64,000 nucleotides of DNA, taken from Mustelus asterias. Taxonomy: Eukaryota. The stretch lies in assembly GCF_964213995.1 (NCBI RefSeq), contig NC_135801.1, positions 16,120,001 to 16,184,000 on the forward strand, read 5' to 3'. Shown here piece by piece: positions 1-64,000 of this stretch. Within the stretch, counting starts at the first letter, position 1, and the number at the start of each line of letters is the position of its first letter. Under the pieces are notes generated by a model, which saw nothing but the letters and a program-made list of their open reading frames with translations, was not told where the DNA came from and searched no databases. Both the position numbers and the translations under genes were made by a program.

Positions 1-323
1 TAGTCCAACGCCGGCATCTCCACCTCATGGCCTGTTTTCATAGTTATCACTGTCCTGCTGAATTACTGTTGTTAAACCTTGTTATTTATTTATATAAAGA
101 AGTTCCTTCTTTTAAATGACACATTTGACTTCCTCATTTGTGGTCCCAAGTTACCACATTAACATTAGGCTTGATTTTAACTCTGCGAAAGTAGATGCAT
201 TTTGGGCAGGTTAAAATCTCACTCATTAGTTGGAGGAAGGGGCTTTGTTAAACTCCAATTACAGGGAGAGTGTGAATATTGTCACAGCCTCACCCAGCTA
301 TCCATACATCAAATTAAACTCAG

Positions 324-632
324 TAAGAAGTCTTACAACATCAGGTTAAAGTCCAACAGGTTTATTTGGAAATCATGAGCTTTTGGAGCGCTGCTCCTTC
401 CTCAGGTGAGTGGAGAGGTGGGTTCACAAACATAGCATATATAGACAGAGACACAATTGCAAGATGAGTCTCTGTCGATATATGAGAGTTTGTGAACCCA
501 ACTCTCCACTCACCTGAAGAAGGGACAGTGCTCCGAAAGCTCGTGATACCAGATAAACCTGTCGGACTTCAACTTGGTGTTGTGAGACTTCTTGCTGTGC
601 CCATCCCAGTCCAAAGCTGGCACCTCCACATC
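324..632. mobile_element. Penelope-like element remnant, family A, inverted (palindromic) structure
   Basis: Arms gtaagaagtc...caggtgagtggag and its reverse complement; hammerhead motifs; flanking direct repeat acatcaaattaaactcag (306-323, 628-645). Confidence 0.75.
510..546 (+). ncRNA. Minimal hammerhead motif (core intact, one mismatch in stem II)
   Basis: UCAC-CUGAAGA-A-GGGAC(AGU)GCUCC-GAAA-GC-UC-GUGA. Confidence 0.55.
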
Positions 633-3544
633 AAATTAAACTCAGCCCTGCTCCATAAGGTTGACATCAAGGATGCAAAAAGTCATAGACCTAGCAATGG
701 AACAAAGCAGGAGAGATTACACTGACTCATCTATAGGTCTATGCTGGCACGCCCGAGCAACTGTAAAGAGGAAGTAACGCACAGCACCACAGTCAGGACG
801 TCAGCTGCCAGAAACAGATAGTTCACTGAGGGTCAACATGTGACTTAAACAATGTGCCATCAGCAGCAGGAGAATGTCAGAAGTCACTGAACATTTCTTT
901 TTGCCGCAGGCTCTTCCAGGCAACTGTGCAGGGAGGTGATGATGATGATTCAACACCAATTTGTTCAAGTCACACTCGCCTTGTTGTGACATACTGGTGA
1001 GAATATCAAAACCCAGTGTCAGCATGGAATAGCAGCAGTGTGCATTTTTAGAAAGATAATGACCATTAATAGGAAAGGCTATCCTCACTTGATCTGCAGC
1101 CACTGTCTGTGATTGTGTGATGTGCAATTTGCGTCCAGCACACTCGCTTCTTCTGCAATCCTTATTTCTAGGGTGAAGACGACTTGGATCGTTGACATGT
1201 TTGGTCTATGGTTTAGGACACCGGTACACTATCTCCAGGATGTAGAAGAAACAATTGCAAGACAATACACAGGAGAGACAGGACGATAATGCAGCAGACA
1301 TCAGGCATGCTGAAGCAAGCATTTCAACTGTGTCCAGTTTTAAATTAGGCTGTTATCCTACTTAGTGGGCAGATCAGAGTGACTGCAATTTTAAACTTGT
1401 AATCATCAGTTACTCATTCTATTCAATCATGATTGGTAAGGGGGTGTGGGGGGGAAGGGAAAACTTGATTTATTTTTTGCTGTGGAGAGTCCAAAAAGCC
1501 ATTTTCAATATTCATGCCTTAGAGGACTGGTAAAGTGTCGCTACAAGAAGCATACAGCGTGAGCATGTTAGGAATGATTTATCAGATCTTCCAATTAAGT
1601 CCTAATTTGATGTCAATCATTCAGTGGAAGTCACTTATATATAAAGTGGTCACAGGTGGCACTATTTTGTTGTTGGAGAATTGGATGTGAAGTTGCATCA
1701 AAGGAATAAAGGTATTTTATGAAGAAGCAGAACTCATGTCTCCTTTACTCCACAGCAACCAATAAGCTTAAAAAAGTGCAGCCTCCATCTCATGAAGTAC
1801 CTTCGTATTTAGAATATCCTTTCTTTCAGCAATCCTTCTCCATAAATGTGTCACTTTGCATTGCTCTTCACTGACCTGCAGCGAGCTAACACCCATCTCT
1901 CTGCTTTGTGAACCTTGCATCCTCCTTCAGTTGCAATGTCCTCTAGTTAGGTCGTACCAGCTAATGTTAGTATTACTCAGTAACTCTTTCTTCAAGTATG
2001 AACAGAACTGCTAGTCAAGCAATTCTTTCTTTCAAAATTAAAATGATGATGAGGAAAGGCAATCTAAACGAAAAGGATACATTTACTCTACCAGTGGGCA
2101 CAGGTTCAAGATGAGAGGGGGGTAAGTTTAGGGGAGACACGCGGGGAAAGGTTTTCGCACAGAGGGTGATGGAAGCAGGCACATTAGTAACATTCAAGGC
2201 ATACTTTAATGGATACATGAACGCAAGGTGAACAAAGGGATAGAAACTACGCATCGACCCAGGTTTGGTGGGCCGAAGAGCTTGTTCCTGTGATGTATTG
2301 TTCATTATTTCTAAAGAGGCTGCAGGATCAGTGGCACCAAGGGTATATGTGAACAAATTGTTAAAGGTGTCAGGACTAGTTGAGAAAGCATTTAATAAGA
2401 CATAGATACTGGCCTTTATAAATAGGCGCATAGAATACAAAAGCAAGGAAGTTATGATGAACCATTATAATGCGGGTTTCTCCTGAAATGAAGTAGTGTG
2501 TCCAATACTGAGCAGCACACTTAAGGACGGTTGTGAAGACATTGGTAAAGTTGCCATAGGCCAGGAATACTAGACACAGCTGTGGCGAGTGGAAATGGCA
2601 TCTTCGCACACAGAGATCCATCATGGTTTGCGATGGAAAAGCATGGTGGAAAGTGGAAAAAACCCAAATTGCAAGAGAGGGATGACGAGGCGGGTGGGTG
2701 GGGAAAAAAATGGAAATCAACTTCTGCTTTCTGTATCTTAGTCAGTTTGAGACTGCGGCAGATTGGGAAAGGAATGAGCAAAAGCCCCTGCTGCTCCTTC
2801 ACTGAGTTAAGTGGATTAAAGAACAAAAAAACCGGACATCATGTTACCTAAAAGGAGGCAGTCAGGCCGGTTAAGAACTGGGCACATAGCCAACCTAGAC
2901 ATTGGCGAGGTGCAGAAAAAATTCAGGAGAATAGTTTCAAGAAAGAGACACTTATAAGTGGGTAGATGAGTCCATGTTCATGGAACCATAGAACCCCTAC
3001 AGTACAGAAGGAGGCCATTCAACCCATCAAGTCTGTATGGACTACAATCCCACCCAGGCCCTATTCCTGCGAGAAGGTTGAGAAGAGATTTGAAAATGGT
3101 GTTCATAATGATGAGGGGGCCTGGACAGAGCAGATAGTAAGAAATGTTCCCATTGGCAGAAAGATCGAGAACCAGAGGTCACCAGCTTAAGACGATTGGC
3201 AAAAATCAGAGGTGACTTTTTTTTAAAGCAGCGTGTGGGTAGGATCTGGAATACAGTGCGATGCCAAGGCAGATTCACTGGTAACTTTCACGAGCAAACC
3301 AGGAAAGCATCTGAAGAGAAAATATTTGCAGGGCTACAGGAACAAGCCAGGGTGTGGGATTAGCGGAGTAGCTCTTATAGAGATTTGGCATGGACATGAT
3401 GGGCTGAATGGCCTTCTTCTGTGCTGTAGCCACACGCTGCTTTCCATACTGGCCTTAACTCAATAACTGCAACATGTTTTGATCCAGAGAGAACGTCATA
3501 GTATAAACTATTATGTTTTTGTTTATGACTAAGCCAGACTTTAC

Positions 3545-3690
3545 CTTGAGTGTTTGGAGATTTCCAGTCATATTCTTGTGTGAAGAATAAAGGATCATTT
3601 GGTTCAAACAGAATAAAATCAGCTCCAGTTCCACCAAATCTCAGATATCCAGGTGACAGACCTCTTGCTAAAGTGATCAGTTTCTGAGAT
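3545..3690 (-). CDS. HPSE: Heparanase, second coding exon (146 nt)
   Basis: Translates [30 protein letters not shown]...NTQ (GH79 LRFGGT motif); poly-T acceptor ...aacctag, donor G|gtaaag; phase matches exon 1. Later exons not found in the window. Confidence 0.95.
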
Positions 3691-4212
3691 CTAGGTTAAA
3701 AAAAAAGGCAGGCATGCAAAATATTCACACAGCGATCTTCTCTTTGCAAATCACACAATGTCAGAGAAACAGCAATACATTAATGCCAAAGTTCCTAAGC
3801 CATTCTAATGTCCCACATTAACAAGGGCGGAATCTCCTTTCCCCAAGAACTCCTATGTAACTGAGGCAAGATTTTAATAGTTCATTTGTCTAAGAAGGGA
3901 AATGGTATTGTGGTGGTGTCCATATTCGAATGAAGGGCGCAGTCTAAACTGGGCAGTGCACGGATCCTTCAGTCACATCAATTATTGGCAAAATAATGAC
4001 ATTAGATATCAGGATTAATGAGGATTAACTGAATGATAATCAGATAAATAGAAAGGCATCAGCTTGCCTGAGTTACAGCTCATATTTCCCTCAGCCCTGT
4101 GCAGTCACTATAGAGCGACAGCAATTAAGTCTAAACCCCATTTCCCAGTTGCTCCCCAACCTCCATTTTGAGCTGGAACATGTAACTCAGGAGCTGCGTG
4201 TGCAAGAGAAAT

Positions 4213-4552
4213 CATGATGTGGAGATGCCGGCGTCGGACTGGGGTGGGCACAGTAAGAAGTCTCACAACACCAGGTTAAAGTCCAACAGGTTTATTTGGA
4301 ATCACAAGCTCTCAGAGCGCTGCCCCTTCATCAGGTGAGTGGAGATGAGGACGCTGTGGTCCAGGATGAAGCGGATGAGTTGTAGAATTGCGTCTGGAGA
4401 TTGGCAGCTGTTGGTGTTGAGCACTGAGGCTCAGCAATGCCGTCGTCATGGTCTCCACTCACCTGATGAAGGAGCAGCGCTCCGAAAGCTCATAATTCCA
4501 AATAAACCTGTTGGACTTTAACCTGGTATTGTGAGACTTCTTACTGTGCCCT
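4213..4552. mobile_element. Penelope-like remnant, family A, inverted structure
   Basis: Same arms in opposite polarity; direct repeat agagaaat at 4205-4212 and 4553-4560. Confidence 0.75.
4459..4495 (+). ncRNA. Minimal hammerhead motif (core and stem II intact, stem I decayed)
   Basis: UCAC-CUGAUGA-A-GGAGC(AGC)GCUCC-GAAA-GC-UC-AUAA. Confidence 0.5.
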
Positions 4553-4714
4553 AGAGAAATGAGTTAATGGTGTTTTGCACTTTCAGAGTAATTGCATATT
4601 CAAAATTTCCAAAGCTAGAGGGGGGATGTAGATCAAAACTTGGGATTTATTTTTTTATGCCTAGGATCAATTTTTTTAGCATCTTGGGATATTTTCTATG
4701 TTAACGCGTGGTAA

Positions 4715-5045
4715 AACGTAGGAACAGGAGTAAGCCATTCAGCCCATTGAGCCTGTTCCGCCATTCAATGCAATCATGGCTGATCATCCACTTCAATTAT
4801 TTTTCTACCCTCACTCTCTCTCCATTATTGGTATTTAGAAATCTCTGCTTTAAACATACTCGATGACTGAGCTTCCCCATCCCTGTGGGGCAGAGAATTC
4901 CAAAGATTCACAACAATCAAAGTAAAAATAATTATGCCCTTCTCGGTCCTAAGTGGCTTTCCCCTTATTTTAAGATCGTGTCCCCTGGTTCGAGTCTCCC
5001 CAACCAGGGGAAACATTTTACCCACATCCACCCTGTATATCCCTT
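4715..5045 (-). mobile_element. CR1 LINE 3' end
   Basis: MFPLVGETRTRGHDLKIRG...VVNLWNSLP. Confidence 0.85.
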
Positions 5046-5713
5046 CAGGTATTAGTCAAAGTTACGGTACTGTAAAGGAATTGCAAATCATTTGGAAGTT
5101 AATAAGTTGCTACCAAGGAATGAATGAAAATATTTCCATTTATATTGCACCCATCATATCCTCAGGGTGTTTTTAAGTGTTTCACATCCTATGGCATATT
5201 TCTATAGCCAAGATTGTGTTGCAGCCACCAATATGTGCACAGAAAGATCCCACAAACAACAATGAGTCAAATGAATTAAAAACCGTTTTGAGTGATGTTG
5301 GTTGAACAATAAATATTAGCCAGGACACCAGCGGAACTCCACTGATATTCTTTGGAAAATGCCAGGTGATTTTTCAGATGTTGAAATAACTCCTTCAAGG
5401 CCGGTGTCCCTTCACCAAACTTAGATTTATTTACACAGATAGCAACACTCAGACAGGTACTTCCTCGTACTGAGTATAAACCCAGAGTGCCAGTAACCCT
5501 GACACTCCACAGTATACGCACAGGCAAGGTTCCTTGACTGGTTACTGTCTTAATCAGGGAGCTCATATTCTAGGAGGTCCACATCGTGGGGCCTGGTTAA
5601 AGTCATTACAGATGTGCTCCCAGTTTCATCTGAAGGAAGGCACCTCTGACAATGCAGCACTTCATTAGTACTGGAGTACTGGATTGGGAGATGTGCAATA
5701 ATATCCGGAGTCA

Positions 5714-5843
5714 GGGGATGGAATTTTACCGGCACGTCCGCCCGGGTTTTGTCTGATCCAGCCCGAGGTCAACGGAGAATGCTGTTCTCCGACCCTCGCC
5801 TGCCCCCGGAAACGGGGCGGGCGTGCCGGTAAAAGTCCGGCCA
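5714..5843. mobile_element. MITE with GG..GGAATTTT terminal inverted repeats; relatives at ~10951-11160, 11421-11556, 24716-24905, 36346-36528, 48596-48723
   Basis: ggaattttaccggcacg...cgtgccggtaaaagtcc inverted ends; GC-rich non-coding interior. Confidence 0.7.
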
Positions 5844-6291
5844 GGGACTCTGTTATTTATACAACATGGGTAAAGAGGAAATGAGATAGACTTTCTGTAA
5901 TAAACTTGGGTAATTCCAGATAAGTGAACGTATATTTTCTGCGCATTAAGAGACTGACATCAGAGAAACAACCCCAGTTTAAAAATAGCTGTTTCAATTG
6001 AGTGCTTTACTTGGTCTTCAATGTTTTAATAATCATGTTTACCATATGAAAACAGAGTTGATATGTTGAATAAAGGTTTTTGTTGACATTATCAACTGCT
6101 GAACAATGCACTCACAGGGTCAAATTCAACATCACTGTGTTTCCCCAAGCAGCTGTTTTTAGTGGGACCTGAAAGGATTACGAGAAAATACTGGAACCCC
6201 ATTGTGTCCAGAGCAAATTCTGACCAATATTGAGCAGAAGCCAGCTTGCCAATTCCCCACTCTTCGTGGCTCATTTTGGAAGTCCTGCTCA

Positions 6292-6788
6292 CCCCCCTGG
6301 GATTGTACCCCACTGATCAATCTGTATAATAACCCCCCTGGGATTGTACCCCACTGGTTAGTCTGTACAATAACCCCCCCGGGATTGTATCCCACTGGTT
6401 AGTCTGTATAATAACCCCCCCCCCCCGGGATTGTACCCCACTGGTTAGTCTGTACAATAACCCCCCTGGGATTGTACCCCACTGGTTAGTCTGTACAATA
6501 ACCCCCCCGGGATTGTATCCCACTGGTTAGTCTGTACAATAACCCCCCCTGGGATTGTACCCCACTGGTTGGTCTGTACAATAACCCCCCCGGGATTGTA
6601 TCCCACTGGTTAGTCTGTACAATAACCTCCCTGCAATTGTACCCACTGGTCAGTCTGTACAATACCCGCACCCCCCCTTGATTGTACCTACTTGGGTCAG
6701 TTTATTTTGTACTCAGTACTGCACCTCCCCCACCCTGGATTGTACCCACTGGTCAGTGAATATAGTTTCCCCAGGATCACAGAATTGT
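6292..6788 (+). repeat. ~41-bp minisatellite, left array, HPSE intron 1
   Basis: Unit cccccctgggattgtaccccactggttagtctgtacaataa, about 11 copies. Confidence 0.95.
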
Positions 6789-7089
6789 GACCCCACAAAC
6801 AACAGAGGGCCTTCCCTCATTAACCCCACCCACCGCCACCACATCATCTCTTCCTGCAGTGAGTACAAACACGGTAAGAACAGATACAAAAAAGGAAAAG
6901 CGAGATGAAAGGAAGAAAAAATAAGATTAAAAAAAAGAGAGATGAAAGTGATGGGGAGAAAAAGAGCACACACTGGGAGGCGCAGAGATGAATAGATGAA
7001 CAAAGAGACAGATAGAAAGAATAAGAGTAATGCAACAAACACTATTACAATCCCCCAAGGGTTACTGTATGTTGTGGTTACAATTCTGG

Positions 7090-7495
7090 CAAAGTTAAGA
7101 CTCTTTACCTGGGAGAAGAGAAGGCTGAGAGGAGATTTGGCAGAGGCATTCAAAATCGTGAGAGGTCTGGACAGAGTAGGTAGGGAAATCCACTCAAGAA
7201 AGGATGGAGATCAAGAGCACACTGATTTCAAGTAATTGGCACAAAATAAAAGCAAAAATAACAAGCCAAACAACTTTTTCACACATCATGCGGTTTAGGT
7301 CTGGAATTCACTGCCTGTGAGTGTGGTGGAGGCAGGTTCAATTCAAATATTCACAAGGGAAGTAGATTGTTATCTGAAAAGGAAGAATGTGGGGAGAAGC
7401 AGGGGAATGGCATTAAATTAATTGCTCATTTGCAGAGCCGGTGCAAACACTTTGAACCAAACAGCCTCTTTTTGCCCAATAACAATTCTGTGATC
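7090..7495 (+). mobile_element. CR1-like LINE 3' end between the two minisatellite arrays
   Basis: LFTWEKRRLRGDLAEAFKIVRGLDRV; ends in an aacaattctgtgat tail as at 10842. Confidence 0.8.
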
Positions 7496-8100
7496 CTGGG
7501 GAAACTATATACACTGACCAGTGGGTACAATCCAGGGTGGGGGAGGTGCAGTACTGAGTACAAAATACTCAGTAGGTACAATCGCAGGGGATTATTGTAC
7601 AGACTGACCAGTGGGTACAATCCCCGGGGAGGGGGGGGGGGGGAGTACAATTCCAAGGGGATTATTGTACAGACTGACCAGTGGGTACAATCCCAGTGGG
7701 GGTTATTGTACAGACTGACCAGTGGGGTACAATCGCAGTGAGGATTATTGTGCACACTGACCAGTGGGGTACAATAGCAGTGGGGATTATTGTGCACACT
7801 GACCAGTGAGGTACAATCCCAGGGGGGTTATCGTATAGACTGCCCAGTGGGGTACAATCCTGGGGGGAGGGGGAGAGGAGGTGTATAGATTGACTAGTGG
7901 GTATAATCGCAGGGGGGTTATGGTACACAGTGACCAGTGGGGTACAATCCCAGTTTGGGGAGATTATTGTATAAACTAAACAATGTGTACAATATAAACC
8001 GACCATATAAGTCCAATGGGAGTTACTATATAAACTGACCAGTGGATTGAATCCCTTTATTAAATACACTGACCAGTGGGTACAGTCACGGGCTGGGGGT
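7482..8100 (-). repeat. Same ~41-bp minisatellite in inverted orientation, right array
   Basis: Units ttattgtacagactgaccagtggggtacaatccc are the reverse complement of the left array; more diverged toward exon 1. Confidence 0.93.
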
Positions 8101-8149
8101 TACCATGAAGCTCTCCTCGCGGTTTACCGACAGTATCTGGGTCACTTAC

Positions 8150-8346
8150 CGGAGTAAATCCAGGCTCTGTGTCCGGAGCAGAGAGGCGTCCAGAGCCACC
8201 GACAGGAACCGAGGGCTGACAGTGCGCAGGGAGTGGGTGAACTCGGGATGAACTCGCACACACTCGGAGCCCGGGGAAGCGGCGTGGAGCCCGGGCAGCA
8301 TCGCACACATAACACAGGGCAGCAGCCAGAGGGCCGGGGAGCTCAT
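8150..8346 (-). CDS. HPSE: Heparanase, first coding exon (signal peptide and N-terminus)
   Basis: MSSPALWLLPCVMCAMLPGLHAAS...RTVSPRFLSVALDASL resembles the HPSE N-terminal motif VSPSFLSVTIDA; Kozak gaccATG; donor CG|gtaagt (phase 2); adjacent to HELQ as in other vertebrates. Confidence 0.92.
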
Positions 8347-8932
8347 GGTCCCAGTTTAAACTCCCTCCCTCCGTGCAGTCAGTGAGGCAGGCGCTGTCCC
8401 TGTCCCGGGACTGCAGCTCTCCCTACACCAGGCAGCGCTGATCTCACTCTCCAAAGCGCAGCTTAAAGCTGTCAAATGCCCAATCTGGCTTCTTTCTGCA
8501 CAGTTAAAAGGAATTTTCCAGGCGGAAGCCTCCTAACTCTTTCCCTACTGCAGGTAGGTCAGTTGTCATCTGATCCAAGTGGCAAAGAGCCAGCAGCAGA
8601 TTGCACTAGCACCGAATGAATCACTGACCCGCCTTCCACCGACAACCCAGAACAGGGAAGCATCAGCATTCTGTGTGTGAGTGAATGTGTGAATGAAACA
8701 CTTGCATCTTCACTGGCAAGGCATGACAAACCCTGCAAAAACACTAAGTGACATTTACAGCCGCTATCTACCTATCCAGTTAAGAACCCGACACTTCCGG
8801 GGAGACTTTTGAAAAACTTCAAAGGTAAATCGACAACTTGACTCTGCTGCTGAGTTTAATTTGATCTGTGGTTTCAAGACCTCAAAGATTGACCGCTGTG
8901 AAGACGGAAATCCTGACATGAGCCTGGTTTTC

Positions 8933-9562
8933 AAGTTTAAGTTTATTTATTGGTGTCACAAGTAGGCTCACATTAACACTGCAATGAAGTTATTGTGAAA
9001 ATCCCCTAGTTGCCACACCCCAGCGCCTGTTCGGGTACACTGAGGGAGAATTTAGCATAGCCAATGCACCTAACCAGCATGTCTTTTGGTCTGTGGGAGG
9101 AAACCAGAGTAAAGTAAAAGTAAAGTTTGTTTATTAGTCACAAGTAAGGTTTACATTAACACTGCAATTAAAATTCCCCTCGTCACCACACTCCAGCGCC
9201 TGTTCAGGTAAATACACCTAACCAGCACGTCTTTCAGACTGTGGGAGGAAACCAGAGCACCCAGAGGAAACCCATGCAGACACGAGGAGAACATGCAGAC
9301 ACCGCACAGACCGTGACCCAAGCTGGGAATCGAACCCGGGTCCCTGACACTGTGAGGCAGCAGTGTTAACCACTGTGCCGCCCTCAATGCACCTAACATG
9401 TCTTTTGGACTGTGGGAGGAAACCGGAGCACCCGGAGGAAACCCACGCAGTCACGGGGAGAACGTGCAGACTCCACGCAGACAGTGACCCGAGCTGGGAA
9501 TTGAACCAGGGTCCCTGGCGCTGTGAGGCAGCAGTGCTAACCATTGTGACACTGTGCCGCCC
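8933..9562 (-). mobile_element. Three tandem V-SINE (HE1-like) copies
   Basis: tRNA-like head, V-domain ctgcgtgggtttcctccgggtgctccggtttcctcccacagtcc, type-B tail. Confidence 0.9.
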
Positions 9563-10040
9563 TCACAAGTTTGTGTTACTTACAAGTTCTAGCCGTGTAG
9601 TGTGAAAAGTCATAATTTTTTTCATCTATATACTTCAAAGGACTCCAGTGTACAATATTCATACAATATTTAGCAGATCCCTTATGGTTGCTACTCATAC
9701 TGAGTTTAATGATTGCGTTTATCCGATATGCAACTCACAACAGCTAAATCACTAAATTATGGTGATTGGATTACTCAAGCTGTTTTTATTACTCAGTATC
9801 GTACAGAGCTGAAGTATCGTGTTCAATTCCAGGTGCTGCACATTGGGAAAGATGTGAATGCATTAGAGATATATTATAGAGATTTACCAGAATGGTTCCA
9901 GGGATGAGGAACATCAGCTGTGAAGACAGTATGGAGAAGTTGGGACTGCTTTCCTTGGATCAGAGAAGGCTCAGAGGAGATCTGATAGAGGCATTCAGAA
10001 TCATGAGGAGGTCTGGATGGAGTACATGGGGAGAAATTGT

Positions 10041-10220
10041 AACGAAAACGGAAAATGCTGGAAAATCTCAGCAGGTCTGACAGCATGTGTGGAGAGCGAA
10101 TAGAGTCAATGTTTCGAGTCGGAATCTTCTCTCCACAGATGCTGTCAGAGCTGCTGAGATTTTCCAGCAATTTTTGTTTTTGTTTCAGATTCCAGCATCC
10201 GCAGTATTTTGATTTTATCC
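10041..10220. mobile_element. Penelope-like remnant, family B, inverted structure, inserted in a CR1 fragment
   Basis: gctggaaaatctcagcaggtctgacagcat...atgctgtcagagctgctgagattttccagc; direct repeat gggagaaattgt at 10029-10040 and 10221-10232. Confidence 0.7.
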
Positions 10221-10381
10221 GGGAGAAATTGTTCTCACTTGTGAAAGGATGGAGAATGAGAGGGCTCAGATTTCACGTAATTTGCAAAAGAAGCAAAAAC
10301 AACACGAGGGAAAATATTTTTCACTGCAGAGGTTCAGGTCTGGAATGCACTGTCTGAGTGTGTGTTGGAGGCGGGTTCAAT

Positions 10382-10687
10382 TAATCTTTTTGACCAACCA
10401 AATAAACTAAATCAAATTAACTGAGGGGTAAATTAAAATGGGCAGCTCCCAAAAGGAGGGGAACCGCCCGAAACAAAGGACGAAGTAGAAAGGAAACTTA
10501 AAACATCAAATTAAAGTGTGATTAACGGGGTCGATAATGCACCCCAGGCCCTGCGGTGTCCAGCGGGCAAGGAAGATGTTAACAGTGCCCTTGGACACCG
10601 CATGCTCCCTCTCCAGGCACACCCAGCTGTGAATATAGCCGCGGTACAGCGACAGACAGGCGGGTCGGAAGTCCCCCTCGGTCGCCT
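10382..10687 (-). mobile_element. Tx1/L1-clade LINE 3' end with 14-bp target-site duplication
   Basis: CLSLYRGYIHSWVCLEREHAVSKGTVNIFLARWTPQG resembles a Tx1-type ORF2 C-terminus; gaggcgggttcaat at 10368-10381 and 10688-10701. Confidence 0.7.
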
Positions 10688-12047
10688 GAGGCGGGTTCAA
10701 TCGAGGCATTCAAAAGGAAATTGGACTGAAAAGGAAGAGTGCAAGGTTCTGGGGATAAGGCGGGAGAATGGCACTAAGTTGATTGCTATTTCAAAGAGCA
10801 GGTGCAGACATGATGGACCGAGTGGCCTCCATTTGTGCTGTAACAATTCTGTGATTCTGTATTGAAGAAGTGATATTTTCAGCTTGGGTTCCATGACTCT
10901 CTATGATTCAGTGAGTATTACTGGACAATTCTTGTTTAAGCATGCAGTTAGGATGGAATTTTCCCATCCCGCCCACCAGGGGAATTTCACAGTAACTTCA
11001 TTGCAGTGTTAATGTAAACCTACTTGTGATAAATAAATAAAACTTTAAAAATTAACTTAAACGGGAATCATAGCAGACAGGACACGCACCACGCAAAGAT
11101 CCGTTGACCTTGGGTGGGATTTTCCAGTCTTGGGGCGAGTGCGGCCGGAAAATCTCGTTCTTAATTTTATCTTGCACATTTTTCTAATGCTCAGAATGTA
11201 GTACGCTGTGTAATGGTACTGGGGAATGGCAAGGGTAGTAGCAGGAAGCTGCTCCTGGGAGAAGGAGGTGGGTTGGATGTGGCCACTGGGAGGATGAGAG
11301 GGGAATTTTGAGACATGGGAACAATGAAATGCAAGTGTGGGAGTTTGGGTATGTGGGAAGGAAGAAAAATAGAGGAAAGGGGATTGTGGACTAACGCTGA
11401 AAAAAGCATAGCAAAATCATCGGCCGGAATTTTCCAGCTGTTCATGCCCTGTTGCCCCTGCAAGGGAGGATGGGGAATTTGGCGCTCAGCCAAATCTCCG
11501 TTCACTGCAGTGGGACCAGAGAATCCCACTGGTGTGAACGGCCCGAAAATTCCGGGCATAGTTTTTCACTGTAGGCAGGGTGGGAGTAGGGAAGGTGGGG
11601 AAATAAATGGTACTTACGTGGAAGATAGGGACCGTGAGATAGGGACCGGCAACAAGGAGCAGCCAAGAGGGAAAAATCTTGGCACTCGGATCAATATGAA
11701 TTTTTTCTAATTGCTGCACCCTCCATCACTCCCACGAATGTACTGTGGAGTAACTGGTCTATTTCCCTCGCTCCTTTCTCTTTAAGTTAATTGATCATTT
11801 TTCAGCATGGGGCCAATCCTTTATCCTGATATTTGGGATGGGTTTACCTCACGGTGTCTTGTGTGCTTGTTAAAAAGTGTCATCCACCCCATTCCAAGCT
11901 CGCCTTTCAGTGAGACTAGCAGTCTGAACCACTGCATCGCACTGCAGGCTTTTGCAACTTTCATAAAAAGTTACATTTTTTATTTCATCCTATTCTCCAA
12001 TGCCCCTCACTAAAACATTTCAAGAAACAATATTATAAATTCAGTAT

Positions 12048-12078
12048 TTTATTGCACATGCGTTTGTGTACTTTTATT
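12048..12078 (-). terminator. Probable HELQ polyadenylation signals (two AATAAA)
   Basis: tttatt on + at 12048-12053 and 12073-12078, followed on the minus strand by U/GU-rich sequence; about 600 nt past the stop. Confidence 0.6.
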
Positions 12079-12352
12079 TAAAAAATATGTAAACAGACGT
12101 TTGAATAATTAAACCTAATTATTTACTTGAGGCTATTTCAATACTTTTTATACACTAACATATAAAATAGACTGCAGTTTACGGATCTCAAGGCGTTGTA
12201 TTTGTCCACTCCAACAACTATTCTGCTTGACTAAATCACACAAAACAAGAAAATAAGTGGTTTAGCATAAAACATTCCACTTAGTTCAGTCACAATAATA
12301 TATGGTACAGGCAATATCTCTGTGTGCCTAATAACGGAGTGCGGGCGATATC

Positions 12353-12733
12353 TATAGTCACCAGGCAGTCTCAATCGATTCAAACTGTTGTGATACATCA
12401 CCAGGCAGTCTCAATCGATTCAAACTGTTGTGATACATCACCAGACAGTCTCAGTATATACAGACTATAATGGTAAGTCAATGGGCAAGCTCAGTAGATA
12501 CAGACTGCAACAGTATGTCATGGGGCAGTTTTGGCATATTTTGACTATAGCTGTACCACCAGGCAATCTGACTAGATACCGGCTGTAACGGGAAGTCAAT
12601 GGGCAGTCTCAGCAGATGCTGACTAACGGTAGTCACAAGACAGTTACGGGGCAGTTTCAAGCATATTTCGACTGTAGCCGTGTCACCAGGAAGTCTCATT
12701 AGATACTGACTGTAGTGGCAAGTCAATGGGCAG
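12353..12733 (-). repeat. ~40-bp degenerate tandem repeat spanning the HELQ stop codon and 3' UTR
   Basis: About 10 units starting ctgcccattgac / ctgcctggtga / ctgcccc; exact 40-bp duplication at 12358-12444. Confidence 0.85.
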
Positions 12734-12790
12734 TTGCAAAAGCTCTTCAACTTCTTCTTGCAAAGCTTCAGCTTTTTCATTTAGCAGCAT
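12683..12790 (-). CDS. HELQ: HELQ exon 18 (last coding exon)
   Basis: MLLNEKAEALQEEVEELLQLPIDLPLQSVSNETSW*; tttacag acceptor. Confidence 0.94.
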   Translation of the reverse strand: MLLNEKAEALQEEVEELLQLPIDLPLQSVSNETSW

Positions 12791-13350
12791 CTGTAAACAG
12801 ATAACCATGAAAAAAAAATTGAAATAAAAACAGAAAAATCTGGAAATATAAAAGGTCAGAAGAGACAAAACAGGTTTTGATGTTTTTGATGCAAAAAATG
12901 AGAAAGTAATAAACCAACAAACTAATACAAGACCGAGACTTAATAATACAATAACAGGCAATCCCTTTACAACAAGAGAGTCCATTGTAAGTTATCTTGC
13001 AATATTGCGGGACTTCACCTTCCAGGGCTTTTGCCTTCAGGGTTACGCCTTCTGGGAATACAACTAGTTCATCCAAACACTTCCCAAGGTTCCACCCCGC
13101 TGGGCGAGATCTTCCTGGGTTACGCTACTGGGGTTACACCTTCTGGAGTTGGTATGTACCTTTCATCGTGTTATTCTACCAACAAGGTTAACTTCAACCC
13201 TCTGTAGGTACTTTGGTGTTTGTTTTTACAATATACACAGTGTTGCAAGTGCTGGTACCTGAATATTTCTCAACAGTACTTACGCAAGTGCAGGGTTTGT
13301 TCATTGATTTAGTTTTACAATGTTTTTCCCTTTTAATCAAGCTACAATCA

Positions 13351-13730
13351 ACCAGCCTCCCATCCATTGACACTGTCTACACTTCCCGCTGCCTCGGAAA
13401 AGCAGCCAGCATAATTAAAGACCCCACGCACCCCGGACATTCTCTCTTCCACCTTCTTCCTTCGGGAAAAAGATACAAAAGTCTGAGGTCATGTACCAAC
13501 CGACTCAAGAACAGCTTCTTCCCTGCTGCTGTCAGACTTTTGAATGGACTTACCTTGCATTAAGTTGATCTTTCTTTACACCCTAGCTATGACTGTAACA
13601 CTACATTCTGCACTCTCTCATTTCCTTCTCTATGAACGGTATGTTTTGTCTGTATAGCGCACAAGAAACAATACTTTTCACTGTATGTTAATACTTGGGA
13701 CAATAATAAATCAAATCAAATCAAATCAAT
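13351..13730 (+). mobile_element. Rex1/Babar-like LINE 3' end
   Basis: CLGKAASIIKDPTHPGHSLFHLLPSGKRYKSLRSCTNRLKNSFFPAAVRLLN; (aaatc)n tail. Confidence 0.85.
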
Positions 13731-13884
13731 CAAAAATGGAATAAATACAATTGGAAATACATCTAAAACAGGTTCAGCTTATTTTGGAATCCAATAAATA
13801 CAGTTTCTGAGTTATTCACCTCTATGTATGTACAAATGTGCAAACTGTAACATGCACCAGCTCATTTATAGTACAGATACAGAG

Positions 13885-14112
13885 ATCATTTTAGCTCAGT
13901 TGGTTGGATGGCTGGTTTATGATGCAGAGCGATGCCAACAGCGTGGGTTCAATTCCCATAATGGTTGAGATTATTCATGAAGGCCCCACATTCCCAACCA
14001 TGGCCTTTCGCCTGAGATGTGGTGATCGTCAGGTTAAATCACCACCAATGAGCTCTCCCTCTCAAAGGGGTTGAACAACCTGTGGTCATCTTGGATGATG
14101 GCGATTTTACTG
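13885..14112 (+). mobile_element. tRNA-derived SINE, third family
   Basis: A-box tagctcagttgg, B-box gggttcaattccc, non-tRNA body. Confidence 0.6.
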
Positions 14113-15389
14113 AGTACAGATATGGAATCATTATTCTCTCTCCATCTGCAGTCAAAATTATTCCCAAGCTTCTATAAACTGAGGGTAATTCTCCCTGACA
14201 GTGGGTATATTCAGTTTCTCTCATGCTGGGAGGACTTTATCATACTGGACTTTTAGCTATTGAATATACACCTGCAGCCATCTTTATTCTGCGGTAACCA
14301 AATCTCACTCTGATTTGGTTTCTCCATCTTCACTGAAGTTCAGAAAATAGGTGACTCAGCAATGTGTCAGATATCAGCAACCAGGTACAATTATCAGTTG
14401 ACTCTATCCCAGAGAACCGTGTGCATCATAAAGTCACGTGAAGCTAATCTATTTAGCAGCATGAGGACAACACCATGATGTTTTAGATTTGAGATGGAAC
14501 TTTGAGATAGTATGTCCAAATCCATTATAATCTTACATCAATAACAGGGCCTGGGCATTAATGTGAAAGTGCTCATGGTGCCTTTGTTTGCATGTGACAC
14601 AAACACATAAGCGTGGGAGTGCTGGGCCCACGAGTCGATCAGCTTCGAACAAGAGGTGTGCAATTAAAGGGAAAACTTACATTTCATAGAATCATAACAG
14701 TGCGGAAGGAGGCCATTTGGACTATCGAGTCTGCACCGACTCTCCGACAGAGGATCTTACCCAGGCCCTATCCCCTTAACCCCACATATTTACCCCGCTA
14801 ATGCCCCTAATCTACACATCTTGAGACACTTTTCACCAGAACATCCCAAAGACATCACAAAACACTTCACAGCCAATTAATCACAATAGTGACTTCACTT
14901 TATGTAGGAGCTATGGGGAAGCAGTGGCCTCGACTGGGCTGGCAATCCAAGGACAGGGGTTTAAATCCCACCCCAGAAGCTGGTGGAATTTAAATTCAAC
15001 TAATTAATCAGAAATCTGGAATTGAAAGCTAGTCGCAGTATTTGTGACCATCAATTATTATCCTTTAGGGAAGGGGATCTGCCATCCTTACGTGGTCTTG
15101 CCCATGTGTGACTCCAGGTTCTCAATAAACTGGTTGACTTTTAACTGCGCTCTGAAATGGCCCAGTGAGCCACTCAGTTAGACCATAAGACATAGAAGCA
15201 GAATTAGGCCACTCGGCCCATTGGGTCTGCTCCGCCATTCAATCATGGCTGATATTTTTCTCATCCCCATTCTCCTGCCTTTTCCCCATAACCCCTGATC
15301 CTCTTATTAATCAAGAACCTATCTATCTCTGTCTTAAAGACACTCAATGACCTGGCCTTCACAGCCTTCTGCGGCAAAGAGTTCCACCC

Positions 15390-15502
15390 CAGGTGAGTGG
15401 TGAGTCCCATTCATCTGATAAAGGAGCAGTGCTCCGAAAGCTCGTGATTCTAAATAAACCTGTTGGACTTTAACCTGGTGAGACTTCTTACTGTGCCCAC
15501 TC
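15390..15502 (+). mobile_element. Penelope-like remnant, family A
   Basis: ctgataaaggagcagtgctccgaaagctcgtg...aataaacctgttggactttaacctggtg. Confidence 0.7.
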
Positions 15503-15632
15503 CTTCATGGCAACAGTGCTGGTTGGCTTCATTCCACACACAAATCTGCTTTGGAAAGAAACCAAATGACTTGACTGATCCTAATATCAATATAATCCAA
15601 ATGATGACGTGAAGCCAGAAAATGGTGCTTAC

Positions 15633-15767
15633 TTTAGCGGAGGAAACAATCTGTTTTGCTTGGCGTTTGGACATATGTTTAATTGTCTGCACCAACACTT
15701 CAGGGCTTGCATTAGCCAGATAAGACAAAGACTTATAACCAGCTTTGTACAACTGCCGGGCGCGAGC
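15633..15767 (-). CDS. HELQ: HELQ exon 17
   Basis: [45 protein letters not shown]; 135 nt. Confidence 0.96.
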
Positions 15768-16282
15768 CTGCAAATCAAACCAGTGAAATAATTACGCACA
15801 GCATTAACTATCACGAACACACTTTCTGACAATTAATCAGATTTTTTGGAGTTCATAAAAGATGTTGACTTTGGAGGAGGTGTGATTGGATAATTTAAAA
15901 AAAATCATGGGTTGGAAAACAATGTGGAGAGGAAAAAAACAAGTTAATGTTTCAGGTACAACCCTGTTGATGCTTGACAAGGTTACCAGTGTGCTGGAAT
16001 ATAGTCATTTGAGAAAAATGTTAGTTTGTTTACCCTCCACTTAGACAGTGCTGTTAGCCAGCACATCGAGCCTCTGGCCATGCACATAGACAGTGCGTTA
16101 ACACCTTTGGAAACACTGGCTAACAGTGATGAGTTACCTACTGAGTAATTTTACTCTCTCCTTCAAGCCACCTATCCAATTTTCACTTGATAAAGCAGTT
16201 TAAACCCAATGTCTCCAAGCTTTTTATTTTCCTTTATGTCAAAACACAAATACCATATCAACGAACATCCCAGATACTTCGT

Positions 16283-16553
16283 TTAAAGTTTATTTATTAG
16301 TGTCACAAGTAAGCTTATATTAACACTGCAATGAAGTTATGTGAAAATCCCCTAGTCGAGCACACTGAGGGAGAATTTAGCATGGCCAATGCACCTAACC
16401 AGCACATCTTTTGGAGAAAACTGGAGAATGCAGAGAAAACCCAAGCAGACACGGGGAGAATGTGCAGACTCTGCACAGACAGTGACTCAACCCTGAAATC
16501 GAACCCGGGTCCCAGGCGCTGTGAGACAGCGGTGCTAACCACTGTGCCACCAT
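16283..16553 (-). mobile_element. V-SINE, type-B tail
   Basis: Head, V-domain and ...gtaacttcattgcagtgttaat...aataaataaacttt-type tail. Confidence 0.9.
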
Positions 16554-16646
16554 GCTACCTGCCTACTTATTTTGCTGAGCAAACTACATCCTGGCCTCAT
16601 AACTAAATCCCGCATTTGATAAAAATGTTAATGCAGATTTACAGAC

Positions 16647-16760
16647 CTCCAGGACGCCCGATACTTCCATAAGAGAGACAAGTTCTGGTTTCACACAGTA
16701 TGACAGTTTATGAGTGAGGTCTTGAAAGAGAGCCTGATATGCCCAGAACTCCTCTAATTC
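16647..16760 (-). CDS. HELQ: HELQ exon 16
   Basis: [38 protein letters not shown]; 114 nt. Confidence 0.96.
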
Positions 16761-16889
16761 CTGTAGGCAATAAAACAAAATTGAAATCAAACTTAAGTTA
16801 AACAAGAAACACTTTGGGCGAAATTGTAAAAGATTTTCAATTACAGAACGAAGTAGATTGTAAATATTAATTGAAGGCTTTACAAATAC

Positions 16890-17063
16890 CTCACAGAAAT
16901 GCAGCACACTAGAGGAGAAAGCTGCCGCTGAATTCAGCAGATTTTGCATAAAGCCACGAGACATGTTGAACTTCTGCGCTACCGCCCATGTGTTCATTTC
17001 TTTGAAAAGGGAGTACAGCACCAATGATAGGTAGAACCGGGCTACAACAAACCCATCAACAGT
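16890..17063 (-). CDS. HELQ: HELQ exon 15
   Basis: [43 protein letters not shown]...VLHFCE; 174 nt. Confidence 0.95.
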
Positions 17064-17082
17064 CTACAGGAAGAAAATTACA

Positions 17083-18082
17083 GTAGGGTCGGTGCTGGGA
17101 CGACAACTTTTCACAATATACATTAACGATTTGGAAGAAGGAACTGAAGGCACTGCTGCTAAGTTTGCAGATGATACAAAGATATGTAGAGGGACAGGTA
17201 GTATTGAGGAAGCAGGGGGACTGCAGAAGGACTTGGACAGGCTAGGAGAGTGGGCAAAGAAGTGGCAGATGGAATTCAATGTGGAAAAGTGTGAGGTTAT
17301 GCACTTTGGAAGGAGGAACAGAGGCATAGACTATTTTCTAAATGGGGAAATGCTTAGGAAATCAGAAACACAAAGGGACTTGGGAGACTTTGTTCAAGAT
17401 TCTCTTAAGGTTAACATGCAGATTCAGTCGGCAGTTAGGAAGGCAAATGCAATGTTGGCATTCATGTCGAGAGGGCTAGAATACAAGAGCAGGGATGTAC
17501 TTCTGAGGCTGCATAAGGCTCTGGTCAGACCCCATTTGGAGTATTGAGAGCAGTTTTGGGCCCCGTATCTAAGGAAGGATGTGCTGGCCTTGGAAAGGGT
17601 CCAGAGGAGGTTCACAAGAATGATCTCTGGAATGAAGAGCTTGTCATATGAGGAACATTTGAGGACTCTGGGTCTGTACTCGTTGGAGTTTAAAAGGATG
17701 AGGGGTGATCTTATTGAAACTTACAGGATACTACGAGGCCTGGATAGAGTGGACGTGGAGAGGATGTTTCCACCAGTAGGAAAAACTAGAACCAGAGGGC
17801 ACAACCCCAGACTAAAGGGACGATCCTTTAAAATAGAGATGAGGAGGAATTTCTTCAGCCAGAGAGTGCTGAATCTGTGGAACTCTTTGCCACAAAAGGC
17901 TGTGGAGGCCAGATCATTGAGTGTCTTTAAGACAGAGATAGATAGGTTCTTGATTAATAAGGGGATCAGGGGTTATGGGGAAAAGGCAGGAGCATAGGGA
18001 TGAGAAAAATATCAGCCACTGACTGGCAGAGCAGGCTTGATGGGCCGAGTGGCTTAATTCTGCTCCTATATCTTATGGTCTT
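17083..18082 (+). mobile_element. CR1-clade LINE 3' fragment
   Basis: RT C-half (FADDTK...RPHLEY, stop, [11 protein letters not shown]...) plus 3' UTR tail. Confidence 0.95.
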
Positions 18083-18319
18083 ATACTTACAACCAATGCA
18101 ACTATTTGTACTCCTCGGTAATAATGATCCAGTGATATAAAACAGAATATGCTGGAAAATCTCAGCAAGTCTGACAGCATCTGTGGTGTTCCAGTGATGG
18201 TCTGTAGAGATGCTATCCTGCTCCTGAATGGGATCTGTCGGCAACTATAAACCCCACTTCTCTGAAACAAGTTTATTTATATATATGGACAGTCACAAGG
18301 TTAAAAGAGACAACAGCAC

Positions 18320-18830
18320 CTTGTATTTACATTGTGCCTTCAACATAATAAAATGCCCCAAGGCGTTTCACAAAGGCATCATAAAACAAGGATGACTTGG
18401 AACCACACAAGCAGAAATTAGGGCAGATGACCGAAAGTTGATCAAAATGCTAGCTGTGTCTTGAAAGAGGAAAGTGTGGCACAGAAGCAAAGAGATTTAG
18501 GGAATGAGTTTCAGAGCGTTACTTAACAGGGAACCAGTGTAGGTCAGCAAGCACAGGACTGATGGCTGAATAGAATTTGGTCAGAGTTACGACACATGCA
18601 GCAGAGCTTTGGATGAGCTCAGGTTTACTGAGTGTGGAATGTGGGAAGCTGGTCAGGAATGCATTAGAATAATGAAGTCTGGAGGTAACAGAGGCATGAG
18701 TGAGAGTTAAAGCAGCAAATGAGCTCAGTCAGCGGCATATCATGTGATTTATGGAGGTGGAAGTAGGTGGTCTTAGTGACAGTGTGAATGTATGGTTCAA
18801 CGCTTATCTTGAGGTCAAATATGATATAAT
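18320..18830 (-). mobile_element. Old L2-like LINE 3' fragment, interrupted by the CR1 (continues ~20845-20890)
   Basis: Residual frame IHTVTKTTYFHLH typical of L2 ORF2; sequence resumes after the CR1 tail. Confidence 0.6.
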
Positions 18831-18839
18831 ATGATATAT

Positions 18840-20844
18840 TAAAATAAAAACAGCTGCGTACAGAGTGGCCAAAAATAGTGGAGAAACAAGTGATTGGGAA
18901 AAATTTAAGAAACAACAAAGAGAGACTAAGAAAGCGATAAAGAAAGGAAGGATAGACTATGAAGCTAGGCTAGCAATTAATATAAAAAATTATAGTAAAA
19001 GTTTTTATAAATATATAAAAAGGAATAGAGTGGCTAGAGTGAATGTTGGACCCTTGGAGGACGAGAGGGGGGAGTTAATAGTGGGAAATGAGGATATGGC
19101 TGAGTCTTTAAATAAGTTTTTTGTGTCGGTCTTCACGGTGGAGGACACAAATAGTTTGCCAAATATTAACGATAGAGGGTTGGCAGCAGGAGAAATACTT
19201 AATACAATTAATGTTACCAGAGAGGCAGTGCTGGGTAGATTAATGGGACTGAAGGTGGACAAGTCCCCGGGTCCGGATGGAATGCATCCCAGGGTATTGA
19301 AAGAAATGTCAGAGGTAATAGTGGATGCGTTAGTGATTATTTATCAAAACTCGTTGCATTCTGGGGTAGTGCCGGTTGATTGGAAAACGGCTAATGTTAC
19401 GCCGCTGTTTAAAAAAGGAAGGAGACAAAAGGCGGGTAACTATAGGCCGGTCAGCTTAACATCTGTAGTAGGGAAAATGCTGGAATCCATTATTAAAGAG
19501 GAGATAGCAGGGCATCTGGATAGAAATGGTTCGATCAATCAGACGCAGCATGGATTCATGAGGGGAAAGTCGTGCTTGACGAACATGTTGGATTTTTATG
19601 AAGATGTGACTAGGGCGGTTGATGGAGGAGAACCGGTGGATACGGTGTTTTTGGATTTCCAAAAGGCGTTTGATAAGGTGCCCCATAAAAGGCTGCTGAA
19701 GAAGATTAGGGCACACGGAGTTGGGGGTAGTGTGTTAAAGTGGATTGGGGACTGGCTATCCGACAGGAAGCAAAGAGTCGGAATAAATGGGTGTTTTTCC
19801 GGTTGGAGGAAGGTAACTAGTGGCGTGCCGCAGGGATCGGTACTCGGGCCGCAACTGTTTACCATTTATATAGATGATCTGGAGGAGGGGACGGAGTGTA
19901 GGGTAACGAAGTTTGCAGACGACACAAAGATAAGTGGAAAAGTGAATCGTGTGGAGGACGGAGAAGATCTGCAGAGAGATTTGGACAGGCTGAGTGAGTG
20001 GGCGAGGATATGGCAAATGGAGTATAACGTTGATAAATGCGAGGTTATACACTTTGGAGGAAATAATAACAAATGGGATTACTATCTCAATGGAAACAAA
20101 TTAAAACATGCTACCGTGCAAAGGGACCTGGGGGTCCTTGTGCATGAGACGCAAAAGCCCAGTCTGCAGGTACAACAGGTGATCAAGAAGGCAAATGGGA
20201 TGTTGGCCTATATCGCGAGGGGGATAGAATATAAAAGCAGGGATGTCTTGATGCACCTGTACAGGGCATTGGTGAGGCCGCAGCTGGAATACTGTGTGCA
20301 GTATTGGTCCCCTTATATGAGGAAGGATATATTGGCATTGGAGGGAGTGCAGAGAAGGTTCACCAGGTTGATACCGGAGATGAGGGGTTTGGATTATGAG
20401 GAGAGGCTGAGGAGATTGGGTTTGTACTCGTTGGAGTTTAGAAGGATGAGGGGGGATCTTATGGAGACTTATAAGATAATGCGGGGGCTGGATAGGGTGG
20501 AGGCGGAGAGATTCTTTCCACTTAGTAAGGAAGTTAAAACTGGAGGACACAGCCTCAAAATAAAGGGGGGTCGGTTTAAGACAGAGTTGAGGAGGAACTT
20601 CTTCTCCCAGAGAGTGGTGAATCTCTGGAATTCTCTGCCCACTGAGGTGGTGGAGGCTACCTCGCTGAATATGTTTAAAGCGCGGATGGATGGATTCCTG
20701 ATCGGTAAGGGAGTTAAGGGTTATGGGGATCAGGCGGGTAAGTGGTACTGATCCACGTCAGATCAGCCATGATCTTATTGAATGGCGGGGCAGGCTCGAG
20801 GGGCGAGATGGCCTACTCCTGCTCCTATTTCTTATGTTCTTATG
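18840..20844 (+). mobile_element. CR1-clade LINE, 5'-truncated, uninterrupted 628-aa RT reading frame (18865-20751)
   Basis: KSPGPDG, NYRPVSLTS, QHGF, FLDFQKAFDKVPH, GVPQGSVLGP, FADD motifs; (ttcttatg)n tail; antisense within HELQ intron 14. Confidence 0.97.
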
Positions 20845-22001
20845 ATATCATGGTTGCAAAAGGCCTGGTTAAGCCTTAGGCAGTTGTCAGAGAGTGTTGG
20901 AGTCAATAATAAGTGAACAGCGATTGGTGTGGGGGAATAGGGGGAGGTGGGGGCTAGTGATTGGTTGGGGGGGGGTTGGGGGGGGGGGGGGGAGGTGGAG
21001 GCTAGTGATCTGGGGAGAGGGGAGGTGGGGTGGGGAGTGAGCGATCTCTCAGTGTCCTTGCACAGTACACTGAGAGATTGACGCATGCGAGCAGCCGAGA
21101 ACAGACTCTGTCCACTCTCCCCTACTGGCGTGAATCACACTTTGTCTCTTGTTTTGCACTAAAATGCCATAGGATTCCGCCAGAGAGCTTGCCAAAAAAA
21201 TGGATGCAATTCTCTCCCATTTTCATGCTCGCTTGGCACTTAGAATTTTTTTGTGAGATAGCACCCCCCAATCTTTTTTAATGCCCATATGTGTTTCTCT
21301 AGGATTACACAGAGCACTGTACTGGAGATCAATCTTCAATTCCTGGAGACTCTTGGCCAATGTTGGAGGATTGGCTATCCCAGCTGTAATGTCAGGAAAC
21401 ATGGTAGCCAATTTGTGCACAGCAAGTTCCTATGAACAACAATTAGATCAATGACCAGGAAATCTATTTCAGTGATGGTTGTTAAAGGCCAAACTGGGAG
21501 AAGTCCCCCCTTCCTTTTTGAATAGTGCTATCTGCTTGAGAGCAGACTGGGCCTTGGTTTAATATCTGAAAGACAACACTTCCTACAATGCAGCAATCCC
21601 TCAAATACACTGGAGTATTAGACTGTATGCTCAAGTCTCTGAATTGGGACTTGAAATAATAACATTCTAACACCAAGGTGAGAGAGCTTGAGCTAAGGTT
21701 GTTACCTTACAAGAACCTCACCGAGTGGTGATTTAATGGCTTGAAGGTGGAATCAAGACCAGAGCATCTGAAACAAGCATAAATGCCGGGAGAGTTTAAC
21801 TTTTCTGATGTTTCTTTCCTTGCTGTAAGAAGGCCCGGGAAAAATCTTCTTTAAAATTTTGGGAAATCAACTTTTGTAAGGAATTTACAAAGGATAAAGA
21901 CACTGTATCCCAAACTAGGGACAATTAGCCGTGCAAACACACCATCTGTCAATGCATTAATATATTTTAATACATTTTGAGAAAGCAGATTTTCCTCTTA
22001 C

Positions 22002-22100
22002 CTTCCTAACTGCTTGACCAGAGGCCTTCTTTGTAAGGAAGCTCTCAGGTACACCCACAATGGCAAAGACCTTCTGTTCAACTATATCCAACTGATGAAA
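22002..22100 (-). CDS. HELQ: HELQ exon 14
   Basis: FHQLDIVEQKVFAIVGVPESFLTRKASGQAVRK; 99 nt; ttctag acceptor, gtaaga donor. Confidence 0.94.
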
Positions 22101-22741
22101 CTAGAATTGGAATAAAACATTTATTGAAATCGTTCTTCAGCAAGATGCTGTAATATTGTCACAAGATTAAATACTTCCCTGCATTTCACCAGGGTTAAAG
22201 AGACAATAAAGGACCAATCTGAAGAACCGACAACAGCCTCTATAATTTGAACATGCAATGAATCCCTGAATAAAATTGTGAGTAAATACACAGACTATTG
22301 TGGGTGCAAGAGATCTGGTACAAAGGGAGTCAAGTGTCCGTATAATACTGCCAAGTATAACTTCTACCTAGAATGTTTAAAATTTTCCAATGACATTTTT
22401 ATGAGTTCAATCTTGTTTTTTTATATAATAGTTTTTGGGGATGCAGGACTCACTGGCAAGATCGGCACTTATTGCCCATTCTAGTTAGCCCTCGAGGTAG
22501 GACTTTTTCTATGAATTACTGAAATCTATTTGGCATTGCTACATGGAGTTAGGTCGGGAATTCTAGGAAATTAACCCAGCAATGATGAAGGAAGAGCGAT
22601 ATACATTTACATATACAGGATGGTGTGAAATAATAGAACGTTCATGAGAGAGGCATCATTGTGATATTCAATTTCATACTTTCAGTTCAGGACTTCGGAC
22701 ATTTGGAGATGGACATTATCTAAAGTTGAATTTGAGCAACT

Positions 22742-23076
22742 GTGGGCACAGTGTGGCACTGTGGGCACAGTGGTTGGCACTGCTGCCTCACAGCGCCAGG
22801 GACCCGGGTTTAATTCCTGCCTCGGGTGACTGTGTGGTGTTTGCACGTTTTCCCCATGTCTGCGTGGGCTTCCTGTGCGTGCTCCGGTTTCCTCCCACAG
22901 TCCAAAGATGTGCGAGTTAGGTAAATTGGCCATGCTTAATTGCCCTTTAGTGTCAGGGGGATTAGCAGGGTAAATATGTGGGGTTAAAGGGATAGAGCCT
23001 GGGTGGCATTGTTGTCGGTGCAGGCTCGATGGGCCGAATGGCCTCCTTCTGCACTGCAGGATTCTTTGATTCTATG
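22742..23076 (+). mobile_element. V-SINE, type-A (CR1-like) tail
   Basis: Tail ...gatgggccgaatggcctccttctgcactg...gattc. Confidence 0.9.
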
Positions 23077-24193
23077 TGCAGGTGCTGCCACTTCCTAGTT
23101 ACCTTAATAATTTAGTGTCATTATGCATATAGATATGCAGTGCTTCTGCGCTGTAGGGACTCTATGAGAGGTTAAGGCAGAAGTGTGTCATTTTTGAAAA
23201 TTAGATTGGATAGCTGGATGATGGGAAAAGGGGTTGAAGTTACATAGGCACAGGATTGGTAAATGTGATTTGTTCATGTGTTGAAGATAGATAGCTTGGG
23301 TCCAATGTTTCTGTGTTTATGCGAGAATCAAACATTTTTCTAAAAAAAAAACAAAATGGCACAAAATTCCTCCTCTCCCACCGGACATATCGCAAAGCTT
23401 TACAAAATTCGAACATCCAATGGTAACTTCTAACTCCTGTCAAACTAAGATATTATATACAGTAATGCTCAGTCAGAAACCTTTGGAAGTACCACAACAA
23501 TATGTTAATGTCTTTTTGAACCATGTTTATCCAAACTAATCTTCATGGGAATATGTACACACAAGCATTGAAAAATTATAAGGGGATCTGTTAGCTGTCA
23601 GAAGTGCTCTAGATTGTGGATTTCCTGAACTCTCTTGGATGGCAATACTGCAAGAAGTGATACTGTCAAATTGCGGTATTGTAGCACAGAAGAAAAACAG
23701 TTGTTCCTGTGTCAGCTACATAAGTTAGTTACTTAATCTGATCCCATTTCATTAGCTTCCTCTGTATCTTTAATGTTTTTCTTGGAGTATATCTCTAATC
23801 CTTTCTTAAATCCTATTGATTTGACACAGTAACCGCTTGCAGTGCAACATTTCATGTTCTAAAATTACTTTGCACGAACAAACTCAACCTTTATATTTCT
23901 TGTACTAATCCAAATATAAAACTCACTTGTTCCCAATTCACCAGTGAAAAGCATTCACTATTTATGTTCTCAAACTTTTCAAAATTTCTGTTAGATCCCT
24001 TTTAAGTTTCTCTGCTCCCAGAAAACACAGCTCTACTTTATCCAAGTCTCTGGTGGCTGGTATTTAACTAAAAGAACACACTGCCAATTTTGTCCTTATG
24101 AATACAAAAGTAAGTACTGAGGTGTGCGGGCTGACTCAGATGGGACGACTGTGCAACTGTGAATGGCTCAACAAATCCCCATCCATACCTTAC

Positions 24194-24351
24194 CTGCCTA
24201 AAATAGACCATCCAATCTGGAGTGCACTGGGAAACCATATCGTACGGTGTTACCAGGTAGATGAGGTGGAGATAGTTGCCAAGCACCAACCCCTCCAGGC
24301 TTTTCTTCAAGTCCGTGTTCAAAGTATCGCAGTAAACCAAGTCTATTGATC
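24194..24351 (-). CDS. HELQ: HELQ exon 13
   Basis: [38 protein letters not shown]...DWMVYFRQ; 158 nt. Confidence 0.96.
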
Positions 24352-24404
24352 CTGGAGGCAAAAACAATATATGAGAGAATCTGTCCAGCACAGAGAGACA
24401 ATCT

Positions 24405-24978
24405 CAATTAAACTTATAAAATACTTCAGAGGGCTTGACAGGGTAGATGCTGAGAGACTGTTTCCTCTGATTGGAGAGTGTAAAACTATGGGTCATAGTC
24501 TCAGGATGAGGAGTCGATCTTTTAGGACTGAGATGAGGAGAAATTGTTCACCTGGAGGTCTGTGAATCTTTGGCAATCTCTACCTAAAAAGGCTGTGAAT
24601 GCTCAGTGGATGAGTGTATTAAAGACTGAGAACAGCAGATTTTGAGAGACCAAAGGAATCTAAGGGATTGTAAGGGCTGCTGGGGGAAGTGGAATTGACA
24701 TCAAAGTTCAGACATGGGCTGGAACTTTCTGGCTGTTCGTGCTGGCAGGATCTTCTGGTCCCACCGCGTGTTTCCTGGCAGAGTGGGGTGCAGTCAATGC
24801 AAAATCTCATTGACACCGTTGGGACCAGAAGATCCTGCCACCGGCCACAGAGCACTGCCTCCCACTGCGAGAATGATGCCGCAGGGAGGCCAGCGAATCC
24901 TGCCCACATGCTTATTGAATGGCAAAGCAGGTTCAAGGGGCTGCATGGCCTACTACTGTTCTTATTTCTTATGATCTA
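24405..24978 (+). mobile_element. CR1 LINE 3' end interrupted by a MITE (24716-24905)
   Basis: RGLDRVDAERLFPL...FRTEMRRN; tail resumes after the MITE. Confidence 0.82.
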
Positions 24979-25185
24979 ATGCACAGAGTCTTAAATGTGT
25001 ACAGCAGATCCGGACCACTATACAGTAGGAAATCTGTCCAGTGAAGACTCAGCTCTGAGCACAGTGCTTGTCGGAAGAACAGTTCCTGGAAAGAAATAGA
25101 ATGCTTTCACAAGAGGGAGTTCCCCCTACTTCGAATCCTAGAAATAATTTGTCTCGATATGGTCAGTAAACGAGAACGGGATTAA

Positions 25186-25320
25186 AGGCAAATTGCTGCG
25201 GATGCTGGAATCTGAAACCAAAAGAGAAAAAATGCTGGAAAATCTCAGTAGGTCTGGCAGCAACTGTAAGGAGAGAAAAGAGCTGACGTTTCGAGTCCAG
25301 ACTGACCCTTTGTCAAAGCC
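25186..25320 (-). mobile_element. Penelope-like remnant, family B, with hammerhead
   Basis: gcggatgctggaatctgaaac...gctggaaaatctcag...ctgacgtttcgagtcc...gaccctttgtcaaagc. Confidence 0.72.
25281..25320 (-). ncRNA. Minimal type I hammerhead ribozyme motif, U3-A8 variant
   Basis: GGCU-UUGACAA-A-GGGUC(AGUCUG)GACUC-GAAA-CG-UC-AGCU: stem I, core, 5-bp stem II, palindromic ACGU in place of stem III, GUC triplet. Confidence 0.65.
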
Positions 25321-25359
25321 AGAACAAAGCTAATATGAAAACAGGAGTCCCAGGCTCAC

Positions 25360-25585
25360 CTTTGAAAGTAGCATGACCCAGCTTTGTGACTTGCAACTTG
25401 TGGTACATTTCTTCCTCATTGCTGCTACTTGACACTTTGCTCTCTATTAAACCCTTTTCCAGCAATTGTTCCAATGCTTGTTCTATGACTTCCAGAATGC
25501 CTTTCCCTTTGAAGAGTTGTTCCTGCTGCACACCAAGCAGAGTGCCAGCCATGAACTCAACAATTTTATCAAGTGTCTGGGCAAC
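25360..25585 (-). CDS. HELQ: HELQ exon 12
   Basis: VAQTLDKIVEFMAGTLLGVQQ...LLEKGLI...VTKLGHATFK; 226 nt; gtgagc donor. Confidence 0.95.
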
Positions 25586-25922
25586 CTTTTGAGGGGGGAG
25601 TTAAGAAAATACAAATATCAGTCAATAGTCAACTTGAACAACCACTTTCTAGTTAGCTGATAATGATACAGTGTTGCCACACAGTTCAGGCAACTTCATT
25701 GGATCGTCATGGCCATGCTTTTAATTAATATTGCTATCGCACTGGCAACTGTGATATAAAAAACTTTATATAACTTGCCCATTGAATGAAAAACAGCATT
25801 AATTTATCAGCAAAATTTAGTATTAACAGAGCACCATCGTCATTCTACACTGCAATAGTCAATGGTTTCCTAAATTGTGCATTCTGCTTCAATGTATTTT
25901 TGAGTATGATAGAGTTTCTTTT

Positions 25923-26236
25923 GAGGATGGCACAGTGGTTAGCATTGCTGCCTTACAGCGCCAGGGCCCCGGGTTCAATTCCGGCCTCGAGTCAGTGTCT
26001 GTGTGGAGTTCACATGTTCTCCTCATGTCTGTGCGGGTTTCCTCCGGGTGCTCCGGTTTCCTGCCACACTCCAAAGATGTACAGGTTAGGTGGATTAGCC
26101 ATGCTAAATTGCCCCTTTATGTCAGGGAGATTAGGAGGGTAAATGTGTGGGGTTATGGGGATAGGACCTGGGTGGTATTGGTGTTGGTGCAGACTTGATG
26201 GGCCAAATGGCCTCCTTCTGCACTGTAGGGATTCTT
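25923..26236 (+). mobile_element. V-SINE, type-A tail
   Basis: Head, V-domain, CR1-like tail. Confidence 0.9.
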
Positions 26237-27399
26237 TGACATCACAAAATCAACTAAAGCAAGATAGCTATTTGACACTGAGAACAACTAAATGAGTTTT
26301 TTGACACAATATCCTGCAAATGCTTCATATGACTGGTTGGATAGTTAGACTCTTTATGACTATAAACTTTGAAATTATTTTGAGGCTTTCAGTGTATAAT
26401 TAATAAATACTATTTAAAACGTGTTATATTTCAGAGTAAATCCTAAATTTTCTGTTGTCACAGTGAGCAAAGCAGCTTTAATCAAGATTAAATTAAGTAC
26501 AATATTCACTTGGGGTACAAGATGTTAAAAAAATCATGAAACAAAGTTGCTGGGATACAATCATTGTTCATTCAATCATGCACGAGTCAAATGAATACTA
26601 AATCTTTAACAATAAATCTTCATTGTGTGAGGATAAAAGAATGTTACTTAGAACCATCTGAACAACATTCTCAGTGTGTGACTTTTCTTTAACCCAAGTT
26701 CTGTCCATGATTAAAAACAAATAATTCAAGTCCCTTTCTCAATATTCCAAACACTTCAAGAACATGTTCATATTTTTGTTGACAATCTGGTGCCATGATT
26801 CCTTCCTTCTGCTGGGAGCGGGATATAACCTGAACTACCATTTTCTATATACCGAAAAAGACACAACTTTGCCTTATGTTGCAAAATATTTCTATTCTTT
26901 TCTTCAGATAATAATCCTTGTTGAATAACTCATGTTAAACTTGGCTGCTACTAATCCATCAGTCAAAGTGCATATTACAGGTTATGTTACAACAAAAAGG
27001 AAAATGGAAAAGCCAGTTAACTATAGACTTGTTCTATATTGGCATCGGCAAACTATAAGGGAATTAACAAATTATAATTTCTCCTTGACCTCCGACTGTG
27101 CCATTACTCTCAACACCATGGTGGACACCACTGACCTCTTGACCTCTTTAAACTTCTCCACCTCAACAAGGCTTAAGTCGGGTGTGCTAGAATTCTCACC
27201 ATTCTCCTAGATTGAATAGATTGAAACACTCAACAAGTTCAACACCATTTGAGCTAAAGCAGTTTGTTTGATTAGCTTCTCTGCAACTGAACTCAACATC
27301 CACCCCTCCACCACTAGCGTACAATGTACAGACCACATTGCAGTAACTCCCCAAGCTTACTTCAATAGCATTTCCCTACCCTGTGACCTCTACCATCAA

Positions 27400-27522
27400 A
27401 TAAGACGTCTCCCAACACCAGGTTAAAGTCCAACAGGTTTATATGGTATCATGAGCTTTTGGAGCATTGCTCCTTCATCAGGTGAGTGAGTCGGTCCAAC
27501 GGTGGCATCTGCACATCATGGC
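27400..27522 (-). mobile_element. Penelope-like remnant, family A
   Basis: caacaccaggttaaagtccaacaggttt...ctccttcatcaggtgag followed by a direct tail fragment. Confidence 0.7.
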
Positions 27523-28000
27523 TACCAAGTAAGACAAGAGCAACAATAACATGGGAACACCATCAGCTCCAAGTTCCCCTCCAAGTCACACACTAAACTG
27601 ACCGAGATATAATCACCATTCTTTCATTGTTGCTGGGTCAATATTCTCATGTTTCTTGCTTCTCATCATCGTGGGAGTAATATAACAGTTCAAAGAGAAG
27701 AAGCACGATCACTTCCTCAGCGTAATTAGAGATAGCTAAAAATGTCAGCCTTACTGCCATCAGTCACCTCGCAAGAATAAATTAAAAGGCAAGTACCACC
27801 ATGAGGAAAAACACGGGTGAAAGAAAAAATGGACGTTGAGGGGCAATCAACATAGGTTTGTAAATCTGGTAACTTCATCAAGTTCAGAGAAAAACTAGCT
27901 AACTTTATAGAAATAAGAAGTGATTTCAAACTTAGAAAAAATATTTGATGAAGTGCCGCACAAGTGCTTTGTGAAGGTCTCTATCCCGAAAGTAAAATGG

Positions 28001-28268
28001 TTAAAGTTTATTTTATTAGGCCTACATTAATACTGCAATGAAGTTACTGTGAAAATTCCCTAGTTGCCACACTCCGGCGCTTGTTCAGGTACACTGAGGG
28101 AGAATTTAGCATGGCCAATGCACCTAACCAGCATGTCTTTCAGACTGTGGGAGGCAACCCACGCAGACACGGGGAGAACGTGCAAACTCTGCACAGACAG
28201 TGCCCCAAGCCGGGAATCGAACCCGGGTCCCTGGCACTGTGAGACAGCAGTGCTAACTACTGTGCCAC
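28001..28268 (-). mobile_element. V-SINE, type-B tail
   Basis: Head, V-domain and type-B tail. Confidence 0.9.
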
Positions 28269-29061
28269 GATGGTAGCGTGGATGAAGAATTATAAGCAGC
28301 GAGTGGAGTGAATGTCTATTTCTTGGATTGGTTAGGCATACTTGGGGGCATGTACTGGAACTTCTTTTTCTCTATATCTACATAGATGATGAAGACACAG
28401 TTGTTGCTGGAACATCAGATACTTGTGCAGCTGAATATATAATCCAAAACTACACATAACTGGAATTTGTAGGAAAGCTTAAATCCTCATTTGATTCAGG
28501 TTATATTTAATCATCACGTGTCATCCCTCAGACTGGCACCTCGCATAAAATATAGCAAAAAAGTTGAATTGTGAATATGAATTTTAGGCCAAAACAAGCA
28601 ATATGTTTGATTTACTCGTGGTGAACAAAAGTTCACATGTTTCAGTAAAACCATCCTTCCGAGTCATTAAAAAACCTCTTCCTTGAAATGTGATATAGGA
28701 CTGGATGGGGAAGCCTGACAACTTTAAGGATATAATGTTTATATAGTTTGACTATTAGAGATTCTCTTAGTAAACAATCCAACATGGAATAATTGATGTA
28801 ATTACAAAGCAATAATCATTAAGGTATTCCAATTATCAGAGTAGCTAAGCTATGTTGTCATTTCTTTCTGAACCTCAGCATGACAATAAATACTGACTAT
28901 TACATCTCAATTATTAACTCTTAATTGTTACTTGATGACTTGTGCTTTTGTCATTAATCTTTCAGCATACATTTAAGATCAGTGGAGTATACTGGTTAAT
29001 TAATTGTTGCTATGGTTTTTGCAATTAGCAAAAGAAAACCCACAAATTAACTACAACATTT

Positions 29062-29348
29062 GGTGGTATAGTGGTTAGCACTGTTGCCTCACAGGGACCA
29101 GAGTTCAATTCCGGCCTCGAGTCACTGTCTGTGTGAATTTGCACTTTCTGCCCGTGTCTGTGTGGGTTTCCTTCGGGTGCCCCGGTTTCCTCCCACAGTC
29201 CAAAGATGTGTGCGTTCGGTTGATTGGCCACGCTAAGTTGACCCTAGTGTCAGCAGGGTTACGGTGATAGGGCCTGGGTGGGATGTGATCGGTACAGACT
29301 CGATGAACCGAATGGCCTCCTTCTGTACTGTAGGGATTCTATGGATTC
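29062..29348 (+). mobile_element. V-SINE, type-A tail
   Basis: Head, V-domain and type-A tail. Confidence 0.88.
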
Positions 29349-29647
29349 ACAAGGGCCCTGAAACACGTTTATCTAACTTTTCTTTGTTACTTTTGCAAAA
29401 ATGTCAAATGCGTTAATTTTTCTGCTAAAATAGTAAAGAGAGGAACTTTGTAAAGAAATATTAATCATTCAATATAAATATAATTCATGGTGTAGATACT
29501 GAAACGATGCTTTCTTTCATCATCTCAGAAGAACATGGTTTTGTTTGACAGGACAGAAAAAAAATGAACAAATTATAACCTGTTACCAGTTTAAGTGCAC
29601 AGTGCCCACATACTGCTACTGTTTTTTTACCATATGTGATAACGTAC

Positions 29648-29752
29648 CTTTAGCCCAATCAGAGATAGCAGCAAATCCTTAATTCCTTTTTCATTGTCAT
29701 GCAGGAGATTGCTGTAGCAACCTTCTAGAGGTCTGCTCACTAAGTCTCTAAC
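29648..29752 (-). CDS. HELQ: HELQ exon 11
   Basis: VRDLVSRPLEGCYSNLLHDNEKGIKDLLLSLIGLK; 105 nt. Confidence 0.95.
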
Positions 29753-30270
29753 CTGTAGATGGAGATGCAAAGACATGAAAAGTTGCCACAACTTGGTAAA
29801 TGCTGAATACCATGCAACAACATATGAGCGAGTAGGAGATGGGATTTGTTTTCCCCCATGTGGGATCCCTAATTTCTGACTTTCCTCAGCCATTTATGAA
29901 GACATCATTCAATATGATTTTCCTGATAAAGAGAGTTGTCCAGTTAACTCAGGTTCCTTGTATGTTTCTCTGGCTGACTAGCTTGGTTGTTGGTATAAAT
30001 AGCTCTGCCCGAAGGATAGGTGTTTGCCTGTCTCTTGAAAGTGGAACACACGTGGATAGAATAGCATGGAGTTTTAGTTTTGGGTACAATCTGTGATCGG
30101 GACATAAATGATGCCTAAAATTGTGCTAGTTTTGAGAAGCGTTTATTTTCCTTCAAATTCATTTGTAAATCGCCAAATGTAAAATCTACCAGGAACCAAT
30201 GCAATTGGGCAGTATTTTAGAATGTAATTTTTCAAGACAAAAAAATTGCTGTAAAAAATATTTAAGAGTA

Positions 30271-30571
30271 TTAAAGTTTATTTATTAGTGTCACAAGTAG
30301 GCTTACATTAACACTGCAATGAAATTACTGTGAAAATCCCCTCGTTGCCACACTCCGGCGCCTGTTTGGGTACACTGAGGGAGAATTTAGCATGGCCAAT
30401 GCACCTAACCAGCACATCTTTCGGACTGTGGGAGGAAACTGGAGCACCCGGAGGAAACCCATGCAGACATGGGGAGAACATGCAAACTCCATACAGACAG
30501 GCTCCCAAACCGGGAATCGAACCTGGGTCCCTGGCACTGTGAGGCAGCAGTGCTAACCACTGTGCCACCGT
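30271..30571 (-). mobile_element. V-SINE, type-B tail
   Basis: Near full-length copy. Confidence 0.92.
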
Positions 30572-31111
30572 ATTAACTCGGTGTAGTTTGAATAATGCAG
30601 CGAAAAATTAGTTTCACAAAGAAAGTATTTTTAATCAGTCCACAATCAATGATTAATCCTATTTTAAATATCTAGAAAAATAATTTAAAAAACTATACAA
30701 AACAATTTGTTAGATATATTGATGTATAGTAGTAATTTTCTTAGTAAGTACAAAAAAAATCAAAAGCTTTTAAAATGTACATTTTAGTGTTCTGGTGCCC
30801 AAAAACTCCATTTTAAACGCCTCTTTGATGATCCAAGAATGGGAGCATTAGCAGAAACGTAGAAAGGTGATCAATTCAATTTGAGGGCGAGACTAATTCT
30901 GTGGGGGTAGGCAATCTTCTCCAACAATGTTTTTTAAACTAGATCTAAGGATCGCATAAACTCAATTTGTGCTAGATGTAATTTGCGCTTGAAATTCAAC
31001 TATCTTTGCCGCTGGTGCGGCACTTTCAGACTAAATTGCACTGGATAAAACTGCACAATCTAGCAGAATCTCTAGGCCAATAGTCCTAAATAGGTGGAAA
31101 TATTTGCCCAT

Positions 31112-31355
31112 ACGGTGGGTACAGCGATTAGCACTGCTGCCTTACAGTGCCAGGGACCGGGTTCGATTCCCAGCTTGGCTCACTGTCTGTGTAGAGTTTG
31201 CATGTTCTCCCCGTGTCTGCGTGGGTTTCCTCCAGGTGCTCTGGTTTCCTCCCACTGTCTGAAAGACGTGCTGATTAGTTACATTGGCCATGCTAAATTC
31301 TCCCTCAGTGTACCCAAACAGGCGCGGAGTGTGACAATTAGGGGATTTTCACAGT
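31112..31355 (+). mobile_element. V-SINE, type-B tail, 3'-truncated
   Basis: Head, V-domain and partial type-B tail. Confidence 0.88.
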
Positions 31356-31679
31356 AGAATTGGGTTAGAATTGAAGGCAGCATTTCTAGGTAGAAATTTA
31401 AGAACAGCAGTAAGTCATTCAGCTTCTCAAGGCAGTTCGGCATTTCATTTAGACCATGATCAATCTGCACCTCAGCTGCACTTACTCACCTTGGTTCTGT
31501 ATTCCATTCATATTCTTGTTGATGTCTTGTCAATAACATTCAACAGGTTTGCTAATGTCAATTACAATGTTAAGATTAAGAGAAACAGGGTGAAAGGCAT
31601 TAGTTGCCTTTCAGCACATACAAATAGGGGACAACTGGGCAGGAGAGACATGAGACTGAACAAGTCAATAAACTCTCAA

Positions 31680-31860
31680 AAAAGCAAAATAACGCAGATG
31701 CTGGAAATTTGAAATAAAAACAGAAAATGATGGATAAACTTGGCAGATCTGGCAGAGTTCAAGTCCAATTGGGTCATCTTGAAACCAAAACACTAACTCT
31801 GTTTCTCTCTGCACAGATGCTGTCAGACCTGCTGAGATTTTCCAGCACGTTCTATTTTTA
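31680..31860. mobile_element. Penelope-like remnant, family B, inverted structure (older)
   Basis: gcagatgctggaaat...cagatgctgtcagacctgctgagattttccagca. Confidence 0.65.
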
Positions 31861-32967
31861 TCCCAGTTCATGCAACGTAGCCTCATAATTGAGACGTTTT
31901 TATTCCTTGGTATCATGCTGGTGAAAGTGCACTGTACCCTTTCCAAGACCGATACGTCTTTCCTGAATGAGGGTCAGTGCCCAAAAACAACCATAGTACT
32001 CCAGAGAGAGTGCCTTATACCTGAAGCATAGTTCACTTTTGAATTCCAAAATTCCTTAAGATCAAGGTCAACATTTCATTAGCCTTTTCGCTTACATTTG
32101 TATCTGTGTTTTTAGTGACTTGTGTAGATGGGCCCCTGAAATCCATCCCTCCTCAACCTCTCCTAGCCACTCAACATTCAGAAAATATTTGTCTTTCTGG
32201 ATCCAAAGTGGGCAATTACACACTTCTCTACATTGAACTCCAACTGTGACAGTTTTACTCAGATCATTTAGTCTTTCATTGTCCCATTAACTTAGTACCA
32301 TTTGCAATCTTGGATATTCAACTCTTTATTCTGACACCCAAGTCATTAGTGTATATGATAAAATATCTGAGGCTTTAGAACAGACGCCTGAGGAACTTCA
32401 ATTGTCATATCCTGTCAATCAGAGAACAAACCCTTTATCTCTACTCTCTGTCTCTACTTCCATCCAGTTACATAGAAAATAGAAGCAGGAGAGGGCCATT
32501 TGGCTTTTTGAGCCTGCACCACCATTCATTATGATCATGGTTGATCATCCAACTCAATAGTCTAATCTCGTCATTCCCCCCTATCCTTTGATCCCCTTTG
32601 CCTCAAGTGCTATATCTAACTGCTTCCTGAAAACATTCAATGTTTTGGCCTCAACTGCTTTCTGTGGTAGCGAATTCCAAAGGCTGACCACTCTCTGGGT
32701 GAAGAGTTAACGACCATTTCCCTTGTGCCTTTCTCACAGCTAGATAATGACTCTTTGGGTGGAGGGAGTGCTGATCTCCCAGTCTTGACTGAGGCTTTTA
32801 ACTGGAGCTTAAGCAAAATGTATTTTTTCAGATGGATTCATTGGTGATAGACTTTGAATGTAATTATAGATGTGAAACAGTCTATTACATCTAAAATAAA
32901 CCACACAAGTTATACACGTACATGTAGATTTAATGACAGTAAAATGTAATTTTTAAAATGACTTTAC

Positions 32968-33109
32968 CAGCTTTTTGTCCTGCTCTTGTGTAATCAGAAT
33001 GCTTTCTCCCTGTGTATCAATACCAGCTCGCCCAGCTCTGCCGATCATTTGTTTGTACTGACTTCTCCTCAGGAAATCTCTGGCAACATAAGGTGATCTC
33101 AGAACAACC
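32968..33109 (-). CDS. HELQ: HELQ exon 10
   Basis: [39 protein letters not shown] (motif VI); 142 nt. Confidence 0.97.
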
Positions 33110-33227
33110 CTTGAAAAGAATAAAATAAATATAAATCAAATCAGCAAAATCAGAACAATGTGGACTATTAGCAATTCATCATCTCAATGAACATCTGACA
33201 GTGAAAAGCTCAAAAAGCTTTCTCCAA

Positions 33228-33535
33228 GGGTGGCACAGTAGTTAGCACTGTTGCCTCACAACGCCAGGGACCCGGGTTCGATTCCCAGTTTGGGTCACTG
33301 TCTGTGCGGAGTTTGCACATTCTCCCCGTGTCTGCGTGGGTTTCCTCCGGGTGCTCCGGTTTCCTTCCACAGTCCGAAAGACGTGCTGGTTAGGTGCATT
33401 GGCCATGATAAATTCTCTCTCAGTGTACCCGAATAGGCGCCAGAGTAATGCGACGAGGGGATTTTCAGAGTAACTTCATTGCAGTGTTAATGTAAGCCTA
33501 CTTGTGACACTAATAAATAAACTTTAAAACTAAAC
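33228..33535 (+). mobile_element. V-SINE, type-B tail
   Basis: Full-length copy. Confidence 0.92.
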
Positions 33536-33852
33536 TAAACACACAGTAAAAATCAGTACTGGTCAGTTTACAGACACAGAGAATGCCTAGATCACTTCTA
33601 GAAATACAAATGTGCAGATGCCAGACCAGTAGAGGATCAGACAATAAATACTAAGTTGGCTTCCACAGCTTGGTAGCATTGACTTTCCATACTGAGAAAA
33701 ATATCAAAAACTGCAGTCTCACCAACAGAAATTCAGCAATAATCATCACTTTGAGAGTGGGTAAATATAAATTTAAAAACCAATGAAAGTACACGTTTTT
33801 GCGGTTTTGCAAGTTTTCTTTCCTTCCTAGCATTTCCATGCATCCAAGATTG

Positions 33853-34157
33853 TGGGTGGCACAGTGGTTAGCACTGCTGTCTCACAGTGCCAAGGACCCA
33901 GGTTCGATTCCAGGCTTGGGTCACTGTCTGTACGGAATCTGCACATTCTCCCTGTGTCTGCGTGGGTTTCCTCCGGGTGCTCCAGTTTCCTCCCACAGTC
34001 CGAAAGATGTGCTGGTTAGGTGCATTGGCCATGCTAAATTCTCCCTCAGTGTACCCAAACAGGCGCCGGAGTGTGGCGACCAGGGGATTTTCAGAGTAAC
34101 TTAATTGCAGTGTTAATGTAAGCCTACTTGTGACACTTATGAATAAATTTAAAACTT
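33853..34157 (+). mobile_element. V-SINE, type-B tail
   Basis: Full-length copy. Confidence 0.92.
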
Positions 34158-35425
34158 AGGATTGTTGAGTTAACACTTGGATGGGTTTGGAGAGTAGATG
34201 CGATGTGCTCAATGATAATTCAGCATATTATTTGCAATCCAATCATCTGTCTCATTGTGACAATGTTAGCAAGAATTGATACTAAAATTATTTGATATCA
34301 GTATCTGTATAAGTCTCAGTCACAGGGGGCTCACCAAAATAGCAGTGATGATTCATTGTAATGTTCAATTTGTAGGTTTTTAATTGATTTAAAACAATCC
34401 TTTCCTCCTGTTTGAGCACACCATTTTCCTACTCTAATGCAGCTAGAATATCCAGACCTGAGGTAGAAGTAACTGGCTCCATGTTCCTAACCTTGTCATG
34501 CCTCAGTCTTTTACAGGAAGCTTCCCTCAATGTCTGAAAGATTCTAAAGTATTCAAAACGGTGTTTCAATTAAAAGATCAGTAGGTGGAAATCTACCCAT
34601 GATGTCCTAAATCCTGGGGAAGGCCTGACGATGGCCAGTCAAGTGACTAATTTGGTTGGACTTCCCACAGTGAAGTGATACAGGTTTCCAACCAGTCCCC
34701 CAACCAATGGGCAGGATCTGCATCGGATCTTGACCAGAGAGGCCAAAAGGGTGGCTGATGTGGAAAGCGGAAAAAAAATCATGTTGGTGAATGTGGAACT
34801 GATTGTTGGAGCAAAAGTACTCTGCAGTAGGCTTGTGCATTATTCTCTGATAAGAGCCACGTGCTAACATAAGGTGCTCAAAGTAAAAATATACTTGATT
34901 CATCAACGGTTTTATTATTCACTAAAATTCTCCTTCAACACCCCCCCTCCTCCAAACAGTATGTTAGTTTAGTTCAAGGAAATACTGAATGAAAGCCTGA
35001 ATCTATTGTAGGTATTTTTAAAAATTACCTTGCCCTCCATAAGTTGACCACTGTATTGGGACGCAGTCAGTAGAAGCCCTCTCATACCCTACCCATTTAG
35101 TCATGCTTCGCGTGTGAGCATGAACAGTGAGGGTTACCCATCTACTCCACTCTGCAGACTATCATTACTGGACAAATTGCATCCTGTTGCAAAGTGCATA
35201 AAAATAGATGCCTTGATTATTGCAGGTATACTGTATACCTGTGAATGTCTTCTGGTATCCATTGTCTTGACCCAACGTATCAAGAATGGCCACCTAGTAA
35301 TGTGGTATGTCCTTATCGAGTGGTCCTTAAATTGTGAATGTGTAAAGATGAGAAAAACCCAGGAAATTCCATCTATTCAAGCAGCACATTTTCTCCCCAA
35401 TTGTGCGTAACGATTTGGCACTGAC

Positions 35426-35665
35426 CTTCGAGCTGGTAGGTTAACACCAGCAGCAAGTGTTGATGTACAAGTAAGTAAGCAGAGTATCCCTTCGGAATAG
35501 GCCTCCTCTATAAGCTTTCGTTCATCACTTGTTAGCCCACTGTGGTGGTAAGCTAATCCATATGGCACAGTCTGACGTAAAATGGGGCACACGATACCAT
35601 TTCCAATGCTTTTCAATTCTTCAATAAGAATACACTTTTCTTTCTGTTTTAGGGTTATGAATGAC
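35426..35665 (-). CDS. HELQ: HELQ exon 9
   Basis: ...[24 protein letters not shown]...[16 protein letters not shown] (motif V); 240 nt. Confidence 0.97.
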
Positions 35666-37231
35666 CTGGGGAAAGCAGATTATTGAGAAGATTAAATATA
35701 AATACATGAGTGCATTCTGAGCATGATTTCAATATCCTCTACTGGACTGCATCCCAAAGTTTCTGCCCAAAGTGAGGTCTGATCCACAGTTCCAGCACCT
35801 CCACCGCGGACAGGGCAAGGAGGCAGGTCCAAAATCTACCCCAACTGCAACAGTTGTTGGCACCAATCTGGTCCATTCTGGCTGTTCAGCCAATGAGTCG
35901 GAGTTGCTATGGCAACATACAAATTTACATGCATGTTGTAGCCTGGAGCAATGCCTAACCAGGAATCTCTCCTGCTCCTACTGCCAGCCATTGACATATG
36001 TTGGAAGGATTTACAAGTTGAAACTCAACCTGCTTAGCTGAGTTATGAATGCACATTCCTTGGCCATCAAGGGTTTCTGGCTTGGAGCCAGAAACTCTAT
36101 GACTGTGCCATAAGATCTCCTGATTTTAAGGTAACAATTTAATTTTAGCGTTTAAATGATGCTTTTCACTCGCTACCATATTTATATTTGAAACACCGAG
36201 AAGTTGAAAGACAGAAGCAGGCCATTGGCCTAACAAGCCCATTTTGGCATTTATCCTCTGCACAGTATAGTCCTAATCATACTTACCCACCTTGTTCCTC
36301 TATTCCTTCTTCATCTTATTCAATCTATTCCTGAATGTTGATGGATGGTGGGATTTTCTGGCCCTTCTCGCCAGCGGGTTCTTCTGGTCCTGCCGAAGGC
36401 GATCCCCTGCGACGGGGTGAGACTAACAAAACACCGTAGACTTTGGAGGGACCAGAAGATCATGCTGGCAGCCAATGGCAAAGCAACCTCCGTCACCAGA
36501 AAACACAGCGCGGGGGCCGGAAATCCCAGTCACAGTTGCTGCCTAAATTCTACAGCCTTGCGACTCTCCGTTTAAAGAGGTTCTCCTGCTCTCTTTTTGA
36601 AATCTTACATTTAAAGCCTGTATGTATGGTTCCTTGTTTCTAGACACCTTCACTGCTGGAAACAGTTTCTATCCACCCAACCTTTCATAGTGTTAAACAA
36701 TAATAATCATCACTCTGAACAGATTAGATTAGGCTCAGAATCATTCTAGGTCATGTTTATATTAAGTGATTAACCTGATGCCATTTTGGCTTGGTGTTTT
36801 TTATCAAAACGATTATTAGTTTACATTCTCACTAATTGCTGTATGAAGGATTAACAATTGTAATGTTACATTCAGATGAGACATTAAATCAAGGCGCATT
36901 CACTCCACCATTTCAGAGTTGAAGAGATTTCTTTCCTGATTGGAATCCAGAGAGAAGTATTGTGAGACCTCTAGAACAAATAATTTCACATCGCTTCAGG
37001 TGAATTGCAGTGTGATTGTAACATAATGCCAAACATGCCTAACGGATTTCCTGGAAGCATCTGGACATTTTTGCAAACCTACCTGCAATAATTTCAGTCT
37101 TTATACAATGTGATCTTTATTTTACGTAGATATGAAGTCTGCTTGTGCACATCACGATTCTGGATAGCTAAACTTAAATTTCAGCCAGGTTCCGTGAACA
37201 AGGGAGTGTCCAGCTGAAAGTTGAACTGGAA

Positions 37232-37544
37232 CCATAGAATCCCTACAGTGCAGAAGGAGGCCATTCGGCCCTTTGAGTCTGCAATGACCACAATCCCACC
37301 CAGGCCCTATCCCCATAACCTAACATATTTACCCTGCTAATCCCCCTGACACTAGGGTCAATTTAGCATGGCCAATCAACCTAACCCGCACATCTTTGGA
37401 CTGTGGGAGGAAAGCAGAGCACCCAGAGGAAACCCAAGCAGACACGGGGAGAATGTACAAACTCCACACAGAGAGTGACCTCACACCGGAATTGAACTGG
37501 GTCCCTGGTGCTGTGAGGCAGCAGTGCTAACCACTATGCCACCG
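37232..37544 (-). mobile_element. V-SINE, type-A tail
   Basis: Full-length copy. Confidence 0.9.
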
Positions 37545-39311
37545 TAGAATTTTATTCAATTCAAATTTCACCATCTGCCATGGTGGGATTTGAATCTAGG
37601 GCCCCAGAGCATTACCCTCTGTCTCTGGATTACTAGTCAGTGACATTACCACTACACCACCGCTTCCCCTAATGACAAGCCTCAGATTGTTAGCCACAGT
37701 TCTGAAGGACAATCCATTAATATCATCACCAACAGTAATTCTTGGACTCATGTTTTCAGAAAATTTTCTTCTGTTGTACAAAATTAGCTGGGGCCACTTG
37801 CTACAGAAGTAGACATGGAACCACAGAATTAATACAGTGCAGAAAGAGGGCATTCGGCCCATCGAGTCTGCACCAACTCTCTGAAAGAGCATCTTACTCA
37901 GCCCACCCTCCCCCCCACCCTGCCGGTGAGTGGCGCTGCGAGGCAGCAGTCGTAACCACTGTGCCACCGTGCTAATATGGTTAAAGGTATAATAAAAGCA
38001 CCCCTTGGCATTCTCAGGTCTTCAAAAATGATAGGAGGACTTTGGCTAATTTTGAAAACAACAAGTTATTTTGCCAACTTATTTGCATTTACCTTCCTTT
38101 ATTTTAAAAAAATTCTGAGGTTTTAACTGAAAGTGCAATGTACTGAATTAATAAAACTAACACACAAAGGCGCTGAAAAAAATAGCATTGTTTACAAAGG
38201 GATCTGAACCAGAAACTGAAATGCTGTGGCTACCAGGTCAGAGGTTGTGCATTCTGTGTCAATTAGCTCAGCTCCACTCCCCAAAGACCCTCTCTGTATC
38301 ACCCAGTCGGGAGAGTGATGGAATAACTTCCATTTGCCCTGAATGGGTAAAGTTGCAGAAACATTCAAGAAGCTTGACATCAGGCAGGACAGAGCAATCC
38401 AGTCAATCAGCATCTCATTCATCAGCTTAAACGTCCACTCCCTCCTTCATCGAGTCATAGAGGTTTCCAGCATGGAAACAGGTCCTTCGGCCCAACTTGT
38501 CCATGCTGCCCAGTTTTTACCACTAAACTAGTCCCAATTGCCTGTATTTGGCCCATATCACTCTATACCCATCTTACCCACCTAACTGTCCAAATGCTTT
38601 TTGAAAGACAAAATTTTACCCGCCTCTACTACCCTAGCAGCTTGTTCCCAGACACTCACACCATCTGAATGAAAATATTGCCCCTTTGGATCCTTTCGTA
38701 TCTTCCCCCTCTCATACCCCCTCTAGTTTTAGACTCCCCTACCTTTGGGAAAAAGATGTTGACTATCTATCTACCTTATCTATGCCCCTCATTATTTTAT
38801 AGACCTCTATAAGATCACCCCTAAGCTAGTATACTGTATATCCAGTGGACACCATCTATCGAATTCACTGCAGCCGGTCACTAAGGCTTCGCGTATAGTA
38901 CCTCTCAAACCTGCAACCTCTATTACCTATAAAGACAAGAGCAGCAGGATCATAGGAACACCACCAACTCCAAGTTCACCTCGAATACGCCATCCTGACT
39001 TGGACATACATTGCTGTTTCTCCATCACTGGGTCAAATTTCTCGAATTCCCTAACAACCAGTATTCACCACATAGTCAGCTGCATGTACAAGAAGGCCCA
39101 TCATCACCTTCTCAGAGGCAAATAGAGATGAGCTTTAAATGATGACCTTGACAGAAAAAAGCATATCCTGAAAATGAATAAAAATGCTATAAGCAAATCC
39201 CTTGTAAAATAGGCATGAACATCAACCTGAGTTAGAAAACCAAACTGATTTGTTCATTTTGAATAGAACTTCAATTCATAAAGGCACAAGTCCCTTGTAT
39301 TATTCACATAC

Positions 39312-39457
39312 TTGCTTAAGTACTTGCAGAGCATCTTGCTCACATTTTCACAATTCTTTTTGGTGGGACAGAACACAAGACAGGAATACTTTGGAATAAC
39401 TTCAGTCACCAGAGCAATTAAGTGATCCGGATCAATCTTCTCCATATTACTTGAATA
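39312..39457 (-). CDS. HELQ: HELQ exon 8
   Basis: [39 protein letters not shown]...; 146 nt. Confidence 0.96.
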
Positions 39458-40961
39458 CTATAAGAAAAACAAAATAAAAATAAATTATGCCATCGTATCC
39501 TTGAGGTGTCACTTAACTCCTTTCTCTCCTTACATTTCTATAAATATTATAGTTGCTAAGGCTTATTTATCCTAATTCCATTTTAACATTGGTACCAAAA
39601 TTGATGGTCTGGACAAATTTAGTTTGTATATAAATTATACATGATTAATACCTTATATTCACAGGATACCCAATTTACAGTGTGTAAAACATGAGAGGAA
39701 CAAATTTATTTATGCACTTGCCAGTTAATTAAATGAATTGAGTTTTTGGCCAGGACAATATGGTGGTGGTGGAGTTGACATGCTCCATGCTGACCCCTGA
39801 GGGCCAAGTGGACTTCTGCCCCTCATTGGGGCAGAAGTCTCACCCTTTGAAGCTGCCAGCCAATCTGTTTGGACAGCAGCTCCATCAGTCTCTGTACTGT
39901 CAGAAAGGTGTCTGTGGCCAATGCCGGGACTGCTGAAAAAGTGGCAGATGGATCCCTGTGCAGGTAAGTCTGGATCTTGGGCCAGGAGGGTTTGGGTAGG
40001 TTAGGGAGAGAGGTAATGGGGACTTTGGGAGGGGTGGGGAGGGGAAGGAGACACAGGCTGGGTTTAAGAGAGAGCCCGGGTAGGAAGGAAGGAAGGAGAG
40101 GTTCAACCTTTAGGGAGCCACCCCGCAATTGACAAAGGCCAGCCCCGAAGTGTGATCCCAAAAGACGTGCTGGTTAGGTGTATTGGCCATGCTAAATTCT
40201 CCCTCAGTGTACCCGAACAGGTGCCGGACTGTGGCGACTAGGGGATTTTCACAATAACTTAATTGCAATGTTAATGTAAGCCTACGTGTGACTAATAAAT
40301 AAAAACTTTAAACTTTCCCTTTCTTCCTTCCCTTTAACCATCTCAGGGAAAATATTGGGCTGCCTGCTCCTGACCGGATGCTCACGCCGAACTTTTTATG
40401 GCATGGGCAGCTTATTATTAGGCTTGTTATCAAGCCAACTGATCCTAATGTACTTACTTAAATATGGCAGATGGGTTGCTGATTTTGGCACCCGCCCACC
40501 ATTTCTTTAATGGGGGTGAGCTCAGGGGTGGGCAGCAAGGTGGTGGGACGGGTGACGGGTGCCTGACAAATTTAATATAACCCCACCGCCCCCCCAGGAA
40601 ACATGTTCTCTGGGGGTATGTAAAATTCATCCCCTTATCACTAAGCAATGAGAGAGAATCTAGCAAATCTGGAATGTGTGCGCTTGGATATATCTTACAC
40701 TCTTTAGGCAGCTGGCGACCCAGTGGCATTGGCAGATACCCAGGAGCTATTCAAAAGCTGCATCATATGAAATATGCACTTCTGAAAGTGGTTACAAACT
40801 TGAACTCTCAGGCTAGGGATGGCAAAACTATATTTGTTTCGTAGTATTGCATGCAACAGTATTATTCCTGTAACTACAGAAACAAGTTTACTTTAGAACT
40901 GAGGTTAAGTATCAAACTGGACACTCTCCCTTTTGAAAGATGAATCAACATTGTACTGTAC

Positions 40962-41060
40962 CTTGTAACTTAATACGCGGGAAAATGTGAAATAGTCTTC
41001 TGATTTGTTGTCTACCTCGTATATGCTATCATGAATTTTGACAAATTCTTTTAACTGAAC
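40962..41060 (-). CDS. HELQ: HELQ exon 7
   Basis: [33 protein letters not shown]; 99 nt; ttttctag acceptor, gtacag donor. Confidence 0.94.
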
Positions 41061-41257
41061 CTAGAAAAAATAATTTTAGTACAGTTTAAAAATAGAAGTG
41101 TTATTGTCCAAACGCACTTACGCCACAAGTTTTTAATCCCCTGTTTATCGAGGGAGAGATACTAGTGATAGCAAAATAAAGTTTTCACCATTTCAACCAT
41201 CAGTTTCAAGCACTCTCAGGTCAAACATAACACAGCCAGAAACATTGTCAGGCTTCT

Positions 41258-41570
41258 GGGCGGCACGGTGGCACAGTGGTTAGCACTGCTGCCTCACAGC
41301 GCCAGGGACCCGGGTTTGATTCCCGGCTTGGGTCATTGTCTGTGCGGAGTCTACACGTTCTCCCTGTGTCTGCGTGGGTTTCCTCTGGATGCACCTGTTT
41401 CCTCCACAGTCCAAAGATGTGCATTGACCATGGTAAATTGCTCCTTCGTGTCAGGGGGATTAGCAGGGTAAATACATGGGGTTACAGGGATAGGGCCTGG
41501 GTGGGATTGTTGTTGGTGCAGGCTCGATGGGCCGAATGGCATCTTTCTACACTGTAGGCACTATGATTCT
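41258..41570 (+). mobile_element. V-SINE, type-A tail
   Basis: gggcggcacggtggcacagtggttagcactgctgcctcacagcgcc head. Confidence 0.92.
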
Positions 41571-41859
41571 GAAATATTCTCAGCTCTAACAATGTGGTTC
41601 AGCTTCAGCCTCAGATCCCTGCCGTACCATAGTGACAATTTTCCATTTCCTACTTCTCTCTGGGAGAGATTGGCAATTGCTGTTAAATACATGTACCTGC
41701 CCACCGGGAGCTGGACTGCGTCTGTTCAAACTAATGTCACAAAAGGGCCTTTCCAGACAGCAGAGGAGATTTTCATCCCTCGGAAATAACTGTGCATCTA
41801 AGTGCATCAGAAGTTTAACCTTTTACTGATAATGTTGCCACGCGTGAACATCAGTAGTA

Positions 41860-43178
41860 GGGAAAATGCCAGAGCCTATTATAAAAGATGTGAAACTGCA
41901 CAATCAGAAAATAATCGTAGCTAGTATGGATTTATGAACGGGAAAAATCATGGCCTTTTTTTGAGAATGTAACTAGCAGAATAAATCGGGGGGAACCAGT
42001 AGATGTGGTGTATTGGATTTTCAGAAAGCTTTCAAGAAGATTTCACACAGGAAGTCACTAAGCAAAATTGGAGCACGTGGGATTGGGAATAATATACTGA
42101 CATGCATTGAAAATTAGTTAACAGCGAGCAAACAGAGTAGGAATAAATGAGCCACTCTCAGTTTGGCAGGCTTTAGCTAGTGTTGTACTGCACGCATCAG
42201 TGTTTGGGCCCCACATATTCACAATCTATATCAATTATTCAGTCTGGGGAGGAAATGTAATATTTCCAAGTTTGCTGATGCACAAAACTAGGTGGGAATG
42301 TGAGTTGTGAGGAGGATGCAAAGAGGCTTCAAGGAGACTTGAACAGGCTAAGTGAGTGGGCAAGAATGTGGGAAATTGAATATAACATGGAAAAATGTGA
42401 AGTTTTCCACTTTGGTAGGAAAAATAGAAGTGCAGGATAATTTTTAAGTGGTGAGAGATTGGGGCATGATGATTTCCAAAGGTATTTGGGTGCCCTTGTC
42501 CATAAGTCACTGAAAGTTAACATGCAGATGCAGCAAGCTATTAGGAAGGCAAATGGTATGTTGACCTTTATTGCAAGACAATTTGAGTACAGCAGTAAAG
42601 AAATATAGCTGCAACTGCACAGAGCCTTGGAGCACTGTGTACCTGGATGCATCTGGAGTATTGTGTACAGTTTTGGTCTCCTTACCAAAGGAAGATTATA
42701 CTTGCATAGAGGGAGTGCAACAACAGTTCACCAGACTGATTCCTGAAAATGTGGGATTATCCTTTGAGAGAAAGTATTCTCCAGCGTTTAGAAGAATGCG
42801 AGGTGAACTCATTGAAGCATACAAATTTCTTACAGAGCTTGACAGAGTAGATGCAGGAAGGATGTTCCTCCTGGCTGGGTGGGATTGGGAAACGGGGACA
42901 CGGCGTCAGGATAAGAGGTAGCCCATTTAGGACCGAGATGAGGAGAACTTTCTTCACTCAGAAGTTAGTGAATCTTTGGAATTCTCTACCCAAGAGGACC
43001 ATGAAGTATCCGTCATTGAGTATGTTCAAGACAGATCGATAGATTTCTAGATTTTATGAATGCATATGGGCACAGTGCAGGAAAACGATGTTGATGGAGA
43101 AGATAAACCATGATCTCATTGAAGGCGGAGCAGTCTCAAGGGACTGAATGACCTTCTCCTGCTCCTATTTCCTATGCT
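41860..43178 (+). mobile_element. Degenerate CR1 LINE fragment
   Basis: Frameshifted RT similarity (gattttcagaaagct, aagtttgctgatg, MRRTFFTQKLVNLWNSLP) plus tail. Confidence 0.88.
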
Positions 43179-44369
43179 CTGAAACCGAATAAAGCATCCT
43201 GGCAGCTGATGTTGGCAGAACAACACTTCTGAAAGTAAAATCAAACCATCTATCTGAACCCTTTAATGAGATTAGTTTACTGTAATTGTTCCATTTTACT
43301 TTTCGTTGCTTTTTGGAAGTCAAACTTTACACCCTCAGGGATCCTCAAACCAGTTGATTTCTCATATTCAGTTACGAAACAGGCTTGGACTTTCATTAAC
43401 TGCCCATGTCATTCTTTAACTATTATCAGAATATCCAAACAACAAAGCTTAGCTTGACTGTTGAAGAAAGCAATAATCTGTGTTATTACAGATCAAGATC
43501 ATTAAAGTCTGGCTCTGCCAATCATCAACCCATTTCCTGATTCCATTCCAACACTTTCTGTTTTGATTCCTGATTATTTTGTTGGTTAGTGAGTGAGTGA
43601 AAACCTATTGATACTGAATCTTTTAAAAAAATGAATTCTGCTCAAATGCATGCATATCACATCCTTGATGTCATTGTGTGCACTGGATGCTGTAACACAG
43701 TGTGCAGGGTGAAGTCACAAATATGATGCACATATATCTTGAGATCGTCAAGATAAGAAATGGCATAGCAGTGATCTTCCCAGCGGCAAATTTTAAATTC
43801 CAGCTGAAATGCAAACTGAGGAACAGTGGCATCATGGCTGATGGGTCTATAGGTAGATGAAGTTGAGAAGCTCGAGGCTTCTACACAAGGTGGTAATGCA
43901 CACCTTCTGGATTTTTTGCCAACATGAGGTTATTAATGGCTCAACAGATAATTCAGTGTATTACATGCAATAAAAAACTCCTTAGCTTATAATTATGACA
44001 GCCTCAGCAATCACCTTTGCTATTTATGTAACAAGCTTGGTGTTTTTGCATTTCTATTCACTCCAATAGCATATTCTGATTCACTGTTTTGTGATTTATC
44101 GACAAATAAATACTGAAAACTCTGCAAATTTCCCAATGATTTCCTCCTGTTTTAATATTAAAAATAGAACCTGAAAATAAGTTATTAAATTGATGAAACA
44201 AAATGATTTTAATGATCCTTGGTTTTGCCTCATCCTCACAACAGTCATACGTTGTCATTATTTATATCCCATTTTTTCTTTTTGCTTTTGTACTTGTGCA
44301 TTGCCTACACAGATGTAAGTTTTAAATTCTTTATTTACTAGTTACAAACTATTACAGGCACACAATTAG

Positions 44370-44770
44370 AAGATTAGAAGGATGAGGAGGGATCTAATTG
44401 AAACTTACAGAATACTGAGAGGCCTAGATAGAGTGGAAGTGGAGACGATGTTTACACGAGTGGGAGAGACTAGAACTCGAGGGCGCAACCTCAGAGTGAA
44501 GGGACGCTCCTTTAAAACTGAGATGAGGAGGAATTTCTTCAGCCAGAGGGTGGTGAATCTGTAGAACCCATTGCCACAGAGGGCTGTGGAGGCCAGGTCA
44601 TTGAGTGTCTTTAAGACAGAGATAGGTATGTTCTTGATGAATAAGGGGATCAAGGGTTACGGGGAGAAGGCAGGAGAATGGGGATGAGAATCATATCAGC
44701 CATGATTGAATGGCAGAGCAGAATCGATGGGTCAAATGGCCTAATTCTGCTCCTATGGTCTTATGTTCTA
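44370..44770 (+). mobile_element. CR1 LINE 3' end
   Basis: MRRDLIETYRILRGLDRV...RNFFSQRVVNL plus tail. Confidence 0.92.
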
Positions 44771-45034
44771 ATACAAAGACAGGTAATTAAGGTGTGTTCT
44801 ACGGAATTCATTTGGAACAAAAGCATGTATCTTTAACAATATATCCCAACTAATATTTGTTATCTCCAAGTTATCTCAAGCAAACATAGCAGTTAAGTAT
44901 TAACTGTTTACATAGACATAAAAAATAACTTAGGACAAGGGAAATGGAAATACAAAGTCTAAATCAGTAATAGATTGTGTGACCAAGTGAAATTTAAATA
45001 CAGATGCAGTTTTATTGTTTTTCATCTTACTTAC

Positions 45035-45132
45035 GGGTCGAAAGTTACTGGTGTAATGTTCTGCCCTCAGAAAGCGCTGCAAATCACTCACATTATTCAG
45101 GGTTGCACTCATTCCAATGATTTGTGTGTTTT
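45035..45132 (-). CDS. HELQ: HELQ exon 6
   Basis: [33 protein letters not shown] (motif III SAT); 98 nt. Confidence 0.96.
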
Positions 45133-45275
45133 CTAGAAATGGGGGCAGATAATGTTGAATATAATGAAATATGTCAGCAGCAGCTATCTTTGAAACTGAA
45201 TCAACTAGCTTTTGTCATAAAATAGTCTCTTAGTTCAATTGTGGGCATGATCTGGTTACTAACGATGAACACTTT

Positions 45276-45930
45276 GGGTGGAATTTTCCTGTCCTGCCCG
45301 TCACTGGAACCGTAGTGGGTGGGATAGGAACATTCTCTCTTCCACCTTCTTCCATTGGGAAAATGATACAAAAGTCTGAGGTCATGTACCAACCGACTCA
45401 AGAACCATAAGACACAAGCAGAATTAGGCTACTTGGCCCATCGAGTCTGCTCCGCCATTCAATCATGGCTGATATTTTTCTCATCTCCATTCTCCTGCCT
45501 TTTCCCCATAACCCCTGATCCCTTTATTAATCAAGAATGTATCTATCTCTGTCTTGAAGACACTCAATGACCTGGTCTCTACAACCTGCTGCAGCAAAAT
45601 GTTCCAGAAATTCACCACTCTCTGGCTGACGAAATTCCTCCTCAGAACAGCTTCTTCCCTGCTGCCATCAGACTTTTAAATGGACCTACCTCACAATAAG
45701 TTGATCTTTCTCTACACCCTAGCTATGACTGTAACTCTACATTCTGCACTCTCTCGTTTCCTTCTCTATGAATGGAATGCTTTGTCTGTGTAGCGCGCAA
45801 GAAACAAAACTTTTCACTGTATGTTAATACAAGTGACAATAATAAATCAAATCAAATCAAAAATGCAAAGGTCCGTTGACCTCGGGCGGATTTTTCAGTC
45901 ATGGGGTAAACACAGTGGAAAATCTCGCCT
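45276..45930. mobile_element. Nested cluster: MITE > Rex1-like LINE end (+) > CR1 end (-, ~45405-45642)
   Basis: Rex1 sequence breaks at ...ctcaagaac and resumes at cagaacagcttcttcc; MITE halves match 10951-11160. Confidence 0.8.
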
Positions 45931-47432
45931 TTGAGTGTGTAATCCCTCTCTGTGGACTTCCCTGCATGATGCCTTAATGAGATTACTGGTTTGTATGAGA
46001 AAGAAAAATTGCAAGTTCTTTTTATTTTTGAGTAACAAAATTTTCTATTTTCATCATTTTAAAATATATCATGCTTCTGCAATTAACTAACCTCAGCAGT
46101 GGCGACTGTGAATTTTTAAAATAAAAACCCAACTGGTTCACTAATGTCCTTTTGAGAAGGAAATCTGCTCTCTTTACCTAGCCCGACCTATATGTGCGTG
46201 TGCGAATGCGTGTGCAGGTGTGTGTGTGGAGAGAGAGAGAGCCGTGCCTAACAAGGAGGCCTCTGATGGAGCCAGGCTAAAAATTGAGGCTGGGTGGGAA
46301 ATGGCCCTAAAGTGGCTGATAATTGGCCAGTTAAGGGCCTCAATTGGGGCAAGTGTTTCAAAAACAACTATTTTCACAGTAGCTGCAGAGGGCGGATTAT
46401 TAACATAGGAATAAATAGGGGTAGAAGAGACCACTGTGGTGTACTGGTTGGTCACAATGTTAAAGATATGCAATGGTATATTCAAATTCTCAGACTCCCA
46501 GGTCCCTGTCTCGGCCAAAAATCTGTTCAGTTCCTTCTTGAAACTTTCAGCATTACTGTGTCACTCTGAGTACTCAAATTTGGATCCTAAGTGTAGGCAC
46601 AATTTCTGCATCAATCTTTTAAATGGATGGCTCTTGGTAATGTCAATCAGGTCATAAAGTGAACTGAAGCATAACGATGGAGTCATCCATCTATCAGGAG
46701 GGGTTGAGGAAGGGCTAATGGCCATTGGTTGCTACGAGCAGTGTGATTGTAAGTGGGACAAAGATTATAGTAAAAAATTTAAAATCGCAGAAGAATTTAA
46801 TAGGTGGTGTTATAAATGAGAATATCCCCCTCTCGCAACATATTATTTATTCCAGGCCACCTTGGGAGGGAAAAACTGGAGGCAAAATTATTTTTTGTCA
46901 GAGTCACAGAGTACCACAGTGCAGAAGAGGCCCTTCGACCCATCGAGTCTGCACCGACGCACGAAATGCCCTGACCTGCCCATCTAATCCCACTTGCCAG
47001 CACTTGGCCCAGAGCCTTGAATGTTATGGCATGCCAAGTACTCATCCAGGTACTTTTTAAAAGGATGTGAGGCATCCCGCCTCCACCACCCTCCCAAGCA
47101 GTGCATTCCAGGCTGTCACCACCCTCTGAGTAAAAAGGTTTTTCCTCAAATCCTCCCTAAACTTCCTACCCCTCACTTTTAACTTGTGTCCCAACTGTCA
47201 TCAACTTGTCGCCTAGTGACACATCTTGATCAGATTATTAATCTTTAACAGCTTCAGCCAAATTAAGAAAACATGTCGCATGTGTTGTTTGTGACAGATG
47301 TTGGCGGTCATATATTCAACAGATAAATTAGTGACCAAAAGGCTAAATGGAAGGAACGGTCATGAACTCAAGGAGGTAGGAACAAATTAAAACATAAAAA
47401 TGCTCCAAAGTGCAAGTATTGGTATTACTTAC

Positions 47433-47505
47433 TGCTTGTGTAGAGGATTTTAGACAATACCATCTCTAATATAGCTCCGCGGCTTCCTTCCCCAAGCATG
47501 TGCAG
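47433..47505 (-). CDS. HELQ: HELQ exon 5
   Basis: LHMLGEGSRGAILEMVLSKILYTS completes the DELH box; 73 nt; cgtag acceptor, gtaagt donor. Confidence 0.96.
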
Positions 47506-48856
47506 CTACGTTAGAAAGAAAAGCAATTACATCACATTATTAGAAAGTAGAAGTGAGGTAGAATAATGATCTAAGATATTTCAGAAAAGAGGAAAACTAG
47601 ACATCATGCATTAGTGACACATCATTGTTGAATGAATTGAACAAAAAACAAAGAAAATTACAGCACAGGAACAGGCCCTTCGGCCCTCCAAGCCTGCACC
47701 GACTATGCTGCCCGTCTGAACTAAAACCCCCTACCCTTCCGGGGACCATATCCCTCTATTCCCAATTCTATTCATGTATTTGTCAAGATGCCCCTTAAAA
47801 GATTGGTGTTGAGAACATCTTTAAAAAGACAGGAGACAGAGGGCTGATGACCCAGGAAGTACAGTCTTTCCCAAGAGATCACATGACTGCTGGTGGATGG
47901 GAAAAATCAAAGCTCTTGATGTGACAAAAGAGAGATGGTGGCGTAGTGGTAAGGTCACTGAACTAGCAATCCAGAGGCCTTGGCTAATGTCCTGGGGACA
48001 TGGGTTCAAATCCCACCGTGGCAGCTGGCGGAATTTAAATTCAGTTAATAAATCTGGAAATATAAAGCTTGTTTCAGTAAAGAGACCATGACGTGATCAT
48101 CGTTTATTATAAAAACCCATCTGATTCACTCATGTCCTTCTTACCTGGTCTGGCCTACATGCAACTCCAGATCCCCCACAACAATGTGGTTGATTCTTAA
48201 CCACCCTGTGAAATGGGAAATTAGGGATGGGCACCAAATGCTCACATTCCATGAAAGAATTTTTAAAAATGACAGAGTGGAACAGACTCAATGGACAATG
48301 GTATTGTCCATCTTGTTCAGACAACTGAAAACTGTCATCAACACTGAAGTAAATACAACAGTGGCTAGGAATGATGAGCTTGGGCTGAGTAGAGAAGGTG
48401 GACTGGAGAGGATCTGTTGATAAGTATGGGAATTTTGGAATCAATGGTTGGTAAATGTTGAGGCAATCGGGAGCCAATATAAGTCTCTAAGAATTGTAGT
48501 GGGGGGCAATTGGGATACATTCGAAGACAGGATTCAGGGATGTAAAATTGTCAAAATTAAATCTCATAGGTTTAGAACAGAGGGAAAGAGAAACTGCCTG
48601 GGATTTTCCAGTCCTATGTCGGGGGGTTCCTCCCATGACAGACATGGCAAACCATTTAAATGACCACTGACTTTGGCAAAAATGGAAAATCCCACCGGCA
48701 GGAGGGGCTGGAAAATTCCGGCCTATGAGGCTGCGCAATTAATCCCCGGATTAATGATTAAGATAGAAACCATGTTCAAGATTAGACTGGATAGGCTGAA
48801 TAAAGAAAAGATGATTAAATAATATGATAACAAGGTGGGGAGTTGTGATTTGGACT

Positions 48857-49012
48857 GGGGTGGCAGGGTGGCACAGTGGTTAGCACTGCTGCCTCACAGC
48901 ACCAGGAACCCAGGGTTTGATTCCTGGCTTGGGTCACTGTCTGTGTGGAGTCTGCACATTCTCCCCGTGTCTGCGTGGATTTCCTCCGAGTGCTCCGGTT
49001 TCTTCCCACAGC
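48857..49012 (+). mobile_element. V-SINE 5' part
   Basis: Head and V-domain only. Confidence 0.85.
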
Positions 49013-49717
49013 TCTTGGTATAATCTTCTGGTCGTGCAAAAGTCTCCAGGTTTTTATGTGGCTCGCCTGCCTTGCTGTCAGCAGACCCGCTGTGGGGGAC
49101 CAACTTTGGTGGGACTGGAAGACCCACTGGAAGGAGGGGGCCAGAAAATCCCACGCTAAATTTAATCTTTTACCCTTCTCCCCCCCCCCCACCCCCCCCC
49201 CACGCTAAATTTAATCTTTTACCCTTCCCCCCCCCCCCCCCCCCCAAAAGGTTTCCCACCTTCCATGTCCATTGCAGCTGGGGAAAATTATAAACAGACT
49301 GTGGTAGAAGCAAGATCCTGCCCCATTCTATCTTGCACATATTAAAATAGACTCGCGTATTTTGACTTTTAACTGGAGTCCTCGTAAACTACTTGTAAAA
49401 GTCTCCTGTCCCAACCAAACTTAGAGATTTAGCTGCCAAGGAGCTTGCATGCAGCTTTGTATAGAGACTAGTAAAGACACCATTAACTATCCTGCTTCCT
49501 TTTGAAGGAAGCTTGTCTCTGTTTCTGCTTCCCTACGGAGTACAGATAAGGTTAGGAGTCTGTCAAAGGGCCTTTGAATTTGCATCCATCCACTCGCTTT
49601 ATTGCTGTTTCAATGTGCTGGCTGTCGAGTCTACATTTGTAGTTTCAACTTTTTTTCGATTCTATGGACAAAATGAATGAACTGGATAATCAATATGGCA
49701 ACAATCAATAAGCTTAC

Positions 49718-49918
49718 CTCGTCTACTACAACAAGTCCCAAACTATTAATTCTTTCTGTTTCTATTAGGGAATTCACCAAACTATGGGCCTTCTCAATGG
49801 TGGCAATGTACAGAGATTTCTTCCGTCTACGCTTGATTGGAGGGAACTTGCCTTTGCTTCCAGCATATTCTTCCACCAAGAAATCAAATTCTATTCCAAA
49901 AGATGAAAGTCCTCGTAC
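49718..49918 (-). CDS. HELQ: HELQ exon 4
   Basis: [10 protein letters not shown]...[13 protein letters not shown]...[16 protein letters not shown]...LGLVVVDE; 201 nt. Confidence 0.97.
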
Positions 49919-50963
49919 CTAAAGGGAGCAAACAAAAACCTTTTGCTAATTATTGCTTTAAAGTTAAGTTATCAAATACAACATGCTTTTCCCCAATTCT
50001 CACTCATTCAATTTGCTCTACTGAAGTACATTGGTTCAATAGTCGACGCATTTGTCTAAGAAGATCAGTAATGTTGGTCCATAGTCAACCTTTCTGGTAT
50101 GTGTAAATTTTTTAGGGTGTACTAGTTGGTTTTAGTCAGTGCAAACTCGAATACTGAATGGTTTCCTTCTGCACTGTAGGGATTCTATTGAGTCCCTCAT
50201 GGTTGGGATTTGAGCTAGAGACTCTAGCCTAGTAGATCAACACAAAAAAGGTGTCCCCTCAGTCCCCAGTATTTCATTTTTGGTGATCCTATCACATCTG
50301 TAGTATGTGGAGTACACAATGTATGAAGAGGAATTTTGGTATGTATGCTTTGTAAGTCACTATGATATTCTGTCAAATATAGTCACATATACATTGTCTT
50401 ACTCTGATGTTATATTGCTATTCGCATTAATAGGGATTTTGGATATAACTTACATAACTCCTGACTGCGCTAAAAGCAAGAGAACCAAGGTCAACACTGG
50501 AGCTTCTCAAAGCGTAAGTGCAAATCAGTGCAAAGGCATGGAACATCTGGGAGATTATTAAATTTCATTTCCCTGACATTAAAATGTAATAAGTGGGGGT
50601 TCTGTGGATGTACGTGGGGTGTAACACAAAACCAGCAGCATAACTCAGAAAGGCAAACTCAATGCACAACTACCAGGTCTGCATTGCACTCTAAGTGTAC
50701 CAGTCTGAGATTGATATCTTAAAAGACATCTTAATTGAAGCAGGTAATGTGAACCCAACGGTACTTGTGTTGCCTGAAGGACAAATAAATTTACCAGTGC
50801 CTTAATCATAATTACGCAAGGACAAATTGATTGAATAAAAATCTACAGGCTAATAATCACATTTATACAGTTTTTATGGAATTCCAAATACATTTCTATT
50901 TTTTCATGCAAGATTTGTAATAAAATGCACTTTGGTAATAACCACTGGCCTAGGTAAAATGTC

Positions 50964-51499
50964 TTGCATTTATATAGCATCTTTCATAATCTCAGGACCC
51001 CAAAGGGTTTTACAACCAATCTGAAGTGTTGTCCCTGTCGTAATGTAAGAAATACAATCAATTTGTGCTCCCACAAACAGCAATGTGAAAATGACGAGAT
51101 AATCTGATTTCATAATGTTGATTGAGGAATAAATATTGGCCAGGACACCAGGGATAGCTCCCCAGGTCCTCTGTGAAGTAGTGCTATGGGATCTAATATG
51201 TCCACCTTCAACAGCAGACGAGGCTTGGTTTAACACCTCACCCAAAAGATGTCAGATGAGATTCTCCGGCCTCCCAGCTGTGTGTTTCCCGCCGGCTGGA
51301 GGAGTTGTTTGCGAGCAGTGGGATACTCTGGTCCTGCTGCTGTCAATGGCAATTCCTGTCACCTCTGACAGTGCAGCACTCCCTCAGTGCATTTGGAATG
51401 TCAGTCTTGATTTTGTGCTCAAGTCTCTGGAGTGAGACTTATCAACTCACAACCTTCTGACTCAGAGATGTGAGTGTTGCCAACTGAGCCACTGCTGAC
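50964..51499 (-). mobile_element. DeuSINE (SacSINE1/AmnSINE1-like); relatives at ~5135-5700, 21390-21700, 56765-57390
   Basis: gcatttatatagc...ctcccacaaacagcaatg...taaatattggccaggacacc...cagtgcagcactccctcag...ttctgactcagag, recognised from memory of the Deu-domain consensus. Confidence 0.7.
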
Positions 51500-51717
51500 A
51501 AGAGAGTGATTTAAGAACCTGGTACCCACTGATCGACACTTGTATTAGAATATTCTTTTCGAAAGCTGTGAATACAGAATTTGTGGGATAACTAAGTCTG
51601 ATGCACCAACGAATAGCTTTCTTAAAGACCAATTCTCGAAGATTTCCTCTATGTTATTTTAGAGTGCAGCATTAACTTACAGAACTGCATCTTTAGTTAA
51701 TGAACACTTTTTCTCAC

Positions 51718-51896
51718 CTTTTCCTGGACAAGAGCTACATATGGTAAAACAAACAGAACATCATTCTTCCTGCACAGGAGTTCCTGCATGAACAAAATCT
51801 CAGCAACCAGTGTCTTCCCACCACTTGTTGGCAGTGAATAAATTAGATTTTTTCTTTCCTGCACAGATTCCAACGTCAAGCAAGTATGTTGCCACT
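51718..51896 (-). CDS. HELQ: HELQ exon 3 (Walker A)
   Basis: EWQHTCL...[19 protein letters not shown]...[10 protein letters not shown]; AG/GT boundaries, 179 nt. Confidence 0.97.
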
Positions 51897-52097
51897 CTGT
51901 GAAGTTTAAGTAAAGATCATTAGATTTTTCACCAAAAATCACTTAGAATTTTCATGAATAAAGACATCTAATGCAGGGTTAAGATCAATTTAAGGTCAAC
52001 AGCAGTCTTCTTTTACAAGTGGTCTTGCTGTTGTAAATATTTGTCACCGTAAAGGCTCTTGACACGTATCCCGTAATGGAACTTAATCAGCAAATTA

Positions 52098-52450
52098 GGG
52101 GAGATGATGGCCTCGTGGTATTATCGTTACACTATTAATCCAGAAACTCAGCTAATGTTCTGGGGACCCGGGTTCGAATCCCACCACAGCAGATGGTGGA
52201 ATTCGAATTCAATAAAAAATATCTGGAATTAAGAATCTGCTGGTGACCACAAAACCATTGTCGGAAAAACCCATCTAGTTCACTAATGTCCTTTAGGGAA
52301 GGAAATCTGCCGTCCTTACCCGGTCTGGCCTACATGTGACTACAGAGCCACAGCAATGTGGTTGACTCTCAGCTGCCCTCGGGTAACTAGGGATGGGCAA
52401 TAAATGCTGGCCAGCCAGTGATGCCCATGTCTCATGAATGAATAAAAAAA
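52098..52450 (+). mobile_element. tRNA-derived SINE, second family; relatives at ~14915-15180, 47935-48265, 37545-37665
   Basis: B-box gggttcgaatccc; body ctaatgtcctttagggaaggaaatctgcc; tail ...catgaatgaataaaaaaa. Confidence 0.8.
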
Positions 52451-53051
52451 GAGAATTTGCACTGACATTCTATTGCATTGTTGTTGGTGAAAGCACATGT
52501 TGAGAAAGAAAGTAAAATGCAAAATCTATTTTATGATTTATGTTCCGTCAAAATATAAATCAATCCACTTCAACCAGCTTTTATTTTTACCCATACCTTG
52601 CATGTGGCTATGATATTTAAACGCCTGGTCATAATATCAAATTTTCAAACCAAATGGAAATAAATAAAAACACAAATTATCTCCCTTAATTCATGTAAAA
52701 GTATTCACTTCCTTGCATTGTGAAAACAATCAATTCTTAAACGAAGCCTGATCATATTTTAGGACAAGTATTTGTAATTTTCTCTGAAGTGGTGGTTACT
52801 ATGTGGTTACTATTCCGCATGCCCTCCGAAAGGCACTGGCTTCTGGCTAGTTTCTTCACATTTGTGCCATCTCTAATACCACCTATTTCCACCTCTAAGA
52901 TATGTAGAGTGGAAGAAGGTGGTTTTCCACAAGGATACATACCAGGAGTTTAAAAGTTCCTGCTGAGCATTGTGTCCAATTCTTGGCATCTCATTGTGGG
53001 AAGGACGCCAAGGCGTTGGAAAGAATGCAGAGAAAATTTGCTGGAACAGTA

Positions 53052-53372
53052 CGGCACGGTGGCACAGTGGTTAGCACTACCGCCTCACAGCTCCAGGGAC
53101 CCGGGTTCAATTCCAGCTTCAGGTCACTGAGCGTGTGGAGTTTGCACATTCTCCCCGTGTCTGCATGGGCTTCCTTCGGGTGCTCTGGTTTCCTCCCACA
53201 GTCCAAAGATGTGCGGGTTAGGTTGATTGGCCGTGCTAAATTGACCCTAGTGTCAGGGGGATTTGCAGGTAAATATATGGGGTTACGGAGATAGGGCCTG
53301 GGTGGGATTGTGGTCGGTTCAGACTCGATGGGCCGAATGGCCTCCTTCTGCATTGTAGGAATTCTATGATTC
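53052..53372 (+). mobile_element. V-SINE, type-A tail, inserted in an old CR1 fragment
   Basis: Flanks read ALERMQRKF... and continue after the SINE. Confidence 0.9.
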
Positions 53373-54207
53373 AAAGGAGTACCAAAGAAGAGGAACTTCA
53401 GTTATTAGGAGAGACGAGATAATTTGAAATAGTTCTCCTCAGAGCCGAGAATGTTTAAAAGAGATTCAATATGGGAAATCAAAATTAGGTGAGGTCCTGA
53501 TAAAATAAATAAAAAACTAATTTCACTTCCATTGGCAGCAGAGTCAATAACCAGAGGTCACAGATTTAAGATAAGACCATGGGGGAAAAAAACAAGAATT
53601 TTTTACACAGCAAGTTTTGACTACCTGAAATGGTGGTAGACGCAGATTCAGTAGTAACATTCAAAAGGGAATTGGATATATAATTGTAATGGAAAATAAC
53701 TGCAGGGCAGTGAGGAGAAAGAGAGTGGGAATTAGAACTAAATAAATAGCTTCTTAAACAGCTGGCATGAACATGATGGGCCAAATGGCCTCCTTCTGTG
53801 TTTTATTATTCCATAATTCTAACACACAACAGAAGAATGATCATCATGTCCGCACTTTTCCTCACGACTTCTATAGCACCACAGCTCAAACTATCTTAAA
53901 ATGCTATCTAGTTTATGATAATGGGAGCATCCTCCGAATTTAGATAAAACTGAAGTAAATTTTCCCCAATTAGCACAGTACAGACAGATCCAATGATAGG
54001 CAAACTTAATAGCACATAATTAGCCATTTTGATTTGAATTCTGTTATTACAGCATGTTCCTTTACCATTCCAGCCAGATTGGCTCCAAAAGTCTTCCATA
54101 AATATTGCCTTACAATAGAGATCCTCTTTCACCACTTTTAAATGATGTATCTTCCTTTTCATCATACTATACTTAACCAACCTCCAATTCTTCCCCATGA
54201 TATTTAC

Positions 54208-55000
54208 CATAAAGTTCTTTGATGCCTTTGAACTGGAAAATCAGATCCTTGACCTTGCTCGGAAGTCCATAAAAAGGCCCAATATCAACCCCCGAAGTTG
54301 CTTCAATAGTTTTCAGAGCAATATTTATTTCCTCAGAAAGGCCAATCTCCTTCAGCTGTTTACTCCTGGATGCCTGTGGTACGGGTGCCGCAGCATTTCC
54401 AGCCATTGCATTTTTCATCTGATCTTTCAGGCTCATCTGCTTATTTGCTCCAGAATTTGTAGTCCTTGATTGGTTTTGTATTTTGTTAAGACTTAGCGTT
54501 TCATTCTCCGAATGTGAAGGAATATTAGGGTGGTCATTGACACAATAGTTCGACACCTCACTGGTTTCTGATACTAAGCTTTTGCTTCTATGCTTTATCA
54601 GTGTCGAGTTAAAGTCTTCCATGAGTGCAAGTTGTGAGCTTGGTAACTCATCTACGTTTCCAACATGCAACACCGATAAAGCTTCAGTACAAATCTGCTC
54701 ACTTGCAACATTGCTCTTCTTCCCACTAGAATCTTGCTTATCAGTAGCAAGGATTGCATCCTCTGCAGAGTGCTTGTGTGCTTTGTTATCATTGCTTTGT
54801 GAACAATTAAGCAAGTTGGGATTCTGAAATGTCGTCAGAGGTTCCACAGCGTCTTTCCGGTCTTCCTGTTCACTTTCCGCTGGGCTTGAAGTAAAAATGG
54901 GATATTGTCTTTCTGCATCTTCGAGCTGCGCCAAAAAGCAGCTGTCATCCGCAAAGCTATCATAGTCCCCAAAGAGGTCCTCTTGACTGTCACAGTCAAC
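54208..55000 (-). CDS. HELQ: HELQ coding exon 2 (793 nt)
   Basis: VDCDSQEDLFGDYDSF...LKDQMKNAMAGNA...DIGPFYGLPSKVKDLIFQFKGIKELY; ttttcag acceptor, gtaaat donor. Confidence 0.95.
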
Positions 55001-55534
55001 CTGAAAAAATAGAGAAACACAGGAAGTATTCTCAACTGAAAAGGTGCGCAAAGTCAATCTGTGCACATCAACAACACAAAAAAAACTCAATAATCACAGG
55101 AAGGAAAGTTTAGAGGTTAAAAGGCTTAGGGAATCATAACCTGGGCAATGCTCATTAATTAGTTTACAATTAAAATTTGGCGGAGAAGTCAGGCCTTTAT
55201 AAATATTTGCATAACCTCTAAACATGGGGAAAGGGCTGCGATCCTGCGCTTCATGTTCACTGTTACTATTCAACTGAGAAAATGTTCCTTAAAAACTGAA
55301 CAATGACTACATTCAGAGAAGGACATAAATAGGAATGCACCACTTCATCAAACTGTTCACATCACCCTGAACTTCCGTCAATTACAATAATCTTAGCATG
55401 TGGCAGGAAACTAGACATTTTGTTGTGCTCCTAGTGTTTTTAAAGAAATATCTTCAAACAGATTAATTTGTAATTATATATTGGCTCACAATATATACCT
55501 TATATCCAGTCAACTGGACACAAAAACACACATA

Positions 55535-56092
55535 CATAAGACCATAAGACATAGGAGCAGAATTAGGCCACTTGGCCCATCGAGTCTGCTCCGCCATTCA
55601 ATCATGGCTGATATTTTTTTCTCATCCCCATAACCCCTGATCCCCTTATCAATCAAAAATCTATCTATCTCTGCCTTAAAGACATTCAATGACCTGGCCT
55701 CCACTACCTTCTGCGGCAAAGTGTTCCACAGATTCACCACTCTCTGGCTGAAGAAATTCCTCCTCATCTCTGTTTTAAAGGATCGTCCCTTTAGTCTGAG
55801 GTTGTGCCTTCTGGTTCTAGTTTTTCCTACTAGTGGAAACATCCTCTCCATGTCCACTCTATCCAGGCCTCGCAGTATCCTGTAAGTTTCAATAAGATCC
55901 CCCCTCATCCTTCTAAACTCCGAGTACAGATCCAGAGTCCTCAACCGTTCATCATACGACAAGCTCTTCATTCCAGGGATCATTCATGTGAACCTTCTCT
56001 GGACCCTTTCCAAGGCCAGCACATCCTTCCTTAGATATGGGGTCAAAAACTGCTCACAATACTCCAAATGGGGTCTGACCAGAGCCTTATAC
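55535..56092 (-). mobile_element. CR1 LINE 3' end
   Basis: ORF 55510-55983 matches the CR1 ORF2 C-terminus; same subfamily as 17083-18082. Confidence 0.93.
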
Positions 56093-56889
56093 ACATTATA
56101 TATAAATATTATCTTTTTTATAATGTAGTCTCAAGACTATATAATGATTAACTGGTGTCACTGCAAACAGAATGTTATGTGAACAATTCATTACAGTGCA
56201 GCTAAATCTGACCCATTCCCTTCCGTCCCACTAGCTCGCAAGAGTATTCCCAATTCCCAACCGGTTGCAATTTCCCCAAAAGCTAATCTCATCCCAGCTC
56301 CTCTAAATTCCCCTTCCTTTCCCTATTTCACCTCTCTACCTCTCCCTTCTCCATCCCCATCTCCCCAGTCTTATGCCTCTCCTCCCCTGAGGCTGCTCTT
56401 CTTCCCCCCCCTAGCCAGTTCTCCTCTACTCTCCATCAGATAAGTTTTGCCACTCATCACCTCCCTCCTTCCAATCCTTCACAATCTCTGCACTGCAACC
56501 CTCTCCGTACTCTCTGATCTGAAACATTCAAATTGACCGGGGTAACAGGGCTAGGGTCAGGAAATTGTTGTTGGTGCAGACTGGATGGGCCAAATGGCCT
56601 CCGTCTGCACGTAAGGATTCTATGACCTTATTCTTGTGTACCACAAGAGATCACACAGTATCAAGAAACAAAAATCTCAGATTTCCAGCATCCACAGTAT
56701 TTTGCTTTTATTAAAAATCTCATGCTTGCATGCAACTTTTTTCTGGCAATTGTTTTCAACACCCTGCGCTTCTTTGAAATACTGCCATGGGATTTTTTAC
56801 ATCTACCGGAGCAGTCAGATGGAGCCTTGGTTTGACATCGCATCTGAAAGACTGCACCTCTGACAATCATAATCTGACTCCCTCACATG

Positions 56890-57342
56890 GTAAGACTCCT
56901 GCTCTGACCAAGACTGCAAGAAACTACAAAGGATTGTGAACGGAGCCCAATCCATCACACAAACCAGCCTCCCATCCACTGACTCCATTGACACTTCCTG
57001 CTGCCTCGGAAAGGCAGCCAGCATAATCAAGGACCCCACGCACCCTGGACATACTCCCTTCCACCTTCTTCCGTTGGGAAAAAGATACAAAAGTCTGAAA
57101 TCACGTACCAACCGACTCAAGAACACCTTCTTCCCTACTGCCATCAGACTTTTGAATGCACCTACCATATATTAAGTTGATCTTTCTCTACACCCTAGCT
57201 ATGACTGTAAGACTATATTCTGCACCCTCGCTTTCCTTCTCCCCTATGTATTCTATGAAAGGTACTTTTTGTCTGTATAACGCACAAGAAATAATACTTG
57301 TCACTGTATCCCAATGCATGTGGCAATAATAAATCAAATCAA
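56890..57342 (+). mobile_element. Rex1/Babar-like LINE 3' end
   Basis: Same C-terminal peptide and aaatc tail; inserted in a DeuSINE-like fragment. Confidence 0.85.
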
Positions 57343-57525
57343 CACTACCCTGGACTGTCAGCCTACATTTTTGTGCTCAAGATCTGAAATGGCACTGCAA
57401 CAGCGCGTTTACATAGTCAGGTTTCCAGGATAAATGTGAACAGAGAAATTTACAAGAGAAATATAAAAACAACACTTTTAAATGGGAGCTGAATTATATC
57501 TGCATGCCCTGACCCAACTATCTCT

Positions 57526-57640
57526 GTAAGAAGTTTAACAACACCAGGTTAAAGTCCAACAGGTTTATTTGGTAGCAAAAGCCACACAAGCTTTCGAGGC
57601 TCTGAGCCCCTTCTTCAGGTGAGTGGGAATTCTGTTCACA
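57526..57640 (-). mobile_element. Penelope-like remnant, family A, with intact hammerhead core
   Basis: Single arm; direct repeat aactatctct at 57516-57525 and 57641-57650. Confidence 0.75.
57585..57621 (-). ncRNA. Minimal type I hammerhead ribozyme motif
   Basis: CAC-CUGAAGA-A-GGGGC(UCAGA)GCCUC-GAAA-GC-UU-GUG; palindromic AGCU in place of stem III. Confidence 0.65.
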
Positions 57641-58319
57641 AACTATCTCTACCATTGTACCTCACTTGACCTTGCATCATGGACCACACTTCAATTTGAC
57701 TTCCTGGGGATAATTCTGACCGTGTGAGATATAATTCAACAGGCGTGGTGAAATTGTAATCTATTTTATGTAAATCAGGAAACTGACTAATTATCATGAA
57801 TGTTATATTATTGCAAAAGGTCAAAATTAGCTCTATCCACCCAGTGCGTAACACCATGGAAGTTTACCGAGCATATCTTTTTATAACTAATTAAAATTAT
57901 TAAAATTGTAAATTGGTTTTAATTTAACTGTCTCGCATTAGAAAATGAGTTGAAGGAAATGAACATTGATGACCTGGTCAGCATAGAGTAATTTTATGCA
58001 GTGTGAGGTGTATAATTATACTTCCTCTAGAATCTCCGTACAGGGTTTGGGTGGAGGGGAGATTATCGCCTGACAGAATTTTAATGGAATTTTAAATGTT
58101 CTTTATTAAACATGGAGACGTTTGTATTTTATGGCGGAATATAAACCAATAAACATGCTGGAATGGGAAGCAAGAAAGTTCTCAGCAAATATAACCCTCT
58201 GAATTTAAAACAGCAGGTTTGCCACACGAGTTAATAAGGAAGTTCTACTCATTGATTCATTTTCTATATGCCACCAATCCTTGACATGCATTTTCTATTT
58301 CTCTGTAAATTCATCACTT

Positions 58320-58610
58320 GTTTATTTATTAGTGTCACAAGTAGGCTTACATTAACACTGCAATGAAAACACAGTGAAAATCCCCTAGTCGCCACACTCC
58401 AGCGCCTGTTCGGGTACACTGAGGGAGATTTTTTTAAGCATGGCCAATACACCTAACCAACATGTCTCTTGGACTGTGGGAAGAAAATGGAGCACCCGGA
58501 GGAAACCCATGCAGACACGGGGGGAACGTGCAGACTCCGCACAGTGACCCAAGCTGGGAATTGAAACCAGGTCCCTGGCACCATGAGGCAGCAGTGCTAA
58601 CCACTGTGCT
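58320..58610 (-). mobile_element. V-SINE, type-B tail
   Basis: Head, V-domain and type-B tail. Confidence 0.88.
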
Positions 58611-58915
58611 ATCATCCTGCCTAATGTCCACTTGTGGACATCAACAAATCTCTGTTGTACTTTTATTGCGCTTTTTGTGCATCTTTACATGTCCTTTGTA
58701 TTAGCCAGTTATATCTTTTAGCTGGGCCTTCATTATACATGTTGTTTATCTTTTATCCAGATCTTTGTCGTGCATTTTTGTTGTATCCTTTACATGCTTC
58801 ATGTACACCAGCATATGCCGTGTAGTCCATCCCTTTACAAGTCTTGTATGCAAAGACAGATTTCTTAGATTTGTAAACATCTGATAAATCTTCAAATCAC
58901 TGTGTGCTGTAATAC

Positions 58916-59122
58916 CTGCTCCATGTAATCCTGGGTCAGTGATGCTGCAGGATGTATCTCCTCCTCTTGCTTCACAATCATTTCAGGAACACTCAGGTAA
59001 TTATTGTTCTTTTTCTTGCTGGGCGGTGGTGTATTGACACGGATATTTTTTTCCCTAATACGTTTCCGTACAGGGACCCACTGATTTGTATCCTGACTTT
59101 CATTGGCCTGGTCCAAATCCAT
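58916..59122 (-). CDS. HELQ: HELQ coding exon 1 (poorly conserved N-terminus)
   Basis: aacATGG start; MDLDQANE...VRKRIR...PPSKKK...YMEQ; donor CAG|gtatta in phase 0 joins the next exon; gives a total length of 1098 aa. Confidence 0.75.
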
Positions 59123-59249
59123 GTTAAGACGTACTGAATGTCACAGTAGGTCTGCCTTGTTTCTTGGTGAACCATGGGACCTGGCTAAAGCCAATTTCCA
59201 TTCCACAGCATCTTCCCATGAAAACACAATCAGACTGGAATATTTTCAC

Positions 59250-59565
59250 ACACATTGGAGCTGTCACAATCACACCCAAACACATACAGCACACAAGACC
59301 AAATCACACCCACAATGTTCACAATCATCGTGGAGCTCAATCTGACTCTTCATGTTCACACTTACAGCAGAACAATCACCATCACATTGTGTTCACAATC
59401 ACACACCAATCGAACAGTCACCATCCCATTCAGTGTTCACAATCACACCCTAATGTTCACACTTACAGCAGAACAGTCACCATCACACTCAATGTTCACA
59501 ATTACACCCCAGTGTTCACAATCACACTCAGTGTTCACACTCACAATGGAGCTGTCACAATTACT
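59250..59565. repeat. Degenerate minisatellite (tgttcacaatcacac-type units)
   Basis: Repeated tgttcaca/atcacac units; larger duplicated block tgttcacacttacagcagaaca. Confidence 0.8.
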
Positions 59566-59790
59566 CTGGTGATGATGGTGCCGCTGCACTGACAGTTGGA
59601 ATTTAAACGCTGCAGATTGATTGGTAGCTGTGGATTTGCTCTTGTCCGGATCAGGCCAGCCTCAGCCCCGCCCCCGGTCTCCCTGCCACCGCCGGAAGGA
59701 GGCTTGTTTCTGAACGTGCGGGGCCGGGGGCGGGGCTACACTCGGCAATTACGCAATTTCCGTCCGGATGTCGCCCTCGGCAAAGCGTTG

Positions 59791-60050
59791 AGATCTGCGC
59801 GCACGCGCAGAACGTGCTCTATGAAGATCCGTGCGCACGCGCAGACCGTGTTCCATGAAGATTTGTGCGCACGCGCGGACCGTGCTCCATGAAGATTTGA
59901 GCGCACGCGCGGACCGTGCTCCACGACGATGCGCGAACATGCAGGCTGTACCACCGCCTCAGTGTTTGCGCACGCGCAGAAAGTGCCCATGAGCGTTCGC
60001 ACACGCGCAGATCGTGCGTCCAGGTGGTGTTTGCGCACGCGCAGATCGTG
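59791..60050 (+). repeat. ~34-bp tandem repeat with GCGCACGCGC core
   Basis: Core starts at 59799, 59833, 59867, 59901, 59968 and 60033, with degenerate copies near 59931 and 60000. Confidence 0.9.
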
Positions 60051-60063
60051 GGGTTCGAGCAGG

Positions 60064-60094
60064 ATGCTGCGGGCGGTGAGGACATGGCGTCCAG
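60064..60094 (+). CDS. MRPS18C: MRPS18C coding exon 1 (mitochondrial targeting peptide-like)
   Basis: aggATG MLRAVRTWRP, donor CAG|gtaac phase 1; head-to-head with HELQ as in other vertebrates; an upstream in-frame ATG exists at 59929, so the start is uncertain. Confidence 0.6.
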
Positions 60095-60270
60095 GTAACA
60101 GGCCAGCAGCTGGTAGAAAGTGCTGGCAGCGGGGACGGTGTGATGACTCGCTTATAGGGCTGAAGAAGTCCATATTTTATTTTTCTCTCCTCAAACACTG
60201 ATTATGCCGCACTGTTACCTTTACAAGAGTCACTGGTTAGTTGGGCCCCAGCAGTAATGTTGTGTCTGAT

Positions 60271-60585
60271 TGGGTGGCACAGTGGTTAGCACCGCTGCCT
60301 CACAGCGCCAGGGTCCCGGGTTCAGTTCCAGCCTCGGGTCACTGTCTGTGTGGAGTTTGCACATTCTCCCCGTGTCTGCGTGGGTTTCCTCCCACAGTCC
60401 AAAGATGTGCGGATGAGGTGGATAGGCTCAATAAGTACTCAATTTATCACAAATTGCCCCTTGTTATCAGGGGGACTAGCTAGGGTAAAATGTATGGGTT
60501 TATGGGGACAGGGTCTGGGTGGGTTGTGGTCGGTGCAAACTTAATGGGCTGAATTGCCTCCTTCTGCACTGTAGGGTTTCTACGA
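60271..60585 (+). mobile_element. V-SINE, type-A tail
   Basis: Head, V-domain and type-A tail. Confidence 0.88.
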
Positions 60586-60855
60586 TTGTGGATGTCAGAC
60601 CAGAGTCTAGGAAGGAGGTCAAGGACTTTAGAGAGGATTTGTTCAGATTGGTACCAGGAATGAGGGGCTTCAGCCAAGAAGCTAGCATTGCTCATCTTGG
60701 AGTGGAGAAGGGAGATCTTAATCAAGGTGTTAAGAATCATGATGGGTTTTGATTAAAGTAACAATTTGTTACATTGACAGAAGAATTTATAACCAGAGGA
60801 GACACATGTAAAGTAAGTGGCAGAAGAGCCAGAGATGAGGTGTGATCTTTTTTAT

Positions 60856-60984
60856 TAAAGCAAAATATTGCAGATTCTGGAATCTGAAACAAAAACAGAA
60901 AATGCTGGAAAATCTCAAGTCTGACAGCATCTGTGGAGAGAATAGAGCTCATGTTTCATGTCTGGGTGACCCTTTTGTCAGAGC
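60856..60984 (-). mobile_element. Penelope-like remnant, family B, decayed hammerhead
   Basis: Same family sequence ending gacccttttgtcagagc; flanked by ctttttta on both sides. Confidence 0.65.
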
Positions 60985-61117
60985 CTTTTTTACCTTTAAG
61001 AAGAATGGTTTGGAATGCACTGGCTGAAAGGATGCTGGAAAGGTATTAAATAGTTTCTTTCAAAATGGACTTGGATTAATAGTTGAAAAGGATATATAGA
61101 GGGTAGGATTATTAAAT

Positions 61118-62090
61118 TTGTCGACGACACAATGATTGGCCAGGTGGTTAACAGTGAGGCAGAGTGTCTTGTGATACAAGAAGATATAGATGGAATGGTC
61201 AGATGGGCAGATAGAATTTAACCTTGAAAAGTGTGAGGTGATGCACTTTGGAAGGAGTAATTTGACAAGGAAGTACTCATAGAAACTAGAAGCAGGAGTA
61301 GGCTGTTCAGCTCTTCAAGGCTGCTCCGCTATTAATTTTGATCATGGCTGATCCCCCCCATAGAAACAATGAATGATAAGACACTAGGAAGTTATGTGGA
61401 ACAAAGGGACCTTGGCATGTTTGTCCACAGATCTCTGAAGGCAGAAGGGCATAGTAGTAGGGTGGTGAAAAAGGCATATGGGACACTTACCTTTATCAAT
61501 CGAGACATAGATTACAAAAGCAGGGAAGTCATTTTGGAGTTGTATAGAATTTTAGTGAGGTCACAGCTAGAATACTGTGTGTAGTTCTGCTCACCACATT
61601 ATAGGAAGGATGTGACTGCACTGGAAGGGGTGCAGAGGAGATTCACCAACATGCTGCCCGGGATGGAAAATTTATGTTATGAAGAGAGGTTGGGTAGGCT
61701 TGTGTTGTTTTCGTTGGAGTAGAGAAGATTGAGGGGTGACCTGATTGAGGGCCATGGACAGAGTGGATAAGGAGCAGCTGTTACTCTTAGTTGAAGGGTC
61801 AGTCACAAGGATACATAGGTTCAAGGTGAGGGGCAGGAGGTTTAGGGGGGATGTGAGGAAAAACGTTTTGACCCAGAGGGTGGTGATGGTCTGGAATGTG
61901 CTGCCTGGAAGGGTGGTAGAGGTGGGTTGCTTCACATTCTTTAAAAAGTATCTGGGTGAGCACTTGACACATCATAACACTCAAGGCTATGCGCCAAGTG
62001 CTGGCCGATGGGATTAAGTGGGAGTTCTGGTGTTTCTAATGTATTGGTGTGGAGCCGATGGGCCTCTTCTGTGCTGTATGATTCTATGAT
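61118..62090 (+). mobile_element. Degenerate CR1/HER1-like LINE 3' fragment
   Basis: EQRDLG...VRSQLEYCV, RVVMVWNVLP; (tatgattc) tail. Confidence 0.88.
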
Positions 62091-62682
62091 AAATTTGCAG
62101 ACACTGGGAAAGAGTGGAGGTGTGATTTCGATTGGATAGCTCTTTGAAAGTGTAGACGATAGTTATCTGACTGCAGATTTGGGAGCCCTACTTTAGAAAG
62201 AACATTAAAACCATAGAGAGCGTACAGGAATTTTATCAGGATGGTACCTGGGATGGGAAATGATAGCTCTGAGAGGATACAGGAACTGTTTCCACTGAAT
62301 CACAGAGCAGATTTAATTGAGGGTTAAAAAATTATTCATAATTTGATAGATGAATATAACTCTGATTGGCAAACCAGATATTGGAATGGGGCACCAATTT
62401 TAAAATGATCGGTGCAAGTGGGGAAAGACTGTAGGAAAACTTTTAATTATATAGAGTTGTTGGGACATGGGATGCCTTGTCACCCTGAGTGATTGAGGGC
62501 TGGTCTCCTTGAAGCAGCATGGTGTGCTGCTCTTCTAAATTCCAGCTTTCTCTGGTTAACAACCATGCAAACGACATCTCCTTTAAGTCTACCGCCTAAC
62601 TTCGTGGCTTGATTTCTCTTTCTTCACCCCGCCTAACCCCCCCCTCAATTGTACACAGCCAATCTCTGAGTTTATGACCTTG

Positions 62683-62918
62683 GTAAGAAGTCTCACAACA
62701 CTAGGTTAAAGTCCAACAGGTTTATTTGGCAGCACTAGCTTTCGGAATCTCAGACTCCTTCACCAGGTGAGTGAAAAGCTGAGTTCACAAACAGGGCATG
62801 TAAGGAGCCTGAGACTCCCAAGAGCTAGTGCTGCCAAATAAACCTGTCGGACTTTAACCTGGTGTTGTGAGACTTCTTACTGTGCTTACCCCAGTCCAAC
62901 GCCGGCATCTCCACTTTC
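62683..62918. mobile_element. Penelope-like remnant, family A, inverted structure
   Basis: Palindromic arms plus tail; direct repeat tgaccttg at 62675-62682 and 62919-62926. Confidence 0.75.
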
Positions 62919-63598
62919 TGACCTTGCCCAGTGCAATTGATCCCCTTGCACAGCTAAATTTGTTTACTTCTCCACTGTTGTTTAAATTTCCTCGTTCCCA
63001 GCACATTTTAGATTCAATTTACCCAAAAAGTTCACCACCAGTTTGCAGCAACCTGACTTAGATCGAGTGCTTTTGGGGATTGGATTGCTTTGGATTGGCT
63101 TTAAGATTGGTCTACAACAGGGACACCCAATAATTGAATGCAAATGCTCTAAAACTTCAAAAGGGCTACTCTGCTCTGTAACTTGCATCATATAGGAACC
63201 GAGAATTAGATTTCATACGGTGGATCTGAATTTCTTGTTGCCTCGTTTAATGCTTTTTGAAAATTTCTGTACTCTGTGCTGAGGAACTAGCAGATATTAA
63301 CCCTAAGGATAATAAGGTTGATCCTACACAAGAGTCTGGAACTAATACAATTACTTTGACAATTATCACTTGTGAAGTGCCCTAGGTATTTGAGTACCTA
63401 GCTGTGTTAGATTGACAGCAGGAATTGTTTGGAGGCAGGAATTGTCTGCACAATTGAAACCCTGGTTTAAAATCTAATGTTGAACTCCTGCTCTAGAGGG
63501 CAGTGATTCCGAGCATTTGCTATGTAGCAAACCCCAAGCTACATGAAGGCTGGCCTACCATTCACATACCCTTTATTTTTCATTTATTTGCTTTGCAG

Positions 63599-63660
63599 CA
63601 TACTGGCAAAAGGGGATCAGCACTCAACATATCCCAACGACTAGCAACACTTCTGATATG
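63599..63660 (+). CDS. MRPS18C: MRPS18C coding exon 2
   Basis: Strong acceptor tttatttgctttgcag, donor ATG|gtaaga; in frame with exon 1: AYWQKGISTQHIPTTSNTSDM, resembling human LWRRGCSQQVSSNEDL just upstream of the S18 domain (domain lies outside the window). Confidence 0.68.
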
Positions 63661-64000
63661 GTAAGAAAACATTTATCTAATGTGAACAAATGTCACGAGC
63701 TGTTTTTGTAGATTCCAGAAGTCTATAGTGGTCTCAAAATGACATCGCTTTCTGGAGGCAATGATTAAATAAAGTTGTGACAATGCACCATGCCAGAGAA
63801 ATTCTGTTGATACAGATCAAAATGAATATATAAACTTGTTCTAAAATTTCCAGTACTACTATTCTGTATTGAAATTTGATATTCCATTGGAGTTGACAGG
63901 AGAGGTTGATGTGCTATATCTCATTATAGTTGAGTGTAATTTTACTTGGTCTTTCCCAGTGATTAGGAGCAAATGTACTGAATAGTGTTACTGTCAACTA

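What the first reader, a model, noticed from the sequence alone, without database searches (positions are those of the whole stretch)
25281..25320. U3-A8 variant hammerhead ribozyme 40 nt into HELQ intron 12, sense to the pre-mRNA
Seen: the minus strand reads GGCU UUGACAA A GGGUC-AGUCUG-GACUC GAAA CG UC AGCU. Every hammerhead element is present, but the CUGANGA box is UUGACAA, i.e. both C3 and G8 are changed. Known: positions 3 and 8 form a Watson-Crick pair in the active hammerhead, so U3-A8 is the compensatory substitution; Penelope-like elements carry minimal type I hammerheads with a palindromic stem III thought to act as dimers. Inference: the double change suggests selection for ribozyme function in the source element. 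The motif has a GUC triplet (predicted cut between 25285 and 25284) and lies next to the exon 12 donor at 25360, so it could affect HELQ splicing if it cleaves. Two independent CpG-like decay events could also produce it; the sister copy at ~60945-60985 has C3 with A8 and looks dead.
Basis: partly seen in the sequence, partly recalled or inferred. Interest (0 to 1): 0.7.

Follow-up and report, generated by a model that had tools for sequence, protein, structure and literature searches.

The report
Shark Penelope stub with known hammerhead
This motif is the front end of one of thousands of short leftover copies of a Penelope-type jumping gene, here in an intron of a shark HELQ gene; its swapped U-A ribozyme pair is the normal form of that subfamily and is already published for other organisms, and this lone copy is predicted not to cut the HELQ RNA.

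Summary
In detail: a minimal type I hammerhead with a U3-A8 core lies at 25320-25281 (-), from base 40 of HELQ intron 12. It heads a ~150-nt truncated insertion of a Penelope-like retroelement whose long copies encode RT, a Zn-finger linker and GIY-YIG. U3-A8 is the subfamily norm (2,630 exact 31-mers), and an older sister subfamily has C3-G8, so the swap likely arose once in an active element, probably under selection. U3-A8 is published for natural hammerheads (2011) and for Penelope-like elements (2014). An effect on HELQ is not supported. The copy is a monomer whose hammerhead fold has a predicted probability of 0.3% or less once the donor-side context is included. Two same-species contig sets show normal exon 12-13 joining, and the copy differs from its orthologue at the flanking rate. 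44 of 90 sampled copies start at the ribozyme's first base, 30 nt after a TATA box; starts at the cut site are not enriched (68 versus 58 control), so inserted templates were likely uncut. This scan noted both points before, in this genome and others. Verdict: new member of a known kind, low interest.

The parts
25281..25320 (-). Minimal type I hammerhead motif, U3-A8 core, palindromic stem III, GUC triplet; predicted cut 25285/25284; sense to HELQ pre-mRNA
   Evidence: sequence; descriptor hit, 0 in 40 shuffles
25310..25316 (-). Core box, positions 3-9, with U3 (25316) and A8 (25311)
   Evidence: 2,630 exact genomic copies of the family 31-mer
25183..25320 (-). 5'-truncated Penelope-like insertion: element positions +1 to about +137, from the likely transcription start to the usual 3' end of copies
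   Evidence: long copies carry RT, Zn-finger linker and GIY-YIG upstream
25321..25331 (-). Junction filler: a repeated start of the element plus a few bases complementary to the flank; likely an insertion by-product
   Evidence: sequence; similar doubled starts in other copies such as L052, L092, L104; inference
25333..25346 (-). Likely decayed target-site duplication, 5' copy (10 of 14 bases match 25181-25168)
   Evidence: sequence read by eye; inference
25168..25181 (-). Likely decayed target-site duplication, 3' copy
   Evidence: sequence read by eye; inference
25360..25585 (-). HELQ coding exon 12; donor at 25360/25359
24352..25359 (-). HELQ intron 12 (1,008 nt, GT..AG), skipped in spliced contigs of runs X21 and X23
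   Evidence: tables 5 and 8
60854..60985 (-). Decayed copy of the older C3-G8 sister subfamily (C3 with A8 by likely CpG decay; G17)
   Evidence: subfamily-diagnostic bases, matched by eye
57585..57621 (-). Second intact minimal hammerhead with canonical C3-G8 core, of another repeat family, in HELQ intron 1

Best explanation
The motif is the ribozyme-shaped head of a short, truncated copy of an abundant Penelope-like retrotransposon, likely a neutral passenger in HELQ intron 12 that is predicted not to cut the pre-mRNA. Shown: the family, its RT/Zn-finger/GIY-YIG frame, U3-A8 as the subfamily norm, C3-G8 in a sister subfamily, and copies piling up at the ribozyme's first base 30 nt after a TATA box. 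Inferred: the element's RNA starts at that base; reverse transcription starts internally near +137 and runs off the uncut 5' end, giving stubs like this one. Also inferred: the 3-8 pair was swapped once in an active master under selection for the hammerhead fold, which would cut only as a dimer or with the element's protein. Genomic copies then decay neutrally.
For: Copy number: 2,630 exact U3-C7-A8 31-mers, against 135 non-U3 and 72 U3 with non-A8. Of 59 copies not chosen by their core, 57 have U3 and 57 have A8, while 14 have lost G12 in a CpG. Sister subfamily: 65 of the first 100 of 1,418 matches are C3-G8, and CpG decay is symmetric, 19 C7-A8 to 22 U7-G8 (hand count; p=0.76). All 6 differences between the subfamilies inside the 39-nt motif fit the structure; random changes do so in 0.4-0.8% of simulations. 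Protein frame. 5' ends: 44 of 90 at -5..+5 (3.6 expected), 4 of 90 at +31..+41 (4.0 expected); genome-wide 68 at the cut versus 58 at a control site. TATA at -30 in 20 of 30 long copies and in 2 sister copies. Local copy: hammerhead-fold probability 0.023 alone and 0.0035 to 0.00008 in five longer contexts; exon 12-13 joint in X21 and X23; about 4 of 42 differences to the orthologous copy in organism I versus 16 of 215 in flanking intron, p=0.75. Literature: monomeric minimal hammerheads showed no cleavage (PMC4209133); the anole element's hammerhead needs its protein and uncut RNA is the template (PMC11167929).
Against: No cleavage assay exists for this motif. The local copy keeps every core base, which many sister copies have lost. 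Contigs drop rare isoforms and cannot show RNA ends; X21 and X23 are one sample and are not on record as RNA. The 3-8 swap is a single evolutionary event, and the simulation's weights are my own. The transcription start is inferred from copy ends, not from RNA. Three of the four differences to organism I inside the motif are inferred by subtraction (11 total minus 8 listed), so their positions are unknown. The 90 copies all come from the first 76 Mb of contig C1.
Confidence: 0.85

Rival explanations
1. The intronic copy cleaves HELQ pre-mRNA 75 nt after the exon 12 donor (alone, as a trans-dimer, or with the element's protein) and so tunes HELQ splicing or output.
For: Sense orientation, intact core and GUC triplet. 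The insertion is shared with a second species (record 17). The element's protein can activate a related hammerhead in vitro (PMC11167929).
Against: No stable stem III, and no partner nearby: the only other descriptor hit is 32 kb away, in intron 1, from another family. Fold probability is 0.0035 or less in context. Normal splicing is seen. Divergence matches the flank. Thousands of equal copies make a gene-specific role unlikely a priori.
Confidence: 0.05
2. The U3-A8 hammerhead was already non-functional in the source element: G8>A came from CpG decay, C3>U from drift, and the subfamily amplified regardless.
For: No excess of copies starting at the cut site. Hammerhead mutants do not impair insertion in vitro (PMC11167929). 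Naiad elements spread without canonical hammerheads (PMC8557442, passage).
Against: All six differences in the motif are structure-compatible; with the 3-8 swap included this happens in 0.03-0.14% of simulations. U3-A8 cores are reported as active in vitro (PMC3088659, passage).
Confidence: 0.15
3. The short copies are an independent ~140-nt non-autonomous element or retrozyme, copied from its own (circular) RNA.
For: Sharp, shared 5' and 3' ends in about half of the copies; no protein frame in the stub.
Against: 15 of 90 copies run seamlessly into the upstream repeat, and long ones into the GIY-YIG and RT frame. Ends lie at the TATA-defined start, not at the cut site where a circle's monomer would begin. 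No head-to-tail array of the stub was seen among the loci read, though arrays were not searched for specifically.
Confidence: 0.06

Closest known systems
Minimal hammerheads (min-HHR) in pLTRs of metazoan Penelope-like elements, including the U3-A8 variant of Schistosoma mansoni Cercyon elements (Cervera and De la Pena 2014, PMC4209133; parts 1-3 of 4 read, supplement not read)
   Same: [quoted passage not shown]
   Different: Shark host; 5-bp helix II; here the swap marks one fairly young subfamily beside a C3-G8 sister. The parts read name no shark; the unread supplement could.
Natural U3-A8 hammerhead cores (Perreault et al. 2011, PMC3088659; passages)
   Same: C3-G8 covaries to U3-A8 in nature; stated there as already shown active in vitro.
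   Different: The passages do not concern a stem-III-less retroelement motif like this one.
Poseidon element PAc of Anolis carolinensis (Frangieh et al. 2024, PMC11167929; parts 1-2 of 4 read)
   Same: Hammerhead near the pLTR-ORF junction; internal start of reverse transcription fixes the 3' ends of copies; uncut RNA is the template; no reads ending at the cut site.
   Different: PAc has C3-G8, its ORF starts within the hammerhead, and it is Penelope/Poseidon clade; this family has the Zn-finger linker of Neptune/Nematis.
Neptune/Nematis EN+ Penelope-like elements (Craig et al. 2021, PMC8557442; passages)
   Same: RT, CX2-5CxxC linker, C-terminal GIY-YIG, heavy 5' truncation, adjacent inverted copies, tail.
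   Different: No tree was built, so Neptune versus Nematis is not tested. A TATA box at -30 differs from the TATA-less internal promoter of Drosophila virilis Penelope (PMC2377424; abstract and passages).

Membership tests
EN+ Penelope-like element | RT domain and C-terminal GIY-YIG endonuclease in one frame upstream of the pLTR | tested here: met
   Long copies L249 and L250 match P0016 over RT (YIDD) and endonuclease at 55-75% identity. P0016 passes Pfam's GIY-YIG cut-off and has a below-cut-off RVT_1 hit. The family's own endonuclease fragments had no relevant Pfam hit; the copies read are broken.
EN+ Penelope-like element | Partial tandem repeat (pLTR) carrying the hammerhead, 5' truncation, inverted 5' pieces, fixed tail | tested here: met
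   L249 repeats the tail region 3,325 nt apart; many of the 90 copies carry inverted pieces (56 minus-strand hits); 3' ends cluster at one site.
Neptune/Nematis clades | CX2-5CxxC Zn-finger linker between RT and endonuclease | tested here: met
   Present in L249 and L250 translations; feature taken from PMC8557442 passages.
Neptune clade | Placement by RT phylogeny | not tested
   No reference RT set was at hand; no tree built.
Minimal type I hammerhead (min-HHR) | Core box with Watson-Crick 3-8 pair, G12-A14, A15.1-U16.1, H17 | tested here: met
Minimal type I hammerhead (min-HHR) | Helices I and II, extra base after A9, palindromic loop III, with covariation | tested here: met
   Stem II is stable alone (P 0.98-0.99); stem I is weak (0.42-0.88 alone, 0.12 or less in context). 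Stem covariation between the subfamilies is limited to one one-sided change in helix I.
Minimal type I hammerhead (min-HHR) | Self-cleavage (as dimer or protein-assisted) | not testable with these tools
   Indirect test by copy ends shows no excess at the cut site.
Non-LTR retrozyme | Protein-free tandem units bounded by the hammerhead cut site | tested here: not met
   The copy is single, starts at +1 rather than at the cut, and is the end of a protein-coding element.
Conserved intronic (host-adopted) hammerhead | Conservation above flanking intron across species | tested here: inconclusive
   One other species only: about 4 of 42 versus 16 of 215 differences, p=0.75; no sign of conservation, little power.

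The most novel reading that the evidence does not exclude
In this shark Penelope-like family the hammerhead is the first 39 nt of a TATA-driven capped RNA and works as a self-decapping off-switch, triggered by dimer formation or by the element's own protein. It was kept under selection through a C3-G8 to U3-A8 swap, and only uncut RNA gets inserted. The two subfamilies would then be a natural matched pair for testing what Penelope hammerheads are for.
Probability: 0.25. Interest if true: 0.5.

Novelty: new member of a known kind. Interest (0 to 1): 0.17.

Why it matters
For HELQ it very likely does not matter. For retroelement biology the family offers two large sister subfamilies with C3-G8 and U3-A8 cores and a record of where reverse transcription stopped. 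That record bears on the open question of hammerhead function in Penelope-like elements (called unclear in PMC8557442): here the templates that were inserted look uncut. If the ribozyme proved to remove the cap of the element's RNA, it would be a brake rather than a processing step.

Tried and rejected
Rfam scan: no hammerhead family hit at E<=10. PDB search with the exon: nothing useful. U3-G8 wobble intermediate as a sub-lineage: suggested by four loci sharing an upstream variant, rejected because 6 of 300 copies with that variant have G8, against 45 of 2,702 overall, p=0.64. Pile-up of 5' ends explained by a splice acceptor before +3: rejected because ends peak at +1 (17) over +2 (8) and +3 (6) and share no upstream exon. 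Cap-derived G as the source of the window's G at 25320: unlikely, since the orthologous copy in organism I has A there. Cleavage scars, a lead from earlier notes: 68 versus 58 matches. Among the first 30 cut-site hits I classed by eye 14 as inversion joints on the palindromic 4-mer, 10 as local mutations, 6 as small internal deletions ending at the cut and 0 as clean starts on unrelated flank; the deletions are not significant against 1-2 of 30 in the control (p=0.10-0.25). The first 5'-end mapping used a reference with mutations at +13 to +17 and was redone. No RNA holder is listed as such; X21 and X23 are treated as transcript contigs only because they skip the intron. Paper searches with no hit. 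Lunse et al. and Hammann et al. 2012 are not held.

Full report
Observation. A minimal-hammerhead descriptor gives 2 hits in the window and 0 in 40 shuffles. The exon upstream is coding exon 12 of 18 of HELQ; its peptide is identical to NCBI proteins labelled helicase POLQ-like of Mustelus asterias. Intron 12 spans 25359-24352, so the motif starts at intron base 40.

What it belongs to. The motif heads a repeat of about 137 nt (25320-25183) with 2,538 first-look candidates in the genome. A likely decayed 14-bp target-site duplication flanks it (read by eye). Longer copies continue upstream through a pyrimidine-rich repeat into a GIY-YIG-type frame, a CX4CxxC linker and an RT with YIDD. The homologue P0016 carries a Pfam GIY-YIG hit above cut-off and an RVT_1 hit below it. 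One copy, L249, repeats the tail region 3,325 nt apart. Many copies carry inverted 5' pieces. These are the features given for endonuclease-positive Penelope-like elements, and the linker points to Neptune or Nematis (PMC8557442, passages); no tree was built.

Is U3-A8 a consensus? Yes. With the same right-hand context the genome holds 2,630 U3-C7-A8 matches, 135 with another base at position 3 and 72 with U3 and another base at position 8. By hand count the first 100 of the 135 are 50 C3-A8, 29 C3-G8, 16 G3-A8, 3 A3-A8, 1 G3-G8 and 1 C3-C8; the 72 are 45 G8, 15 C8 and 12 U8. To avoid selection on the core I took 90 of the first 100 listed of 3,751 matches to a 3' anchor (my own copy and the last 9 left out; all on contig C1). 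Of the 59 that span the core, 57 have U3 and 57 have A8, 14 have lost G12 in a CpG, and mean departure from the majority base is 4.6%. The window copy differs from the family by a similar amount.

The sister subfamily. C3-G8 copies differ at a linked set of downstream bases. A pattern for them gives 1,418 matches; the first 100 are 65 C3-G8, 21 C3-A8, 8 U3-A8 (7 with the young loop), 3 G3-G8, 2 U3-G8 and 1 C3-U8 (hand count). CpG decay of C7-G8 runs equally both ways, 19 to the harmful C7-A8 and 22 to the harmless U7-G8 (p=0.76), so genomic copies show no selection. The copy at 60854-60985 is such a decayed sister copy. Between 20 young and 23 sister copies (5 of the 23 were picked as C3-G8; 3 loci dropped as young members or duplicates) 12 of 112 columns differ, 6 of them in the 39-nt motif: positions 3 and 8, two loop II bases, C17/U17 and A1.1/G1.1. 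All six fit the structure. Six random changes do so in 0.4-0.8% of simulations, and include the 3-8 swap in 0.03-0.14% (my own weights). This supports selection in the active elements, but it rests on one event. A U3-G8 intermediate lineage was looked for and not found.

Where copies begin. Counting the first base of stem I as +1 and C17 as +35, 44 of 90 copies end at -5..+5 (3.6 expected from background), 15 run further upstream, 27 end at scattered places, and 4 end at +31..+41 (4.0 expected). Inverted pieces also end there: 19 of 56 hits begin at +1. A TATA box lies exactly 30 nt before +1 in 20 of 30 long copies (the other 10 had no match to my pattern in the range searched) and in 2 sister copies with a different spacer. 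Genome-wide, apparent starts at the cut number 68 against 58 at a control site. The first 30 are mostly inversion joints on the palindromic 4-mer or local mutations. I infer that +1 is the transcription start and that the inserted templates were uncut. This matches the anole element, where reverse transcription starts internally, uncut RNA is the main template and the hammerhead cuts only with protein (PMC11167929, parts 1-2 of 4). Long copies could still come from cut and re-ligated circles, as proposed in PMC4209133; my data cannot separate that from read-through.

Does it affect HELQ? Probably not. The probability of the hammerhead fold is 0.023 for the bare 40 nt and 0.0035 or less in five longer contexts. 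Single minimal hammerheads showed no cleavage, and dimers little, in PMC4209133 (parts 1-3 of 4 read). The only other descriptor hit is 32 kb away in intron 1. Contigs of X21 and X23 (one sample) join exon 12 to exon 13 across the GT..AG intron, and the three annotated isoforms do the same; contigs hide rare forms. A contig of a second species (organism I, 34 differences in 531 bases) carries the insertion at the same place. It has about 4 differences in 42 motif bases against 16 in 215 flanking intron bases (p=0.75); three of the four are inferred by subtraction, so I cannot say whether its core is intact.

Known or new? Natural U3-A8 covariation was reported in 2011 (PMC3088659, passages), and about 1,300 U3-A8 minimal hammerheads were found with Cercyon elements of Schistosoma mansoni in 2014 (PMC4209133). 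Dimer cleavage by such motifs is cited in a review (PMC6765202, passages); the primary paper was not held. Searches for a shark case gave only one review holding all of 'Penelope-like', 'shark' and 'hammerhead ribozyme' (PMC6155905, listing only), and the search for a TATA start gave none. Unread supplements, above all that of PMC4209133, and Repbase-type collections outside the library may hold this family. Earlier unchecked notes of this scan report the same family, the same swap and the same TATA-linked start in this and other genomes; I had tested these points before seeing them.

Verdict. Observation confirmed; interpretation partly supported. It is a new member of a known kind, interest 0.17. 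The boldest reading left open is that the ribozyme is a self-decapping brake at the very start of the element's RNA (probability 0.25, interest 0.5).

Noticed in passing
window 57585-57621 (-): A second intact minimal hammerhead with a canonical C3-G8 core, from another repeat family, lies sense in HELQ intron 1.
   Followed up: partly
window 25316-25357 (-): In a short context the exon 12 donor region is predicted to pair with the junction filler and the 5' arm of stem I (P 0.5-0.9), which would shut the hammerhead; P falls to 0.01-0.06 in longer contexts. All 7 differences seen in organism I at 25320-25353 fit this hairpin, one as a two-sided change (chance 0.07, or 0.016 with a two-sided change; post hoc). 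Likely an insertion by-product.
   Followed up: partly
window 25264 and 25212 (-): The insertion brings two acceptor-like sites (pyrimidine run plus CAG) in sense orientation, 96 and 148 nt into intron 12; no joint at them is among the joints shown (64 further joints were not shown).
   Followed up: partly
L265, L267, L268, L274, L276, L282: Small internal deletions whose right end is the predicted cut site (6 of 30, against 1-2 of 30 at a control site; not significant); possible rare cut-trim-rejoin scars or slippage on A.
   Followed up: partly
window 10052-10217: Inverted pair of an older copy of the same repeat family forming a long hairpin; gives the weak microRNA-family hits in Rfam.
   Followed up: no
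runs X1, X3, X22 on window 25279-25320: Contigs from three other coded organisms match the U3-A8 motif with 0-3 other letters, so the subfamily likely predates their split.
   Followed up: no
window 62726-62837: A 112-nt near-perfect hairpin, seen only as a below-threshold Rfam hit.
   Followed up: no
L151, L152, L158, L162, L171, L172: Some copies run past the usual 3' end into a shared downstream stretch, and a few then jump back into upstream repeat sequence.
   Followed up: no
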